DNA of 64,000 nt from Dehalococcoidia bacterium (GCA_046497565.1 JAWOFK010000057.1:2096-66095), one strand, 5' to 3'; counted from the stretch's first letter, positions 1 to 64,000 are shown. The notes: generated from the letters alone by a model not told the origin. Translations and numbers: made by a program.

Positions 1-2539
1 CATGGACGTCGAGGTACAAGGTGCCGGCCGCAAGCCCGGAGCTTACACCCGTGGGATTGCCAACATATTCAGCAACGGTAACCGCGGTAGTGTCGTCCCC
101 TCCGGTGACATTGGCTGACACATTGTCAGTCTGGGCAGATGCATCCTCACCATAGCCCCTGTCTGCCGTGCAGCCGGTAGGTTGGTTGGTCATTGCCGCC
201 CCAAGCCAGGGGGTGAAATCCACATTGTCGCTGACTTCGTCGCCTGTGCCATCGGGATTCGTAGCATGAGTCGGCCCACTGGCGTGGCCCCACCAGTTGT
301 GGGTGGCGTCTACTGGTTCATCACTACTGTTAACCAAGACGCCGTAGGGGTCGTTCTCAAAGATATTGTTGAAGCTGATATCAAGAGCACTGCCATAGAT
401 GTCGTTGAGGCCAATCCCGTAGCGGTTCTCGTTGATGACGTTGCCCAGGATGTTGAGGGTGCTTTCGTAAACATGTCCGACATATATACCGTCGCGATCC
501 TGGCCCTCGTGGTGAAGGTGGCCGGTGACCGTATTGTGAGTGATGGTGACGGTGCACGGAGCCAGGCTGATACTGGAGATGTGGATACCTGTGCCAAGGT
601 TATCGGTTATGGTGTTGTACTCGATGATGAGTGTGCTATCAATAACATGGCCGGCATAGATACCCGCACCGGCGTTACCGGTGATGATATTGCGTGCGAT
701 AGTGACGGTGCGCGGAGCATGGCCGATGTAGCCGATATAGATACCTGCGCCATTGTTATCCGTCATGGTGTTGTACTCGATGGTAACATCGCTGTCGCGG
801 ATCGATCCGACGTGGACACCAGTTGCGTTCGAAACACGGCAGTTACGGGAAATCGTGTTTGCCGCAGCCTCCGTATCGCCACCGATGGTGACGGTGCTGT
901 CAAGAATCTCGTCGATGTAGATTCCTGGACCTTCATTGCCCTCATCCTCCTCGTCGCCACCTATGGTGTTGCCTGCCATCTCAACGATACTACTTTGCTG
1001 GACATACTGAATGTAGATGCCTCTCTGGCCGTTGTCCTGGATACGATTGTCCTCGATGACCAGGGTGCTGGCCGAGACGGTGGTGACATGGATGCCACTG
1101 TCCGTGTTACCTGTGATGGTGTTGCCTGCGATGGTGACCGTCTTCGGGCCATCATCGATACGCCAGATGTAGATTCCATGGCCTCCATTGTCTGTGATCT
1201 GGTTGCGCTCGACGTTAACAGTGCTCTCCGAAATGTAGTGCAGATGTACGCCGTGACCGGGGTTGTTAGTGATCACGTTGTGCTCGATGGTAACCGTGCT
1301 GCCGCCCTCGATCGTCGCCGCCTCGCTGCGGATGCCGGCGTCCTCGCCGGTGATGATATTGTGGCTGACGGTCACCTCGCTTCCGTTATCGACGGACAGC
1401 AGTATGCCGGAATCAGGGATCGGGTTACCCCGATCAACCGTGAAGCCGGCGCCCTCCTCACCGCCGAAGACCACCGTCTGCCCGTCATCAAGGTCTATGG
1501 TGACCAGGCCGGTGATAGTGGTGTCATCCGCACCATCCGTGGACCGGAGGGTGAGAGACCTGGTAATGGTAACGTTCTCGGTGTATGTCCCGGCCTTGAC
1601 ATTCACGGTCCCGTCCACAGCCACGACGGTGATGCCGTGCTGGATGGTCTTAAACGGATCGTCAAAGGTCCCCGGGTTGCCGTCGTCGCCGTGGGTGTCG
1701 CAGACCCAGACTTGCGCGGGTCGCTCCCATCCCAGCCACTTCTCCCCGAGATACCATTCCATATCTACCCTTTCCTGCGTGGTAAGGGTACGGTCATAGA
1801 TGAGGATTTCGGCAATGTCGCCACCCCAATACTGTGAACGTGCTTGTGCCCCATTCATCCCACTGCCAATTATGAGGCCAGTAGCTGCAGCCATGGTACC
1901 AGTCTTTGTATCCTGCGCTACACCATCAACATAAGGTGCCGCTGTAGCGCCGTCATTCACCACAGCCAACAATCGTGCTGTGAGAACGGATTCGCCGGGA
2001 GTATTAGCGGCTATGTCACTCCATGCACTGCCATTACCGAAGAAGGTGGCGAAATCGTCGGACCTACTGCCGAAAAAGCCATGGAAATCGCTTGTCGCAC
2101 TCAACTGGATCAGTCGTGAGTGTTGATTGCTATCACCTGCACCTGCGGTATTGAGACCGACCGCAAAGATGGTCAGGGGTGTGGTATATGACCCGGAGTC
2201 CTCTACCAGATAGTCTGAACCATCAAACCTGACGACGGGCTTGCCTGCTAACGCATCCTCTACCCACTCAGGCTGATCCGCGGGTGTTCCCTGCGTGGCG
2301 TCATTGCCTTCACCCGACAGGTCGGGCCACGTGGCGACAGGATCACCGTCGCTCAACCCCGTGATAGCATCAGCGTCAAGGTGAAGGACTAGACCACTGG
2401 CAACAGGCGGCCCGTTGGCCGCAGCCACCGGTGTCCCCATCACCAGTCCCAAGCTCAGAACCAGCGCCAGGGCAACCAGGATTGCCGCGCTCCGCTCGCA
2501 ACGACGGATTGGGCTGGTATACCGTTTTGTCTTATTCAT
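1..2539 (-). CDS. secreted LamG-like / right-handed parallel beta-helix (PbH1) repeat protein; 3' end lies beyond window start
   Basis: Absent from the ORF track because it runs off the edge. The reverse complement from ATG 2539-2537 (GGAGGA at 2545-2550) reads MNKTKRYTSPIRRCERSAAILVALALVLSLGLVMGTPVAAA, a signal peptide. A LamG-type module follows, ending GGDIAEILIYDRTLTTQERVDMEWYLGEKW. Then come DPFKTIQHGI..DGTVNVKAGTYTENVTI and more than 12 repeats of ~22 aa (ITGNTDSGIHV, IQDNGQRGIYI, ITGNAGAGIYA). The frame stays open to nt 1. Confidence 0.85.
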   Translation of the reverse strand, partial: MNKTKRYTSPIRRCERSAAILVALALVLSLGLVMGTPVAAANGPPVASGLVLHLDADAITGLSDGDPVATWPDLSGEGNDATQGTPADQPEWVEDALAGKPVVRFDGSDYLVEDSGSYTTPLTIFAVGLNTAGAGDSNQHSRLIQLSATSDFHGFFGSRSDDFATFFGNGSAWSDIAANTPGESVLTARLLAVVNDGATAAPYVDGVAQDTKTGTMAAATGLIIGSGMNGAQARSQYWGGDIAEILIYDRTLTTQERVDMEWYLGEKWLGWERPAQVWVCDTHGDDGNPGTFDDPFKTIQHGITVVAVDGTVNVKAGTYTENVTITRSLTLRSTDGADDTTITGLVTIDLDDGQTVVFGGEEGAGFTVDRGNPIPDSGILLSVDNGSEVTVSHNIITGEDAGIRSEAATIEGGSTVTIEHNVITNNPGHGVHLHYISESTVNVERNQITDNGGHGIYIWRIDDGPKTVTIAGNTITGNTDSGIHVTTVSASTLVIEDNRIQDNGQRGIYIQYVQQSSIVEMAGNTIGGDEEDEGNEGPGIYIDEILDSTVTIGGDTEAAANTISRNCRVSNATGVHVGSIRDSDVTIEYNTMTDNNGAGIYIGYIGHAPRTVTIARNIITGNAGAGIYAGHVIDSTLIIEYNTITDNLGTGIHISSISLAPCTVTITHNTVTGHLHHEGQDRDGIYVGHVYESTLNILGNVINENRYGIGLNDIYGSALDISFNNIFENDPYGVLVNSSDEPVDATHNWWGHASGPTHATNPDGTGDEVSDNVDFTPWLGAAMTNQPTGCTADRGYGEDASAQTDNVSANVTGGDDTTAVTVAEYVGNPTGVSSGLAAGTLYLDVH
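2479..2505. repeat. REP-like family 1 unit (inverse orientation) inside the 5' end of the beta-helix gene
   Basis: GGATTGCCGCGCTCCGCTCGCAACGAC has the same ends (GATTGCC...CTCGCAAyGAC) as the units at 4867, 10770 and 63011. Confidence 0.7.
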
Positions 2540-2700
2540 GTTTTCCTCCTTTATTTTTCTCTTGTCAAGAGCTCAACTTAATTGTGACTCCGGCCCAAAG
2601 TCGACGGCTCCAGGCTCGAGTCATCGCAAACATCTTTGTTCAGTAAACCTTGTGTTAAGCCTGCCTCATTTCAGGCTGCCCTTCTTCATAGTTTCTCGCT

Positions 2701-2828
2701 GTCATTGCGAGCACTTGAATTACTGCATCCCCTGTCGTTGCGAGTCCCGGTTTATCGGGACGCGGCAATCTCCGGGATTCCGGAGCCTGTTCCGAGTAAA
2801 ACGAGGAACCTCAGCTCCTCGCAATGAC
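2701..2828. repeat. cluster of REP-like family 1 units
   Basis: GTCATTGCGAGC starts at 2701. A full unit GTCGTTGCGAG-TCCCGGTTTATCGGGA-CGCGGCAATCTC spans 2734-2772. The inverse half CTCGCAATGAC spans 2818-2828. Confidence 0.8.
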
Positions 2829-2935
2829 GAAAAACAATACAGCTTTTGCCCGGGCCAGGCATTGTTCTCTGCCCCTCGGCGAATTCTTGATCGACGTTCA
2901 TAACTCCCCCCGATTGCATCGGGGTGGGACCCTAA

Positions 2936-2958
2936 CCCCCTCTTACCTTAAGAGGGGG
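2936..2958. repeat. GC-rich hairpin (family 2, C-run/G-run type)
   Basis: CCCCCTCTTA-cct-TAAGAGGGGG forms a perfect 10-bp stem with a 3-nt loop. Hairpins of the same style occur at 52779-52814 and 63162-63182. Confidence 0.7.
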
Positions 2959-3105
2959 AGTTCAGGGGAACAGCAAGAATCCGCTCCGGGAATCTCACAT
3001 AGGCATTACCTCCTGTCCATTTTCAGGCTGTTTAACGCTGATTCTCAGTTCAATCTAGGGCGTTCTCCAACACTTCCACGATAATTACTCCAGCCCTTCG
3101 TATAA

Positions 3106-3114
3106 TGCTATAAT
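3106..3114 (+). promoter_or_regulatory. extended -10 element TGcTATAAT (a second TATAAT sits at 3101-3106)
   Basis: The sequence cgTATAATGCTATAATtc contains the same TGcTATAAT nonamer seen upstream of the ATPase operon and of the activase gene. No downstream target is proven. Confidence 0.3.
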
Positions 3115-3162
3115 TCATATTCGTATTTGTCAATAGGTCAGGAGTTTGCACGAATTTCGGTG

Positions 3163-3200
3163 GTCATTCCCAGTCCCGACTTGTGGGGACTGGCAATGAC
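3163..3200. repeat. REP-like family 1 variant, self-palindromic
   Basis: GTCATTCCCAGTCCCGACTTGTGGGGACTGGCAATGAC. The ends GTCATT/AATGAC are inverted. The core CCCGACTTGTGGGG resembles the core of the 63011 unit. Confidence 0.75.
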
Positions 3201-3255
3201 GTGTAGAGACGGGGGCAGTCGTTGATGGCACTTACTTTTTGGGGCCGTCTTCCTT

Positions 3256-3261
3256 TATAAT
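3256..3261 (+). promoter_or_regulatory. -10 box TATAAT 9 nt upstream of the ATG at 3271
   Basis: The sequence is ccttTATAATagtgcggagATG. A possible -35 TTACTT lies at 3232-3237 with an 18-nt spacer. This implies a very short leader or none. Confidence 0.35.
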
Positions 3262-3270
3262 AGTGCGGAG

Positions 3271-4821
3271 ATGAAATTGCTGCCCAGACTGGCTATTGTT
3301 GTGGGCCTCTGCCTTACGGCCGTGGCCCTGCCGGCTGTGCCGGTGCAGGCCGACGAAGAACCACCTCCGCCTTCTATCACCCTTGCCCCCTCCTCGGGAG
3401 TGGTCGGTACAGAGGTTACCGTCCGCGGCTATAATTTTGAGCCCGATGAGTGGGCCGACATTTACTATGCCGGGACCTGGATGACCGAAGCCCACACCAC
3501 TGGTGCAGAGACAAGTTTCACGGCGACCTTCTTCGTTCCCGAGAGCTACAGGGGAATCCATCAGGTGCTCGCTGAGGTAGGAGATGATACAGCAGACGCT
3601 TACTTCACGGTCTGGCCGGGGCTGACGGTCAGTCCCGAGGAGGGCCCCGTAGGCGGCACGGTTATCGTGACAGGCCGCGGGTTTGCCAGGGATGAAACGG
3701 GCATCGAGCTGAGGTATTACCTTAATGGCACCTATGAAGCGGTGGCCGATAATATCACGGCGGGCGCCGCAGGGGGGTGGGAGGAGAGCTTTGAGATTCC
3801 CCCTTCCACGAAAGGAAGTCATAAGATAGATGCCCGGGGCGACGATAGCAGCCTTGCCGCGGTCAGGCATACCACCTTTATGGTAACCCCGGGGATAAGA
3901 ACAGACGAATTATCGGGCAGCCCGGGAGAAAGCATAGCGATGACGGGCAGCGGATTTACCGCGAATGAGAGGAATATCAGGATACTGTTTGACGGAGAGG
4001 CGGTGGTCGAGGACATCTGGGCGGACGACAAAGGGTACTGGCAGGAACCCTTCGAGGTGCCCGAGAGGCCGGGAGGCAACTATAGCGTCACCGCCGAGGG
4101 AGACTGGACTAAAGAAGCAGACTTAGACGAGATCAGCTTCGAGCTAAGGCCCGGCATTGTGCTGTATCCCGACGAAGGGCATGTGGGCATGAACCTGACC
4201 GTTACCGGCGGCGGGTTTGCCCCCAACGAAGGTGTGGTCATCATGTACGAGGGCCATGAGGAAGCGACGGCTACGACTGATGACAAAGGCAGCTTCGAGG
4301 TAACTTTTCCTGTGCCCGAGAGCAGACATGGCAAGCGCGACGTGACGGCCGAGGATGGTCAGGCGAACGAGGCCGCCGCCGACTTCACCATGGAGTCACA
4401 CCCTCCCCCCACCCCGGAACTCATTTCCCCGCCCGACGGGGGCAGGGCGGGATTCGTGGGCAGGGTGAGGCCGAGGTTTGAGTGGTCCGAGGTGGAGGAC
4501 CCCAGCGGAGTCTACTATAATCTGCAAATAGCAACCAGTGCCAATGTCACGGACACCGGGGAATTCGTTGACCCCATAGTGACGAAGGAGGGACTGGTGG
4601 GAGCGAACTACACCCTGGAGAAACCAGTGAGCTATGGCACCTACTACTGGATGGTGCAGGCCGTGGATGGGGCGGAGAACGAGAGCGGCTGGAGCGAAGT
4701 CTATTGCTTCCAGGCCGGACTCTTGCCTCTGTGGGCATTCATTGTTATCATGGTCCTTGTAGTATCGGGCGGCGGTGGCGCCGCTTACATCCATCTGAAA
4801 AGAAAAAAATTGTATGATTGA
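3271..4821 (+). CDS. membrane-anchored cell-surface protein with four tandem Ig-like repeats
   Basis: The signal peptide is MKLLPRLAIVVGLCLTAVALPAVPVQA. Four ~90-aa repeats each carry G..V.V.G.GF..(D/N)E (GTEVTVRGYNFEPDE, GGTVIVTGRGFARDE, GESIAMTGSGFTANE, GMNLTVTGGGFAPNE). An FN3-like module follows (YYWMVQAVDGAENESGWS). The C-terminal TM segment is LLPLWAFIVIMVLVV, followed by KRKK. Confidence 0.85.
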   Translation: MKLLPRLAIVVGLCLTAVALPAVPVQADEEPPPPSITLAPSSGVVGTEVTVRGYNFEPDEWADIYYAGTWMTEAHTTGAETSFTATFFVPESYRGIHQVLAEVGDDTADAYFTVWPGLTVSPEEGPVGGTVIVTGRGFARDETGIELRYYLNGTYEAVADNITAGAAGGWEESFEIPPSTKGSHKIDARGDDSSLAAVRHTTFMVTPGIRTDELSGSPGESIAMTGSGFTANERNIRILFDGEAVVEDIWADDKGYWQEPFEVPERPGGNYSVTAEGDWTKEADLDEISFELRPGIVLYPDEGHVGMNLTVTGGGFAPNEGVVIMYEGHEEATATTDDKGSFEVTFPVPESRHGKRDVTAEDGQANEAAADFTMESHPPPTPELISPPDGGRAGFVGRVRPRFEWSEVEDPSGVYYNLQIATSANVTDTGEFVDPIVTKEGLVGANYTLEKPVSYGTYYWMVQAVDGAENESGWSEVYCFQAGLLPLWAFIVIMVLVVSGGGGAAYIHLKRKKLYD

Positions 4822-4866
4822 GGGAGGGTCATTGGCAGGAGGCGCCGGGAGACAAGCCCATTCCGC

Positions 4867-4952
4867 GAGATTGCCGCGCTCCGCATGCGCTGCGCTCGCA
4901 ATGACACACTGGTTTGTCATTGCGAGTCCCGATTCATTGACACGAATGAATC
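4867..4952. repeat. pair of REP-like family 1 units (inverse then forward)
   Basis: GAGATTGCCGCG-CTCCGCATGCGCTGCG-CTCGCAATGAC spans 4867-4905. GTCATTGCGAG-TCCC-GATTCATTgacacgAATGAATC spans 4916-4952. Confidence 0.8.
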
Positions 4953-5001
4953 CAGACTAAACGAATAAGAAGGAAACAGGGCACAAAAGAAGGAGGGAAA
5001 A

Positions 5002-6180
5002 ATGAAGCTAACAGTTATCGGGCTGGGACAATGTGGAAGCCGGATTGCCGACCATTTTGCCAGGATGAATTTCAAGGCGCGCACTCAGCGCAAGGCAACC
5101 ATAGCCCCCACGGTTATTGCCGTGAATACGGACCAGGCGGACCTGACGGGGCTGAGGTTCATCAAGGACGACTTCCAGCACCGGGTGCTCCTCGGCTTGC
5201 GCCAGACACTGGGCCACGGGGTAGGCAAGATAAATGAACTGGGGGCACAACTGGCCAAGGAGGACGGCGATAAGGTGCTGGACGCCGTGAAAGCCAGCCC
5301 GCAGTTTTACGAGACACATGCCTTTCTTGTGGTGGCTGGCGCCGCCGGCGGCACGGGCTCAGGAGCTTTGCCCATCATATGCAGGGCGATTAAGGAGCGC
5401 TACATCAGCAAGCCGGTCTACGCCCTGGCAGTCCTGCCTTTCGAGCATGAGCAGACCACGGAGTCCAGAAGCGTATTCAACACCGCTACCTGCCTGAAAT
5501 CCACCTACGATATAGTGGATGCCGTCTTTCTGGCCGATAACCAGAGGTATCTCAGAAAAGACGCCAGTCTCGTCAGCAACATAGATACAATCAACAGGAT
5601 GATCGTGGAGCCTTTCTACGACTTGATGTGCGCCGGGGAAGTAACGAAGGCCAAATATGTGGGTGCCCGGACCATAGACGCCGGGGACATAATCGCCAGC
5701 CTGGAGGGATGGACCACTATCGGCCTGGGTAGACATGAGCTTCCTTCATTCCGCTTCCCCTGGGAGATAAGGAAGAGGAGTTTCCGCGAAAAAGCGCTGG
5801 AGAGCTTCCGGGGGACACAGGCGTTAGACGCCACCATCTCCGACCTTTCCCTCACCTGTAGCCCCAAAGATGCCGGCAAAGCCATATATATCCTGTCCGG
5901 TCCGGAAAGAGAGCTGAACATGGACATGGTCAAGAGCGTTGCCGATTACGTCAAGGAGCTGGCAGCCAATGCCTTGATTCGAGGCGGCGACTTCCCCGGG
6001 GAAAAGCACTACATCGACGTTACCCTGATTCTGTCACAGTTGTCCTTTGTGCCCAGGATAAAAGACTTCTACGAGGCAGCCACGCAGTATGCTCAAGAGC
6101 ATCAGGGGCAGATAGAGGAAACCAAGAAGAGGATTGAGTCCCTGGCCGAGTTCAGCAAGGACCTGCCCACGCTGGAATGA
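5002..6180 (+). CDS. tubulin/FtsZ-superfamily GTPase, CetZ-like
   Basis: An AGGAGGG SD precedes the ATG. Motifs in order are MKLTVIGLGQCG, AVNTDQADL, GHGVG, the tubulin-type G box AGGTGSG (res 115-121, nt 5344-5364) and PVYALAVLP. No division or cell-wall genes are adjacent. Confidence 0.8.
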   Translation: MKLTVIGLGQCGSRIADHFARMNFKARTQRKATIAPTVIAVNTDQADLTGLRFIKDDFQHRVLLGLRQTLGHGVGKINELGAQLAKEDGDKVLDAVKASPQFYETHAFLVVAGAAGGTGSGALPIICRAIKERYISKPVYALAVLPFEHEQTTESRSVFNTATCLKSTYDIVDAVFLADNQRYLRKDASLVSNIDTINRMIVEPFYDLMCAGEVTKAKYVGARTIDAGDIIASLEGWTTIGLGRHELPSFRFPWEIRKRSFREKALESFRGTQALDATISDLSLTCSPKDAGKAIYILSGPERELNMDMVKSVADYVKELAANALIRGGDFPGEKHYIDVTLILSQLSFVPRIKDFYEAATQYAQEHQGQIEETKKRIESLAEFSKDLPTLE

Positions 6181-6199
6181 GACATGGAAAACCCTAAAT

Positions 6200-6252
6200 G
6201 CAAAGGTCAAAATCAAAACGACAACCCGAAACGCAGAGTTTTTGACCTTTGC
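6200..6252. terminator. long hairpin between convergent genes (candidate bidirectional terminator)
   Basis: GCAAAGGTCAAAA (6200-6212) pairs perfectly with TTTTGACCTTTGC (6240-6252), giving a 13-bp stem and 27-nt loop. T-rich sequence lies around it. Confidence 0.4.
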
Positions 6253-6310
6253 TCCGTCATTTTGCACTTCTGTTTTTGCGAGAACCAGTTTCATCCCCGC
6301 CGGGAGGGAC

Positions 6311-6736
6311 CTATTCATTGGCTACCTTTATGCCCACCCCGATCCCCAGGGGCACAGCGACCTCGGTCAACACCTTCTGGACGGCTTCCCCGAGAGACTT
6401 CTTCTGCTCTCTGGTGATTTGATATTGGGTTTTTAACAGCCGGGCTATGATATTGGCTGCCTCGAACTGCCGGTCGATTCGCTCCGGCTCCTCTCGCACC
6501 AGCTTCCTGAACTTGACTCTGAGCAGAGCGATTTCCTCATCCAGCCCCTCGACATTAGAAGCTTCCTCAAGCTCAAGTTGTTCTACTACGTCCAGAGCAC
6601 AGCTGTAAAAACCACGCCCACTATCCTTTCCTTTGCTTCTTTCTATTGCTGCCATGAGAGTTACGAGTCCTCCGACTACGCCGCGGACTCCCAATGGAGT
6701 ATGACCTATGAGGGGAAGGAGAACCGGCAGAGCCAT
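6311..6736 (-). CDS. hypothetical protein
   Basis: This is the only long ORF in the gap. It has a charged helical middle (LDEEIALLRVKFRKLVREEPERIDRQFEAANIIARLL). No family was recognised. An internal ATG at 6655 has a better SD (GGAGGA), so the start is uncertain. Confidence 0.4.
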   Translation of the reverse strand: MALPVLLPLIGHTPLGVRGVVGGLVTLMAAIERSKGKDSGRGFYSCALDVVEQLELEEASNVEGLDEEIALLRVKFRKLVREEPERIDRQFEAANIIARLLKTQYQITREQKKSLGEAVQKVLTEVAVPLGIGVGIKVANE

Positions 6737-6898
6737 CTACACACGTGGTCTTACAATACCGGGCCTGAGCCTTGAGCAAGCCATAGACGAGGACATGGGC
6801 TGCCAGGTTGTAATCCTGCCTTTGAAGAGCTACCGACAATAGTTTCACCAGCCCAATATAGCACAAGTGTTCTAGAAAAGCAAAGGGGTTTTGTCTCT

Positions 6899-7894
6899 TC
6901 AGAAGGCAACCTGGAGAAGTGATGCTATGACCCAGCCGAGAGCGCCACAGACCGGGAAGGTCAGAATCCAGGCCAGCACGATATTTCTGGTTACTCCCCA
7001 CCTTACGGCGGAAAGGCGTCTGGTGGCACCCACCCCCATTACGGCTGCCGTGGTACAATGAGTGGTGCTTACGGGAATACCCAGGCGTGAAGCTGTCTCA
7101 ATGACCATCGCCGCTGAAGCATCGGTGGCAAAACCATGGATGGGCTGCAGGGCAGTGATTCTTACCCCCACAGTCTTGATAACCCGCCAACCGCCGATAG
7201 CGGTGCCCGAGCTAATAGCCAGAGCGGATACGATTATTACCCACCAGGGAATACTTTCCCAGAGCTCCAGTCGCCCGGTATAAATCACCAGTGCCATAGT
7301 GATGACGCCGATGGGCATCTGCCCATCATTCTTGCCGTGGCTATAAGCGAGGAAGGCGGTAGTAAGCCACTGTAGACGGCTGAAGACAACCCTCATCCTG
7401 GCTGGAGCGCTGCGGCGGGATGCCCAGAGCAGGACAACCATAAGTGCAAAGCCGCCCATGAAACCCAGGGCAGGAGCGCTAACCACTGACGCCCCAATTT
7501 GTTTCAGGGCACTCCACATCACAGCATTCACACCCGCCACCACTATCCCCGCCGCTGCCAGCCCGGTGACGAAGCTATGAGTTATGCTCACGGGCAGCCC
7601 CAAACGCGTAGCTATAGTTCCCCAGATGATAACCGTGCCCAAGGCAGCAAATACTGCCAGATATGAGATTGTTTCGGGGTCCAGAATTCCCTTGCCGATT
7701 GTTCTGGCAACCTCGAGGCCAGTAGCAGCGCCTGCGAAGTTACAAAAGGCAGCCAGTATGATGGCGTTTCGAGGTGAAAGAGCCCGGGAGCCAATGGAAG
7801 CAGCGACAGCATTGGCAGCATCGTTGAAACCGTTAACCACACCAAATCCGATGGCTGCCGCAACTACCAGAACCAGCAGCGCGAGTTCAGGCAT
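6899..7894 (-). CDS. pit: inorganic phosphate transporter, PiT family
   Basis: It is polytopic with duplicated PiT signatures: NGFNDAANAVAASIGSRAL near the N-terminus and HGKNDGQ in the second half. Confidence 0.9.
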   Translation of the reverse strand: MPELALLVLVVAAAIGFGVVNGFNDAANAVAASIGSRALSPRNAIILAAFCNFAGAATGLEVARTIGKGILDPETISYLAVFAALGTVIIWGTIATRLGLPVSITHSFVTGLAAAGIVVAGVNAVMWSALKQIGASVVSAPALGFMGGFALMVVLLWASRRSAPARMRVVFSRLQWLTTAFLAYSHGKNDGQMPIGVITMALVIYTGRLELWESIPWWVIIVSALAISSGTAIGGWRVIKTVGVRITALQPIHGFATDASAAMVIETASRLGIPVSTTHCTTAAVMGVGATRRLSAVRWGVTRNIVLAWILTFPVCGALGWVIASLLQVAF

Positions 7895-8519
7895 GCTTCA
7901 ATACTATACCCTCAAGGACATTGGCGACGTCTTCGCCCCGGTCGGTGGCGCTTTCCAGGTGCTCATAGATTTCACGCCACTTGATTACCTCACAGGCATC
8001 CATGTGACAGACCTCGAACAACTCAGCCAGAGCGGCATGCAGCACGTCGTCAGCCTCGTTTTCCAGGCTGTTAATCTCCACACACTGCTTGAGGACCCAT
8101 GGAAAATGGTCACGGTGGCGCAGACGAGGCACCGCCTCGTTCAACCTGTGAGTAACCCTGGCTACGATTCGGGCTAGCTGCCGGGCCCGTTCCGTGGGCT
8201 GGATAATACGATAAAGGTGGGCTGTTCTGCCCGCAGCCTCAATGAAGTCCATTACATCATCCAGGCTATGGGCCAGGAGAGTAATATCCTCTCTGTCGAT
8301 GGGGGTAACAAAGGTGCGGTGTACCCGCTGTATTATCTCATGGGTTATGACATCGCCCTGGTGCTCAAAATCCTTGAGTTGCTTTGCTTTGGCTTCCACA
8401 TCTTCATAATTGTCAAAAAGGTCAACCAGCTTTTCTGCGGCAACCACCAGATTGCTCGTATCCTGTTCGAACAGGTCATAAAACTCCGTATCTCTGGGGG
8501 TGAAGGGAAATCTAGGCAA
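7887..8519 (-). CDS. DUF47 (PhoU-like) protein, Pit accessory
   Basis: The sequence FTPRDTEFYDLFEQ...HQGDVITHEII...TPIDREDI fits DUF47. It overlaps pit by 8 nt, the classic DUF47-PiT pairing. Confidence 0.85.
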   Translation of the reverse strand: MPRFPFTPRDTEFYDLFEQDTSNLVVAAEKLVDLFDNYEDVEAKAKQLKDFEHQGDVITHEIIQRVHRTFVTPIDREDITLLAHSLDDVMDFIEAAGRTAHLYRIIQPTERARQLARIVARVTHRLNEAVPRLRHRDHFPWVLKQCVEINSLENEADDVLHAALAELFEVCHMDACEVIKWREIYEHLESATDRGEDVANVLEGIVLKHA

Positions 8520-8665
8520 CGTGTACCTCCGTCAATAGACACTTCCCGTCCGAAGTTCTCTTCGGCTGCGCCACGTATTATAACACACCACAGGAAATCG
8601 CCACCATGCGCTGCACTCGGCAGTACCTCACTGACACATATTTTTGTCATTGCAACGTTGAACAG

Positions 8666-10054
8666 CTAACCCTTCTCTTCCTTCCACCACTTCTTCAGCC
8701 TGGCGGCAATCTCTTTTTCATAGCCCTGGTCGCCGGGGATGTAATAGCGTTTTCCCTGGAGGGAGGGCGGCAGGTTCTGTTGGCTGACGAAATGGTCGGG
8801 GTAGTCGTGGGCATATTTATAGCCCTGTCCATACCCCGTCCGACGCATGAGGTCGGTTACCGGGTTACGCAGGTGGAGCGGCACAGGCTCATTTCGGCCA
8901 CGCTGTACATCCTGTTGGACCCGGGAATACGCCCGGTACAACGAGTTGCTTTTGGGAGCAGCTGCCAGATAGACCACTGCTTGCGCTAAAGCCAGGTTCC
9001 CTTCGGGTAAGCCCACGAAATGCACTGCCTGCTGGGCGGCTACCGCTATCACCAGCGCCTGCGGGTCAGCCACGCCGACATCCTCGGAAGCAAAGCGTAC
9101 CAGGCGACGGGCAATGTAGAGAGGGTCTTCGCCGGCTTCCAGCATACGTGCCAGCCAGTACAAAGAAGCATCCGGGTCGGAGCCGCGTAACGATTTATGC
9201 AGTGCCGAAATAAGGTCATAATGCTGGTCACCACTCTTATCATAGAGTAAAGCACGATGCTGTAGCGCCTGTTCAATGGCCGACAGGTCTATCGGCCGCA
9301 AGCCCTCGCCGTCAGGCAAAGCAGCAGACGCTGCCATCTCCAGAGCGTTCAACGCCACGCGGGCATCCCCGTTAGATGCGGTGACCAGATGCCCCAGAGC
9401 CTCCTCGCTTATGCCGATCCGGAGCTTACCCAGTCCTCTTTCTCCATCCTGAATGGCCCGCTCCACGATGAGCCTGACCTCTTCATCGCTCAGCAGATTC
9501 AACCGAAAGACCCGGCAGCGGGAAAGAAGCGGAGCGATGACTTCGAAGGAGGGGTTCTCTGTAGTCGCCCCCACAAAAGTCACCGTGCCGCTTTCCACGA
9601 AAGGCAATACGGCATCCTGCTGCGCCTTATTGAAGCGGTGAATCTCATCAATGAAAAGAATGGTCCGCTGGCCTGATACTTTTAGCCTCTTTTTAGCTTC
9701 GGCAATAACATGGCGCAAATCGGCCACCCCCGCACTCACGGCGCTCAAAGGGCTGAAATGCGCTCTGGTGATGCTGGCGATAATATGAGCCAGAGTCGTC
9801 TTGCCGCTACCCGGCGGTCCCCAGAAAATCATGGAGGGCAACTGGTCCGCTTCAATACATTTGCGAAACACCCTTCCCTCGGCAACCAGATGCTCCTGTC
9901 CCACAAACTCGTCAAAGGTCTGCGGCCGCATCCGTGCCGCCAGAGGCATTCCGGGAGGCAAATCCTTTTCCGCCGGCAGTTCAAAAAGAGGCATCCTGTC
10001 CATCAATAAAGCCCTTCCAGTTTCCTTGTACGATACAGTTCCATCAGTCTCCAT
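8666..10054 (-). CDS. rarA: replication-associated recombination protein A (AAA ATPase)
   Basis: Motifs are Walker A GPPGSGKTTLAHIIA, ILFIDEIHRFNK, ATTENPSFEV and the MgsA C-terminal domain. The track start at 10078 (MQSGRSND) lies inside a REP unit, so I use the METDG start at 10054. A later start at MDRMPLFE is also possible. Confidence 0.9.
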   Translation of the reverse strand: METDGTVSYKETGRALLMDRMPLFELPAEKDLPPGMPLAARMRPQTFDEFVGQEHLVAEGRVFRKCIEADQLPSMIFWGPPGSGKTTLAHIIASITRAHFSPLSAVSAGVADLRHVIAEAKKRLKVSGQRTILFIDEIHRFNKAQQDAVLPFVESGTVTFVGATTENPSFEVIAPLLSRCRVFRLNLLSDEEVRLIVERAIQDGERGLGKLRIGISEEALGHLVTASNGDARVALNALEMAASAALPDGEGLRPIDLSAIEQALQHRALLYDKSGDQHYDLISALHKSLRGSDPDASLYWLARMLEAGEDPLYIARRLVRFASEDVGVADPQALVIAVAAQQAVHFVGLPEGNLALAQAVVYLAAAPKSNSLYRAYSRVQQDVQRGRNEPVPLHLRNPVTDLMRRTGYGQGYKYAHDYPDHFVSQQNLPPSLQGKRYYIPGDQGYEKEIAARLKKWWKEEKG

Positions 10055-10125
10055 GTCATTGCTTCGTCCCGATTGCATCGGGGCGAAGCAATCTCCCGAG
10101 GTTGCCCCGCTGCGCTCCCAATGAC
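10055..10125. repeat. REP-like family 1 pair (forward then inverse)
   Basis: GTCATTGCTTCG-TCCCGATTGCATCGGGG-CGAAGCAATCTC is followed by ...GCTGCGCTCCCAATGAC. Confidence 0.8.
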
Positions 10126-10157
10126 GGCTCGCTTTGCCAAACAGTCTCCCAATATCT

Positions 10158-10676
10158 CTACTTGAACCTTCTCACCTGAAAGCGATAGAGCTTGACCGGC
10201 TCACCAATTGATATTCCCGCCTTGAGCCGACAGATAGCAATCTGTTCCTCCACGCTATCGACCCCCTCCAAATCGGGCAACAGAAGTCCCTTTCTCAAAC
10301 CACTCTCCACGATAAGGCCATATTCCCTGTGATCAAGCTGGCCGATATCCGTGACCGGCTCGGGCTCAGTGAGGATGTCCACGCTGTACTCCAGGTCGTC
10401 AAGCTCGGACGCAGCTACCGCGGGAAAGCGGGGGTCCCTGGTAGATGAACTGATAGCGTTGGCAATGATTTCCTCAGCCACATTATCCCTGGTCGGCTCG
10501 AAGGTGCCGACGCATCCTCTCAACTCCCCATGTTTGTGAAGTGAAACGAAGACCCCCGCCCGCTCCCTCATTTCCGGAGTTAATTGCTCCGGCTCGGGAA
10601 TTTTGCCCTCTCGCACATAGCTTTCCACCGCCTCCTTTGCCAGCTCCACCACAGGATGAAGTCCCTCTTCTGCCAT
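10158..10676 (-). CDS. AMMECR1 domain protein
   Basis: It carries the AMMECR1 signature [11 protein letters not shown]. The ATG at 10676 lies 5 nt after a GGAGG SD; the track start (GTG at 10682) lies inside that SD. Confidence 0.85.
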
Positions 10677-10721
10677 AAGCACCTCCCCTAGTTGCCTGAT
10701 TTATCAGGCCCTTCGCTTGTT

Positions 10722-10808
10722 GTCATTGCCAGCACCTGAAAGGTGCGCGGCAATCTCATGCCCCTCACGAGATTGCTTCGTCCCGGTTAAATCGGGACTC
10801 GCAATGAC
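10722..10808. repeat. REP-like family 1, two units in inverted orientation (large palindrome)
   Basis: GTCATTGCCAGC-ACCTgaaAGGT-GCGCGGCAATCTC is followed by an 11-nt spacer and then GAGATTGCTTCG-TCCCGgttaaatCGGGA-CTCGCAATGAC. Confidence 0.85.
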
Positions 10809-10843
10809 AAGGTGGGCACACAATAAATTGGGCAACTGCATTT

Positions 10844-11857
10844 CTAGCCCGGTCTGAAATTGAGCCCGGCCCCGCAGAATTCACATTTAGAGCCATCCAA
10901 CCCCACCACGCGGGTATCATAGCCCGTCCTGCGAACATTCAACATGCCACAAGAATAACACACAGTGTTTTCGTAGTCGTGCCCTGGCACATTCCCCAGA
11001 TAAACGAATCTCAGCCCGGCTTCTTTCCCGATCCTGTAGGCCATCTCCAGAGTGGATACCGGAGTAGCTGATAGATGGTTGAATTCGTGCAGAGGATGAA
11101 AGCGAGTCACATGCCAGGGAGTTAGTTCACCCAGGTCACTCCGAATCCAGTTGGCAATGCCCTTAAGCTGCTCCTCGTCGTCATTCATGTCGGGGATGAT
11201 ATTGGTTACCACCTCAACATGCATATCCCATTTCTCTTTGGCCCGCCTGGCTACGTCCAGAATGCCCCGCCACTGAGCGATTTTGGCCAGCTGGCGGTAG
11301 AACCCGTCAGTGAAGCCCTTCACGTCGACCCTCCAGGCATCAAGCCAGGGCCCTATGGTATCCAGGGCCTCAGGCGTGGCATAGCCATTGGTCACATAGA
11401 CAGTGTATAGACCATTCTCCTTCGCCAGCTTTGCTGAGTCCAGGGTATATTCAAACCAAATCGTCGGTTCGTTATAGGTCCAGGCAATGCCCTGGCAATT
11501 GTTTCTCCTGGTCAGCTCTATCTCTTTTTCCGGGAGCAATTGCTGAGAGCCTGGCGGAATATCAACACAGGAGATCTCCCAGTTCTGACATCCCCTGCAA
11601 TGAAAATTACACCCCCAGGTGCCCAAAGAAAAGGCATAGGTGCCGGGGAAGAAATGGAATAGAGGTTTCTTCTCGATATGGTCGGCTGCCATTGAGGATA
11701 CCTCGGCATAATTCATGGCATACAGCGCGCCATCCCGATTGATGCGCATACGGCAGACGCCGAGCTTACCGGGATTGATAAGACACCTCCACTGGCAAAC
11801 GTGACACCTCACCATGTCACCGGGGAGTCTCTCATAGAGCAGCGCCTCCCTTTCCAT
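10844..11857 (-). CDS. AmmeMemoRadiSam system radical SAM enzyme
   Basis: It has the radical SAM cluster motif CNFHCRGCQNWEIS and an N-terminal CHVCQWRC. Length and C-terminal Cys pairs fit this family, and it is adjacent to AMMECR1. Confidence 0.85.
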   Translation of the reverse strand: MEREALLYERLPGDMVRCHVCQWRCLINPGKLGVCRMRINRDGALYAMNYAEVSSMAADHIEKKPLFHFFPGTYAFSLGTWGCNFHCRGCQNWEISCVDIPPGSQQLLPEKEIELTRRNNCQGIAWTYNEPTIWFEYTLDSAKLAKENGLYTVYVTNGYATPEALDTIGPWLDAWRVDVKGFTDGFYRQLAKIAQWRGILDVARRAKEKWDMHVEVVTNIIPDMNDDEEQLKGIANWIRSDLGELTPWHVTRFHPLHEFNHLSATPVSTLEMAYRIGKEAGLRFVYLGNVPGHDYENTVCYSCGMLNVRRTGYDTRVVGLDGSKCEFCGAGLNFRPG

Positions 11858-12003
11858 CGCTTATCATTATACCACTGCGAGCTAGCCCGACATAATCGCA
11901 GCTCCAATCATGGTATCACACGAAGTCGCACAGCTCTAATAAAACGAACATGTAGAAGGCATTTTGTATCCCGCCACCCTGGGACGGGGACTAAATCCCT
12001 GCG

Positions 12004-13593
12004 TTACGACCTGTCAATATACACGCGGCTCAGGTCGGGAATACCCAGGAGGCTGAGCTGGTAGCCTTTGACATAAGGCCTCATCAGGATATAGTTGGCG
12101 CCATGCCACAGGGGAAGACAAGGAGCGTCAGCAACTATCAATTGCTCGGCTTGCCGGTACATATCCAGGCGGACGGCGCTGTCCTGTTCTACGGCTGCCT
12201 CGTCAAGCAAAGCGTCCAGGTCGGGGTTGCTATATTCGAAGGCATTATTCTCTCTCCCGGTATAGAACAGGATATCCAGGAAGTTATGCGGGTCGGGGTA
12301 ATCGGCTATCCAGCCCAGTACAAACATCTCGTCCCTTTCTTGCTTCAGATTATAAATGAAATTCTCTGATTCCAGTTGCCTTACTGAGACCTCCACGCCG
12401 AGGTTCTGATGCCATTCCTCGATGATGGCGCCCAGATAATCGGGAATGTAGTTGCCATAGCCGGAAACAGTTATTGTGATGGGAGGCAAATTCGAGACAT
12501 CTCCGTATCTTGAAGCGGCAATGAGCTCTCTGGCCCTTTCCACATCGTAGTCCAGTCCCTCAAGAGCTTCGTTATAGCCAGGCATACCCGGAGGCAAAAT
12601 GCCCTCGGTTTCGGTTACCATGTCCCTCAATGTCAACTTAGCGATACGCTCTTGATCCACGGCATGAGAAAAGGCATAGCGAATATTTACGTCGTCGAAA
12701 GGAGGGTCAGCAGTGTTGAAGCCAATATAATAAAGACTGAGTTCAGGTGTTACGGCTAACTGGGGATAAAACGGGCTGGTCTCGTCACGCACCCAGTAAA
12801 TGTAACCCCCATAAACCGGAGCGACGTCAATGTGCCCCAGTTCATACATGGCCATAGGTGGATAGGCCAGATAGTAGACGACCTGCTCCAGTTTGGCCAC
12901 ATCGCCATAGTATGTCTCATTGCGCTCCAAGATCAGTCTTTCTCCTGATTCCCATTCCTTGAGCTTAAATGGCCCGGTGCCGTCTGGCTCACGCCACCAG
13001 TCCTTCCCGAACTCCACATTAGCTCTATCAACGACAAAGGCGGTGGGATAAGCCAGTTTGTTCAGGAAGTAGGCCCTGGGAGCATCAATGGTAACCCGAA
13101 GAGTGTAGTCGTCGATAACTTCCACGCCGGAGATTTCTCCCGTGTCTCCCGCCAGCATATCCCCGGCGCCAATGATATCGCCCAGATAGGTAGCTGCGGT
13201 ACCGGAGCCGGTGTCGGGGTGGCAGGCTCGCTCCCACGAGTATTTGAAGTCGGCAGCTTTCACTTCCCTGCCGCTATGAAATTTCACTCCCTGGCGCAGG
13301 CGGAAGGTATATGTCCTGCCATCGGGACTTCTCTCCCAGCTCTCAGCAATATCGGGCACTATCTTCAGCTCATGGTCAAGGCGGACCAGGCCAGAAAAAA
13401 TATGCACGACGTAAGTATAGGAGGAGAAGTCGGCAGCGGTGGCCGGGTCAAGCGTTATAGGGCCGCTATCCCAGAGACGGAGGACGCCTTCGCCGTCGGA
13501 AGGAAGTAGCCACGACAAACAAGCAGTTGAAGGAAAGAGCAATAAGACAGCCACAAGAAGAGCTACTGCCGCACGCCGCCAATTACTCTTCAC
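12004..13593 (-). CDS. ABC transporter substrate-binding protein, family 5 (peptide/nickel type)
   Basis: The signal peptide has a possible lipobox (LLLFPSTAC). Family-5 SBP-like sequence runs throughout (FHSGREVKAADFKYSWER, DYPDPHNFL). The GTG start overlaps the upstream stop (GTGA). No permease or ATPase genes are nearby. Confidence 0.85.
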   Translation of the reverse strand: MKSNWRRAAVALLVAVLLLFPSTACLSWLLPSDGEGVLRLWDSGPITLDPATAADFSSYTYVVHIFSGLVRLDHELKIVPDIAESWERSPDGRTYTFRLRQGVKFHSGREVKAADFKYSWERACHPDTGSGTAATYLGDIIGAGDMLAGDTGEISGVEVIDDYTLRVTIDAPRAYFLNKLAYPTAFVVDRANVEFGKDWWREPDGTGPFKLKEWESGERLILERNETYYGDVAKLEQVVYYLAYPPMAMYELGHIDVAPVYGGYIYWVRDETSPFYPQLAVTPELSLYYIGFNTADPPFDDVNIRYAFSHAVDQERIAKLTLRDMVTETEGILPPGMPGYNEALEGLDYDVERARELIAASRYGDVSNLPPITITVSGYGNYIPDYLGAIIEEWHQNLGVEVSVRQLESENFIYNLKQERDEMFVLGWIADYPDPHNFLDILFYTGRENNAFEYSNPDLDALLDEAAVEQDSAVRLDMYRQAEQLIVADAPCLPLWHGANYILMRPYVKGYQLSLLGIPDLSRVYIDRS

Positions 13594-14015
13594 TGACCAC
13601 CATCCGCAAAAAGAGACTGTAACGCGGCGAACAATTCAGAAGGCGTCGGGCAACTACGTGCCAGCTTCTCAAAAGGACATAGGTCCGTACCGTCGTAGTT
13701 AGAGATATAAGGGACCACGTTCTTACTGCTGACGGTCACCCCTTGCCCCTTCAGTATGTCAAGTGCTCCCTGGCTCGCTATGCCAGCATATACCGAGGTT
13801 ATCCGGGCATGAAGGCAAAGCATGGCTACGGCCGAGCCGACTATGCGGTCAGCCACCACAGCATTATGTAAACTATTGCCCATAGTCTGGATAGCCTGAA
13901 AGAAGGGCGCCACTCCCCGCTCTTTAGAGGTGAAGAGAACCTGTCGCCCTTTGACAATGACGAGATTCAATTTTTCTTCATCCAGAAGAGCGCGGGCCAG
14001 TTCTATATCTTCCAT
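13590..14015 (-). CDS. DUF1893 (TM1506-like) protein
   Basis: It is ~140 aa with RIVGSAVAMLCLHARITSVYAGIASQGALDILKGQGV...DLCPFEKL, as I remember DUF1893. Confidence 0.65.
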   Translation of the reverse strand: MEDIELARALLDEEKLNLVIVKGRQVLFTSKERGVAPFFQAIQTMGNSLHNAVVADRIVGSAVAMLCLHARITSVYAGIASQGALDILKGQGVTVSSKNVVPYISNYDGTDLCPFEKLARSCPTPSELFAALQSLFADGGQ

Positions 14016-14098
14016 GTTACTTCGTATAGCGTCCTAAACAATGCTCAAAGCCTGAGAAAAATCATTTTCTTCCTTTCCAGGTTTGTCATTTTGCATTT

Positions 14099-15202
14099 TT
14101 ATTTTTGCTCTTTTAGCTGGTATTCGCTGCTGCCCAGGCCAAGCTCCTGAGCAGCTCTTATTTGCACCAGGCTGTCCGTGCCGTTTATCTCGCCCAGTAT
14201 ATCAGGGGGGCTCACATGGGCAAATTTCCCTACAGGCTTGCTTTGAGCAATCAGGTCCAAAGAGGCCTTGTCAACAGCTACCACATCTCTGGAGGCGAGG
14301 ATGCCGATATCCGGAATTACCGGCAGGCCTGAGGGCGCGGCGCAATCACATAACGGAGTTACGTCCTGGACGAAATCGATGAAAGCCACTTTGGGGTGAA
14401 ATCGACTTAACACTGCGGCGGCAGCATGAGCCAGGCAAGTCTGAAACATCTCTTTGGCGCCGGGAGGTGAGGAAAATACCCCCTCCGGGCAACGTAAGTC
14501 GCAGAAGTTACAGCTCATACATTGCTCCTCGTCACGCACTATTTTCTCCTCCACCAAACATAAGGCTTTGAAGACACAAACTTCGACACACTGTCCGCAG
14601 CCCGTGCATTTGGAGATGTCGATGACAGCACGATTCACCCGGTGCTGAGCAGCCTTCGACTCCTTGGTAACGCAGCCCATGGCCACATTCTTGATAGAAC
14701 CGCCAAAGCCAGATAGGTCATGCCCCTTCACATGAGAAAGCACTATCATGGAGTCGGCACGGGAAATCTCGCCGGCTATCTTTATCTTGTCCAAGGAGCA
14801 ATCGGAAACCCGCCCCGGGATGTCCACCCACTCTCCATCATAGCCTTGCTCCCCATCGGCGATAATGACGGGCGCTCCCACCGATTCCTCGGTGTAGCCA
14901 TTGCAGGCTGCCGTAGCCAGGTATTGGCTGGCGGTGAACCTCCTTACAGGATAAAGAGTAGTGGTATCCGTGACAAACGGTCTAGCTCCAGCTTCTTTGA
15001 CCAAATCACACACCCGGCGTACTAACGAAGGTCGAAGATAGAAGCTACCGCCATATTCTCCCATGTGGACCTTCACCGCTACCGAATCACCCCCGGAGAT
15101 AACACTGGCTATTCCAGAGAAAAGGGTCCTCAACCCTCTGAGAAAAGTGCCGCTTCCACCATAGGGAAAAAAGAAAACCTCGCTTCTTTGGCTAGCCTTC
15201 AT
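14099..15202 (-). CDS. DUF362 domain Fe-S protein with inserted 2x[4Fe-4S] ferredoxin module
   Basis: Cys motifs are CTGCGQCVEVC and CMSCNFCDLRCP, within DUF362-like flanks. The ATG at 15202 lies 8 nt after an AAGGAG SD; the track GTG start lies inside that SD. Confidence 0.75.
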   Translation of the reverse strand: MKASQRSEVFFFPYGGSGTFLRGLRTLFSGIASVISGGDSVAVKVHMGEYGGSFYLRPSLVRRVCDLVKEAGARPFVTDTTTLYPVRRFTASQYLATAACNGYTEESVGAPVIIADGEQGYDGEWVDIPGRVSDCSLDKIKIAGEISRADSMIVLSHVKGHDLSGFGGSIKNVAMGCVTKESKAAQHRVNRAVIDISKCTGCGQCVEVCVFKALCLVEEKIVRDEEQCMSCNFCDLRCPEGVFSSPPGAKEMFQTCLAHAAAAVLSRFHPKVAFIDFVQDVTPLCDCAAPSGLPVIPDIGILASRDVVAVDKASLDLIAQSKPVGKFAHVSPPDILGEINGTDSLVQIRAAQELGLGSSEYQLKEQK

Positions 15203-15320
15203 GACACTCGCTCCTTTCACCTGGCTCTGCGATAGGGGGCTGCCCGATAGTATATTTCACGAATTGAGACCCGGTACAACGGATGCTCAAAGAGTGCTTG
15301 TTTGCCATTTGCCATCAGCT

Positions 15321-16010
15321 TCAGAACAGATTCCTGGCTTTCAGGCTTAAGTGACTCCTATCGCAGACGATGATATGGTCCAGGACGTCAATGCCTATAA
15401 TCTCACCAGCTTTGGCCAGCCGCTTGGTCAACTCAACATCCTCTTTGGATGGCTCCGGGTCACCCGAAGGATGATTGTGCACAAAGATTACCGAAGCGGC
15501 GGAGGAGGAAACCGCTTCCTTAAACACCTCACGGGGATGGACAATACTGGTATCCAGACTGCCCATGGAAACTGACCTGCAATTTATTAGCCTGTTTCTG
15601 GTATCCAGGCAAAGTACCAGAAAATGCTCCTTCTTCTTGCCTCTCAACTGGCTCCTCACTGCGGCAGCCACATCTTCCGGGGCCTTGAGCACCGGCTTGG
15701 GTTTCTCACCGGCATCAGCTTCCAGCCTCTTGCTCAATTCAACCGCAGCTTTAACCTGCGCTGCCTTGGCCAGCCCGATGCCAGTTATCTTGGTCAAGTC
15801 CTCTACGGAGGCATTGGCAACGCCCTTGAGATTACCGAACCGGCTCAACAGCTTCTGGCTGGTCACCATGACTGACTCACCTCTGACTCCTCGACCCAGA
15901 ATTAGGGCTAAGATCTCCTGGGCAGACAGAGCTTCGCCGCCCAGCTTCAGCAGCCTCTCCCTGGGGCGCTCGCCAAGTGGCAAATCGTGAACGGTAAAGG
16001 AGTCCTTCAT
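15321..16010 (-). CDS. radC: RadC-family JAMM protein
   Basis: It has an N-terminal HhH and the JAMM motif HNHPSGDPEPSKEDVELTKRL. Confidence 0.9.
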   Translation of the reverse strand: MKDSFTVHDLPLGERPRERLLKLGGEALSAQEILALILGRGVRGESVMVTSQKLLSRFGNLKGVANASVEDLTKITGIGLAKAAQVKAAVELSKRLEADAGEKPKPVLKAPEDVAAAVRSQLRGKKKEHFLVLCLDTRNRLINCRSVSMGSLDTSIVHPREVFKEAVSSSAASVIFVHNHPSGDPEPSKEDVELTKRLAKAGEIIGIDVLDHIIVCDRSHLSLKARNLF

Positions 16011-17371
16011 AGCCTATCTTCTTCGTTAAATTTGGGAGACGACCTTCGCCAGGAACCTTTCCTCAAAACCAGGACACCCCCCAAAGCTGCTACTACGGCT
16101 AATGCCGCTAACACGGCAGGCAGGACGGGATGAGATTCCCACGCTCCGCTCCCAATGACTGTGCCGGCTGACAGCGTCGCTCGCCAGTTGGCATCAAGCC
16201 CATCTAAATCAAAACCATAAACTTCGGTCAAGGCCTCATCATGGGTGCTACCCTGCTGGAAGAGAGTCAACAACTCCAGCATCTTGTCCTGTCCGTAATT
16301 ATCCAGGAGATATTCCACGAGGCTATAGCTCTGGGCATAGGAAAGGCGAGCTTTCTCAGTCTCGGCGGAAAATGGGCCACACAGGCTGAGTACTGAGATG
16401 AGTTCGTCTTCAAGAATAGCCCTTTCCAGGGAGGAGCGGAGAGAAGGGGTAAGCTCACCCTCGTTGTACGTAGCTAACCCTTCATCAAGCCAGGTCGGAA
16501 GCCGCCCATACGGGCCAAAAGTTGCTTGATAAACAACCAGATGCGTTAACTCATGAACCAGGGCCCGCTTGCCCCAATCAAGTCTCCCCGGTGGAATACC
16601 GATAGCGATCGTACTAAATTCAGGAAAAGCGACCCCGCCAGTCCATTCTTGAGGAAAAATCATGGCTCCCTGCAAATCGCTGGCGGACGCATAAATGTAT
16701 ATCTTGATGGGCCGTTCCGGATGAGTGCCGATTTCCTCAGTCAGCCTGGTAAGCCCGGCCTCGCAGACATCCATCAGGTCTCGTGCGAAGGAAGAACCCC
16801 CTTCGTACCAGAAAACGGTCAGCTCATCACCCTGAGAAATCTGCGACTCTGACACGAACCCACTACTGGTCAGGCTCTGCCAAACATAGCGATCATCATC
16901 AAAATGCATTGTCTCGGGATAGGTCTCCAGCCTGGTCCCTTCAGCGTCCTTAATCACCCACCAATATATGACTTCAGCACCGGTGGGCAAGCTCGCTTGT
17001 CTCATATCCCACACCCAACCGGCATCTATTCTGGTTGCCGGAGTAAAGTCAGCCCAGCCCTCACTGACAACTTCAGCGTACTTCATCTTGTCCACCTGGT
17101 AACAAAGACGGACATCAACAATATCAGCGCTGCTCTCAGCTTCAAGAGTGAACATAGCCTGGCGGGGGAAATCTATCTCTACATCGCTAGCTAGAACCGT
17201 AATACCGGCCTCGGCCTGTGTACCTGTCACCGCGAGCCGAAGCTCTGAGCCCGGCGACGTGTCCATTAATTCCCCGCCAAGCCTGTATTGCGCGAGATTA
17301 TTCGCCCCCACGGAAGCAGGGACCAGCAGCAACAGCAAAGTTACAGCGATCAACGCAAGACGTCTAATCAT
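16007..17371 (-). CDS. secreted/membrane-anchored HExxH zinc metallopeptidase (peptidase-MA-like)
   Basis: The signal peptide is MIRRLALIAVTLLLLLVPASVGA. The metal motif is HELTHLV. A C-terminal TM segment (VLPAVLAALAVVAALGGVLVL) is present. It overlaps both neighbours by 4 nt. Confidence 0.7.
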   Translation of the reverse strand: MIRRLALIAVTLLLLLVPASVGANNLAQYRLGGELMDTSPGSELRLAVTGTQAEAGITVLASDVEIDFPRQAMFTLEAESSADIVDVRLCYQVDKMKYAEVVSEGWADFTPATRIDAGWVWDMRQASLPTGAEVIYWWVIKDAEGTRLETYPETMHFDDDRYVWQSLTSSGFVSESQISQGDELTVFWYEGGSSFARDLMDVCEAGLTRLTEEIGTHPERPIKIYIYASASDLQGAMIFPQEWTGGVAFPEFSTIAIGIPPGRLDWGKRALVHELTHLVVYQATFGPYGRLPTWLDEGLATYNEGELTPSLRSSLERAILEDELISVLSLCGPFSAETEKARLSYAQSYSLVEYLLDNYGQDKMLELLTLFQQGSTHDEALTEVYGFDLDGLDANWRATLSAGTVIGSGAWESHPVLPAVLAALAVVAALGGVLVLRKGSWRRSSPKFNEEDRL

Positions 17372-18466
17372 TTGCCTACTTGGGACCGAAGATAAGCAGT
17401 GATGAATCCATCTAGTTCGCCATCCAATACGGCATCAGGATCGTGAACTTCATAATTGGTGCGCAGGTCCTTCACCATTTTATATGGATGGAGCACGTAA
17501 CTTCGGATTTGATTCCCCCAACCCGCTTCGATACGCTCGCCCTTGATCTTGGCTCTTTCTTCCTCCCTTTTCTGATGGTCGAGCTCCAGCAGACGAGAAT
17601 AAAGGATCTTCAGAGCAGCTTCCTTATTTTGATGCTGAGACCTCTGGCCCTGGCAGATAGCCACCAGTCCTGTGGGCAAGTGAGTTATCCTGACAGCACT
17701 GCTTGTCTTCTGCATATGTTGCCCGCCAGGCCCGCTGGACCGGAAAGTATCCACCTTCAGGTCTTCCGGCTCTATCTTGATATCCACTGCCTCTTCAGCC
17801 TCAGGCAGCACTTCCACCAGGACAAAGGATGTGTGGCGGGAATGGTCGGAATCAAAGGGAGAAAGCCGGACCAACCTGTGCACCCCATGTTCACCTTTGA
17901 GATAGCCATAGACATAACTGCCCTTAATCTCCACGATAGCGCTCTTGATACCGGCCTCTTCGCCAGAGGACACATCTAAGACCTCAGCCTCATAATCATG
18001 CCGCTCCGCCCACCGCAAGTACATCCGGAGCAACATGTCGGCCCAGTCCTGAGACTCTGTCCCACCAGCACCGGCATGAAGGGCAAGCATGGCATTGCGA
18101 GCATCATAGTCACCGACGAAGAGCTGTTGACTCTCCAACTGCTCGAACCGGGAACTGAGCTTCTTTAGTTCCAGTTGCAGCTCTCCCTTAAGAGAGTCAT
18201 CATCCTCTCCCATAGCCAGACCAATCATCTCCTGAAGGTCGGTGGCTTTCTTCTCCAGCCCGCGCCAGGCATTAACCAAGTCTTTCTTGACCGCAAGCTG
18301 ACGCATAATAGCCTTAGCCCTGGCCGGGTCGTCCCAGAAATCGGGTCGGGCTGACTCCAGCTCTATCCTGGCAATTTCCCTTTCCTTGCCAGCGATATCA
18401 AAGATGCACCATGATGTCTGAGATTCGACGAAGCAGGGCTTCTAGCTCTTCTTTCTCTTCTTCCAT
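17368..18466 (-). CDS. prfB: peptide chain release factor 2, requires programmed +1 frameshift
   Basis: Frame 0 from ATG 18466 reads MEEEKEELEALLRRISDIMVHL and then TGA. Skipping one base continues DIAGKEREIARIELESARPDFWDDPARAKAIM, which joins the 312-aa ORF. That ORF carries SPF-region sequence and SGPGGQHMQKTSSAVRITHLPTG. Confidence 0.95.
18398..18403 (-). promoter_or_regulatory. RF2 +1 recoding site CTT TGA (followed by T)
   Basis: The forward strand reads TCAAAG at 18398-18403, which is CTTTGA on the coding strand. The frames on either side are both RF2-like. Confidence 0.9.
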
Positions 18467-18536
18467 TCTCGCTCCCTGTATTCAGTTAATATGGTCAGCC
18501 ACATAAATCCCGATGTGATTCTGCCTGTCGCTATAA

Positions 18537-19235
18537 TCAAACGACCTGCGCCGATAGTCCAGGCTCAAAAACCAGTCTGCCCGCGGCAGCGAGGTGAGCC
18601 AGGCGGGTAGGCTCAGGAAGCCTGTAACCACGACAGCATTTCATTACCCATTCCAAAGCCGATGCCAGGTCAATTCTATGCCCCACCGAAACGTATATCG
18701 GCCTTACTCCAGACTTGGTCCTTAACGCTGCGCCAACAAGCTCTCCATTATGAAGTAGTTCAGCATGGGAGCCAGAGTCTTCTCCCACAGGCTGATGCCG
18801 GCCACAAAGAATGGATTTGGCACAGCCTACAGTGGGTACATCGAGAAAAAGCCCCAAATGCGTGGCCAGCCCCAACCTCCTGGGATGGGCAATCCCCTGA
18901 CCATCAACCAGAATGAGGTCGGGAGCGCTGCCCAGTTTTTCACACGCAGCCAGGATCAAGGGACTTTCCCGAAAGGACAATAAGCCGGGAATATAGGGAA
19001 ATGCAATCTTATCTTCAGCTACACTAACTTCGACTACGCTAAGGTCGGGATAACGGAGAACTACCACTGCGCCTCGAGCTACCCCCTGAGCATCAGCAGA
19101 AGATATGTCAACACCGCCAACAAGACGTGGGTTAGTGAGTTTGTTTTCGGTTACCACTTTTCTTGCCAGGCTCAACTGCATTGCTCTGGCTCGAGCCGGG
19201 CTCAACTCCCAGTCATGCAGTGTGTGCACTTTCAT
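18537..19235 (-). CDS. nfi: endonuclease V
   Basis: Motifs include VGGVDIS, FPYIPGLLSFRE and ILVDGQGIAHPRRLGLA. I prefer the ATG at 19235 (MKVHTLHDWEL), which has TATAAT (complement of 19243-19248) 7 nt upstream. Confidence 0.85.
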   Translation of the reverse strand: MKVHTLHDWELSPARARAMQLSLARKVVTENKLTNPRLVGGVDISSADAQGVARGAVVVLRYPDLSVVEVSVAEDKIAFPYIPGLLSFRESPLILAACEKLGSAPDLILVDGQGIAHPRRLGLATHLGLFLDVPTVGCAKSILCGRHQPVGEDSGSHAELLHNGELVGAALRTKSGVRPIYVSVGHRIDLASALEWVMKCCRGYRLPEPTRLAHLAAAGRLVFEPGLSAQVV

Positions 19236-19324
19236 AGCTTGAATTATAAAGCATTTCGCTTTCATAACAAACTTCGCTGCCGCTGATGTATGGCAGAGTG
19301 TTAAACCTTACCAAAATCGCTATA

Positions 19325-19353
19325 TTGTCAAAAAAAAACTACTTTGCTATAAT
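19325..19353 (+). promoter_or_regulatory. sigma-70-type promoter of the ATPase operon
   Basis: TTGTCA (19325-19330), a 17-nt spacer, then TGcTATAAT with the -10 at 19348-19353. It lies 98 nt upstream of the first ATG. Confidence 0.55.
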
Positions 19354-19450
19354 TGTGACTTGCTGAAATGTTTGTCTTGTCGGTTGCAGAAACAGCTTAT
19401 TCGCAAACGTTGCCCAGCAGCAGTCCAGAGAACTATCGAGACGAATTATT

Positions 19451-19762
19451 ATGCCGGAAGAAATCACCAGTAGCGTAGAAGCCATCGAAGTCGAAGCCCA
19501 CAAGATACTAGAAGAGGCGAGGGCCAGAGCCAACCAAATTCTCGTCGAAGCCAGGGAAGAAGCTAACAAGATACTATCGTCTGAGTTGCCGATGGACGAG
19601 GCAAAAGCTTTCTCTGACAAGTTTGTAAGCAGCGCTAAAGCGGAAGCGGAGAAAAAAATCGAGGATTCTGAGAAGAAAGCCGCCGAGATCAGGGCCACCG
19701 CTGATGACAAAGTAAAGGAAATTACCAAGCTCGTCGTGAATATTGTCACGGGCAGAAGTTAA
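19451..19762 (+). CDS. atpH: A/V-type ATPase small coiled-coil stalk subunit (H/G-like)
   Basis: It is 103 aa, Ala/Glu/Lys-rich and helical (EAHKILEEARARANQILVEAREEANKIL), and is the first gene of the operon. Confidence 0.7.
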   Translation: MPEEITSSVEAIEVEAHKILEEARARANQILVEAREEANKILSSELPMDEAKAFSDKFVSSAKAEAEKKIEDSEKKAAEIRATADDKVKEITKLVVNIVTGRS

Positions 19763-19763
19763 C

Positions 19764-21749
19764 ATGCCACCTCTAATCGTCAATACAGCTGACCCTATGG
19801 CCAAAGTCAGGGTCGTGACGACCAAGGATTACTCCACCAAGACCACCAAGACTCTCCATACCGCCGGTGTTCTTCACGTCGAGGAAAGCGAAGAGCTGAA
19901 GCCGGTAGATAAAGAGGCACTTGAAAGGGAAAGAAGAGCAATCGGCGAATTATTGACGGGCATTAACGACGTATTAGCTTACATACCAAAAGGAGAAAGA
20001 GTATCGCTGACAGAAGATGTGAAGGTTATATATACCAGGCCTTTTGACGAAGTCGACAGCGAAGTAAGGTCACTATGCACCAAGCTCAGCAACATGCATC
20101 AAAGCGCCACCAAACTCGACGAGGATGTTAAGGCGCTGACAGAACTGGCCAGGTATCTGGGCTCCCTTGAGCAACAGGCTGACATCAGGTTGGGAGACCT
20201 GAATTTTTCAGGAAGTTATCTTTTTTCCCAAGTCTTTGTGTTTCCCAACGACGTATTTGAAACTTCGTATTCTAAACTCAGAGACTACATACTCGACGAC
20301 GTTTCAGCCACAGTAGAAAACGAGACTGTCTTGTATGCCATTGCCAAAATAGAAGGCCGGGAAACTATAGAGTCCATAGTCAAGGATGCCGGAGGCAAGG
20401 TTTTACCGATACCAGAGGAGAATTTGACCCTGAGGGAATTTCTCGAAGTAGCCGACAGTAGAATTCACAATCTTGAACAGGAGTTGACGAAGCTTCAAGC
20501 CGACATTGAAAGTAAGACCAGAGAGAACCTAGAGAAGCTGGTCCTTTTCCGCGAGGCGTTATCAGCAGAAGCGGAAAGATTAGCAGTCTTAGCTAAAGCC
20601 TCGGAGGCAGAATACGTCACTCTGATCGAGGGGTGGATTCCCGAGAACAATGTCGAAGCTACAATTTCTGAACTCAAGGAGAACATAGGCTACGTGTTTA
20701 TTGACACGAGGAAGCCGGAGCAAGCGGAGGAGCCACCCACCAAAATGAAGAACCCGGCCGCTCTTAAGCCGTTCGAAGTCATTGTGAACCTGTTTGCTAC
20801 GCCAAAGTATAAGGAATGGGACCCCACTCCGATAATAGCGTACTCCTTCGCCCTTTTTTTTGGCCTCATGCTGGGCGACGTAGTGTACGCTGCCCTCCTC
20901 ATGCTATTTGCATACCGCGGACTGCGAATTCTCGTCGACGACCCTGAATCCGAAGGGTTTAAGCTATTTCAAAGGATAATCTACATTAGCGGTGGAGTCG
21001 CCCTGGTCATTGGTATGCTTACCGGAAGCTATTTGGGCAACTTCTACGAGTTCTTCGGAATCGAGAGTTTAGCACTTGCCCAGGCAATTCAAGCAGTTCT
21101 TGCAGACCCCGTGTCGTTCATAGGCATCTCATTATTAATAGGCCTGGTTCACGTGAACACAGCCCATGTGCTCGCACTTATTAGAGGAATAAAGGAGAGG
21201 CAGAAAGCGGTAGTGCCCAACAAAGCCGGTCTATTCATACTTCAGTTCGGTGCCATACCCTTGATTCTGGATATCATACTGGGCATACGTATCCCGGTGT
21301 TAGCTGAACAAACCACCCTGCTAGTTGCCGCGATTATCCTGGGCTTAGTATTAATTGTCGTCTCATCCCTGCTGGAGAAGGGTCCTTTCCTGGGCGGAAT
21401 TTTCTGGCTATTTGACCTGACCGGGATACTGGGCGACGTTATGTCATATGCCAGGCTGGCCGGTGTGGGGCTGGCCACGTATTACCTGGCATACTGCTTT
21501 AACCTCATGGCAGTGTTATTACGCGACATGATGCCGGTCGGAATAGTCCAGGCTATCGTTGGCACATTGATATTCATATTAGTTCTGCTTGTCGGACACC
21601 TGCTTAATCTGGCGCTCAGCGGCATAACGTGTTTCGTCCACTCCCTGAGACTATGCTTTGTGGAGTTCATGTTCAAGTTCTATGACGGAGGCGGCAAGGC
21701 ATACAGCCCGTTTCGGTTGAAACCTCGTCCTGTATCTGTCAAAGTATGA
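19764..21749 (+). CDS. atpI: A/V-type ATPase subunit I (membrane a-subunit)
   Basis: A ~330-aa soluble N-terminal domain is followed by a polytopic C-terminal half with SYARLAGVGLA (the essential Arg region). The start is ambiguous: 19743 in the track, 19764 immediately after the upstream stop, or 19797 (MAKVRVV). Confidence 0.9.
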   Translation: MPPLIVNTADPMAKVRVVTTKDYSTKTTKTLHTAGVLHVEESEELKPVDKEALERERRAIGELLTGINDVLAYIPKGERVSLTEDVKVIYTRPFDEVDSEVRSLCTKLSNMHQSATKLDEDVKALTELARYLGSLEQQADIRLGDLNFSGSYLFSQVFVFPNDVFETSYSKLRDYILDDVSATVENETVLYAIAKIEGRETIESIVKDAGGKVLPIPEENLTLREFLEVADSRIHNLEQELTKLQADIESKTRENLEKLVLFREALSAEAERLAVLAKASEAEYVTLIEGWIPENNVEATISELKENIGYVFIDTRKPEQAEEPPTKMKNPAALKPFEVIVNLFATPKYKEWDPTPIIAYSFALFFGLMLGDVVYAALLMLFAYRGLRILVDDPESEGFKLFQRIIYISGGVALVIGMLTGSYLGNFYEFFGIESLALAQAIQAVLADPVSFIGISLLIGLVHVNTAHVLALIRGIKERQKAVVPNKAGLFILQFGAIPLILDIILGIRIPVLAEQTTLLVAAIILGLVLIVVSSLLEKGPFLGGIFWLFDLTGILGDVMSYARLAGVGLATYYLAYCFNLMAVLLRDMMPVGIVQAIVGTLIFILVLLVGHLLNLALSGITCFVHSLRLCFVEFMFKFYDGGGKAYSPFRLKPRPVSVKV

Positions 21750-21786
21750 ACGCAGTTAAAGAATACTTAAGTAACGGAGGTGTAAG

Positions 21787-22266
21787 ATGCTAATCAGCCC
21801 CGAATCCCTGGCAATCCTGGGAGGTGCCATAGCCCTGGCTGGCGGACTGGCCGGCTCAGCCATGGGCATCGGTACCGCCGGCTCCGCCGGGGCAGCTACG
21901 CTGTCTGAGGAACCGGGACAACTCAGAAATGTGATTCTCCTCGCGTCACTGCCAATGACGCAGACCTTCTATGGTCTCATAACGCTGATACTTATTTTGA
22001 CAACGGTACGTGGGAACCTCGCTGAGGTGGCCAACGGCACCGGCATGGGTTTCGCAGTACTGGGCATCGGTATTATAGTCGCCCTGGCTGAATGGGTTTC
22101 AGCAGCTTACCAGGGCGCGGTGTGCGCTTCCGGTATCTCGCTCTTGCCCAAGACAAAGGGGAGGATACTGACTAACTCCATGATGCTGGCCGTGTTTGTC
22201 GAGCTAATAGGTGTGCTGGGACTGGTGTTTGCCATAATGGCACTGGCTATGTTGGGGCTTTTCTAA
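21787..22266 (+). CDS. atpK: A/V-type ATPase proteolipid subunit K (double hairpin, 4 TM)
   Basis: It is 159 aa, Gly/Ala-rich with 4 TM segments. Carboxylate E139 sits in FVELIG. Confidence 0.9.
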   Translation: MLISPESLAILGGAIALAGGLAGSAMGIGTAGSAGAATLSEEPGQLRNVILLASLPMTQTFYGLITLILILTTVRGNLAEVANGTGMGFAVLGIGIIVALAEWVSAAYQGAVCASGISLLPKTKGRILTNSMMLAVFVELIGVLGLVFAIMALAMLGLF

Positions 22267-22279
22267 AGGATTGATAAGA

Positions 22280-22861
22280 ATGGAAAAAATAAGTGAAGCC
22301 GTTGTCGGCAAAGTGAAGCAGGACGCCCAGAACATAGTAACACAGGCTGAGGAGAAAGCACAGGAAGAGATAGATAAGGCCAAAAAACAGCGAGAGGCGA
22401 GGTTCGAGGAAGAGAAGAGCAGAATGCTGGGAGAGGCAGAGGCGGAGGCGGCCAGAATCCTGGCTCAGGCTTCTATAAAAGCGCGGCAGCAGCTATCGAG
22501 CGCGAAAGCTGACACAATTTCCAAGATGATTGACGGGGCACAGCAGGAATTGTCCCAAATCTCAAGCGACGAAAGTCATTTGCTGAACTTGATTAAAGAA
22601 GCTATGGAAGGCCTGGGTGTGGATAAAGGCAGAATTTACGTTGCTCCCAAAGATGTGAGCACCGCAAAAAAACTCCTTGAAGCGGACAAGAATTTATCCG
22701 GCAAGATAGTGGATATCAGGGAAACCGATTGCCTGGGAGGCGTCATAGCTGAGGATATTGAAGGAAAGCTTAGAATAGACAACACCTACGAAACCAGACT
22801 CGAGATGCTGTTGCCGAAGTTGTTGCCCGAGATAAACAGGAAGCTGTTCGAAGCTCCATAA
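22280..22861 (+). CDS. atpE: A/V-type ATPase subunit E
   Basis: It has a long N-terminal helix (KVKQDAQNIVTQAEEKAQEEIDKAKKQ) and a globular C-terminus. The ATG at 22280 lies 9 nt after AAAGGA; the track start at 22271 is TTG. Confidence 0.85.
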   Translation: MEKISEAVVGKVKQDAQNIVTQAEEKAQEEIDKAKKQREARFEEEKSRMLGEAEAEAARILAQASIKARQQLSSAKADTISKMIDGAQQELSQISSDESHLLNLIKEAMEGLGVDKGRIYVAPKDVSTAKKLLEADKNLSGKIVDIRETDCLGGVIAEDIEGKLRIDNTYETRLEMLLPKLLPEINRKLFEAP

Positions 22862-22870
22862 AGGAACATC

Positions 22871-23905
22871 GTGCTTACTCCAAAATACGCGTTCATATCT
22901 GCTTGTCTGAAAGGCGAGGAACCTAAGACTGTCACCTCCGAACACATAGACAGAATGGCGACAGCGTCTAACATACAGGATGCCCTGGTGGTCATTAGAG
23001 AGACCGGTATAGGTAGCTATCTGGAAGAATTGCCGGTCAGGAGTTTTGATTATCTCGATGAATGCCTGTGGGGTTATCTGGCGCAGCGCATCAAATACGT
23101 AGAATCATTTAAATTCCTGCCCGGAGATGTACTGAAGGTATCCAGAGCATACGTGGTAAAGTATGACGTCTCAAATATCAAAGCTGCCCTGCAAGGCATC
23201 TCGGGTGACAAGAAAGCCCCTATGATACCGGTCGGGGTTATCCACAATCATGGATTGCTGGATGAACTGTTCAACGCCGAGACTGTTGATGACATCATCG
23301 CGCTACTCATCAGGTGCAAACTGGCGGATTATGTGCCTGCCCTGGAACAGTACAAGACAGATAAAGGCACAAAGTCGAAGCTCCTTGTTGAGGCCAGGTT
23401 AGACGCTGAGTACTATAAGGAAATGCTAAACATGGCCAGAAGGATAAAAGACGGCTATGTACTTGCCAAAGCCTTCGGCTTAGTGATAGATCTCACAAAC
23501 CTGCAAATTGCCTCAAGGGCTATCATCGAAGGTGCAGGACTCGATGCTGCCGAATGCACTATTGCCGGGGGATACAGGATTCCGGACAAAGCTATAAGAG
23601 AATTACTACCGCTCAAATTAGCCGACTTGCCCACCAGGCTGGATATCGCCCAATATCAGGATATAGCAAATGAAGTATCTGCCAGCTTCGAGAAGACAAA
23701 GAACATCACGGCTGTAGAAGAGATTATCGATAAGCACAAGTTCAGGATGCTCCAGGACATGTTGTCACCGAGGGTGCTATCCCCTCTGGTTATGGCCTGG
23801 TATCTAATCCTCAAGGAGGTTGAAGTACGGAACTTGAGACTGGTCCTGAAAGCAATAGTCGATGGTGTTCCCGTTCAGGAAATAAAGAATAATCTGGTGC
23901 TGTAA
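22871..23905 (+). CDS. atpC: A/V-type ATPase subunit C (d-like)
   Basis: It is 344 aa and helical, at the expected operon position, with a GTG start after AAAGGA. Confidence 0.8.
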   Translation: MLTPKYAFISACLKGEEPKTVTSEHIDRMATASNIQDALVVIRETGIGSYLEELPVRSFDYLDECLWGYLAQRIKYVESFKFLPGDVLKVSRAYVVKYDVSNIKAALQGISGDKKAPMIPVGVIHNHGLLDELFNAETVDDIIALLIRCKLADYVPALEQYKTDKGTKSKLLVEARLDAEYYKEMLNMARRIKDGYVLAKAFGLVIDLTNLQIASRAIIEGAGLDAAECTIAGGYRIPDKAIRELLPLKLADLPTRLDIAQYQDIANEVSASFEKTKNITAVEEIIDKHKFRMLQDMLSPRVLSPLVMAWYLILKEVEVRNLRLVLKAIVDGVPVQEIKNNLVL

Positions 23906-23906
23906 C

Positions 23907-24260
23907 ATGATGCCTATTAGAAACCTGGATATAGCTGTCATAGGAGACGAAGAACTGGTCAATGGACTGAGATTGGCCGGTATCAGCAATTATTACATGA
24001 TAAAGGACGATCACGATGTCCGTGAAAATGTAAGGAAAGCCGTAACGGAGTTGCTGGCCGAGCCTGATGTCGGTATAGTGATAATGCTGGAGGACTACGC
24101 ACAATATGTCGAAGACGTAGTGGCCCAGGTTAGAAAAGGGAGAAGAATGACTCCCGTAATCATCGAGGTCCCATCGAAGTTTGGCACCAAGCACCCTGAC
24201 GTCAGGGAATATTACAGGGCACTTATCAGAGAATCTATCGGGTTTGAAGTTGAAATCTGA
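23907..24260 (+). CDS. atpF: A/V-type ATPase subunit F
   Basis: It is 117 aa with IAVIGDEELVNGLRLAGI, typical of subunit F. Confidence 0.85.
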   Translation: MMPIRNLDIAVIGDEELVNGLRLAGISNYYMIKDDHDVRENVRKAVTELLAEPDVGIVIMLEDYAQYVEDVVAQVRKGRRMTPVIIEVPSKFGTKHPDVREYYRALIRESIGFEVEI

Positions 24261-24289
24261 AATCATAGCAACAGCAGGAGGTTGAAGAT

Positions 24290-26041
24290 ATGGGCAAAAT
24301 ATGGAGAGTTTCGGGTCCTCTAGTTATAGCCGATGACATGAAGGGTTCCCAGGTCTATGAAGTTGTTGAGATAGGTGAAGAGGGGCTCGTCGGGGAGATA
24401 GTAGGACTGGAAGGGGATAGGGCGATAATTCAAGCACACGAGGATACTTTGGGGTTGAAAACTGGTGAGGTTGTAATAGGGACGGGGAGGATCCTGAGCG
24501 TGGAGCTGGGCCCTGGACTCGTGGGTTCTATCTACGACGGGTTGCAGAAATCCTTGCTTACCCTGGGTGAGAATACCGGCCCGTTCATAAAACGGGGTGT
24601 CAAAGCCTCAGCACTTCCCCGGGACAAGAAATGGCAGTTCACGCCCACAGTCAAGGCGGGGGATGCCGTCAGCCAGGGAGATATAATAGGCACAGTTCCC
24701 GAGACCCACCTGATAGAACACAGGATAATGGTGCCGGCAGGCATCACGGGTACAATAAAGGACATACGCAAAGGAGAATACACCGTTGAAGAGCCTGTAG
24801 CCCGGGTGGAACATGGTGGGGAAGTAAAAGAAATTACGATGATGCAGCAGTGGCCTGTAAGAAAGCCCAGACCCTACAGGCAGAGGTTCGACCCTTCGGG
24901 CTTGCTCACTACCGGCATGCGGATTTTGGATTACATGTTCCCCCTGGCTCTTGGTGGCAAAGCTTCGATACCAGGAGGCTTTGGTACCGGAAAAACCGTC
25001 GCCTTGCAACAGCTGGCCAGATGGGCCCAGACGCATCTGAACATCTACGTCGGCTGTGGCGAAAGGGGTAACGAGATGGCCGACGTGCTTTCTAGCTTCA
25101 GAGAACTCAAGGACCCCAACACAGGAAGGTTATTACAGGAGAAAGAGATCTTTCTGGCTAACACCTCCAACATGCCTGTTGTGGCCAGGGAAGCAAGTAT
25201 TTTCGTCGGCATTACTATGGCCGAGTACTTCCGGGACATGGGCTACGACATTCTGCTGGTTGCTGATTCAACCTCGAGATGGGCTGAAGCCATGAGGGAA
25301 ATGAGCGGAAGACTTGAGGAAATGCCCGGCGAGGAAGGTTTCCCTTCATATATGGGGTCCCGGCTTTCCTCTTTTTACGAAAGGGCAGGGATGGTTCAAT
25401 GCGTGGGCAATCCCGAAAGACAGGGATCAGTAACGGTAGCCGGTGCCGTGAGCCCCCCCGGAGCCGATTTCAGCGAACCGGTCACCCAGAACACACTCAG
25501 AATAATAGATGCCCTGTACGCGTTGGAGGTTTCGCTGGCCAACAAGAGACATTTCCCGGCCATAAGCTGGCTCGCCAGCTACAGCCTTTATGTAGACGCA
25601 GTTAAAGACTGGTGGAATGAGCATGACCCGGGCTGGGAGAATACCAGAGCCAGCGCCCTGAGAGTATTGCAACAGGAGGCTGAACTGGAAGAAATTGTGA
25701 GGCTGGTAGGCCCCGAATCTTTGCCCGAAGGAGACAAATTATTGCTGCTTATCGCCAGGATGATACGCGAGGACTTTCTCCAGCAAAGCGCCTATCATGA
25801 AGTTGACACCTACTGTATGCCGGCAAAAGCCGGCCTCATGCTCAAAACCATAATGAAGTTCTACGAACTGGCCCAGGAGATGCTGAATTCCGGTTCAGGT
25901 ATTGAGAGCATCCGCTCATCGCCCATGGTCTACAGAATATCAAGGATGAAGGATATACCCAACGAGGACTCTGAACAGAGAGTCAAGGAATTGTGGTCGG
26001 AGATGGAACAAAGCCTGGTAACTGGCAAACGGGTTCCCTGA
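24290..26041 (+). CDS. atpA: A/V-type ATPase catalytic subunit A
   Basis: The P-loop is GGFGTGKTV. Other motifs are GERGNEM and DSTSRWAEA. At 583 aa there is no intein. Confidence 0.95.
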
Positions 26042-26057
26042 GAAAAGGAGGCCTCTT

Positions 26058-27455
26058 ATGGATTTTTTACCACTTTACGTTAAAGAAGGAAGAGCAATTA
26101 GTAGTGCTAAGGGAGCTTTGCTCGTAGCTGAGAGCATTCCCGGCATAAAATTCAATGAGATAGTTGATGTTCACCTTGGGAATGGTGAAGTTAAAAGTGG
26201 TCAGGCAATAGACATCAGTGAGAAGGCAACTATAGTCCAGGTATTTGGCGGGGTCAGCGAAGTGGACCTCGTCGGCAGCAAGATAAGATGTAAAGGCGAG
26301 ACTTTAAAGCTGCCGGTATCTATTGACATTCTGGGCAGAATCTTCAATGGTATGGGAGAACCCATAGACGGAGGCCCGCGCATAATCCCCGAAGATTACC
26401 TGGATATTAACGGTGAACCAATAAACCCCGCCACCCGCCAGCCCCCAGCCGAGTTTATTGAAACTGGAATCTCGGCGATAGATGGCCTGAACGCATTAGT
26501 TAGAGGACAGAAATTGCCCATATTTAGCGGTTCGGGCCTACCGCACAACCGGATTGTAGCTCAAATACTGAGGCAAGCAACCGTAAAGGGCAAGGAGGAA
26601 AGGTTCGCTCTGGTATTTGCCGCTCTTGGCATCAGTTACGATGATGCCTCGTATTTCATGAGGGATCTAGAGAGGACAGGCGCACTGGAGAGAACTGTGG
26701 CCTTCATCAATACCGCGTCCGACCCCGTTATCGAGCGGATATCGACACCGAGGTTGGCTTTAACCGCAGCCGACTATCTGGCATGGAAACATAATATGCA
26801 TGTGCTGGTCATACTTACCGACATGACCAATTATTGCGAATCTCTCCGCGAACTTTCTTCTATGCGTGAAGAGATACCCTCCAGAAGGGGATATCCCGGG
26901 TATATGTACACCGACCTTGCCACGATGTATGAGAGAGCAGGCAGGATTTCCGGAAGAGAAGGCTCGGTAACTATAATGCCCATTCTGACCATGCCTGACG
27001 ACGACATAACGCATCCCATACCCGACCTTACCGGCTACATAACTGAGGGACAGATTGTTCTGTCACGAAATCTGGAAAGAAAAGGGGTATACCCACCAAT
27101 AGATGTGTTCTTATCCCTTTCGCGAATGATGAAAGAGGGAATTGGGCCTGATAAGACCCGAGAGGACCATAACAACGTCTTCATGCAGTCCTATGCTGCC
27201 TATGCTGAAGGATGTTATCTCAGGGAGATATCCACCATCATAGGTGCTGAGGCGTTGGGTGAAAGGGACAAGATATATTTGACCAGCGCAGACGAGTTCG
27301 AGAGGAAATTCATATCTCAAGGGGAGTGGGAGAAGAGGATGGTAGAGGATACCCTGGATATAGCCTGGGGGCTGTTTTCAGCACTGCCTGAAGAAGACTT
27401 GAAACTAATTAAAGAGGAGTTCATCAAGAAGTACCTTCCCCGGTACCGGAAGTAA
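26058..27455 (+). CDS. atpB: A/V-type ATPase subunit B
   Basis: The sequence SGSGLPHN replaces a P-loop. Other motifs are [12 protein letters not shown] and [11 protein letters not shown]. Confidence 0.95.
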
Positions 27456-27472
27456 AATCAAGTAGAGAAGCA

Positions 27473-28102
27473 ATGCCGGATATAATCAAAGTTAGACCTA
27501 CCAAAATTGAGCTGGTTAAACTAAAACGCAGGCTTTACCTGGCCCAGAGAGTCCAAAAGATATTGAAGGACAGGCTTTCCATATTAACCATGGAGTTCTT
27601 GCAGACGGCCAGAGAGACAGTGGAGGCCAAGAGAATACTTCTTGACGAATTAACTAAGCTTTATAAGGCGTTATCAATCGCCGCCGGGTATCACGGGTAC
27701 ATAGCCCTGGAAAAGGAGCTGATAGCCTCTGAGTCTGATTTGCAGGTCACCGCTGGCTCGAGAAACATCGCAGGTGTGCGAATTCCGTCTTTCGAGCTCA
27801 TGAGCAACGAGAAGTCACTGAGAGACTATAATCTGGTTGATACTTCCTCGTGGTTGGACCGTGCAGCGCAACTATCTGAAGAATGTCTTAAACCTATTGT
27901 GGAATTAGCTGAGCTTCAGAGGAGTTTTGAATTACTGGCAATGGAAATAAATAGGACAAAAAGGATAACTAATGCTTTAGAATATATAGTAATCCCGGGC
28001 TTACAGGTGACCATCAATTATCTAAATATGAAGTTTGAGGAACGGGATAGGGAAGAGAAAGCGCGGCTGAAACGTGTAAAGGTGCTGGTCGGTCGAGGAT
28101 AG
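27473..28102 (+). CDS. atpD: A/V-type ATPase subunit D
   Basis: The N-terminus reads VRPTKIELVKLKRRL, followed by long coiled-coil helices. It is 209 aa. Confidence 0.9.
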   Translation: MPDIIKVRPTKIELVKLKRRLYLAQRVQKILKDRLSILTMEFLQTARETVEAKRILLDELTKLYKALSIAAGYHGYIALEKELIASESDLQVTAGSRNIAGVRIPSFELMSNEKSLRDYNLVDTSSWLDRAAQLSEECLKPIVELAELQRSFELLAMEINRTKRITNALEYIVIPGLQVTINYLNMKFEERDREEKARLKRVKVLVGRG

Positions 28103-28106
28103 ACAA

Positions 28107-28577
28107 ATGCACAGGCCACTACAAGATGAAGCCACGATGCAATCGGGGCAATCTCCCTATGAAAAAATACTTCAGCAATGCTTGAGGGGCGAGTTCAGGC
28201 TGGTGAACGCCGGGCTGCCACGAAGCCCAAAACGACTATCGAATTTGCTAAACGAGAGCTATCCTCATGTGGTATGCAACGATGGCAGCACCCACTTCTT
28301 CAAGAAAAGTGAGCTTGAGTATCTGGCGGGCATGATAGATGCCGCTGAGCAAGAAGCACTTGCATTGCCCATGCTTATAGAACTGGGGGCCAATGAAGCC
28401 GAGGCGGCCATAATATGCCAGGGAAAGCTGGAAGAGAAAGTCATATCAAAAGCGCTTGATATGCCGGTAACCTGCGAACAAAGGAGGATCAGAATATACA
28501 GACCACAACTAGCCCTGCTGAGAAGTAAGTTCAAAACAACAACTGTTTATGTATTCTCTGCCAGAATTGTTGCCTGA
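28107..28577 (+). CDS. UPF0216/DUF61-like protein (archaeal-type family)
   Basis: The ATG at 28107 lies 4 nt after the atpD stop, with a GAGGA SD 7 nt upstream. The pattern LP..PKRLSNLL....P.V...DGSTHFFKKSELEYLA......E...L.LP.LIE........A.I..GK.E.KVISK.L......IYRP.L..LR....TTT.Y.F matches my memory of Pyrococcus-type UPF0216 proteins. Confidence 0.6.
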   Translation: MHRPLQDEATMQSGQSPYEKILQQCLRGEFRLVNAGLPRSPKRLSNLLNESYPHVVCNDGSTHFFKKSELEYLAGMIDAAEQEALALPMLIELGANEAEAAIICQGKLEEKVISKALDMPVTCEQRRIRIYRPQLALLRSKFKTTTVYVFSARIVA

Positions 28578-28612
28578 GATGTCTGCCCACAATATAATTT
28601 ACGGAAAGGCCA

Positions 28613-28641
28613 TTGACAAAGATCCGCACTTAAGAGATAAT
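28613..28641 (+). promoter_or_regulatory. sigma-70-type promoter directly abutting rpsP
   Basis: TTGACA (28613-28618), a 17-nt spacer, then GATAAT (28636-28641). The ATG at 28653 is only 11 nt downstream and there is no SD. Confidence 0.55.
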
Positions 28642-28652
28642 CACTTTATCAA

Positions 28653-28922
28653 ATGGTAAAAATTAGATTACGCCGTATGGGAAGGAGAAACAGGCCATTC
28701 TACCGAGTGGTAGTGGCCGATAGTCGTTCTCCCCGAGATGGTCGGTTCATTGAGATTATCGGGCATTACAATCCTTTGACCGAACCCTCGACCGTCGACA
28801 TCAATGAAGAGAAAGCTTTGAAGTGGCTCAGGTGTGGGGCCCAGCCCACGGATACAGTACGCAGCTTACTTAACAAACTGGGCATCATGGACAAGGTTAA
28901 GCTGGCCTCAGGCCAAAACTAA
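28653..28922 (+). CDS. rpsP: 30S ribosomal protein S16
   Basis: The N-terminus [41 protein letters not shown] is S16-like. Confidence 0.97.
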
Positions 28923-28940
28923 TCGTCAAGGAGGCACAAA

Positions 28941-29168
28941 ATGAAAGACCTGGTGGAATACATCATCAAATCCATAGTGACGGAACCGGACCAGGTGAAG
29001 ATTACCGAGGAGAATAGTGACGACGGCTTGTTAATTAAATTAGAGGTTGCTCCCGATGACAAGGGCAGGGTTATCGGCAGACAGGGTCGCGTAGCTCAAG
29101 CACTACGAACGCTACTTCGCGTGAAAGCGGCTAAAGAGGAGACCAGGGTTAGACTGGAAATAGTGTAA
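28941..29168 (+). CDS. KH-domain RNA-binding protein (YlqC/UPF0109)
   Basis: It is 75 aa with DDKGRVIGRQGRVAQALRTLL (a GxxG KH loop). The position after rpsP is conserved. Confidence 0.9.
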   Translation: MKDLVEYIIKSIVTEPDQVKITEENSDDGLLIKLEVAPDDKGRVIGRQGRVAQALRTLLRVKAAKEETRVRLEIV

Positions 29169-29377
29169 TCGGGATTCACAGCAACCAGTATCCACGGTTT
29201 CTCACGAAATACCCATGAAGCCATGGACACGTTTCCCCCGCATCACAATCTTTGAGTCACACCACGGTTGTGGTACCATTCTCCTGGTTAAACGCCAGAT
29301 TTGCAGGGCTTCAAGGCCGTTGTTTTCCTACTTCAAGGTCAGATATGTGGATCCGTTCGTGATTCAGCGTCTAGAGT

Positions 29378-30208
29378 TTGAGATTTAAGGTGGGTACCCC
29401 CCGTAGCTATCAAACACAAGGCATCGTCTTAGAACAGACTAAGCTCGGCGAATTCGATAAGATTGTCACTATTTATACTCCCGAATTCGGCAAGTTAAGG
29501 GCGGTGGCCAAGGGAGCTTGTCGTGCCAAGAGCAAACTGGGTGGCAATGTGGAACCATTGACGCACAGCTTGATGTTCCTGGCTAAAGGGCGTAACCTCG
29601 ATATTGTCACCCAAGGTCAAACGATAAACGGTTTCCTGCCTCTGAAGAATGATTTATGGCGCATGGCTTGCGGTCTTTACATCCTGGAGCTAGTTGATGC
29701 CTTTACTGTTGAGGGCGGCGAGAATCGTCCTCTGTTTGATTTATTGCTTGAAATCCTGGACCAGTTGAGCCAACCCGAGAGCAACGAGATTCCTTTACGC
29801 TATTTTGAGCTGCACCTTCTTCACTATCTTGGTTACCGCCCCCAGTTGCACCGATGTATGAACTGTGATTCGGCCCTCAAGCCGACGGTCAATTATTTCA
29901 GCCTAAGCAAAGGTGGCATCTTGTGTCCTCATTGTAGTTCCCGGGAAAGTCACCATTATGGGCAGGCCGAAACAACCTTATTAAGACCTTCGTTTCCCAT
30001 TTCGGTCGCAGCGTTGAAGGTGCTTCGTTTATGGCAAAGCTGTGACTATGCTACTGCCAGGCGGGTCAGGGTCAAACCGGAATTATCCCGGGAGCTAGAG
30101 CGTGTGTTGCACGAGTACATAAGATATATTTTACAGCGGGAGCTTAAGTCGTTGACCTGGTTACAAGAACTGAGAGAAGAAATCGACGCACACAAAATCA
30201 GCACTTGA
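29378..30208 (+). CDS. recO: DNA repair protein RecO
   Basis: It has an OB-fold N-terminus (QGIVLEQTKLGEFDKIVTIYTPEFGKLRAVAKGA) and the Zn motif CMNC...CPHC. The start is uncertain (TTG at 29378 or GTG at 29390). Confidence 0.85.
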   Translation: MRFKVGTPRSYQTQGIVLEQTKLGEFDKIVTIYTPEFGKLRAVAKGACRAKSKLGGNVEPLTHSLMFLAKGRNLDIVTQGQTINGFLPLKNDLWRMACGLYILELVDAFTVEGGENRPLFDLLLEILDQLSQPESNEIPLRYFELHLLHYLGYRPQLHRCMNCDSALKPTVNYFSLSKGGILCPHCSSRESHHYGQAETTLLRPSFPISVAALKVLRLWQSCDYATARRVRVKPELSRELERVLHEYIRYILQRELKSLTWLQELREEIDAHKIST

Positions 30209-30406
30209 CAAGCATTTCGGGGGGGGTTAAAATCGCTCGACGCTCAAAAAGCGGCGGTATAACGAAGTAACATGAATGGAGGGTGCCTGGTATCCTGAGT
30301 CAACTTTGAAGTCTATTTGCTCTCCTGAGCTGCAACTCCCTTTCCAGCACCAGTTCACAGTCTCATCGAAAGTATAGCAAATCCAACTCACAACTGAAGA
30401 AAAGCA

Positions 30407-31063
30407 ATGTATGTCGTAATAGCAGGCTTGAGTGATATAGGGAAGAACCTGGCGGAGCTCCTTATTAAAGAAGGGAATGAAGTGACGGTTATAGACCGGG
30501 ACACTGCGAGGTGCAATGAAATGGCCAATGGTTCTGACGTGATGGTGATGATAGGAGATGCCAGCCAGAAATCCGTCCTCGAAGAGGCCAGAGTCAGGAC
30601 TGCCGGTGCCTTTGTGGCCGCAGCTGGCGATGACTCGGAGAATTTGATGCTTTGCATGATAGCCAAAGAAATCGGGGCAAAAACCGTAATTTCGCTTGTA
30701 GATGAGCAAGAGCATGAGGAGGCCTTCAGGCAGGCTGGGGTTACTTTCCAGGTTAACCCGGACATGGTAGCAGCCAAGCATATTTCCCGCATGATTGCAC
30801 AGCCTTATGTGAAGGACTTCCTCTCCTTCGAACGGGCAGACATATTCGAAATAGAGGTTGAGAGGAGCATGAAGTGTGTCGGACGGAAGGTTTCCGAGAT
30901 AACAACCCCGAACGGGATAAAGGTCCTGGTGGTGCAAAGAGGGGGAAAATATCTGAGTGAGGATGGTGAGATACAGCCTGGAGACTGGCTGACTCTCATC
31001 GTGAATCGGGAGTCTACCAAGAAAGGGACCGAGTTCATGAACAGATGGTTCGCCAAAGGGTAG
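30407..31063 (+). CDS. trkA: Trk K+ uptake NAD-binding subunit
   Basis: It has a Rossmann/RCK_N domain (MYVVIAGLSDIGKNLAELLIKEGNEVTVIDRD) followed by RCK_C. Confidence 0.9.
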   Translation: MYVVIAGLSDIGKNLAELLIKEGNEVTVIDRDTARCNEMANGSDVMVMIGDASQKSVLEEARVRTAGAFVAAAGDDSENLMLCMIAKEIGAKTVISLVDEQEHEEAFRQAGVTFQVNPDMVAAKHISRMIAQPYVKDFLSFERADIFEIEVERSMKCVGRKVSEITTPNGIKVLVVQRGGKYLSEDGEIQPGDWLTLIVNRESTKKGTEFMNRWFAKG

Positions 31064-32487
31064 AGTTAGCCCTTCATATCCTGGGAACATTCCTGAAATT
31101 CTTCGCCTTAGCCTATGTCATCCCTTTGGCGACCGCTCTTTACTATGGCGAGGACTGGCGGGTCTTCTTATATTCACTATTACTCACTCTGGCTATCGGG
31201 CTGGTTCTCGAATTCAGCTTCAGGACCACCAGGGTGATAGAGCGTGCCGATGGTTTTACCATAGTAGCTTTCACCTGGCTCCTCATCCCTCTCTTCGGCA
31301 CACTCCCTTACATGTTCCCCCCTGTGGGGTTGGGTTTTCTCGATGCCTTCTTTGAGGCCATGTCCGGTTTCACCACCACCGGGGCTACCATCCTGGAGGC
31401 CATAGAAACAGAAGTGCTGTTCCCATTGCCGCGAAGCCTGCTCTTGTGGCGTAGCCTGACCCAGTGGCTGGGTGGTATGGGGGTAATAGCCCTCTTCATT
31501 GCCGTCTTACCCAGACTGGAGGTAGGAGGCTCTCAGCTTTTTGACCGTGAGTTTCCCGGTCCCTTGCCTGAAAAGCTGCGTCCCAGGTTCAGAACGACGG
31601 CCAGAATTCTATGGCTGATCTATATCGCTTTTACTGCTGCCCAGATAGCGCTCCTCTACTTCCTGGCCCGGCTTCCCTTCTTCGACTCCATTTGCATCTC
31701 CTTCTCCACCATGCCCACCGGCGGATTCACCCCCACCGTGGCAAGTATCGGCGCCTACGGTAATCCCCTGGCAGAATACATAATCATGGTCTTCATGTTC
31801 CTGGCCGGCACCAGCTTCATAATCCATTATCGTGTCTTGCAGAGAAACTTCAAGGCAATTAAAGGCGAGGAATTCAGGCTCTACCTGATTATTCTGGCAG
31901 CCGCCATCGCTCTACTAATACTTGCGCAGGGAGCCAGTGCATACAGAGAGGGGATCTTTCAGGCAATCTCCATCATGACCACCACGGGCTTTGTCACCTG
32001 CGATTTTGACTTGTGGAACCCGGGAGCCAGAATGGTGCTTCTGGCGTTGATGTTCATCGGAGCCTGCGGTGGCTCCACCGGCGGGGGAATAAAGGTGATG
32101 CGGACTCTAACCCTGGCCAAATATACCGGGGGGATGATGAGGAAGGCTATTTCCCCCAAAGCTGTAGTTCCGCTGAAACTCAACCAAAAACCTATCTCAG
32201 AGGAGCTAATCCGGGATATAATCTCTTTCCTTTCTCTCTATATTCTTGTTGCTGTTCTGGCTTCGATAGCGCTTAGCTTTTTAGGACTCGATGTGGAGAC
32301 CGCCATTTCGGCAGTAGCGGCCAATTTGGGGAACGTGGGACCCGGCCTGGGTGGGGTGGGTCCAACTCTGAATTATGCCTGGCTCCCTGGCGCAGCCAAG
32401 GTCATCCTGATTATCTGTATGTGGTTGGGGAGATTGGAATTGTTCGCAGTTCTCATGATATTTTCTCCTCGCTTCTGGAAAGCCTAA
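31045..32487 (+). CDS. trkH: Trk/Ktr K+ transporter membrane subunit
   Basis: It is polytopic with repeated pore-loop-like motifs (TTTGAT, MPTGGF, TTTGFV, GGSTGGGIK). It overlaps trkA by 19 nt. Confidence 0.9.
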   Translation: MVRQRVELALHILGTFLKFFALAYVIPLATALYYGEDWRVFLYSLLLTLAIGLVLEFSFRTTRVIERADGFTIVAFTWLLIPLFGTLPYMFPPVGLGFLDAFFEAMSGFTTTGATILEAIETEVLFPLPRSLLLWRSLTQWLGGMGVIALFIAVLPRLEVGGSQLFDREFPGPLPEKLRPRFRTTARILWLIYIAFTAAQIALLYFLARLPFFDSICISFSTMPTGGFTPTVASIGAYGNPLAEYIIMVFMFLAGTSFIIHYRVLQRNFKAIKGEEFRLYLIILAAAIALLILAQGASAYREGIFQAISIMTTTGFVTCDFDLWNPGARMVLLALMFIGACGGSTGGGIKVMRTLTLAKYTGGMMRKAISPKAVVPLKLNQKPISEELIRDIISFLSLYILVAVLASIALSFLGLDVETAISAVAANLGNVGPGLGGVGPTLNYAWLPGAAKVILIICMWLGRLELFAVLMIFSPRFWKA

Positions 32488-32498
32488 ACGAGTCTATA

Positions 32499-32972
32499 CT
32501 ACAACTTCGCCCTCAGCTTTCGGTATGTGGCACTCAGTGCTTCCGATACCACTTTGGTATCAGATAACACCGGCATGAAGTTAGTGTCGCCTCCCCATCT
32601 GGGCACTACATGCGTATGCAGGTGCTCTGCTATCCCCGCTCCGGCAACTCTACCCAGGTTTAAGCCAATGTTGAAGCCAGCTGGCTCCATCACTTCTCTG
32701 AGAAGCTCCAGCCCTCTCTTGATAATGTCGAAGTGTTCCTTTGCTTCTTCATCTCGTAAATCCTGCAAATCTGCCGTATGACGATAGGGGGCGACCATCA
32801 AATGCCCCGGATTATAGGGAAAGGCGTTCAGGATTATGAAATTGTGCAGACCACGATAAAGGATAAGGTTTACCTCGTCCTTATCTTCCGCGGGTTTCTG
32901 GCATAAGATGCAGCCGCTTCCTGTGGCTTTTTGCACGTATTCCATCCGCCAGGGTGCCCAGAGGTATTCCAT
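32499..32972 (-). CDS. HIT family hydrolase/phosphorylase
   Basis: It carries the histidine triad HLHTHVVPRW and NPGHLMVAP. Confidence 0.85.
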   Translation of the reverse strand: MEYLWAPWRMEYVQKATGSGCILCQKPAEDKDEVNLILYRGLHNFIILNAFPYNPGHLMVAPYRHTADLQDLRDEEAKEHFDIIKRGLELLREVMEPAGFNIGLNLGRVAGAGIAEHLHTHVVPRWGGDTNFMPVLSDTKVVSEALSATYRKLRAKL

Positions 32973-33101
32973 TAAACCTATATCATATGCTGATTCTCAG
33001 TTAAGTGCAACGGCCTGTTTCGATTAATGTCAAGAAACTCGGGCACGACAACCTGGGTTGACTATTGGATTTGGCTAAGAATAAAATACCCGGGGGCTAA
33101 C

Positions 33102-34442
33102 ATGCTGGAAGTTCTAACCCAAAAGTTGACCAGTGTATTTGATAAGCTTGGCAGAAAGGGCAAGCTGAGCGAGGGAGATATCGACGATGCCCTGCGCCAG
33201 GTACGGATGGCACTTCTGGAAGCAGATGCAAATTTCAAGGTGGTCAAGGAATTCCTGCCCCGGGTACGGGAGCGCGCCCTCGGCTCTGAAGTATTGCGCA
33301 GCCTGACACCAGCCCAGCAGATTATCAAGATCGTCAATGAAGAGTTGATTGCCATCCTGGGCGGAGAGCCAGGACGTTTGGCTTCGGTTACTGAGTTGCC
33401 AGCGGTCGCCTTGCTGGTGGGACTCCAGGGTTCCGGTAAGACCACTACGGCGGTGAAGCTGGCTGTTCAGCTTAAACAGGCGGGGCAGCGTCCGTTATTA
33501 GTAGCTGCTGATACCCGCCGACCTGCTGCCATCGAACAACTCAAATTGCTCGGTGCACAAAACGACATCCCCGTACACAGTGAGGATGCTAGCGTAGCAC
33601 CGCCGACGATTTGCCAGCATGCATTCAAGCAAGCCAGGGAAAGGGGCCTGACCTGGGTGATAGTAGATACTCAGGGACGCCTGCATATTGACGAAGCCTT
33701 GATGAAGGAATTGGCTGACGTCAAGTCTGTGCTGAAGCCGGCAGAGGTATTGCTCACGGTAGATGCCATGATCGGGCAGGATGCAGTAAGGGTGGCTCAA
33801 GAATTCCACAGCCAAATCGGGCTCACGGGGCTCATCCTGACCAAGATGGACGGTGATGCCCGAGGAGGAGCTGCTCTTTCCATTAGATTCGTCACCGGAG
33901 TGCCCATAAAGTATCTGGGCACGGGTGAGAAGATAGATGCTCTGGAAGTCTTCCATCCCGACCGTTTAGCGTCTCGCATTTTAGGTATGGGAGATATGCT
34001 CACTTTCATCGAGCGAGCTGAGACGACCTTCGACCAGCAACAGGTCAAGAACCTGGAAGAGAAGATGCGCGCCGGACATTTTGACCTTGAGGACCTACTC
34101 AGTCAAATGCGTCAAATTCACAAAATGGGGTCCCTGGGGCGACTGGTTGAAATGATACCGGGCTTCTCCAAATTCGCTCCTCATTTGCCGGATGCCGAAG
34201 GGGAGAAACAGCTGGACAAGATAGAAGCCATCATCCTGTCTATGACTTATGAGGAAAGGCGTAATCCAGCCATTATTGACGGCAAACGGCGCAGTCGTAT
34301 TGCGCGAGGAAGCGGCACCACACCCAGAGACGTCAATCAACTTCTGAACCAGTTTCGTGAGATACAGAAGCTGACTAAGTCAGTAAGAGGTGGCAGGTTG
34401 CCCAAAGACCTGGGTGGGATGCTTGACCTGCCCTCAAGGTGA
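33102..34442 (+). CDS. ffh: signal recognition particle protein
   Basis: The ATG at 33102 follows GGGGG and reads MLEVLTQKLTSVFDKL. The G domain has GLQGSGKTTT, DTQGR and TKMDGDARGG. A Met-rich M domain follows. Confidence 0.95.
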   Translation: MLEVLTQKLTSVFDKLGRKGKLSEGDIDDALRQVRMALLEADANFKVVKEFLPRVRERALGSEVLRSLTPAQQIIKIVNEELIAILGGEPGRLASVTELPAVALLVGLQGSGKTTTAVKLAVQLKQAGQRPLLVAADTRRPAAIEQLKLLGAQNDIPVHSEDASVAPPTICQHAFKQARERGLTWVIVDTQGRLHIDEALMKELADVKSVLKPAEVLLTVDAMIGQDAVRVAQEFHSQIGLTGLILTKMDGDARGGAALSIRFVTGVPIKYLGTGEKIDALEVFHPDRLASRILGMGDMLTFIERAETTFDQQQVKNLEEKMRAGHFDLEDLLSQMRQIHKMGSLGRLVEMIPGFSKFAPHLPDAEGEKQLDKIEAIILSMTYEERRNPAIIDGKRRSRIARGSGTTPRDVNQLLNQFREIQKLTKSVRGGRLPKDLGGMLDLPSR

Positions 34443-34492
34443 AACCTGCCTGCGCTAAGGTCCCCGCCTGCCATAGCTGTGCGGCGGGCAGG

Positions 34493-35965
34493 TCAGTCCA
34501 GATAGCCTTTGAGCTTTCGACTGCGGGTGGGATGACGTAACTTACGTAGAGCCTTGCCTTCAATCTGTCGTATTCTTTCCCGAGTTACATTGAATTCTTT
34601 GCCCACCTCTTCCAATGTTCGAGTGTGCCCGTCTTTGAGCCCGAATCTGAGCTGCAGCACCTTTTTTTCGCGCTCGGTAAGTTCATCGAGCACTTTGTCT
34701 ATTTGTTCTTTCAGTAGCTGCCGCGAAGTGGCTTCGGTGGGCGCCAAACTGGCGTGATCTTCAACAAAGTCGCCTAACCGGCTATCAGCATCTTCGCCAA
34801 TAGGCGTGTCTAGCGATATTGGCTCGCGGAAAAACAAAGCCATGACCCCTTCTACCTTTTCCGGTGACATATTCAGGCGGTTGCCAATTTCTTCGTAAGT
34901 TGGCTCGCGTCCCAGTTCTTGGATTAACTGTCGCGTTGCCCGCAATAGCTTGTTAATTGTCTCCACCATATGTACCGGAATACGTATAGTGCGCGACTGG
35001 TCAGCTATAGAGCGGCTGATACCCTGCCTGATCCACCACGTGGCATAGGTACTAAACTTGTAGCCCTTTCTATACTGAAACTTGTCTACAGCGCGGATAA
35101 GGCCAATATTCCCTTCCTGGATAAGCTCAAGAAGGGACATGCCATGACCGATGTACTTCTTAGCTATGCTCACCACCAGACGCAGGTTTGCCTCGGTGAG
35201 ATGCCTTTCCGACGCCCTTGCTTCGGCCTTCATGTGTTCAAAGTAAGCTCTGAACTCACTGCTATAAGAACTTACTTGAGACAAAAAATCATTACTGGTC
35301 GGGAGAGTCCTTAGTTTCTGCCATGAAGTGTTCTCTCTGGCCAGGAGCTCTAGCAATTGCGGGGGCAGAAGTTGACTGTATATAGAAACATTCATTACAG
35401 CTTCTTCGGCCGCAGTGGTTCCTTTGTCTATCCCTCTGGCAACTGCGGCTATTAGCGAAGTATCTATAACGTCGTCGATGGCGGAGCGAAATTTGGGATC
35501 CTTGATCGTCTCCACCACGTTACTAGAGGTATCAATGCCAATATGCTCCTGGATAATATGAATAACAGGCTGTGCCCTGGATATTTGAAAAAGTACCTGA
35601 ACAACTATGTCAACGGGTGCAGGCGATTTCTTATGTTTCCTGAAATGGTTGTCTTCGATTCCTTCCAGGCATCTGCCCAGCTCTATCCTCCGGCACAGTA
35701 ACTTCTCTTCATGGATATTGAGAAGCGGCACCCTGCCGATTTCCTGAAGATACATGCGAGCTGAGTCATCAGTTACCTCAAATTCCCCCAGCGGCGTAGC
35801 AGGCTTGACCTCTTCAGCTTCCTCGGGGAGGAGCTCTTCGATTCCTTCCTTGTCTTCAACTTCCTCGGTCAAGCCAGCGGCATCCTCAACTTCATCGCCG
35901 AGTGAGTTCTCGCCCAGCACCTCCTCGCTGTCTAGGTTGATGTTTTCTCTTTCAATTGAATCCAC
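34493..35965 (-). CDS. rpoD: RNA polymerase sigma factor RpoD
   Basis: It has an acidic N-terminus, region 2 ([34 protein letters not shown]) and region 4 ([30 protein letters not shown]). Confidence 0.95.
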
Positions 35966-37749
35966 TGCTTTTTCCCCTTTTTGGCAAAGACCTCCTGAAG
36001 TTGCTGCCCGGAGTTGATTCCTTGCTCTTCTAGTTTGGACAACTCTGAGCTTACGCCGCCCTTTTCCCTCTCAAGCTCAAGCACAGCCTCCTTTTCAGTT
36101 TCTAGTTTCCGGGACAATTTCTCCTGTAGGCGGAGAATACAAACATCCAGGTCAGAGCGTCGTGTTTGTTCGCTTTCCCGTATGGCGGGCGGGAAATTCC
36201 TGTTTGCGTCAACTAAGTAGTATAAATGTTCTAATAGACTGGTGTCAAGTTTCCTCTCAAGGTCGGAGATACCAGAGGCTTGTTGCCATCTGACAAACAC
36301 CTCCCGATTCTCCGTGCACTCGAAGTGTTCTGGAGATAGCCCTTCAGCTGAAGAGCGAAGCTCCGGATACTGCAAGAGAAGCGCCAGGCAGCGCTCCTCA
36401 ACAGGGTTGGATACAAGCTGGCGGGCAAGGTGAGATTGTTCCGTTGGCCTGCCACGTTCTGGACTTTTGCGAACTGCCTTCGATCCCCGCAAAGCGGCTT
36501 TTATGGCGGACTCTTCGATCTTCAATTCACGCGCCAGCTTTTTCAGGTAGTGTGACTGCTGTACAGGGTCTTTTATATCAAGAATTGAGGGCAGGAGTTT
36601 TTGCACGGCCAGGGATTTGTCCCTGGCTTTGTTGATATCGACCTTGCTTACTACAGATTTGAAGGCGAAGTCCAGAATAGGCATAGCTTGTTCTACCAGT
36701 TCCTGCCAGCGAGCAGGATCCTCCCGTATTACCTCGTCCGGGTCTTTGCCTGATGGTAACAGGATGACTTCTGCTGCGGCATTGGAGTAAGCCAATATGG
36801 CTTTGCCCCGCAAGGTAGCTTCTTCTCCGGCAAGATCAGCGTCGAGTGCCAGGGTTATGTTGTTGGTTAATCTCTTCATAGCTCCCACTTGTTTCTCGGT
36901 TAAGGACGTGCCCATTGAGCCCACTACATTTTGCCAGCCGTGTTGGTGAGCAGTGAGAACATCCGTGTAGCCTTCTACGATTATTACCAGGTTCTTCTTT
37001 CTAATGGCAGACTTTGCCCTATCAATGCCATATAAGCTACTACTCTTATCGAAAATCGAGGTTTGGGGTGAGTTGATATACTTGGGCAAGGAGTCATCCA
37101 GGGCTCTAGCACCGAAACCGGTGACGCGACCCTGCATATCACATATGGGAAACATCAGCCGGTTGCGAAACCGATCGTAACTGCCTCCTTCCTCTTTGCC
37201 AATTGTCAGCCCCGCTTCTACCAGCTCCTCTTCTTTGTAACCTTTGTTCAGAAGGTAATTCTTAATAGTTTCCCAGGTATGAGGACTGAAACCGAGCCGG
37301 AATTCTTTAATGGCCTCGGGCGAAACCTTTCTGCCTGCCAGATAGCTTCTAGCAGCTGCGCCCGCCTCAGCACTCAGAAGCAGGTGATGATAGTATTCAG
37401 CAGCTGCCTCGTTAAGCTGAAATAATCTCTCTTTTTCCTCGTCCGCGGCCTTATCCGACGCCTCAAGGGGGCCCAAAGTTATGCCTCCCCTTTGAGCTAG
37501 AAGGCGAAGGGCCTGGCCGAATTCAATGCCCTCCTTTTTCATGACAAAAGAGAAGATATCGCCGCCAGTCCCACAGGCACCAAAGCAGCGCCAGGTTTGT
37601 TGCTCGGGAAAGACGAAAAAAGAAGCGTGTTTCTCACTGTGGAAGGGACATAAGCCTTTGAAGTTGCGCCCTGTTTTTTGCAGGGTGACATACTCGGAGA
37701 CGATCTCCATTATGTCTAATCGCTGCTTTACTTCCCTGATTACGCTCAT
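35932..37749 (-). CDS. dnaG: DNA primase
   Basis: The Zn finger is [35 protein letters not shown]. The Toprim domain has [10 protein letters not shown] and [11 protein letters not shown]. Its 3' end overlaps rpoD by 34 nt. Confidence 0.95.
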
Positions 37750-37754
37750 TTGGT

Positions 37755-37888
37755 CTAAATTCCAAATCCTAACATCTAAACCCTAAGCAAATTCAATTTT
37801 CTAAATTCAAAACCCTCTCACATTCTGGTATTTGGGATTTTTGGGTTTTGCTATTGTTTAGCATTTCGTATTTAGTGCTTAGAATTTT
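37755..37888. repeat. AT-rich intergenic repeat (family 3)
   Basis: The sequence is CTAAATTCCAAATCCTAACATCTAAACCCTAAG...TTGGGATTT...TTTAGCATTT..ATTTAGTGCTTAGAATTT. It shares TTGGGATTT and the 11-mer ATTTAGTGCTT with 57781-57906. Confidence 0.7.
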
Positions 37889-37918
37889 CTCTTATTGTAT
37901 TCCACCTTCTTGTATTAG

Positions 37919-39031
37919 TCATCGGGATATTTCTTCAGCTATTCTTAGCGCGTAGTGATCGGTCATCCCCGCAATGTAATCGACAACCTTCCGCTCCCTG
38001 TTATCCGACGAACAGACAAATTCTAGCGGCAATCCATTCTGATGCTCCAGAAAATGAGAATACAACAGACGTAACACCCTTTCCGCCTTTACCGCCTCAT
38101 CTCCTCCCAAGCTGGGATTATATACCTTGTCAAATAGAAACTGGCGGAGCATGTTGGTTGCTTTGAGAACTTCCGGGCTCATGCCTATAGTGGGCCTGGT
38201 CAAATCGCTGTTTCCACCAACGGGCAACGAGTAGTTTATGACGTCACAAACCAGGGTATTGATTCGCTCTGAATGCGTATGTCCCAGAATTGTGGTCACT
38301 GGCGCAGGCAAATCATTCTGGGAGATAATATCGGCTCTTACGGCATCCTCGATATCGTGGTTAACGTAGGCCACAATATCGGCTATCTTGCATATTTGGC
38401 CTTCCCAAGTATTGGCGTCTCCCCATCCTTCTCCCAGGATCTCAACTTGCCCTTTGGAGTGATTGAGGATGCCATCTCGCACCTCCCAGGTAAGATTCAG
38501 CCCCTGTCCCTCTCTCTCCAGCAAATCGACTACTCGTAAGCTTTGTTCGTTATGCCTGAAGCCAGCGTGATACAATTGATTCAGGACCTCCTCGCCGATA
38601 TGACCAAAAGGCGTGTGCCCCAAATCGTGTCCAAGGGCAATAGCCTCAGCAAGGTCTTCGTTGAGATTCAGGGCTCGAGCTATAGTCCTGGCTATCTGGG
38701 ACACCTCCAGGGTATGTGTCAGCCTGGTGACATAATGGTCACCCAAGGGAGCGATGAAAACCTGTGTCTTGTGCTTCAGCCGGCGGAAGGCCTTACAATG
38801 AATGATGCGGTCACGGTCACGTTGAAAACTGGTTCTTATCGGGCATGGCTCTTCCTGCTTCAGTCGACCACGGCTGAACCTGCTCTTGGCGGCATAAGGA
38901 GAAAGGGCCTCTTCCTTCTCTTCTGTCTGTTCACGTATGTTGGTTCTGTCGACCATGGAAGCTCTGTAATCATGGCAACTCGAAGGAGAGTCCTTACTTT
39001 GCTCCAGCATCATCCTCATGTCCTCACGCAC
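37919..39031 (-). CDS. dgt: dGTPase-like HD-domain triphosphohydrolase
   Basis: The HD motif is RLTHTLEVSQIARTIAR...GHDLGHTPFGH. The GTG start at 39031 lies ~10 nt after AAGGAGGA and overlaps the ppsA stop by 8 nt. Confidence 0.85.
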   Translation of the reverse strand: MREDMRMMLEQSKDSPSSCHDYRASMVDRTNIREQTEEKEEALSPYAAKSRFSRGRLKQEEPCPIRTSFQRDRDRIIHCKAFRRLKHKTQVFIAPLGDHYVTRLTHTLEVSQIARTIARALNLNEDLAEAIALGHDLGHTPFGHIGEEVLNQLYHAGFRHNEQSLRVVDLLEREGQGLNLTWEVRDGILNHSKGQVEILGEGWGDANTWEGQICKIADIVAYVNHDIEDAVRADIISQNDLPAPVTTILGHTHSERINTLVCDVINYSLPVGGNSDLTRPTIGMSPEVLKATNMLRQFLFDKVYNPSLGGDEAVKAERVLRLLYSHFLEHQNGLPLEFVCSSDNRERKVVDYIAGMTDHYALRIAEEISR

Positions 39032-41447
39032 GTTTTCTCTTCCTCCTTGCCTTTATCCTGCTTTCCACCTCTGCAACCTGTAACCTGGTTGACAATACCA
39101 CGTCCGGGTTCAAAGACATTGAATCTATGCCGCATTCAACTAAATAGTCGGCGAATTCTGGAAAATCACTCGGGGCCTGACCGCATATCCCCACCTTCCG
39201 CCGTGGTTTATGGCGATGTGCTGCCTCTATAACTTGCTTTATCAGCCTCTTGACTGCTTCATCTCTTTCGTCAAATATATGGGCCACAAGCTCTGAATCT
39301 CTGTCTAAGCCCAGAGTCAACTGCGTTAAGTCATTCGACCCTATGCTAAATCCGTCAAAGACATCGGCGAATCCGTCCGCCAGGATTACATTTGATGGTA
39401 TTTCGCACATTACATACACTTCCAGCCCATTTTCGCCTTGCTTCAAGCCAAACTCCTCCATGACTTTTATCACCTTCCTCCCCTCTTCCGGCGTCCGGCA
39501 AAACGGAACCATCACCTTGACGTTGGTCAACCCCATCTCGTCTCTTACTTGCTTTATCGCCTTACATTCTAGACCAAAGGCAGGCTTGAAGTTCCTATCA
39601 TAATAACGAGCCGCTCCTCTCCAACCAATCATCGGGTTACTCTCGTGCGGCTCATAAAGATAGCCCCCGATTAGATTGGCGTACTCATTTGTCTTGAAGT
39701 CAGAAAAACGGACAATGACGTCGTTGGGATAAAACCCTGCTGCTATTTTCGCTACCCCTCTTGCTAGGCAGTGGATGAAAAACTCCGTCTTATCCTGATG
39801 CGGCACGCTCCTTTTGTCTATCTCTCTGATCACATCCGCCAACTTCTTGTCGTTCCGCGCTTCTTCCTTCAACTTATCATATTCTATGAGGGCCATGGGA
39901 TGTACGCCGATGTAAGAATTGATGATGAACTCTTCCCGGGCTAAACCAACACCATCGTTGGGAATTCGACTTTGAATGAATGCACCATCGGGAATGCCGA
40001 AGTTCATCATTATTCTAGTGTGCGGTCTGGGAATCTTACCCACTTCTACTTCATTGATTCTGTATTTCAGATTCCCTTCATAGATTCTTCCCTCGCCCTG
40101 CGAACAATCTACCGTGACCTCTTTTACCTGCTTCAAGACCTCTGTCCCGTTGCCAGTGCTAATTACACAGGGTACCCCGAGCTCCCGACTAACGATGGCT
40201 GCATGGCAGGTCCTACCCCCTTTGTTTGTAATTATGGCTCCAGCAATCTTCATTATCGGCTCCCAGTCGGGGTCCGTCATATCAGTGACCAATACCTGCC
40301 CCTTCTTAAACTGGTGGATTTCAATACTGTTTTGTATTACGTTCACCTCGCCTTGTCCTATGCTTGTACCGACCGCTTCCCCTGTCAACAGCAATTTCCC
40401 CTCTTCTTCAAGCACATAAGTCCTGAGCAAAGCTAAATCTTGCTGGGCATGCACTGTCTCCGGCCTGGCCTGGACTATGAAAAGTTCCCCGGTTATACCA
40501 TCCTTTGCCCATTCAATATCCATAGGCAGGCCATAATGCTCTTCTATGACGCAAGCCCACCTGGCGAGAGCCAAAACCTCATCGTCACTCAAAGCGAACT
40601 TCCTTTGCTCCTCAACCTCGACTTCTTCTTGCTCCGTTCCCGTACCATTCCCCTTGTAGACCAGTTTCTTTTCCTTCGTCCCCAGCTTCTTTTCCACAAT
40701 GGGCCTGAACCCCTCCTTCAAGGTCGGCTTAAAAACATAGACCTGGTCGGGATTCACGATCCCCTGCACCACATTTTCTCCCAGACCATAGGCAGCAGTT
40801 ATGTAGACCACATCAGTAAAGCCCGATTCTGTATCTATGGAGAATATGACGCCTGAGCAGGCTAAATCAGAGCGAACCATCTTCTGCACCCCCACCGAGA
40901 GATAAACGCCGAGATGGTCAAACCCCTTGTCCACACGGTAGGAGATTGCCCGGTTTGTGAACAAAGATGCAAAGCATTCCATGACCTTTCCTACAAGCTC
41001 TTCTTCCCCTCGTACGTTTAGATAGGTCTCCTGTTGCCCGGCAAACGATGCTGTAGGCAAGTCTTCGGCCGTGGCACTGCTTCTTACAGCAACATCAACC
41101 TTCGCCCCGTATTTGCTTTCCATTTCCCGGTAGGCAACTTTTATTTCCTCCTCCAATTCCACAGGACAGGCGGCAGTTCTTATCAGGTTCCTTATCTCTT
41201 CGCCCCTCTTCGACAAATCCTTCATCTCATGTGTATCCAGGCCCGCCAAAGTGTCTTTGATTTTTTGGCCTATTCCTGCTTTCTCCACCATATACTGGTA
41301 TGCTTCAGCAGTAATGGCAAATCCAAGAGGGACATTTACCCCTTTTCTGCCCAGATTTCGCACCATCTCACCAAGAGATGCATTTTTGCCACCGACTGAA
41401 GCTACGTCCGCTGCGCCAATCTCTTCAAACCACTTCACAAATTTCAT
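39024..41447 (-). CDS. ppsA: phosphoenolpyruvate synthase (pyruvate, water dikinase)
   Basis: Motifs are GGKNASLGEM, the phosphohistidine loop GGRTCHAAIVSRELGVPCV and a C-terminal PEP-utilising TIM domain. The ATG at 41447 follows GGGAGGG. Confidence 0.93.
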   Translation of the reverse strand: MKFVKWFEEIGAADVASVGGKNASLGEMVRNLGRKGVNVPLGFAITAEAYQYMVEKAGIGQKIKDTLAGLDTHEMKDLSKRGEEIRNLIRTAACPVELEEEIKVAYREMESKYGAKVDVAVRSSATAEDLPTASFAGQQETYLNVRGEEELVGKVMECFASLFTNRAISYRVDKGFDHLGVYLSVGVQKMVRSDLACSGVIFSIDTESGFTDVVYITAAYGLGENVVQGIVNPDQVYVFKPTLKEGFRPIVEKKLGTKEKKLVYKGNGTGTEQEEVEVEEQRKFALSDDEVLALARWACVIEEHYGLPMDIEWAKDGITGELFIVQARPETVHAQQDLALLRTYVLEEEGKLLLTGEAVGTSIGQGEVNVIQNSIEIHQFKKGQVLVTDMTDPDWEPIMKIAGAIITNKGGRTCHAAIVSRELGVPCVISTGNGTEVLKQVKEVTVDCSQGEGRIYEGNLKYRINEVEVGKIPRPHTRIMMNFGIPDGAFIQSRIPNDGVGLAREEFIINSYIGVHPMALIEYDKLKEEARNDKKLADVIREIDKRSVPHQDKTEFFIHCLARGVAKIAAGFYPNDVIVRFSDFKTNEYANLIGGYLYEPHESNPMIGWRGAARYYDRNFKPAFGLECKAIKQVRDEMGLTNVKVMVPFCRTPEEGRKVIKVMEEFGLKQGENGLEVYVMCEIPSNVILADGFADVFDGFSIGSNDLTQLTLGLDRDSELVAHIFDERDEAVKRLIKQVIEAAHRHKPRRKVGICGQAPSDFPEFADYLVECGIDSMSLNPDVVLSTRLQVAEVESRIKARRKRKRA

Positions 41448-41553
41448 GATTTTCCCTCCCATTTGTATTGAAAAGCATGGTCATGCTCGGATGCCCATTT
41501 CCTCCAGACCTGTCTCCTTGCCGACAGGCCGCCAAACCAAGAAAGCTAACTGC

Positions 41554-41562
41554 ATTATATCA
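41554..41562 (-). promoter_or_regulatory. extended -10 TGaTATAAT upstream of ppsA
   Basis: The minus strand reads aaaaaTGATATAATgcag, ~105 nt upstream of the ppsA ATG. Confidence 0.35.
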
Positions 41563-41627
41563 TTTTTCACTGAGGCCAAAGGGAGAGGCGTCTTTCACCT
41601 TTCCCGCTTGGTTATACTATGGCCAGC

Positions 41628-42209
41628 TTATCCTCCTACCATTTGCTGTAGTGCCATTCTGATCTTCTCTTCCAGGCTTAGCTCCTCAGGATCCGGGAGT
41701 TTGGACACGGCTCTGGTGGCTTCGGCCAAAGAGTAGCCCAGGGTAGTCAAAGCAGCTATGACATCGGCACTCTCTGGAGCTAGAGGCAACGCTACCTCTT
41801 TCCACTCCTTTTCCAGCCTACCCCTCAGTTCAATGACAATGCGGCTGGCTATTTTCTTACCAATACCAGGCGCTTGACCGATGAGGTCGGTATTACCGCT
41901 GGTTATGGCCATGACCAGTTGTTCGGGACTCAAGGCAGAGAGCAACCCTAAAGCCGCCTTTGGGCCGATTCCCGAGACAGAAATTAGGTTTTTGAACAGG
42001 GCTAGTTCTTCCCCGGAGGCAAAGCCATAAAGAGAAGCGTTATCCTCCCTCAAGTGGAGATGGGTAGAGAGGGAGACCTTGCCTTGCACAGGCCCCAACT
42101 GGCCTAAAGTGGAGCCGGACACATATACCTGAAAACCTATGCCGCCGACATTAACGATAATGGAATCGTTACCACGATACTCCAGTGTCCCTTCTAATGT
42201 GGCTATCAT
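41628..42209 (-). CDS. ruvA: Holliday junction branch migration protein RuvA
   Basis: The N-terminus is MIATLEGTLEY. HhH motifs are present (ISVSGIGPKAALGLL, APGIGKKIASRIV). Confidence 0.93.
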   Translation of the reverse strand: MIATLEGTLEYRGNDSIIVNVGGIGFQVYVSGSTLGQLGPVQGKVSLSTHLHLREDNASLYGFASGEELALFKNLISVSGIGPKAALGLLSALSPEQLVMAITSGNTDLIGQAPGIGKKIASRIVIELRGRLEKEWKEVALPLAPESADVIAALTTLGYSLAEATRAVSKLPDPEELSLEEKIRMALQQMVGG

Positions 42210-42706
42210 TTTGATACGTGTTCAGTCAGCCATCGATTCAGGCGACTTTGTTGAATGTGGCAAATTGCCACAGCCAGGGCATCAGCAGCATCGCTGGGCT
42301 GAGGCAATTCAGAGAGCCCGAGCTGGATTTTCACCATTTCTTGAATCTGTTGCTTGTCACTTTGTCCGTAGCCGGTTATTTGCTGCTTTATCGTGGCTGG
42401 TGAGTAATAGTAAATGTGCAATCCCTGATTGGCAGCTGCCAGGATAGCTATAGCTTGTGCTCTGCCCACAGCGAATGCCGACCTTATGTTGTGGCCGACA
42501 AATGGGTCCTCGATAGCCACTTCCCCTGGTTTATGCTCGGCAATAATTTTGCTTAATTCATCGTATAAAGAGCGCAGTCTTTCTTCCATGGGAACTCGAG
42601 ATGAGAAACTAACCACTCCGCAATCCACCATATGCATTTCCCCTTCCACATCTACTACACTGTAGCCCAGACTAATGGTACCGGGGTCAACGCCAAGAAT
42701 ACGCAT
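42206..42706 (-). CDS. ruvC: crossover junction endodeoxyribonuclease RuvC
   Basis: MRILGVDPGT... reads from the ATG at 42706, 1 nt after the yebC stop (42708-42710). The track N-terminal extension overlaps yebC. Confidence 0.9.
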   Translation of the reverse strand: MRILGVDPGTISLGYSVVDVEGEMHMVDCGVVSFSSRVPMEERLRSLYDELSKIIAEHKPGEVAIEDPFVGHNIRSAFAVGRAQAIAILAAANQGLHIYYYSPATIKQQITGYGQSDKQQIQEMVKIQLGLSELPQPSDAADALAVAICHIQQSRLNRWLTEHVSK

Positions 42707-42707
42707 G

Positions 42708-43460
42708 TCAAGTCCGCAGGCGCAGCTTTTCCGAAGTAGCATCGGAGAAGTCAACGTTGGAGGAAACACGCTGCACATCTTCTAATTCTTCCAACTGGTC
42801 AAGAAAATTCAAGGCTTGAACTGCTTTGTCTTCGTCCAGCAACACTGTAGTCTTGGGCGCCAAGGAGAGCTCTGCCGAGATCACGTTTTCTTTCTCCTCA
42901 ATGACCTTTCTTACTTCTTCCAAGTCCTGTGGTTGCGTGTAAATCTCCACATAGTCCTTTTCGGTCTTGACGTCTTCAGCCCCGGCGTCAATAGCCCGCA
43001 GTGCTATTGCTTCAGGATCCCGGTCATCGCTTGCCACAGTGATGACGCCTCTATTCTCAAAGAGCCAGGAGACACAACCACTCTCGCCAAGATTACCGCC
43101 GTGCCGGGTGAAGACCCGCCGCACCTCCTGGATGGTGCGATTACGGTTATCGGTCAAGGCTTCTACCAGAATTGCTATGCCGCCCGGCCCATAGCCTTCC
43201 AGTTTCACCTCAGTCAAGGCAGACGCCTCAGATTCACCGCTGCCCCGCTTTATGGCTCTCTCGATATTGTCCGAGGGCATATTATTATCACGGGCCTTCT
43301 GTACCGCTAAACGTAACTGGAAATTGCTTTCTGGATTAGACCCACCTTGCCGCACCGCAACTATGATTTCCCGAGCAAGCTTGGTAAAAAGCTGCCCGCG
43401 CCTGGCATCAGCTACCCCCTTCTGACGCTTAATCTGTGCCCACTTAGAGTGTCCTGACAT
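42708..43460 (-). CDS. yebC: YebC/PmpR family transcriptional regulator
   Basis: The sequence [15 protein letters not shown]...RAIKRG is typical of the family. Confidence 0.93.
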
Positions 43461-43604
43461 TGCTGCTCTTCACATCAATTCTAGCACCGCAACTCCCAAA
43501 AGGTAAAGCAGATTCTGCCCCGTGATTCTGTCTTTGCTGCGGACAATGTTGTAGAATCATAGGAGTAAATAGACAGGGAAAATCAAGACCGAAGTGACAA
43601 TCCC

Positions 43605-44624
43605 ATGCAGGCTGAGTTGATATACAATCCTTCCGGTGGACAGATGGTCGTCAGGCACGAACTTGAAAATGCGGTTGCTTTTCTAGACCGCTGCGGCTGG
43701 TCGGTCACCTTACGGGAAACCAGCAAGCCGCTGGAGGCGACCGAACTGGCCCGCCAGGCTGTCAATAGAGGCGCCGGGGTAGTGATTGCCGCCGGTGGCG
43801 ACGGCACTGTCAACGAGGTGGCAAATGGACTGGTCAACACCGACGCGGCGCTGGGCGTGCTTCCAGTGGGAACGACCAACTCATGGGCGCTACAGATGGG
43901 CATTCCGGCCTTGAATCCAATACTTCCAGGCACACAAGCGGCTAAGCTGTTGGCTGGTCTGGAGGAACGACTTGCGCACCCGTTACCTGCCAACTTCTAC
44001 CGCAAGGTGCTGCTGGACGCTGTTCGAGTGCTGGTGGAGGGACAGACCGTTGCCATCGATGTGGGCGAGCTATCCGGCCGCTACTTTCTGATATCCGCAG
44101 GCATCGGACTGGAAGCGGCGATCGTGGAAAGCCTATCGCTGAGAGAAAAAAGGGCGTTAGGTTCCTGGGCGTATGTGTTCACTGCAATCGGGTCTGCTTA
44201 TCGATATGCTGGCACCGAAGTTCGGCTCGAGCTGGACGGAAAAGTGATCAATGTCAGTACACCGTTGATTGTCGTTAGCAATATTCAACTCTATGGGGGC
44301 ATGGTGGCGATTGGGCCTAAGGCCTGCGTCAACGATGCCAGGTTAGATGTGTGCATTCTCAAGGGAGAGGGTTTTTTCACCTTTGTGCAGCATGCCATGA
44401 AGGTGCTCTCGCACCGACATCTCCGGGACCCGAAGGTAGAATACTACCAATGTCGTGAAGTATTCGTCGAGTCGGTGCGCTCGCTGCCAGTTCACGTGGA
44501 CGGCGAGCCTTTTACCAGGACCCCGGTCGCTATCCGTGCCGTGCCCTCATCGCTGAAGGTCATCATACCGGAAATCGTGCCGGGCGGCCTGTTCGGCCCG
44601 CCAACCTGCTCTTCAGGTCGCTGA
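43605..44624 (+). CDS. diacylglycerol/lipid kinase family protein (YegS/BmrU-like)
   Basis: It carries the AAGGDGTVNEVANGL signature. Confidence 0.85.
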   Translation: MQAELIYNPSGGQMVVRHELENAVAFLDRCGWSVTLRETSKPLEATELARQAVNRGAGVVIAAGGDGTVNEVANGLVNTDAALGVLPVGTTNSWALQMGIPALNPILPGTQAAKLLAGLEERLAHPLPANFYRKVLLDAVRVLVEGQTVAIDVGELSGRYFLISAGIGLEAAIVESLSLREKRALGSWAYVFTAIGSAYRYAGTEVRLELDGKVINVSTPLIVVSNIQLYGGMVAIGPKACVNDARLDVCILKGEGFFTFVQHAMKVLSHRHLRDPKVEYYQCREVFVESVRSLPVHVDGEPFTRTPVAIRAVPSSLKVIIPEIVPGGLFGPPTCSSGR

Positions 44625-44655
44625 CAGCTCCACAGCAGAGAGGGTCAGAGAGTAA

Positions 44656-44985
44656 CTATGCACACCGTTCGTCACACCGATGGACCACGCCTGCTATTTG
44701 CTCTATGGGGAACACGAGAGCTATCCCTGTTCCCGGCTTGTCCAGTTCAGCAGCCTGGACAATCGCTTCCAGGATAGCCTCTTTGCTGTCCTGATAGGTT
44801 ACCGACAGGACAATCTCTTTCCCTGGCTCGATGGGAATGCCCAGCATTTTCTGCTTCTCATGGATCCCCACTCCACGGCCCAGCATGATGGTACCCCCTT
44901 CTGCCCCGGCCTTGCAGGAGGCATCAAGAACTCTGTCGCCCCATCCATGTCGGACAATGCTCATAATGAGAAATATCTCTGTCAT
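44656..44985 (-). CDS. P-II-like signalling protein
   Basis: It is 109 aa with a beta-alpha-beta pattern (IMSIVRHGWGDRVLDASCKAGAEGGTI...GIALVFPIEQ). It lies 2 nt downstream of the DUF1538 pair. Confidence 0.7.
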   Translation of the reverse strand: MTEIFLIMSIVRHGWGDRVLDASCKAGAEGGTIMLGRGVGIHEKQKMLGIPIEPGKEIVLSVTYQDSKEAILEAIVQAAELDKPGTGIALVFPIEQIAGVVHRCDERCA

Positions 44986-44987
44986 GT

Positions 44988-45722
44988 CTACTCCTCCTTT
45001 CTGCGTAGTTTAATACGAAGTATCAGTCCGAAGACCATGATAGTCAAGATAGGTGCCAGGGCTACCAAAGCTATCAGTCCAAAACCATCCACAATCGGGT
45101 CGCGGCCCTCAATGGTGGAGGCAATGCCTACAGCTATGGCCAGAACGAAGGTTACCACCATCGGCCCGGTAGCCACGCCACCGGCATCAAAGGCGATGGC
45201 GACGACACTTTTTTCGCTGAACCAGAGCATGCCTATAGCCAGCAGGTAACCGGGTATAATAATCCAGAGCAGCGGAATGCCGTATACAATTCTTGCCATT
45301 CCCAGGGCAACAAACAAGGCCACGCTGGTGGATATCCCGTAGAGAACAAGACTCTTGCGTATAGAGCCACCTGAAGCCTCTTCAATCTGGCTGCCGAGTA
45401 TGCGTACCGCAGGCTCGCCCCAGGTGGCCAGGAAACCCATCATCAAGCCGAACGGTATTAAGAGCCATTGTGCCCTGATAGCGCCCAGAATCTCACCCAT
45501 GGACTGGCCAGCCGGGAAAAAGCCGGTGCTCACACCCTGCAGGAACAGGGCCAGCCCTACCGAGGCCAGTAGGGCGCCCTTAAGGAGATTAAATACGTAG
45601 CTCCTTGGCAGCTTCAATACCGCAAACTGAAATATGATGAACAGTCCCAGCAGCGGCAGCAAGGCCTTTATCACGCCCAGAAAGGTATGCCCGATTCCAT
45701 GCCAGACCATTATCTCATTCAA
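44988..45722 (-). CDS. DUF1538 family membrane protein
   Basis: It is polytopic with LFLQGVSTGFFPAGQSMGEILG and FDAGGVATGPMVVTF, as in DUF1538. Confidence 0.75.
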   Translation of the reverse strand: MNEIMVWHGIGHTFLGVIKALLPLLGLFIIFQFAVLKLPRSYVFNLLKGALLASVGLALFLQGVSTGFFPAGQSMGEILGAIRAQWLLIPFGLMMGFLATWGEPAVRILGSQIEEASGGSIRKSLVLYGISTSVALFVALGMARIVYGIPLLWIIIPGYLLAIGMLWFSEKSVVAIAFDAGGVATGPMVVTFVLAIAVGIASTIEGRDPIVDGFGLIALVALAPILTIMVFGLILRIKLRRKEE

Positions 45723-46414
45723 TGCAGCACCATCCCCATGACCATCACCCCGATTACCGGACCGATTGAGGCCAGCCCGATCAGGCCGAAGCCGTCTGAT
45801 AGCGCAGACCTTTCCGCCAGGACCGAGCTGAATCCCAGTCCCAGCGACAAGATTATTGGCACCGCCATAGGCCCGGTGGTAACACCGCCTGAGTCAAAGG
45901 CCACCGGGACGAATTCAGGCGGTGCGAAGAAAGAAAGGACAATGATGACTACGTAGCCGGCTGTCAGCAGATACGCGATGGGAAAATTGAGCAAAATACG
46001 GAGCATGGCCATGGCAACAAAGAAACCGACACCGATAGCGATGGCGTAAACCAGGACATTCTCGGCAATAGCCCCCCCGGAGACCTCATCAACCTGCCTG
46101 GTCAGAACGATGACATCGGGCTCGGCGACTGTGGCGGCAAAGCCGATGAGAAAAGCAATACCTATAACCAGGAACGCCGACTTGAGTCTGGGGAGTTCGC
46201 CACCGAGAGCTTTGCCCATGGGCAAAATTCCGATTTCGACGCCGAGCAGGAAAAGAATCATACCGGCCATGACCATTGCCGCCCCTATCATAAACTGGAG
46301 AAAAATGTGGGTGGGCATCCGGATCACCGCAAACTGGAGAATTACTACTGCCACAACCAGCGGCAGAATCGCCGTGATGACTTCCAGTACCTTGGCTTTG
46401 ATATGGTTTTGCAC
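45719..46414 (-). CDS. DUF1538 family membrane protein (paralogue)
   Basis: It is polytopic with LFLLGVEIGILPMGKALGGEL and FDSGGVTTGPMAVPI. It overlaps the downstream paralogue by 4 nt. Confidence 0.75.
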   Translation of the reverse strand: MQNHIKAKVLEVITAILPLVVAVVILQFAVIRMPTHIFLQFMIGAAMVMAGMILFLLGVEIGILPMGKALGGELPRLKSAFLVIGIAFLIGFAATVAEPDVIVLTRQVDEVSGGAIAENVLVYAIAIGVGFFVAMAMLRILLNFPIAYLLTAGYVVIIVLSFFAPPEFVPVAFDSGGVTTGPMAVPIILSLGLGFSSVLAERSALSDGFGLIGLASIGPVIGVMVMGMVLH

Positions 46415-46502
46415 AGCTAATTATACCAAGGTCGTCCGCAACGTCGAAAGAAGTCAACCCGTTCAGTACCTTGGTGACAGGCCATTTTACGTCATTGTTG
46501 AT

Positions 46503-46531
46503 TTGCCGTAAATAACATAATCACCTATAAT
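46503..46531 (+). promoter_or_regulatory. candidate promoter of marR copy 1
   Basis: TTGCCG (46503-46508), a 17-nt spacer, then TATAAT (46526-46531). Confidence 0.4.
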
Positions 46532-46583
46532 AGAGATAGCCCAAGTAGCGAAGTCTCAACGGTATAGTAAGGAGAAGACCAAT

Positions 46584-47036
46584 ATGCCAAAACAGTTCGA
46601 TGGGGAAAGCCCGAGTTTGAAAGCGTGGTTGTTGCTGCACCGGACCCGCGACGTCTTTTTCAGATGCGAGGACCGAATAGCTGCTGAATTCGGTCTCACT
46701 CAGGAGCAATATTCAGTGCTCCTGGCCATGAAATGCCTCGATGAGCCCGTCAGGCCAACCGACGTCGGTCGCTGGGTGGGACATAAGGTGAACACAGTAA
46801 GCATGATAGTCGACCGTATGTTCGAAGCTGGTCTGCTCAGAAGGGAACGAGACCTGCCTGACCGCAGGTCAGTGCGCCTGGTCATCACCGACAAGGGGGA
46901 GAAGGCTTTTGAAGCGGCAACTCCAGAAGTCTCGCGGCTTATCGAGGAAATCATGTCGCAACTGTCATATGAAGACTCACTTACCCTGGTCAGGCTGCTC
47001 GAGACGCTAAAAGAGAAGGCGCTTAACTGTCTTAAT
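46584..47036 (+). repeat. direct repeat copy 1 (~450 nt; partner at 50298..50750)
   Basis: My manual alignment to 50298 onward gives 8 mismatches in the first 237 nt. Divergence increases toward the 3' end. Similarity starts exactly at the ATG. Confidence 0.85.
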
Positions 47037-47126
47037 CCAAGCGGTGATGTTCAAAAGACAAAGAGCTACGAGAGCCAGGACATGGCCCGTTTCGTAGAAC
47101 GGATGGCCAGGTACTTTTCTCAGTAG
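46584..47126 (+). CDS. MarR family transcriptional regulator (copy 1)
   Basis: An AAGGAG SD is present. The wHTH region reads LTQEQYSVLLAMKCLDEPVRPTDVGRWVGHKVNTVSMIVDRMFEAGLLRRERDLPDRRSVRLVITDKG. Confidence 0.9.
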   Translation: MPKQFDGESPSLKAWLLLHRTRDVFFRCEDRIAAEFGLTQEQYSVLLAMKCLDEPVRPTDVGRWVGHKVNTVSMIVDRMFEAGLLRRERDLPDRRSVRLVITDKGEKAFEAATPEVSRLIEEIMSQLSYEDSLTLVRLLETLKEKALNCLNPSGDVQKTKSYESQDMARFVERMARYFSQ

Positions 47127-47452
47127 AAAAGCGTGAGCGCTACTGTTTCTCTAATCCCCTCGCCTCAGCCATCTCCCGCTTTTCCCAATTACGAATGCTT
47201 TTCGCTTGAATTCCATTGAGCACAGTTTGTTCGCACTCCGAATCAATTCAACCGGGTTGATAGGTCAACAGGGTACGGAACGAGGACGGGCATTAGCAGA
47301 AATAATCAGGTAAGTGCTATCATTTCCAGTGACACGGTACGGGGAATGATGAGGTTATCATAATACTTGTGAGCCCTAACGCTTTGCATCGCAGTTTCAG
47401 AGCAGGAAAAGATGTTATCGGCTAAAGAACCAGCAGCCAGGGAGATACGATA

Positions 47453-49324
47453 ATGAAAGCGAAGTATAAGTCACCACTTCAATCCACAGATTCCCCGCCG
47501 GATGCGTGGCGCAGGCAGGCTGAGGAGAAACACAAGGCAATTTTGGAAATGGCCATCGACGGCTTCTGGGTCGCCGATTCGAACGGTAGACTGCTAGAAG
47601 TCAATGATTCATACTGTGAGATGATAGGTTACACTCGTGAGGAACTGCTGACAATGTCTATACCCGATATTGAAGCAGCAGAAACGCCCGAACAGACAAC
47701 TCAGCACATGAAAGAGCTCATGGAGCAAGGTCACGACCATTTTCAGACTCGGCATAAACGCAAGGACGGCAAGATAATCGACGTTGAGGTCAGCGCAAAT
47801 TACATCGATGTGGAAGGTGGGCAACTGTTTGTATTTGTACGGGATGTTACCAAGCGCAAGCGGGCGGAGCAGGCACTGAGAGAAAGCGAAAGTAAATACA
47901 GGACGCTGGTGGAAAGTATCCCGCAAAGGATATTTCTTAAGGATAAGAATTCGGTTTACCTTTCCTGCAATAGGAATTACGCTGAAGACCTGGGCATAGA
48001 GCCGCAAGAGATCGCGGGGCGCACAGATTACGACTTCTATCCCGGGGACCTGGCTGAAAAATATAGAGCAGACGACCAGAGAATTATTGAGTCCGGGAAC
48101 ACACAAGGCATTGAAGAGAGGTACGTCCACCACGGACAAGAAAGAATCGTGGAGACATTTAAAACACCGGTCAGAGATGAAAACGGCCAGCTGGTCGGTA
48201 TACTGGGCATTTTCCATGACATCACCGAGCGCAAGCATACTAGGGACAGGCTGCTGGAGTACAAGACGGCCGTAGATCAGTCCGCTGACGGCATCGCTCT
48301 CGCCAACCTGGACGGCCACATTCGCTTCGTAAATGAAGCCTGGGCTGGAATGCATGGCCTGTCGGTCCAAGAAAGCACAGGCCAGCATTTGAGCATCTTC
48401 CACACCCAGGAACAGATGGAATCGGATGTCATCCCCTTCAACCGGCGCCTCTTGCAGACCAATTCCAACGCCGGCGAAGTCTGGCACGTGACCAAGAACG
48501 GGCAACCATTTCTGGCCTGGATGACCACCACGGTGTTGAAGCGAGCAGACCAGAGGCCATTTGGGTTGCTCGCAATCATGCGCGACATCACCGAGCAAAA
48601 AGAAATGGAGAGACAGCGGCGCGACCACGAAATAGCCGAGGCACGGGCAGAAGAACTCGCCAAATCACGCGGCCGGCTTCTCAGTGCTCAGGAGTCCCTG
48701 CACAAAGAGATTGCCAGCCAGCTTCACGGGACAGTGCAAAGCCGTCTCATATTACTGGGGCAGAAGCTGGCGGAGCTTGAGGCCCGGCCTGCGTCAGAGC
48801 GGACGACCGAGGAGCTGGCTGACATCCGTCAGAAACTCGAAGAACTGCAAAATGACCATATACGACCCATCAGCCACCGCCTCTTTCCTTCCATTTTGCG
48901 CATGGGACTGGCTGCCGGCCTGGAATCTCTGGTGGACGAGTACGGCACCAGGCTACATATCGATTTGCAGGTGAGTAAACAACTCAGAGATAAAGAACAA
49001 GTCAATAGAAGGCTTATCCCGGATAATGTGAAGCTGTCGCTGTATCGCATTGCCGAGGAAGCCCTGGCCAATATCGTCAAACACACGCCTCCGGCGGAAA
49101 ATGTAGTGGTGAAGTTGTCGCCTTCCGATAGTCGCGCATTACGCCTGGCGGTGAGTGACGATGGCGCTGGCTTTGATGAGGCGAGCCCCTCAACCGGCAT
49201 TGGTCTGGCAATTATGTCGGACTACGCGGCGGCGGCGGGAGGCAGTTGTGCCATCAAGAGCGTTCCCGGCAAGGGCACACGAGTTACGGCAGAGGTGCCT
49301 CTTACAGCGCTTCAAGCGCAGTAA
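47453..49324 (+). CDS. multi-PAS sensor histidine kinase (HisKA_3 type)
   Basis: It has three PAS-like modules, each ending in a D(I/V)T(E/K)RK linker. The H box is EIASQLHGTVQSRL and the HATPase_c domain has EEALANIVKH, DDGAGF and GIGLAIM. No TM segment is seen. Confidence 0.9.
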   Translation: MKAKYKSPLQSTDSPPDAWRRQAEEKHKAILEMAIDGFWVADSNGRLLEVNDSYCEMIGYTREELLTMSIPDIEAAETPEQTTQHMKELMEQGHDHFQTRHKRKDGKIIDVEVSANYIDVEGGQLFVFVRDVTKRKRAEQALRESESKYRTLVESIPQRIFLKDKNSVYLSCNRNYAEDLGIEPQEIAGRTDYDFYPGDLAEKYRADDQRIIESGNTQGIEERYVHHGQERIVETFKTPVRDENGQLVGILGIFHDITERKHTRDRLLEYKTAVDQSADGIALANLDGHIRFVNEAWAGMHGLSVQESTGQHLSIFHTQEQMESDVIPFNRRLLQTNSNAGEVWHVTKNGQPFLAWMTTTVLKRADQRPFGLLAIMRDITEQKEMERQRRDHEIAEARAEELAKSRGRLLSAQESLHKEIASQLHGTVQSRLILLGQKLAELEARPASERTTEELADIRQKLEELQNDHIRPISHRLFPSILRMGLAAGLESLVDEYGTRLHIDLQVSKQLRDKEQVNRRLIPDNVKLSLYRIAEEALANIVKHTPPAENVVVKLSPSDSRALRLAVSDDGAGFDEASPSTGIGLAIMSDYAAAAGGSCAIKSVPGKGTRVTAEVPLTALQAQ

Positions 49325-49335
49325 TCGGCTGAGGG

Positions 49336-50034
49336 TTACGCAACGGGTGCTCCGTGCTTACCCCCCTGCGAGGATTTCAGGAACGCCAGTGCAGCTTTGA
49401 CACGCATGTTGATTTCCGGCTCCTCGGAGAGCCCCAGGCGCTGATAGATGACGTTGATGTAGCTTTCAACGGACCTCTCCTCAAGTACCAACCGCCTGGC
49501 GATAGCGGCGTTGTTAAACCCCGCCGCAAGCAGCCGGAGCACCTCCTGTTGCCTTTGTGTGAGCCTGCCAACTTCAGAACCTTCTCGCAGGTGCAGCCTG
49601 GCCATCACCACCGGATCCAGGACTACCATACCCCGCGCACATCCCTCAATAGCCTGGATGACCGTGGATACGTCCCGAACCGTTCGCTTTAACAGGTACG
49701 CCCACCCCATGCTCTCTCCCAGCGGCAGGCTGGTCACGTAGCGGGGATCGTCATGTGAGGAGAGAATAACTATACCAATCTCAGGGCTCTCTCTTTTGAT
49801 TACCAGGGCCGCATCAATGCCGTCCATTTCCCCGGCAAGTTCAATGTCCATCACAATCACGTCGGGTTTGGACTTGCGGGCCAGTGCAATCGCCTTCTCA
49901 GCATCATCCGCCATATCCACTACCTCCAGACTTCCCTGCCGGGATAGAGCGCCGACCAGCATTTCTCGAAACAGCTGTTCGTCCTCTATTACCGCTACCC
50001 TTATCTTATCCACAGACATTCTGCCTGATTTCAC
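49336..50034 (-). CDS. LuxR/NarL-family response regulator
   Basis: The REC domain has VAVIEDE and DVIVMDIELAGEMDG. The LuxR HTH reads LTQRQQEVLRLLAAGFNNAAIARRL..SVESYINVIYQRLG. An alternative start lies at 50019. Confidence 0.9.
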   Translation of the reverse strand: MKSGRMSVDKIRVAVIEDEQLFREMLVGALSRQGSLEVVDMADDAEKAIALARKSKPDVIVMDIELAGEMDGIDAALVIKRESPEIGIVILSSHDDPRYVTSLPLGESMGWAYLLKRTVRDVSTVIQAIEGCARGMVVLDPVVMARLHLREGSEVGRLTQRQQEVLRLLAAGFNNAAIARRLVLEERSVESYINVIYQRLGLSEEPEINMRVKAALAFLKSSQGGKHGAPVA

Positions 50035-50103
50035 TTTGCAGACTTGGTTCCAGAAGAACCAGCGCCTCTCTGCTCAATCCCATGCCACTTGATATTCTAT
50101 ACC

Positions 50104-50208
50104 ATGCTAGCACAGCAAGTAAATAAGAGGTTAACACAATACCCAGCGTGTTCTCCACATGCTAGCATTGAGGCCTGTATGTATACCATGCGAATATTGC
50201 CGCATGGT
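50104..50208. promoter_or_regulatory. palindromic candidate operator sites between the response regulator and marR copy 2
   Basis: ATGCTAGCAC lies at 50104-50113. The perfect 10-bp palindrome ATGCTAGCAT lies at 50159-50168. The inverted repeat ACCATGCG-n8-CGCATGGT lies at 50185-50208. Confidence 0.35.
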
Positions 50209-50297
50209 GCGAAGGTGACCTCATGAAAACAAAGTTGCAGGAGACATCGCCAGAGGCGGGCAGGCTAGCCCGTGGAAATAGTCAGGAGGAGAGCGAT

Positions 50298-50750
50298 ATG
50301 CCAGAACAGTTCGATGGGGAAAGCCCGAGTTTGAAAGCGTGGTTGTTGCTGCACCGGACCCGCGACGTCTTTTTCAGATGCGAGGACCGAATAGCTGCTG
50401 AGTTCGGTCTCACTCAGGAGCAATATTCAGTGCTCCTGGCCATGAAATGTCTCGACGAGCCCGTAAGGCCAACCGACGTCGGTCGCTGGATAGGGCATAA
50501 GGTGAACACAGTAAGCATGATAGTCGACCGTATGGTCAAGGCCGGTCTGGTGACAAGGGAAAGAGACCTGCCTGACCGCAGGTCGGTACGCCTGTCCATG
50601 ACCGACAAGGGGGAGAAGGCTTATGAAGCGGCAACTCCACAGGTCTGGAGGCTGATCGAGGCAATCATGTCGCAACTATCACATAAAGACTCACTTACCC
50701 TGATCAGGTTGCTCGAGACGCTAAGAAACAGGGCGCTTGAGCATCTCAAT
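50298..50750 (+). repeat. direct repeat copy 2 (partner at 46584..47036)
   Basis: See copy 1. The two copies flank the 3.2-kb kinase/regulator cassette. Confidence 0.85.
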
Positions 50751-50756
50751 CTATGA
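50298..50756 (+). CDS. MarR family transcriptional regulator (copy 2)
   Basis: The ATG at 50298 follows AGGAGG. The protein MPEQFDGESPSLKAWLLLHRTRDVFFRCEDRIAAEFGLTQEQYSVLLAMKCLDEPVRPTDVGRW is nearly identical to copy 1. The track start at 50223 adds 25 unsupported residues. Confidence 0.9.
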   Translation: MPEQFDGESPSLKAWLLLHRTRDVFFRCEDRIAAEFGLTQEQYSVLLAMKCLDEPVRPTDVGRWIGHKVNTVSMIVDRMVKAGLVTRERDLPDRRSVRLSMTDKGEKAYEAATPQVWRLIEAIMSQLSHKDSLTLIRLLETLRNRALEHLNL

Positions 50757-50888
50757 ACGGATACTCGGGAAACAGTGAGTTATGAGACCGACGAGGCGTC
50801 CCGCCTTCTGAAACAGATGGCCAGCCACACCGCTCACCACAAAGAGGGGCAAGTCTATCTTCTTGACAATCTGTGTGGCGCCGTGTCG

Positions 50889-51467
50889 TCAACCTGACGT
50901 TGCAAAGTGGGCTCTGGACCCACCCGTCGCTTCTTGCAGTGCCCAACGGTAGCTCTCGTAAGTTCTGGCATCGAACAGGACGAACACCACTTCTTCAAGG
51001 GAGGTGGCCTGCTGTTTAAGAAATGAGACCACGGTACCGGCTGCTATCCTTGCCGCTTCATCTAAGGGGTATCCGTAGGCACCGGTACTTACGGACGGAA
51101 AAGAGATGCTGGTCAATTTGCTCTCAGTGGCTAATTGCAGGCACTCATAATAGGCGCTTTTCAGAAGCTCAGATTCGTTTCTGCTGCCGCCGTGCCATAC
51201 CGGGCCAACGGTATGTATCACATACCGTGCTTTGAGGTTTCCTCCGCCGGTGATTACCGCTTTGCCCGTGGGCAATCTCCCTTGCCGGGCAACGATTTTC
51301 TTACATTCTTCCAAGATTGCCGGCCCCCCGGCCCTGTGTATTGCCCCATCTACCCCTCCGCCTCCCATTAAACCGGGGTTGGCAGCGTTAACAATGGCCT
51401 CGGTAGCCTGTTTGGTGATATCCCCCTGCACAATAGACACCTTCGTTTTGTTGATCGTTACCTCCAT
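50889..51467 (-). CDS. macro domain protein (O-acetyl-ADP-ribose deacetylase-like)
   Basis: The signature is VNAANPGLMGGGGVDGAIHRAGG. The ATG at 51467 (MEVTINK) follows AGGAGGG. Confidence 0.9.
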   Translation of the reverse strand: MEVTINKTKVSIVQGDITKQATEAIVNAANPGLMGGGGVDGAIHRAGGPAILEECKKIVARQGRLPTGKAVITGGGNLKARYVIHTVGPVWHGGSRNESELLKSAYYECLQLATESKLTSISFPSVSTGAYGYPLDEAARIAAGTVVSFLKQQATSLEEVVFVLFDARTYESYRWALQEATGGSRAHFATSG

Positions 51468-51631
51468 GTTCCCTCCTTGCCCTGATAACCAGAAGGTAAC
51501 ACAGCAATAAAGCAAAGGCAAACCCCGCTTCATCGACAGGAAATCCCGGTAGCCTATCGAATCCCGGGATGCAACACCAGCTGAGCAGGAAGTTTGACGC
51601 AGTTGCTCGGTGTAGGGTAAATTTACCCGGG

Positions 51632-52720
51632 ATGAAGGCTGTTATTCTGGCCGGTGGAGAAGCGACCAGGCTGCGTCCCCTTACCTGCAACACCCCCAAG
51701 ATAATGGTTCCCGTCTTGAATCGCCCCTTCCTTGAACGTCTCGTCTGCTATCTAAAGACGCACGATATTGTCGACATAATCCTGGCGGTGGGCAAGTCAC
51801 CCGGGCAGGTCAAGGACTATTTCGGCGACGGCAGCAAGTTGGGCGTCAGGCTCGCCTACTCAATAGAGGATTTTCCCCTGGGGACCGCGGGCGCGGTGAA
51901 AAATGCGGAAAAACTTCTTGACGACTCCTTTATCGTCTTCAACGGGGATATTTTCACCGATATCGATTTGAGCGCGATGGCGCGACTGCACCGCAAGAAC
52001 AAAGCTATAGCCAGCCTGGCTTTGACGCCTGTGGGCGACCCTACCATGTACGGAGTGGTGGAAACGGATAACCAGGGCAGAGTCAAACGTTTTACGGAGA
52101 AGCCGAGCCGGGACAGGATAACCACCAACATGATTAATGCCGGGATTTACATCTTGGAGCCCGATATTTTCAACCATATCCCTCCCAACACATTCTCCAT
52201 GTTCGAGCGTGATGTTTTCCCCCCGCTTCTGGACAGCGGGCAGACCATATATAGCTATCCTTCCCGGGACTACTGGATTGATATAGGCACTCCGGACAAG
52301 TATTTGGGATTACAGCACGATTTGCTCTACCGCTATCAAGGCAATGAAGGCACCGAGTCTGAAGGCGACAGCGTCATTCACTCTTCAGCTCAAATCGAGG
52401 GGCCGGTCATAATCGGCGAAGCCTGCTTTATCGACAGGAATTCCACGATAAGGGGGCCGGCTGTCGTGGGGGCGCGCTGTCGTGTGGAAGAAGACGCCGT
52501 CCTGGAAGGGGCGATACTGTGGCCGGATTGCACCATTGGCAGGGGAGCCAGGCTGAGAAACTGCCTGGTCGCCTCCCGTTGTCGTATCGGGGAGGAAAGC
52601 GAAGTCCTGGATGGCTGCATTCTAGGAGATGATGTGCTGATCGGGACAGGAAATAAGCTATCTAACGGAATCAAGGTCTGGCCGGGTAAATCTATCGAGC
52701 CCGGCACGATTTCGTTCTGA
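51632..52720 (+). CDS. NDP-sugar pyrophosphorylase (mannose-1-phosphate guanylyltransferase-like) with C-terminal LbH domain
   Basis: The N-terminus reads MKAVILAGGEATRLRPLTCNTPKIMVP. The C-terminus has hexapeptide repeats. The specific sugar is not determinable by eye. Confidence 0.8.
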   Translation: MKAVILAGGEATRLRPLTCNTPKIMVPVLNRPFLERLVCYLKTHDIVDIILAVGKSPGQVKDYFGDGSKLGVRLAYSIEDFPLGTAGAVKNAEKLLDDSFIVFNGDIFTDIDLSAMARLHRKNKAIASLALTPVGDPTMYGVVETDNQGRVKRFTEKPSRDRITTNMINAGIYILEPDIFNHIPPNTFSMFERDVFPPLLDSGQTIYSYPSRDYWIDIGTPDKYLGLQHDLLYRYQGNEGTESEGDSVIHSSAQIEGPVIIGEACFIDRNSTIRGPAVVGARCRVEEDAVLEGAILWPDCTIGRGARLRNCLVASRCRIGEESEVLDGCILGDDVLIGTGNKLSNGIKVWPGKSIEPGTISF

Positions 52721-52778
52721 ACAAATAAGGTCAAGCCTGTTCTCTGCCCACCGCTTCCTCGCCTGAATGCCCTTTCTT

Positions 52779-52814
52779 AACCCCCCTCAAGATAAGGGGA
52801 ATAGAAGGGGGTTA
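52779..52814. repeat. GC-rich hairpin (family 2 style)
   Basis: TAACCCCC (52779-52786) pairs with GGGGGTTA (52807-52814). Confidence 0.5.
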
Positions 52815-52965
52815 TGAAGCCCTCTTGACCGCCGCTCTGATGCTTTGTCTTACCGGCTGTTGCGTTTTCGGCGAAGAATCCCGGCCGCGCTCAACACAAG
52901 CTCCGCCTGCCGATACTGGAGCCTGGCACTATATTCCAGGAGAGCCGACCTGGCGAATCAATCCT

Positions 52966-55509
52966 CTAGAGCTTGAGTTTCAGGGTTACTATTTCGAAAG
53001 GTTCGACCTCCATTTTCAGCATGTTGCCATCTGTTTTCAATTCGTATTCCTCTCGTTCCAGTAAATCGGCAATTGTTGCCTTTTTGATCTCACGGAATAG
53101 CCTGACTTCAGCCGCAGTCTTCTCTCCCTTAGTCTCAAAGAACCTCAATATCACCTCATCGCTGTCCTCAGCTTTCTTGAGAGCTGATAGTATTAGGTTA
53201 TCCGGTCTCAGTTCCAGGAAGGAAAACTCCCGGGGCAGAGCACTGGGGGCTGCGCCCCCGGGCCCCGGGGTGCTTTGAACTGCCAGCGGTAAGTGCTGGT
53301 ACTCCTGGCCATGCTTGTAGGCTTCGGATTCCTTCCAGTCGCCGTCGTGAGGCTTCAAGGCGTATTCAAAGGTATAATCTTTGTTGAGCTCCAGGGCATC
53401 CGGAGTGGGGATGAGGGCTCCGGCTTCAGCATCGGCGGAAAGGATGCCCACACTCCGCAGCAGCGTCAGGTAAACCCTGCTTTCCCTTATCTCAGTCGCC
53501 GGGATGCCCCGGTTCATAAAGGTTATTCCTCTTGTTGCGTCGCCGTAGCAGAACCAGGACAGGAAATTGGGAATGCCGGCCGGCGTTCCCGTCCTCTCCA
53601 GAGAGGCAAAAAGCTCTGTGGGCTCCGGGACGACGCCGAACTGGGTCTCACGAAAATACACCATCCGTCCTTTGAAGGTATCAAACTTGACCCTCAGTCT
53701 TATATTCGGATACCGGCTCTTAACCCTGGTTATGAACTCGATCCTGGGAAGGTCTCGATAAATGATGACTTCTTTTGTGAAATCCATGACTTTGTGTCTA
53801 TAAAGCTTGGTTTCAAACTTCTCAAACAAGCGGTAAGGCCACCTGAAGCAGTAATAGCCCGCGCTGAAGATTATCCTCGACTTCAGGGGGCCATTTTCTA
53901 TCTTGAATCTCTGGGGCCTGAAGGCGCCGTAGTAGACCCCTTTCCCGCTTTCATTCTTTATTAATTCAAAGAACATGTGTTGATGATGGTACAGGTCACC
54001 AATCTCGTTCTCTATGTGCAGTTCATTCCCTTGCAACAGAAGTCTCCCCGTCTTGTCGAAAACCTCAATGATGCCGGTTCCGGGGTCAACCCGTAATCTG
54101 AAAAAGGAGTTTTCTACTTCATTTTCCCTGGCTTCAATGGCCCTTTCCCGTTCCTTATCCGGGCCAGGTCGGGACTCGATAACCCGGTAAACCTTATAGC
54201 CCAGGGGAGAAAGATCGGCACGAAATCCAAGCTTTGCCCGCCTGATTTTTCCTTCCTCGTCCCTTTCCAGTTCCAAAACCTGGCTTTCTATCTCCTCCTC
54301 GCCATGTCTGAGTCCGGGCTCTTCATCCCAGCCGGCAAGCTCCAAATCGACTTCACACCAGTTACTCATACCCCGGGAGAGTGGATTGAAGACTATCACC
54401 GCCTCTCCTTGCGTATCGACTTTGGATGCGATGAATTTCAGGTCGTCATACACAATCCTGCCCAGGTGCTCTTCCAGGAAGGAAAATGTTTCTCTAACCT
54501 CATCGTAAATCTCATCTACCCCGCAGCCTGCGATGATATCGTGGAAGGCGATGAAGAGCATCTTTTCCCAGCATTCGTTCAACGCGGCGGCCGGGTATTC
54601 CTTCCCCAATAGCCAGGCCAGGGTGGAAAACCATTCAGCGTTGATGAGTAATCCTTCGCATTTCCTTGCCCCCAGTACCACCCAGGCCCGGGACGAACAT
54701 ACCTGAGGGAAAACATCGACTAAGTCGTCGTCGTACAATTCTCCTTCACGGATTTTGAATTTTCCCACCTCACCTTCCAAAGCTCGGAAGAACTCAGAGG
54801 GGGTAGCGATCTTCATCCGGGACTCGCCTCTATGGTCTTCGTTCCATTTTCTGACCACGTCCACAGTTTCCTTTTGCGGAGGTGTTGAGCCGCTCCCCGA
54901 AGGCATGAGGATGTGGGAAGTAGTGACGTATTTGTTGAGCTCTCTATAGCTTTCCTCCAATTTATCGAGATAGAACCCGGCCCGGTAGCCCAGGGGCATC
55001 CAATGGGCAAGGATGGTGGTCCCGTCAAGCGCTCTCCAGAGAAACTCGCTCTGTATTTCCTTCGCCCCTCGTCGAAAGGCGACCCATTTGTATCCCGACT
55101 TCTTATAAATCTGGGGGACCTGCGCATTCATTCCAAAACTATCCGCACACCAGCCCACGGAGACATCCACGCCAAATTTTTCCCGACAGTACTTCTTGCC
55201 AAAGAATATCTCCCTTATTAGCACCTCGCCGGCGGGAAGCATGGTATCGGCCATCAAATACTGACCATCGATTATCTCCATTTTCCCCTTCTGTATCATC
55301 TCCTTTATTTCCCGCCAGAGCTCGGGGTTCCGTTCTTCCAGCACTTTCAAAGGAAAAATCTGCTCCCAGCAGAACTTGTATTCTTCATGCCTCTTCATTA
55401 ATTCAACAGCCTGTCGCAAAACATCCTCATTTACATTGAGATACTCTTCCTTGGTCAGCGCCCAGGCCACATCGTAATGAGAGTGTGGCACAAGATATAT
55501 TGTCTGCAT
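52966..55509 (-). CDS. glycoside hydrolase family 38 (alpha-mannosidase-like)
   Basis: The ATG at 55509 follows GGAGG. The N-terminal YLVPHSHYDVAWA is the GH38 metal-site motif. The protein is ~850 aa. Confidence 0.8.
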   Translation of the reverse strand: MQTIYLVPHSHYDVAWALTKEEYLNVNEDVLRQAVELMKRHEEYKFCWEQIFPLKVLEERNPELWREIKEMIQKGKMEIIDGQYLMADTMLPAGEVLIREIFFGKKYCREKFGVDVSVGWCADSFGMNAQVPQIYKKSGYKWVAFRRGAKEIQSEFLWRALDGTTILAHWMPLGYRAGFYLDKLEESYRELNKYVTTSHILMPSGSGSTPPQKETVDVVRKWNEDHRGESRMKIATPSEFFRALEGEVGKFKIREGELYDDDLVDVFPQVCSSRAWVVLGARKCEGLLINAEWFSTLAWLLGKEYPAAALNECWEKMLFIAFHDIIAGCGVDEIYDEVRETFSFLEEHLGRIVYDDLKFIASKVDTQGEAVIVFNPLSRGMSNWCEVDLELAGWDEEPGLRHGEEEIESQVLELERDEEGKIRRAKLGFRADLSPLGYKVYRVIESRPGPDKERERAIEARENEVENSFFRLRVDPGTGIIEVFDKTGRLLLQGNELHIENEIGDLYHHQHMFFELIKNESGKGVYYGAFRPQRFKIENGPLKSRIIFSAGYYCFRWPYRLFEKFETKLYRHKVMDFTKEVIIYRDLPRIEFITRVKSRYPNIRLRVKFDTFKGRMVYFRETQFGVVPEPTELFASLERTGTPAGIPNFLSWFCYGDATRGITFMNRGIPATEIRESRVYLTLLRSVGILSADAEAGALIPTPDALELNKDYTFEYALKPHDGDWKESEAYKHGQEYQHLPLAVQSTPGPGGAAPSALPREFSFLELRPDNLILSALKKAEDSDEVILRFFETKGEKTAAEVRLFREIKKATIADLLEREEYELKTDGNMLKMEVEPFEIVTLKLKL

Positions 55510-55597
55510 CTCAACCTCCAAGTCCCGACAAAATCGGGGCAACTGCTCCCTTCCGTACGAAGCCCGATTTCGGGAGCCTGCCAGGGCCGGAACGTTC

Positions 55598-56686
55598 CTA
55601 GACATTGAATAAAAAGGTAACTACGTCGCCGTCCTGGATGATGTAGTTCTTGCCTTCTGTTCTGAGCAGGCCTCTTTTTCGCGCTTCAGCCAGAGTGCCG
55701 CAGCTTTCCAAATCAGTATAGCTGACAACCTCAGCTCGGATAAACCCCCTTTCCATATCGGTGTGGACCTTTCCCGCCGCTTTCGGTGCGGGAGTGCCAC
55801 CGGGGACGGTCCAGGCCTTGAGCTCAGCCGAAGCCGTGGTAAAGAAAGAAACCAGCCCCAGGAGATCGTAGGAAAGGCCGATAACCCGGTCAAGCGCCGG
55901 TGTGCTCAGCCCCATGGCTTCACGGAATTCCCGGGCCTCGGCATCACTGAGCTGAGCCAGCTCTGCCTCCAGTTTGCCGCAAAGAGCTACTATGGCAAAC
56001 TGCGGATAAAGGGAACTTATCTCACCCTCCCATTGTGAGGCCTCTGATATTTGCGCCTCTCCCATATTAAGGACTACCAGCATGGGTTTGGCGGTAAGGA
56101 ATTGATAATTGGACAGCATTTTGAGTTCTTCTGCGGTCAGGCCCTGCCGTCTTATCGGTATATCCTGCTCCAGCCCCGCCGTAACCTTTTGCAGCAACAG
56201 TTGCTCCCTCAGATATGATTCCCGCTCTGTCGCCCTGGCTCCTTTCAAGCTGGTCTCCAATTTGTCGAGCCTTCTCTCGATAATAGCCAGATCGGAAACG
56301 GCGAGCTCCAGATCCAGGGAAGCTATATCTCGCGCAGGGTCCACGCTTCCTTCAGGATGGGGAACCTGTTCATCTTCAAAAAGCCGGACTACCTGGAGCA
56401 AGGCATCGGCAGTGGTCAGGTAGCTCAGGAATTCTCCCCCCATTCCTTCCCGGCCAAAGCCCTTAATTGAGCCGGCAATATCCGTGTAGCTCACTTCTGC
56501 GGGAACGGTCTTCTTGGGCTGGAATATGCCTTCCAGCACGGTTAGTCGGGCATCGGGCACTTTGGCCACGCCGGTATTGGGAGCCAGGGTAGTGGAATAA
56601 GAGGCGACTTCAGCCCGGCCCCTGGTCAGGGCATTAAAGACGGTCGTCTTGCCGCTCTTGGGCATTCCGATAATGGCAACCTTCAT
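55598..56686 (-). CDS. ychF: redox-regulated ATPase YchF
   Basis: The G1 motif is IIGMPKSGKTTVFNALT. The C-terminus has GFIRAEVVSY and KNYIIQDGDVVTFLFNV. Confidence 0.9.
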   Translation of the reverse strand: MKVAIIGMPKSGKTTVFNALTRGRAEVASYSTTLAPNTGVAKVPDARLTVLEGIFQPKKTVPAEVSYTDIAGSIKGFGREGMGGEFLSYLTTADALLQVVRLFEDEQVPHPEGSVDPARDIASLDLELAVSDLAIIERRLDKLETSLKGARATERESYLREQLLLQKVTAGLEQDIPIRRQGLTAEELKMLSNYQFLTAKPMLVVLNMGEAQISEASQWEGEISSLYPQFAIVALCGKLEAELAQLSDAEAREFREAMGLSTPALDRVIGLSYDLLGLVSFFTTASAELKAWTVPGGTPAPKAAGKVHTDMERGFIRAEVVSYTDLESCGTLAEARKRGLLRTEGKNYIIQDGDVVTFLFNV

Positions 56687-56741
56687 GATTATATCCTACC
56701 ATATTTCGCTTTACAGTCCCTGCCAGGAAAGGGCGGTGCTG

Positions 56742-56750
56742 TGATAGAAT
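56742..56750 (+). promoter_or_regulatory. extended -10 TGaTAGAAT 9 nt upstream of the holA ATG
   Basis: The sequence is gcTGTGATAGAATacgaggcaaATG. The spacer contains GAGG, so either an SD-led or a leaderless start is possible. Confidence 0.35.
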
Positions 56751-56759
56751 ACGAGGCAA

Positions 56760-57758
56760 ATGCTCTACATTCTCTACGGGCGGGACGGTTTCTCACTCAA
56801 TCAAGCGTTGGACAGAATCAAGGCCGGCCTGGGCGAGCGGGAAATGGTAGCGACCAGCACCACCAGCCTGGAGGGTCGAAACCTGACCTTCAATGAACTC
56901 AGAAACAACTGCGATGCCGGTCCCTTTTTGTCCCCACATCGCCTGGTTATAGTCGACGGCTTGTTGGGACGCTTCGAGCCAAAACAAAGCAGACCGCGGT
57001 CGGGCAAAAGAGCCGCCAGGTCCGGCGGAGGGCTGGGCGAATGGCAAGGCCTGGCTTCTTACGTCGAGCGAATGCCGGAAACTACTGTGCTGGTGCTGGT
57101 TGATGGAGAGGTAAAGGGTCATAACCCCCTCTTAAAGCAGCTTTCGCCATCGGCCGAAGTAAGAACTTTCCCCTTGCTGCGAGGCCAGGACTTACGGGCC
57201 TGGATACAGCAACGGGTCAGGGAAGACGGCGGCGATATCACCCCCCCGGCTGTGAATTTGCTCGCCCAACTCATAGGCGGAGACTTATGGGCGATGGATA
57301 GTGAAATCCAGAAACTGCTTCTTTACTGTCAGAAGCGAGCTATCGGCGAGGATGATGTCAGAAAACTGACAAGCTATGTCCAGGAAGCTAACATCTTCGC
57401 CCTGGTGGACGCAGTGGCCGAAGGGCGGACCGAGGCGGCCCAGCGCATACTTCACCGGCTGTATAATGAAGGGATGGCGCCAACACATATCCTGGTCATG
57501 ATTACCAGGCAATTCCGCTTGATTGCCCAGGCCAGAGATCTCGAACCGGGCTTATCCCGCCCGCAGATTCAGGACAGGTTGGGACTGAAATCAAGCTATC
57601 CCCTGGACAAGACGCTCAGCCAGGCCAGACTTTATGATTTTGAAGGTGTGAAACGCGCTTACGATAAGCTTCTGGAAACGGACTCAGCCATCAAGACCGG
57701 CAAATACAGCGACAAGTTAGCTCTGGAGCTTCTGGTAACCGAACTTGCCTGCCCGTAG
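56760..57758 (+). CDS. holA: DNA polymerase III delta subunit
   Basis: It is 332 aa with an N-terminal LYILYGRDGFSL and the delta C-terminal helical domain (AYDKLLETDSAIKTG). Confidence 0.75.
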   Translation: MLYILYGRDGFSLNQALDRIKAGLGEREMVATSTTSLEGRNLTFNELRNNCDAGPFLSPHRLVIVDGLLGRFEPKQSRPRSGKRAARSGGGLGEWQGLASYVERMPETTVLVLVDGEVKGHNPLLKQLSPSAEVRTFPLLRGQDLRAWIQQRVREDGGDITPPAVNLLAQLIGGDLWAMDSEIQKLLLYCQKRAIGEDDVRKLTSYVQEANIFALVDAVAEGRTEAAQRILHRLYNEGMAPTHILVMITRQFRLIAQARDLEPGLSRPQIQDRLGLKSSYPLDKTLSQARLYDFEGVKRAYDKLLETDSAIKTGKYSDKLALELLVTELACP

Positions 57759-57780
57759 TTGACTGCATAAATTGGAGAAT

Positions 57781-57906
57781 AAAATCCTAAATTCTAAATA
57801 CTGGACAATATCAAATGACCAGAAGCCCAATGCCCAAAAAGGTTTTGAACTTTGAATTAAGATATTGGGATTTGTTTAGGATTTAGTGCTTGGAGTTTAG
57901 AATTTA
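57781..57906. repeat. AT-rich intergenic repeat (family 3)
   Basis: The sequence is AAAATCCTAAATTCTAAATA...TTGGGATTTGTTTAGGATTTAGTGCTTGGAGTTTAGAATTTA. It is related to 37755-37888. Confidence 0.7.
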
Positions 57907-57933
57907 ACTTGGAGTCGCGAAGGGGGGTTCAGA

Positions 57934-58383
57934 ATGAAAGCATGCGAAGGACGAATTGGCCGGGTGTTCGTGATACGGCTGGAGGATGGCGATGTTGTGC
58001 CCCGATGTATCGAGCGTTTTGCCGAAGAGAAGGGAGTCTCTGTGGGACATGCTATCCTGGTGGGTGGCATTGGGGGTGGCGACGTCGTTGTCGGGCCGCG
58101 GCGTTCGGAAGAAAGGCCGCCGGAGCCCGTGCTCCTGCCCATTGAAGGGGCCCACGAGGTGGTGGGGGTAGGCGTGCTCGCCCCTGATGAACATGGCAAA
58201 CCGGTCTTGCACATACATGCAGCCCTGGGCCGGGCGGGGCGGACCATGACCGGCTGCCTGCGGCAGGGCGTGACCACCTGGCTTGTCGGAGAAGTTATCC
58301 TCTACGAAATCCTCGGTGCAGACGTCGCGCGTATCCAGGACAAGCAGAGCGGCTTCGCGCTCCTGGAGCCTGGGGTACGATAA
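57934..58383 (+). CDS. PPC (DUF296) domain protein
   Basis: The pattern GRVFVIRLEDGDVVPRCIERFAEEKGV...AHEVVGVGVL...GKPVLHIHAALG fits the PPC domain. Confidence 0.7.
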   Translation: MKACEGRIGRVFVIRLEDGDVVPRCIERFAEEKGVSVGHAILVGGIGGGDVVVGPRRSEERPPEPVLLPIEGAHEVVGVGVLAPDEHGKPVLHIHAALGRAGRTMTGCLRQGVTTWLVGEVILYEILGADVARIQDKQSGFALLEPGVR

Positions 58384-58388
58384 CAGAT

Positions 58389-58426
58389 GTCATTGCGAGC
58401 GCCACCTTGTCGGGGCGTGGCAATCC
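58389..58426. repeat. REP-like family 1 unit (forward); left boundary of the accessory island
   Basis: GTCATTGCGAGCGCCACCTTGTCGGGGCGTGGCAATCC. The reverse complement of 63011-63049 is GTCGTTGCGAGTCCCGACTTGTCGGGGCGTGGCAATCTC, the same subtype in inverted orientation. Confidence 0.8.
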
Positions 58427-58529
58427 CGGTGGGGGTATGTGGGGCTATCCTGGAGACACAGCACCTCGTTTATGCTACGCTCAGTTAGTATTGCGTCCCT
58501 GTAATTTGTGGAATTCACAGCGATTTTCG

Positions 58530-58558
58530 TTCAAAAACAATGCCTTTTGAGCTAAAAT
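58530..58558 (+). promoter_or_regulatory. candidate promoter of island module 1
   Basis: TTCAAA (58530-58535), a 17-nt spacer, then TAAAAT (58553-58558). Confidence 0.25.
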
Positions 58559-58714
58559 GAAGACAAAGGAAATTGACGCAGCACGGTCATATAGCAGCTA
58601 ACTGAAGCGGTGGACTCAACGAAAGGCGACTACGATGTCTAACCAGAAAGTAAGCTCAAGAACTGAAAAGGAGCTCCAGGAAGCAATCTTGCGATAAGTG
58701 GTACGGCAATCAGA

Positions 58715-59485
58715 ATGGACAAGGAAAGGTTAACGTGGAAAGCTGTTGTCAGGGAAGCCCTATTGGAGTTAGGTGGACAGGGTCATTTATCGGAGATTAA
58801 CAAAATCGTGGAAGGTCATCCCAAAACCAAGACCAATCCAACTTGGCGGGATACTATTAGGCGAGTTGTAAGGCAATATAAGATTTTTCAACCAGTGCCA
58901 CCTGAGAGGAGTGGTGTTTACAAGGTTGTGGAAGAGGTCTCCGTAAGACCTGAGGCCCAAGTTTTTACTGAAGAACCAGAAATTGATCACGGAATCGCTC
59001 AAGCAATGCTGGCCACGCTGGGTAAAATTTACGGATATGAGACTTATGTGCCTCCGCATGACCAAACTATCAGAGAATTTCAAGGCAAATCCCTGGGAGA
59101 TTTTGTGACTGTATCCGACTGTACCGATATTTTCAGAGGCCCTAACTTGGCAAAAATCCGGGAAATAGACACTCTATGGTTTGATGAAGATGATTATGGA
59201 TTGTTTCCAGTCTACGCTTTCGAGGTGGAGGAGACAACAAGGGTAAAATCTGGATTGGACAGACTGCTGAAAATACCAAGTAGATTCCCTACTCGGTTTT
59301 TCATAATTGGACCAACCGTAAAGGAAAAGATTTTATTCGACCAATTCATCACTCAGACGCCCTTTCGAACATTTAGAAGTAGATTTCTATTTAGACTCTA
59401 CGAAGAGCTAGAAGCATTATATAACTCTGCTTTGGTTCACAATGACAGGCGGGAACAATTTGGAATCCTGGAAAGAGGAGGATGA
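58715..59485 (+). CDS. winged-helix + restriction-endonuclease-like (PD-(D/E)xK-fold) protein
   Basis: The N-terminal Mrr_N-like wHTH reads HLSEINKIVEGH...WRDTIRRVVRQY...GVYKVVE. The C-terminal core is HGIAQAMLATLGKIYGYETYVP...IDTLWFDEDD..PVYAFEVEETTRVKSGLDRLL (D152, E170-x-E172). There is no obvious SD. Confidence 0.6.
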   Translation: MDKERLTWKAVVREALLELGGQGHLSEINKIVEGHPKTKTNPTWRDTIRRVVRQYKIFQPVPPERSGVYKVVEEVSVRPEAQVFTEEPEIDHGIAQAMLATLGKIYGYETYVPPHDQTIREFQGKSLGDFVTVSDCTDIFRGPNLAKIREIDTLWFDEDDYGLFPVYAFEVEETTRVKSGLDRLLKIPSRFPTRFFIIGPTVKEKILFDQFITQTPFRTFRSRFLFRLYEELEALYNSALVHNDRREQFGILERGG

Positions 59486-59487
59486 AC

Positions 59488-59826
59488 ATGGACACCACAA
59501 AAAGACATTTTATACAGAGAGCAAATGAACTAGGAGTCTTGCTTGTTAGGGAAAGAAACTCCAAAGAAGATCTCTCTGGTTGGGGAGCGCTCGAATTTAT
59601 TCTGAGCAATGGAGAGATTTTTGTGGTATCTGCTCAACAGTTCGGGCAAGGAAATCACGAGGATGGATTATGGGTAGATATGAACAAACTCAATGCCGTT
59701 ACACTTAGCAGGATCAAGCAGAAAGCGTCAAGGCCCAGGAGAAAACAAAAGGAAGATACTATATCGGCTTGGCTGAAGCACCAAGCAGTGTCAGACCCAG
59801 AGGATATTCTGGGGCATACTACCTGA
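59488..59826 (+). CDS. hypothetical small protein with basic C-terminal tail, coupled to the upstream nuclease-like gene
   Basis: The track ATG at 59482 overlaps the upstream stop (ATGA). GAGGAGG at 59475-59481 is better spaced (6 nt) for the ATG at 59488. The tail reads KQKASRPRRKQKED. No family was recognised. Confidence 0.5.
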   Translation: MDTTKRHFIQRANELGVLLVRERNSKEDLSGWGALEFILSNGEIFVVSAQQFGQGNHEDGLWVDMNKLNAVTLSRIKQKASRPRRKQKEDTISAWLKHQAVSDPEDILGHTT

Positions 59827-59888
59827 TTTGTGATAGGCTTGATTATTATTGTGCCTCTGGAATTCATTTAATCTATTTGCGCATATAT

Positions 59889-59932
59889 GCATTGCGAGTA
59901 AGAAATAAGTCATTGCATTAGGGACATTGCTG
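59889..59932. repeat. degenerate REP-like family 1 remnants between the two island modules
   Basis: GCATTGCGAG lies at 59889-59898, GTCATTGCATT at 59909-59919 and GACATTGCTG at 59923-59932. Confidence 0.4.
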
Positions 59933-59941
59933 TAAAGAAAC

Positions 59942-60463
59942 TTATTTACGTTCGTTCCGTCTCTGTTCCAAGACTTGTCTTAGGTATTCCTCGCCTCTTG
60001 CGAGTGTACCGCTGAAATGTTGACTCACCACCACTTCGAATGCTGGGCAGACAGAGGTCTCAATATCCTTGATGCGGTATGCGCGCAATCGGCTAAGTGG
60101 AAGAGAGCCTGGTCTGAGATTACCCAGCGGTATATTGGCAAATACCCAATCTTCAAACATCTGTATCCGAACTGCAGCTATCACAGGCAGATAGCCATCC
60201 TTGGTGCGATCTTTTAGGGCCTCTATATTCTCTCTAGATATAGGAATGCTCTCACCATCCGTTGTCTTGACTTCCAAGGCATACTTCTTCCCCATCATAT
60301 TTGCAGCGTCGATGTCAGCGCCTTGCACTTCACGTTCAACTATGTCAAAGAAACCAGCTTCATAGAGGGCAAGAGCCAGTAGCTTCTGTGCAATCTTGCC
60401 GAAGATCCCTGGGCCGAATTTGGCACGAATCTGTTTTAGACGTTGGTATGTGTCCACCTTCAT
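59942..60463 (-). CDS. small PD-(D/E)xK nuclease-like protein, Hjc-resolvase-like core
   Basis: The ATG lies 3 nt after the upstream stop. Candidate catalytic residues are E35...GAD50ID52...YALE64VK66TT. The following ISRENIEAL...GYLPVIAAVRI parallels archaeal Hjc as I remember it. Confidence 0.6.
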   Translation of the reverse strand: MKVDTYQRLKQIRAKFGPGIFGKIAQKLLALALYEAGFFDIVEREVQGADIDAANMMGKKYALEVKTTDGESIPISRENIEALKDRTKDGYLPVIAAVRIQMFEDWVFANIPLGNLRPGSLPLSRLRAYRIKDIETSVCPAFEVVVSQHFSGTLARGEEYLRQVLEQRRNERK

Positions 60464-60466
60464 GGG

Positions 60467-62638
60467 CTACGCATTCCTAGTAATCTGTGGTCCGTTCTTT
60501 TCCGTCCAGTCAAGAAAATCATACACACCTTTGTTTTTGGTAATGTTAGTCATCAGGAGGTTTTTGAATCCTACGTATGGTGTGGAAATGATGAGTTGCC
60601 TCCGCTCAGCTATGTCCTCAAGCACAGTTACGAACTGTTGCTCCATTTCGGGTCCAAGACTCTGGGAGGGATCATCCAGCATCAGAAATGCGAAGGGCTG
60701 TGTCTCCTCTGCTGCCTCTGCTAAGCCAAAAAAGAGGGAAAGAGCTAGGCAATTAAGGTCTCCCTGGCTTAGAATAGGTGTTGGATCCAATCCATCCTTG
60801 CTCTTTATGTCATAGAAATTGAGTCCAGTTCGAGAATCCTCGGTTACTTCCATAACAAGCCCCCTTATAGTTGGATGGTTTGCTATGCGGCAGAAATATT
60901 TATCTAGGCTCGTTCCAGCAGCACCTATCTTAGCTTCAGCTTCCTCTCTTGAAGCAGTAGCTAAGGCACCTTTGATGGCCTGCACATCCTCCATAAACTG
61001 AGATGCTTTGTCTATCAACTTATCCAATTCTTTGTATTCCTTTGTGCTCCATATGCGCTCAACAATTTCTCTCTTCCGTTCCAGACTCAGGATCTCGTCT
61101 ATTGTTCTCAATTTCGCCAATTGGTCAAAGATGGCAATTCTCTTTTCACCCTGCTTTTCTATGGCCTTTTGTTGCGACTCTAACTCTGAAGCTATGTCCT
61201 GAAGCTGTTTGTTTAGAAGGGCGAGGGGGTCCTCATGCTTACCAATTTCACGTTGCAAAGCAACAGTGACTTGAGTTCTACATTCCTCTAAGCTAGAGCG
61301 AGCCACCGCCAACGCCTTTTCTAGTTGCTCAAGCTGGTCCTTAAAAGACTTAAGTTGCTTGAGTTCAACTTGCCGTTCCTTCCTCTCGGCCTCTAGGGCT
61401 CTTACCTCTACCTCTATCTTGTCTTCCCATTCACTCTCTAGTTGATTTAGCAACTGTGGTGCCTTGGCGCCACATAACGGACAGTATTTTTTTTCGGTAT
61501 CTGAGACCACTTCTCTAAAATATTGTACGGCCTCTCTGACCAGACTTGCCCTTGCATCTGATTTGTGTATGTCTTCCTCGACCCTTGTAATCTCTTCTTG
61601 TTGTGCCTCAAGAGCTTTAACTAGAGCAGTCTCGTCACCGTGCTGTTGAACGAATTTATCCCTTTCTGTTTGGGCTTCAGCCTCAGCTTTTTTGACATCT
61701 TCATATCTTCCTACAAGAGTGGCTAGTCCTCGTTGTTTTCTCTCTAGGGTTGTCTGCTTAACCATGTCTGGCGAGTGGAGCCAGACGGCGTCAATCTTGT
61801 CTTTTACGTCGTCTCGAAACTGCGCAACCTCCCCAAAACTCTGGGGCATGGTTATTGGCAGATCGCTTATCCCTAACTCCTGGGCAAGAGATATAACTGC
61901 CTCGCCAATGCCCTTTGCACGATGTAAAGCTTCCTTCTCGGTTATGTATTCTTCTCCCATACCCTCTACAATAGCCTTTTCCTTCTTCTCCCGTGCTTCT
62001 TTGTCGTATATGCGGATACTTTGCTCTGCACGTTGTCTGAAACTATCGAACTCATTCTTCATAGTCTTGTATAGATTCCCAATCTTTGCGTCGGTCATTC
62101 CTCGTACAAGTTCTCTATATTCAGAGAGGCCCAGAAGCCTATCAATGGCATCATTTCGATCTCGCGGCTCTTGTGTCAAGATAGCCCGAATAGCCTCTTG
62201 ATGCTGGTAGACTGTAGTCATGAAGTTTTGAAATGATGAATGGAATAAAGTGTAAATTTGGCGCTCTGCGTCATCACCGTGTAGCTCAACCCCGTCTGGC
62301 AACTCGACCATTATTCTCTCTGAAGCGCGTCTGCCAGTCCCGCTTAGCTCACGTGTCACAACATAATTACCCTCCGGGCCCTTGAATTCGACTTCAACGA
62401 GTACGCCTTCTCCTGATACATAACGATTGGAGATTTCCCACCCGATACGCTCACGGATGCCTGTCTTTTTGCCAACACAGTTCTCTCCAAAGAGGCACCA
62501 TTCTACAGCATTGAGGGTGCTACTTTTACCGCGGTGATTCTCACCGCAGAGGAGCACGACAGGCCGGTCAAAATTCAACTCCTGTGCATCAGCGAATCCT
62601 CGGAAATCGCGAATCTTAAGTCTCATAAGATGAAGCAT
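60467..62638 (-). CDS. SMC/Rad50/SbcC-like ABC ATPase with central CxxC zinc hook (mini-Rad50)
   Basis: Walker A is CGENHRGKSS (nt 62522-62545). A Q-loop-like YQHQ is present. Long heptad-rich arms flank CPLCG (res 386-390, nt 61472-61483). The signature-like motif is LSQGD (623-627) and Walker B is FLMLDDP (651-657). A GGGGGG SD precedes the ATG at 62638. Confidence 0.8.
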   Translation of the reverse strand: MLHLMRLKIRDFRGFADAQELNFDRPVVLLCGENHRGKSSTLNAVEWCLFGENCVGKKTGIRERIGWEISNRYVSGEGVLVEVEFKGPEGNYVVTRELSGTGRRASERIMVELPDGVELHGDDAERQIYTLFHSSFQNFMTTVYQHQEAIRAILTQEPRDRNDAIDRLLGLSEYRELVRGMTDAKIGNLYKTMKNEFDSFRQRAEQSIRIYDKEAREKKEKAIVEGMGEEYITEKEALHRAKGIGEAVISLAQELGISDLPITMPQSFGEVAQFRDDVKDKIDAVWLHSPDMVKQTTLERKQRGLATLVGRYEDVKKAEAEAQTERDKFVQQHGDETALVKALEAQQEEITRVEEDIHKSDARASLVREAVQYFREVVSDTEKKYCPLCGAKAPQLLNQLESEWEDKIEVEVRALEAERKERQVELKQLKSFKDQLEQLEKALAVARSSLEECRTQVTVALQREIGKHEDPLALLNKQLQDIASELESQQKAIEKQGEKRIAIFDQLAKLRTIDEILSLERKREIVERIWSTKEYKELDKLIDKASQFMEDVQAIKGALATASREEAEAKIGAAGTSLDKYFCRIANHPTIRGLVMEVTEDSRTGLNFYDIKSKDGLDPTPILSQGDLNCLALSLFFGLAEAAEETQPFAFLMLDDPSQSLGPEMEQQFVTVLEDIAERRQLIISTPYVGFKNLLMTNITKNKGVYDFLDWTEKNGPQITRNA

Positions 62639-62652
62639 ATTCTCTACCCCCC

Positions 62653-62853
62653 CTACAGCATGTCATTGAGTTTGGCAAGCAAGACATCAAAAGTCTCTCG
62701 AAATTCATCCATTTCAACTGCCAATTCATTTGCGACACCTTCTGCTCCTTCCTTTTCGAAAGAATCCGAAATAGTGTGCCACAAAGCCTTTCTTTCGTCT
62801 GCTCGCTGTTCCATCATAGCAATTTTGTCTAGTACCTTTTCATTGTGACCCAT
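62653..62853 (-). CDS. 66-aa acidic helical protein, first gene of the island operon
   Basis: A strong GAGGAGG SD lies 5 nt upstream. It sits 14 nt before the ATPase gene. The sequence is Glu/Asp/Ala/Leu-rich and no family was recognised. Confidence 0.55.
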   Translation of the reverse strand: MGHNEKVLDKIAMMEQRADERKALWHTISDSFEKEGAEGVANELAVEMDEFRETFDVLLAKLNDML

Positions 62854-62886
62854 GCTGACCTCCTCGTATCTCCTGAGTTAAGAGTA

Positions 62887-62915
62887 ACATTACTACTTAG
62901 GTAAGAAAAATTCAA
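62887..62915 (-). promoter_or_regulatory. candidate promoter of the island operon
   Basis: The minus strand reads TTGAAT (complement of 62910-62915), a 17-nt spacer, then TAATGT (complement of 62887-62892). Confidence 0.3.
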
Positions 62916-63010
62916 GGAATAACAGCGTTATGGGGCGTATTATCTTCAGCGGGGACATAATGCCTGACTTATAGTAGGCCTGATTAGTATGGTGTTCCTG
63001 GATTCCCGCT

Positions 63011-63049
63011 GAGATTGCCACGCCCCGACAAGTCGGGACTCGCAACGAC
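63011..63049. repeat. REP-like family 1 unit (inverse); right boundary of the accessory island
   Basis: GAGATTGCCACGCCCCGACAAGTCGGGACTCGCAACGAC is the inverted partner of 58389-58426. Confidence 0.8.
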
Positions 63050-63161
63050 AACAACGGGGAAATCGTGATGACGAATGGACGTTTGGGGGAGGGGGAATTG
63101 CGCTTGCGATGACGAGGGGAAGACAATGCAGTTGTCAGGCTTTCTTCACCCTCACCTTAAT

Positions 63162-63182
63162 CCTCTCCCGTCAAGGGAGAGG
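63162..63182. repeat. GC-rich hairpin (family 2 style)
   Basis: CCTCTCCC-gtcaa-GGGAGAGG forms an 8-bp stem. Confidence 0.6.
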
Positions 63183-63211
63183 GAATGCCACTTTTAGGAA
63201 AGTTTGTTTCT

Positions 63212-63220
63212 TGCTATAAT
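63212..63220 (+). promoter_or_regulatory. extended -10 TGcTATAAT 13 nt upstream of the activase ATG
   Basis: The sequence is ttcTTGCTATAATtgctgaccgcgcaATG. There is no SD in the spacer. Confidence 0.4.
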
Positions 63221-63233
63221 TGCTGACCGCGCA

Positions 63234-64000
63234 ATGGGTTACTATCTGGGCGTAGATATCGGCTCTGTCAATGCCAAGCTGGCACTCATAGAGGAGAATG
63301 GCAGGGTCGTTCAATTTGATACCGAGAAGGCCAGCTCCGGCCCCAGGGCCGCAGTCAGTTCCCTCATCGCCAGGCTGGGCGAGAGATTCAATCTCAAGGA
63401 TATTTTGGCTGCCGGTGTATCCGGTTCCGGCAGGGCCTTCATCCCGCAAGAGATGGGCTGGACGCAATACAGCAGCTCGCTGTCCATTATCTCCGGGCTG
63501 CTCCACCACCATCCCGACGTTAAAACCGTTATACAAATCGGCGGCCAGAGCACCCTGGTGATAGAGCTGGAAGACGGCTTGAAGAAGCCGTGGAAGGTGG
63601 AATCCAATCCCCTTTGCGCCGCGGGTACAGGAAGGTTCCTGGAGCAGCAGGCCTACAGGCTCGGCATCAGCATGGAGGACTTCGCCAGCCTGGCGCTGCA
63701 ATGCCAGGGCACTCCACCCAGGATAGCCGCCCGCTGTAGCGTATTTGCCAAGACCGACCTCATCCACCTCCAGCAGAAGGGGGTCCAGCTGGACGCCATG
63801 CTTTATGCACTGTGCGAAAGCGTGGCCCGTATGGTGGCGGCCCTGAAGAAAGGGCCCTTCCAGGAGCCGGTCTATTTTGTGGGCGGCGTTGCCGCCAACC
63901 CCGCCGTGGCCAAGTCCCTGAACGACATGATTTCCGACAGGAATGGTCATCCCGTTGAAGTAATCATCCCCGAGCACTACCTGCACATGGAATCCCTGGG
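63234..64000 (+). CDS. BcrAD/BadFG-family ATPase (2-hydroxyacyl-CoA dehydratase activase-like); 3' end beyond window
   Basis: Absent from the track because it is edge-truncated. It reads MGYYLGVDIGSVNAKLALIEENG (ASKHA phosphate-1), then IQIGGQS, CAAGTGRFLEQQA and VYFVGGVAANPAV. The frame is open to nt 64000. Confidence 0.8.
   Translation, partial: MGYYLGVDIGSVNAKLALIEENGRVVQFDTEKASSGPRAAVSSLIARLGERFNLKDILAAGVSGSGRAFIPQEMGWTQYSSSLSIISGLLHHHPDVKTVIQIGGQSTLVIELEDGLKKPWKVESNPLCAAGTGRFLEQQAYRLGISMEDFASLALQCQGTPPRIAARCSVFAKTDLIHLQQKGVQLDAMLYALCESVARMVAALKKGPFQEPVYFVGGVAANPAVAKSLNDMISDRNGHPVEVIIPEHYLHMESL

Follow-up and report, generated by a model that had tools for sequence, protein, structure and literature searches.

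A compact operon coupling a zinc-hook ABC ATPase to an Hjc-fold nuclease and a 66-residue protein: a candidate Lamassu-like system in Dehalococcoidia

Operon Organization and Genomic Setting

The window (the whole stretch of DNA analyzed, 64,000 nucleotides from a Dehalococcoidia bacterium; GCA_046497565.1, JAWOFK010000057.1:2096-66095) carries, by ORF calls, an operon of three tightly packed minus-strand genes at 59942-62853, with products of 66, 723, and 173 amino acids (aa):

62653..62853, minus strand: gene for a 66-aa helical protein (ORF and SD sequence GAGGAGG)
60467..62638, minus strand: gene for a 723-aa Rad50/SbcC/LmuB-type zinc-hook ABC ATPase (profiles, AF2 model, Foldseek)
59942..60463, minus strand: gene for a 173-aa Hjc-fold PD-(D/E)xK nuclease with a C-terminal helical hairpin (AF2 model, Foldseek, profiles)

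The intergenic gaps are 14 nt (66-aa/723-aa genes) and 3 nt (723-aa/173-aa genes); the GAGGAGG of the 66-aa gene lies at 62865-62859, and a second SD, GGGGGG, lies within the first gap. The packing, gaps, and SD sequences given in the first-pass annotation are all confirmed from the ORFs (62853..62653, 62638..60467, and 60463..59942), as is its statement that the operon holds no gene for an Mre11/SbcD calcineurin-type phosphoesterase (Metallophos). The low-GC island that it described is likewise borne out (45.4% GC over 58.5-63.15 kb vs. 52.4% in the remaining window), and within this island a restriction-endonuclease-like gene adjoins the operon. The same annotation saw no housekeeping context; this is corrected here, as ordinary metabolic genes stand on the two flanks, a PCC-domain gene (57934-58383) on one and a BadF/BcrA-type activase (plus strand, start ~63215) on the other.

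A Zinc-Hook ABC ATPase With a LmuB-Like Profile

LmuB supplies the closest profile to the 723-aa protein, a coiled-coil ABC ATPase with a zinc hook. In the AF2 model (pLDDT 87.6), residues 186-376 and 396-586 form two antiparallel coiled-coil arms of ~190 residues each, and the CPLC loop (377-395) lies at their apex, between helices 336-376 and 396-461. Its motifs are as follows:

62519..62545, minus strand: Walker A, GENHRGKSS, residues 32-40; G32, N34, K38, S39, and S40 invariant in 43 sequences
62195..62209, minus strand: Q-loop region, Y144-Q-H-Q-E148; invariant in 43 sequences
61469..61483, minus strand: zinc hook, CPLCG, residues 386-390; C386, P387, and C389 invariant; aligns with the Rad50 hook
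60758..60772, minus strand: ABC signature, LSQGD, residues 623-627; L623 and G626 invariant, S624, Q625, and D627 each in 42/43
60668..60688, minus strand: Walker B, FLMLDDP, residues 651-657, hhhhDD rather than hhhhDE; D655, D656, and P657 invariant

All five had been picked out at first reading and are conserved in the 43 homologues, including the CxxC whose conservation had been put forward as a check; it occurs as a single CPxC per protein and is invariant down to 35% identity. A profile of the hook region searched against the PDB returned as its two best matches the P. furiosus Rad50 hook (1l8d/6zff, E = 0.014-0.03), with the CPlCG of the profile aligned to the CPVCG of these structures. 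The split ABC heads, paired arms, and Rad50-type hook first proposed for the protein are all supported. When the whole-family profile was used, Rad50 heads (Thermotoga and archaeal) were the best PDB matches (E = 1.7e-18), and solved LmuB structures were absent from the matches even at E <= 10. Foldseek of the model placed Rad50 first (8e-19), with LmuB 9hqx and SbcC 7yzp at ~1e-10; Pfam matches are to AAA_23, SMC_N, and AAA_15.

The PADLOC LmuB model PDLC03859, which has no curated threshold in the library, matches the protein with E = 2.9e-52 over essentially its full length (residues 3-711, model positions 4-608 of 611), and the E. coli SbcC control reaches 83 bits (E = 5.6e-24) on the same model. 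Five distant family members score 124-175 bits on PDLC03859, which is their top match each time. At ~0.3 bit per position, the LmuB score marks a remote relative and no member of any seed family. The earlier view that the operon matches no named SMC-plus-nuclease system does not survive this full-length match.

Judged by its sequence, the catalytic site of the ATPase is non-canonical: the Walker B motif ends in DD, and the H-loop histidine is absent in 43/43 sequences (26 have Met at position 687, the other 17 Pro). The ATPase is presumed to be a DNA sensor.

An Hjc-Fold Nuclease With a C-Terminal Hairpin

The 173-aa protein was modeled by AF2 at pLDDT 94.3, and its 33 best Foldseek matches in the PDB are, without exception, Hjc/Hje/RecU resolvases (E from 3e-5, TM(target) 0.65-0.71), in agreement with the Hjc-like nuclease first proposed. 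The nuclease profile matches Pfu Hjc 1gef (E = 0.015), and hhalign pairs D50, E64, and K66 with D33, E46, and K48 of Pfu Hjc, so that fold and catalytic D + ExK are both shared with these enzymes. Two features are distinguished:

60266..60316, minus strand: predicted catalytic core, D50 (60314-60316) to E64-V-K66 (60266-60274), from the Hjc alignment
59948..60070, minus strand: C-terminal helical hairpin, residues 132-172 (AF2 helices 132-156 and 158-172, pLDDT mostly >90)

D50, E64, V65, and K66 are invariant in an alignment of 61 sequences (A3), where D52 is nearly invariant, and K66 is present at 90% or more in a broader alignment (A2). The catalytic residues named in the first-pass annotation therefore hold with the exception of E35, which is not conserved in the alignments and was rejected as a catalytic residue; the conserved positions in this part of the protein are E43/R44 and Q26. 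If the hhalign alignment, which itself starts at residue 32, is extended without gaps, the invariant Q26 would fall at the position of Pfu Hjc E9, the catalytic glutamate of the N-terminal helix that completes the metal site.

The nuclease family is stand-alone, ~165-190 aa in length, and numbers only 198 matches among 1.84 billion representatives. It differs from Hjc in falling below the thresholds of Pfam PF01870 (13.7 bits, cutoff 21.1) and NCBIfam NF040854 (19.4 bits, cutoff 70), weak Hjc matches being found in 18/35 family members (best E = 0.0012); in always standing beside a Rad50-like ATPase gene, not as a lone repair gene; and in the extra conserved C-terminal hairpin of ~45 residues. 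This hairpin is present in every full-length family member, retains E135, F142, H149, Y160, and L161, and probably serves as a docking or oligomerization module. The 173-aa protein is presumed to be the effector.

The 66-aa Protein

The 66-aa protein comprises a short helix followed by a helix, a GG turn, and a second helix. A homologous core of 61-72 aa is encoded directly upstream of the ATPase gene in 38/38 evaluable loci, and loci outside the profile build (L019, L039, L044-L047) also match the small-protein profile (E = 3e-12 to 7e-25); length, position, and the core LW..I..A[FY]E.GG are all kept. Searches of Pfam, PADLOC, NCBIfam, and PHROGs gave no match to the family, and hhalign showed no resemblance between it and the C-terminus of SbcD. 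Its sole PDB matches are de novo designed helical bundles, a compositional effect. We infer that the ATPase depends on the 66-aa protein as an obligate partner, encoded where LmuC would be.

Distribution and Neighborhoods

The order and tight spacing of the triad recur in 43 independent loci with 28-90% ATPase identity from more than 12 bacterial and archaeal phyla, in a patchy distribution (38 matches among 185,579 species genomes, in two domains). Most of the lineages that carry the branch are uncultured, DPANN-type archaea among them, and none of its hosts is known in culture. The gene for the small protein always directly precedes that for the ATPase, and the gene for the Hjc-fold nuclease almost always directly follows it (adjacent in 36/40 evaluable loci); the order small protein, ATPase, nuclease is that of the window and of every intact locus; the co-occurrence of the three genes, on which the first reading of the operon depended, is thus widespread. 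ATPase-nuclease junctions are 3-25-nt gaps or overlaps, which indicates co-translation. Four copies are decayed or effector-less (L027, L039, L040, L041), and in L027, L039, and the P0082 context the small protein and ATPase are encoded as a pair, the nuclease gene being absent.

In other genomes the genes near the triad include SIR2-HerA, a type I R-M S subunit, type III CRISPR Csm3, MADS genes, PIN, an OLD/TOPRIM ATPase, and a HepT-MNT pair. AddAB-type genes adjoin the triad in three lineages: in L001 and L047 the triad directly follows AddB/AddA-like genes that share its strand, with differing addA/addB order, and in L037 it adjoins a divergently oriented AddB. SbcD and SbcC genes adjoin it in one lineage, where the small protein and ATPase of P0082 are followed by a Metallophos (SbcD-like) gene and then a gene for a 1163-aa SbcC-like protein. 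In B. subtilis, sbcD-sbcC follow addAB in the operon addB-addA-sbcD-sbcC. The GC content of the triad is host-like in most loci, and searches of plasmids and viral contigs found no copies of it. In a distantly related locus, on a Natrinema megaplasmid, a 58-aa ORF overlaps the gene for a 654-aa CPLC/LLDD ATPase; there is no Hjc-like gene, and a PLD-like gene lies ~0.9 kb downstream.

Comparison With Lamassu and SbcCD

In the Lamassu literature, CPxCG hooks are described in LmuB, a small lmuC gene lies directly before lmuB, PD-(D/E)xK nucleases are an established effector class, and descent from SbcCD has been proposed. LmuB proteins are short (~600 aa) or long (~800 aa), and the "long" LmuB has an hhhhDD Walker B consensus and exactly one CxxC hook (PMC12663957). 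The operon resembles these systems in its full-length LmuB match, the best in PADLOC; in the hhhhDD and single CxxC that its ATPase shares with long Lamassu; in the small gene immediately before the ATPase gene; in a restriction-endonuclease-fold effector with an extra C-terminal module, to which the LmuA CTD is similar in logic alone; and in its sporadic occurrence near other defense genes. It departs from them in gene order (small protein-ATPase-nuclease vs. lmuA-lmuC-lmuB), in an ATPase whose 723 aa lie between the short and long classes and whose sequence is nearer to Rad50 than to the solved short LmuBs, and in the AddAB adjacency of some lineages. The 173-aa protein has no PADLOC match at E <= 1, to LmuA or any other model, the 66-aa protein has no significant match to LmuC models in PADLOC or Pfam, and no member of the nuclease family is fused into a longer LmuA-like protein. 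The novelty claimed at the outset is accordingly split: a match to a named family was found, whereas the partner genes differ, and an LmuB match with differing partners points to a new variant and not to a new kind of system.

With Mre11-Rad50/SbcCD the operon shares a zinc-hook coiled-coil ABC ATPase, whose best matches among solved structures are the heads and hook of Rad50, the encoding of ATPase and nuclease in one operon, and occasional addAB adjacency. It differs from SbcCD in having, in place of a phosphoesterase gene upstream of the ATPase gene, one for an Hjc-fold nuclease downstream of it; in arms of ~190 residues, shorter than those of the 1048-aa E. coli SbcC or of the 1163-aa SbcC-like neighbor in P0082; in the DD of Walker B, where Rad50/SbcC have hhhhDE, and the missing H-loop histidine; in a separate 66-aa partner; and in its rare and patchy distribution.

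Interpretation

The reading that we favor, while giving it no better than an even chance, is that the products of the operon form a compact nuclease complex that senses DNA structure, belongs to the Rad50/SbcC-derived Lamassu-like (ABC-3C) class, and most likely serves anti-phage or anti-plasmid immunity; as such it would most likely represent a branch of the Lamassu family that has so far gone uncatalogued, and not a wholly new machine. In favor are the LmuB scores of distant members, above that of SbcC, the small gene preceding the ATPase gene (as in lmuC/lmuB, or as the SbcD C-terminus precedes sbcC), and the decayed or effector-less copies, which are expected of fast-turnover defense genes. 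It is favored as well by the invariant hhhhDD and single CPxC that long LmuB also has, by the PD-(D/E)xK class of the effector and its conserved C-terminal module, by the patchy distribution, by the low-GC island and restriction-endonuclease-like gene around the window copy, and by the defense-type neighbors of other copies. Against it stand the remoteness of the LmuB score, the first rank of Rad50 in Foldseek and in the profile search of the PDB, the want of LmuA and LmuC matches, the reversed gene order, the host-like GC, and the lack of plasmid or viral copies in the searches made; the AddAB adjacency in three lineages and the SbcD/SbcC adjacency in one point toward repair.

Under the immunity reading, two ATPase protomers would dimerize through the Zn hook and through ATP-dependent engagement of their heads, and because of its deviant active site the ATPase may work as a conformational switch, and a slow one, instead of a motor. 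The 66-aa protein would be an obligate structural partner, doing what LmuC does in Lamassu or what the C-terminus of SbcD does in binding SbcC, and the nuclease would dock through its C-terminal hairpin and be kept inactive. Hjc-type enzymes are active only as dimers, which makes a sequestered monomer the likely inactive form. Once the heads bind DNA ends, hairpins, or branched replication intermediates, the nuclease would be released or re-positioned and would then dimerize and cut DNA, so that the invader is destroyed or the infection aborted. This putative sequestration-and-release step is borrowed by analogy from Cap4-type Lamassu.

If the operon is Lamassu-like, it adds an uncatalogued branch whose Hjc-fold effector, 66-aa subunit, and gene order are all missed by PADLOC-DB v2.0.0, in which the ATPase matched a defense model and neither partner did; the defense inventories of the largely uncultured organisms that carry the branch would then be under-counted. 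With ~960 residues of unique sequence, the complex would also rank with the smallest SMC-like ones that have a zinc hook, a size that makes it attractive for structures of hook ATPases gating a nuclease. Its Rad50-like sequence, the DD Walker B of long LmuB, and, in some genomes, an sbcDC-like site after addAB bear on the recently proposed evolution of Lamassu from SbcCD, and the ATPase bears on the conversion of repair machines into immune sensors.

The adjacency to AddAB in three lineages makes repair of the host's own DNA a serious rival, although we judge it the less probable account. Here the triad would be an analogue of SbcCD/Mre11-Rad50 in which the mini-Rad50 recognizes DNA ends, hairpins, or stalled or reversed forks, a stably bound Hjc-like nuclease cleaves in place of Mre11/SbcD, AddAB then resects, and the 66-aa protein substitutes for the Rad50-binding helix-loop-helix of Mre11. 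The Rad50 heads and hook as best solved relatives, the Rad50 match that tops Foldseek, the structure-specific repair roles of Hjc and RecU, the neighborhoods of L001, L047, L037, and P0082, and the host-like GC of most loci all agree with it. A triad so rare and scattered over two domains is unlike a core repair function, however, and its Walker B and H-loop depart from Rad50/SbcC; the ATPase scores about twice as high as genuine SbcC on the LmuB model, most neighborhoods are unrelated to repair and several hold defense genes, effector loss and pseudogenization are seen, and the window copy sits in a low-GC island beside a restriction-endonuclease-like gene. If true, this account would provide a non-Mre11 solution to Rad50-coupled DNA processing.

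A tentative third possibility, one we doubt to a similar degree, is that the triad is an independent zinc-hook Rad50-type lineage, the third beside SbcCD and Lamassu proper, in which Mre11 has given way to a resolvase-type nuclease with a 66-aa adaptor. Such a lineage could be a surviving intermediate of the proposed path from SbcCD to Lamassu, at the boundary of repair and immunity; its complex might, for example, cleave hairpins, cruciforms, and branched intermediates of host or invader DNA and hand the ends to AddAB.

It is unlikely that the functional unit is the 66-aa protein and ATPase, binding or organizing DNA (e.g., in mobile-element maintenance or exclusion), with the nuclease dispensable and effectors swappable. 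The pairs without a nuclease (L027, L039, P0082), the Natrinema relative with a PLD-like gene nearby and no Hjc-like gene, and a reported effector-less Lamassu clade fit such an arrangement; the close adjacency of the nuclease gene in 36 of the 40 evaluable loci, the essentially uniform size and seemingly dedicated nature of its family, and its invariant catalytic residues do not. Chance adjacency of three ORFs, or a small ORF that is no real gene, might be read into a 66-aa protein without a database family and with compositional PDB matches, but is effectively refuted by the recurrence of the same order and tight spacing in 43 independent loci, across which the small ORF is conserved in length, position, and core.

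Gene Organization and Composition

The three-gene operon on the minus strand at 59942–62853 (the triad), which encodes a 66-aa small protein, a 723-aa zinc-hook ATPase, and a 173-aa Hjc-like nuclease, is most likely, by analogy, a Lamassu-like DNA-sensing nuclease system. The tight packing of its genes and their Shine-Dalgarno sequences, described in the first-pass annotation, are present in the window: GAGGAGG stands 7 bases ahead of the ATG of the 66-aa gene (sequence inspection), the 14-nt gap between this gene and the ATPase gene contains GGGGGG, and 3 nt separate the ATPase and nuclease genes. The encoded proteins have 100% identity to entries of a 77-kb Dehalococcoidia MAG contig.

Features of the triad and its surroundings (window positions)
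57934–58383: PCC-domain gene, ordinary flank
58715–59485, plus strand: 256-aa gene, weakly similar to a type II restriction-endonuclease model of PADLOC (E = 1.5e-4)
59482–59826, plus strand: 114-aa gene, no match
60463–59942, minus strand: 173-aa nuclease gene (ORF)
62638–60467, minus strand: 723-aa ATPase gene (ORF)
62853–62653, minus strand: 66-aa protein gene (ORF)
~63215, running off the window, plus strand: BadF/BadG/BcrA/BcrD-type ATPase (activase), ordinary flank

The same annotation had placed the operon in a low-GC island with no housekeeping context; the composition holds (GC 45.4% at 58.5–63.15 kb, the triad segment, vs. 52.4% in the remaining window), and the context does not, the flanks being ordinary genes. 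A 271-aa ORF at 63171–63986 (minus strand) was dismissed as a spurious high-GC artefact, the real gene there being the plus-strand BadF/BcrA-type activase. The ATPase and nuclease genes share a reading frame in the window (62638–60463, minus strand), with TAG and one codon between them (..RNA*P-MKVD..); this in-frame junction is probably coincidental, because at other loci they overlap in different frames.

Conservation and Distribution

Scanning one genome per species yielded 38 loci, all from MAGs, and the addition of metagenomic contigs brought the set to 43 distinct loci. The hosts are Chloroflexota, Planctomycetota, Clostridia, Aerophobetes, Thermodesulfobacteriota, Nitrospirota, Actinomycetes, Dadabacteria, Caldisericia, Cloacimonetes, and several archaeal groups, and the GC content of the triad mostly follows that of its host. 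The three genes do co-occur elsewhere: the small ORF is found in all 38 evaluable loci, six of them left out of its profile, and the nuclease adjoins the ATPase in 36 of 40. Small protein and ATPase occur without the nuclease at two Planctomycetota loci (L027, L039) and in one metagenomic context; since the small ORF is kept in every evaluable locus and the nuclease is sometimes absent, this pair is the most stable core. Two copies are degraded, one with a frameshifted ATPase and the nuclease displaced by ~1.7 kb (L040), the other reduced to fragments (L041). Searches for carriage on mobile elements returned no viral-contig relative and no close plasmid relative, the sole plasmid relative being a 22.6%-identical ATPase on a Natrinema megaplasmid.

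The ATPase

The 723-aa protein matches Pfam AAA_23, SMC_N, and AAA_15. In an alignment of 43 homologues, each of ~720 aa and with identity down to 35%, Walker A (G32..K38-S39-S40), the Q-loop (Y144-Q-H-Q-E148), and Walker B (D655-D656-P657) are invariant, as are L623 and G626 of the LSQGD signature, in which S624, Q625, and D627 are each kept in 42 of 43 sequences; the CPxC of the proposed hook (C386-P387-x-C389) is likewise present in all 43. The AF2 model (pLDDT 87.6) has arms at 186–376 and 396–586 with the CPLC loop at their apex. The split ABC heads, paired arms, and midway CPLCG first read from the sequence are retained. A Rad50-type zinc hook, also proposed there, agrees with the family profile of the hook region, for which two structures of the P. 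furiosus Rad50 zinc hook (1l8d and 6zff) rank first in the PDB at borderline E-values (0.014–0.03), with CPlCG in register on CPVCG; as a single sequence the region had no PDB match, the Rad50 hook being found by the family profile only. Two features depart from Rad50/SbcC: Walker B has the form hhhhDD, and no member possesses the H-loop histidine, position 687 being Met or Pro in the 43 sequences. From this pair of features we infer that ATP turnover is slow and switch-like.

A full-length match to LmuB, the SMC-like ATPase of Lamassu, was returned by PADLOC (PDLC03859, E = 2.9e-52, 176.7 bits); its AriA, PbeC, DndD, GajA, and PtuA models fell far behind and matched the N-terminal P-loop region only. 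The earlier statement that the operon matches no named SMC-plus-nuclease system thus fails for the ATPase, and stands for the nuclease, the 66-aa protein, and the gene order, which differ from those of Lamassu (order lmuA-lmuC-lmuB). As a control, E. coli SbcC scored 83–84 bits on two LmuB models of the same library, whereas five distant members of the ATPase family scored 124–175 bits on the LmuB model, so the family is nearer to PDLC03859 than SbcC is; judged by these scores, it is a remote LmuB relative, at ~0.3 bit per position. When the ATPase profile was compared with the PDB, heads of Rad50 from Thermotoga and archaea led at about 1e-18, and solved (short-type) LmuB, considered as nearest relative, did not appear even at E ≤ 10. 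In a Foldseek search with the predicted model, Rad50 again led (8e-19); Salmonella LmuB and E. coli SbcC scored about alike, each near 1e-10. PMC12663957 reports a descent of Lamassu from SbcCD and, for "long" LmuB proteins, hhhhDD combined with always one CxxC; the 723-aa ATPase has both traits, and CPxCG hooks in LmuB were known before. We provisionally place the ATPase, on sequence grounds, within the radiation from Rad50/SbcC to LmuB, closest to long LmuB.

Following the Walker A helix is a conserved stretch specific to the family (residues 48–67; 62497–62440), EWCLFG.EC.GKKTGIRERIDWEI, in which C54, G56, E63, R64, and W67 never vary and C48 hardly does. The model is less confident here (pLDDT 72–80), and the stretch may form a loop that binds DNA or a partner.

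The Nuclease and the Small Protein

The invariant residues of the nuclease family are Q26, R44, D50, E64-V-K66-T67, W106, E135, and F142; the assignment of D50 and E64-V-K66 to the active site is upheld by this alignment, and that of E35, which is not conserved, is withdrawn. In the AF2 model (pLDDT 94.3), an alpha-beta core leads into a helical hairpin (132–172). The likeness to Hjc noted at first reading is supported by predicted fold and by alignment: the top 33 Foldseek PDB matches are all Holliday-junction resolvases (Hjc, Hje, then RecU), and the family profile reaches Pfu Hjc (E = 0.015), on whose D33, E46, and K48 hhalign sets D50, E64, and K66. By ungapped extension of that alignment, invariant Q26 would occupy the position of the catalytic E9 of Pfu Hjc. 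The protein falls short of the Hjc cutoffs of both Pfam and NCBIfam. When 1.84 billion representatives were searched exhaustively with HMMER, only 198 relatives were recovered, nearly all stand-alone proteins of 165–190 aa and none inside a longer protein. Homology to the Lamassu effector LmuA was rejected, there being no PADLOC, PHROGs, or plasmid match.

The 66-aa protein belongs to no family in Pfam, PADLOC, NCBIfam, or PHROGs, and the sequence pattern of its family opens with a short N-terminal helix, continues with one that ends in A[FY]E, and passes through a GG turn into a long C-terminal helix. It was rejected as a homologue of LmuC, the small middle component of Lamassu (28 members gave only scattered PADLOC matches at E > 0.005), and of the SbcD C-terminus (hhalign vs. 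E. coli SbcD, probability 0.2%); its PDB profile matches are de novo designed helical bundles only, a compositional artefact.

Immunity or Repair

The main rival to Lamassu-like immunity is that the triad is an SbcCD-like repair nuclease. Bearing on repair, AddA/AddB-like genes adjoin the triad in three lineages and three different arrangements: directly ahead of it on the same strand in L001 (1–4719) and L047 (1777–7694), with differing orders, and as an AddB gene divergent from it in L037 (2060–5044). In B. subtilis, sbcDC occupies the position after addBA. In one context the small protein and ATPase pair is followed by homologues of SbcD and SbcC. Neighbors differ between loci; those of defence type, scored for presence only, are SIR2-HerA, a type I R-M S subunit, Csm3/RAMP, MADS genes, PIN, AbiEii-type ATPases, an OLD/TOPRIM ATPase, HepT-MNT, and a recurrent block of Peptidase_M78, a ~420-aa protein, and HerA, interspersed with housekeeping genes.

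What is observed of the triad is the identity of its domains, the conservation of its motifs, and the linkage of its genes; its interactions, trigger, and output are proposed by analogy with Lamassu and SbcCD structures. As a Lamassu-like system, the ATPase would form a hook-linked dimer, with the 66-aa protein as structural partner, and the complex would keep the Hjc-like nuclease inactive through the C-terminal hairpin of the latter. Once the complex recognized DNA ends, hairpins, or branched intermediates, the nuclease would be released or positioned, and would dimerize and cut. The literature yielded nothing linking Hjc to Lamassu or SMC-like defence, and a triad with an Hjc-fold effector, a 66-aa subunit, this gene order, and an intermediate ATPase appears to be undescribed; an earlier listing in the ABC-3C classification is possible.

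Surrounding Elements and Related Modules

Promoter and terminator scans gave counts no higher than background, and tRNA-linked integration was discarded, the window containing no tRNA. A 46-nt inverted repeat, 83% complementary (58388–58433 and 63005–63050), almost exactly brackets the low-GC island; its core, TGTCGTTGCGAG..CCCGACTTGTCGGGGCGTGGCAATC, holds a small hairpin of its own. A third, more divergent copy at ~2735–2775 suggests a dispersed REP/MITE-like element, possibly the mark of a hotspot for insertion or recombination. Within the island, the 256-aa and 114-aa genes overlap each other and converge on the triad, and no methyltransferase was seen beside them. They were rejected as triad components and regarded as a separate module, possibly defensive, because they never accompany the triad at the other loci (41 loci examined).

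Beside the triad in L046 (638–5560) and in an unrelated contig, the P0082 metagenomic neighborhood of a related small protein and ATPase pair, the same block recurs: two small ORFs, a Peptidase_M78 (ImmA/IrrE-like), a ~420-aa familyless protein, and a ~615–635-aa HerA/DUF87 ATPase, which may constitute an uncharacterized HerA-based system. Locus L043, on Natrinema salinisoli plasmid NZ_CP084470.1 (features at 4822–6959 and 7827–9674), encodes a distant relative of the ATPase, 654 aa long, that scores 87 bits against the family profile; CPLC occurs in it once, midway along the chain, and its Walker B reads LLDD. The start of this ATPase gene is overlapped by a 58-aa ORF for which no homology to the 66-aa family could be detected, and there is no Hjc-like gene; a PLD-like gene lies ~0.9 kb downstream. 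The arrangement may point to a broader class of mini-Rad50 modules whose partners can be exchanged.
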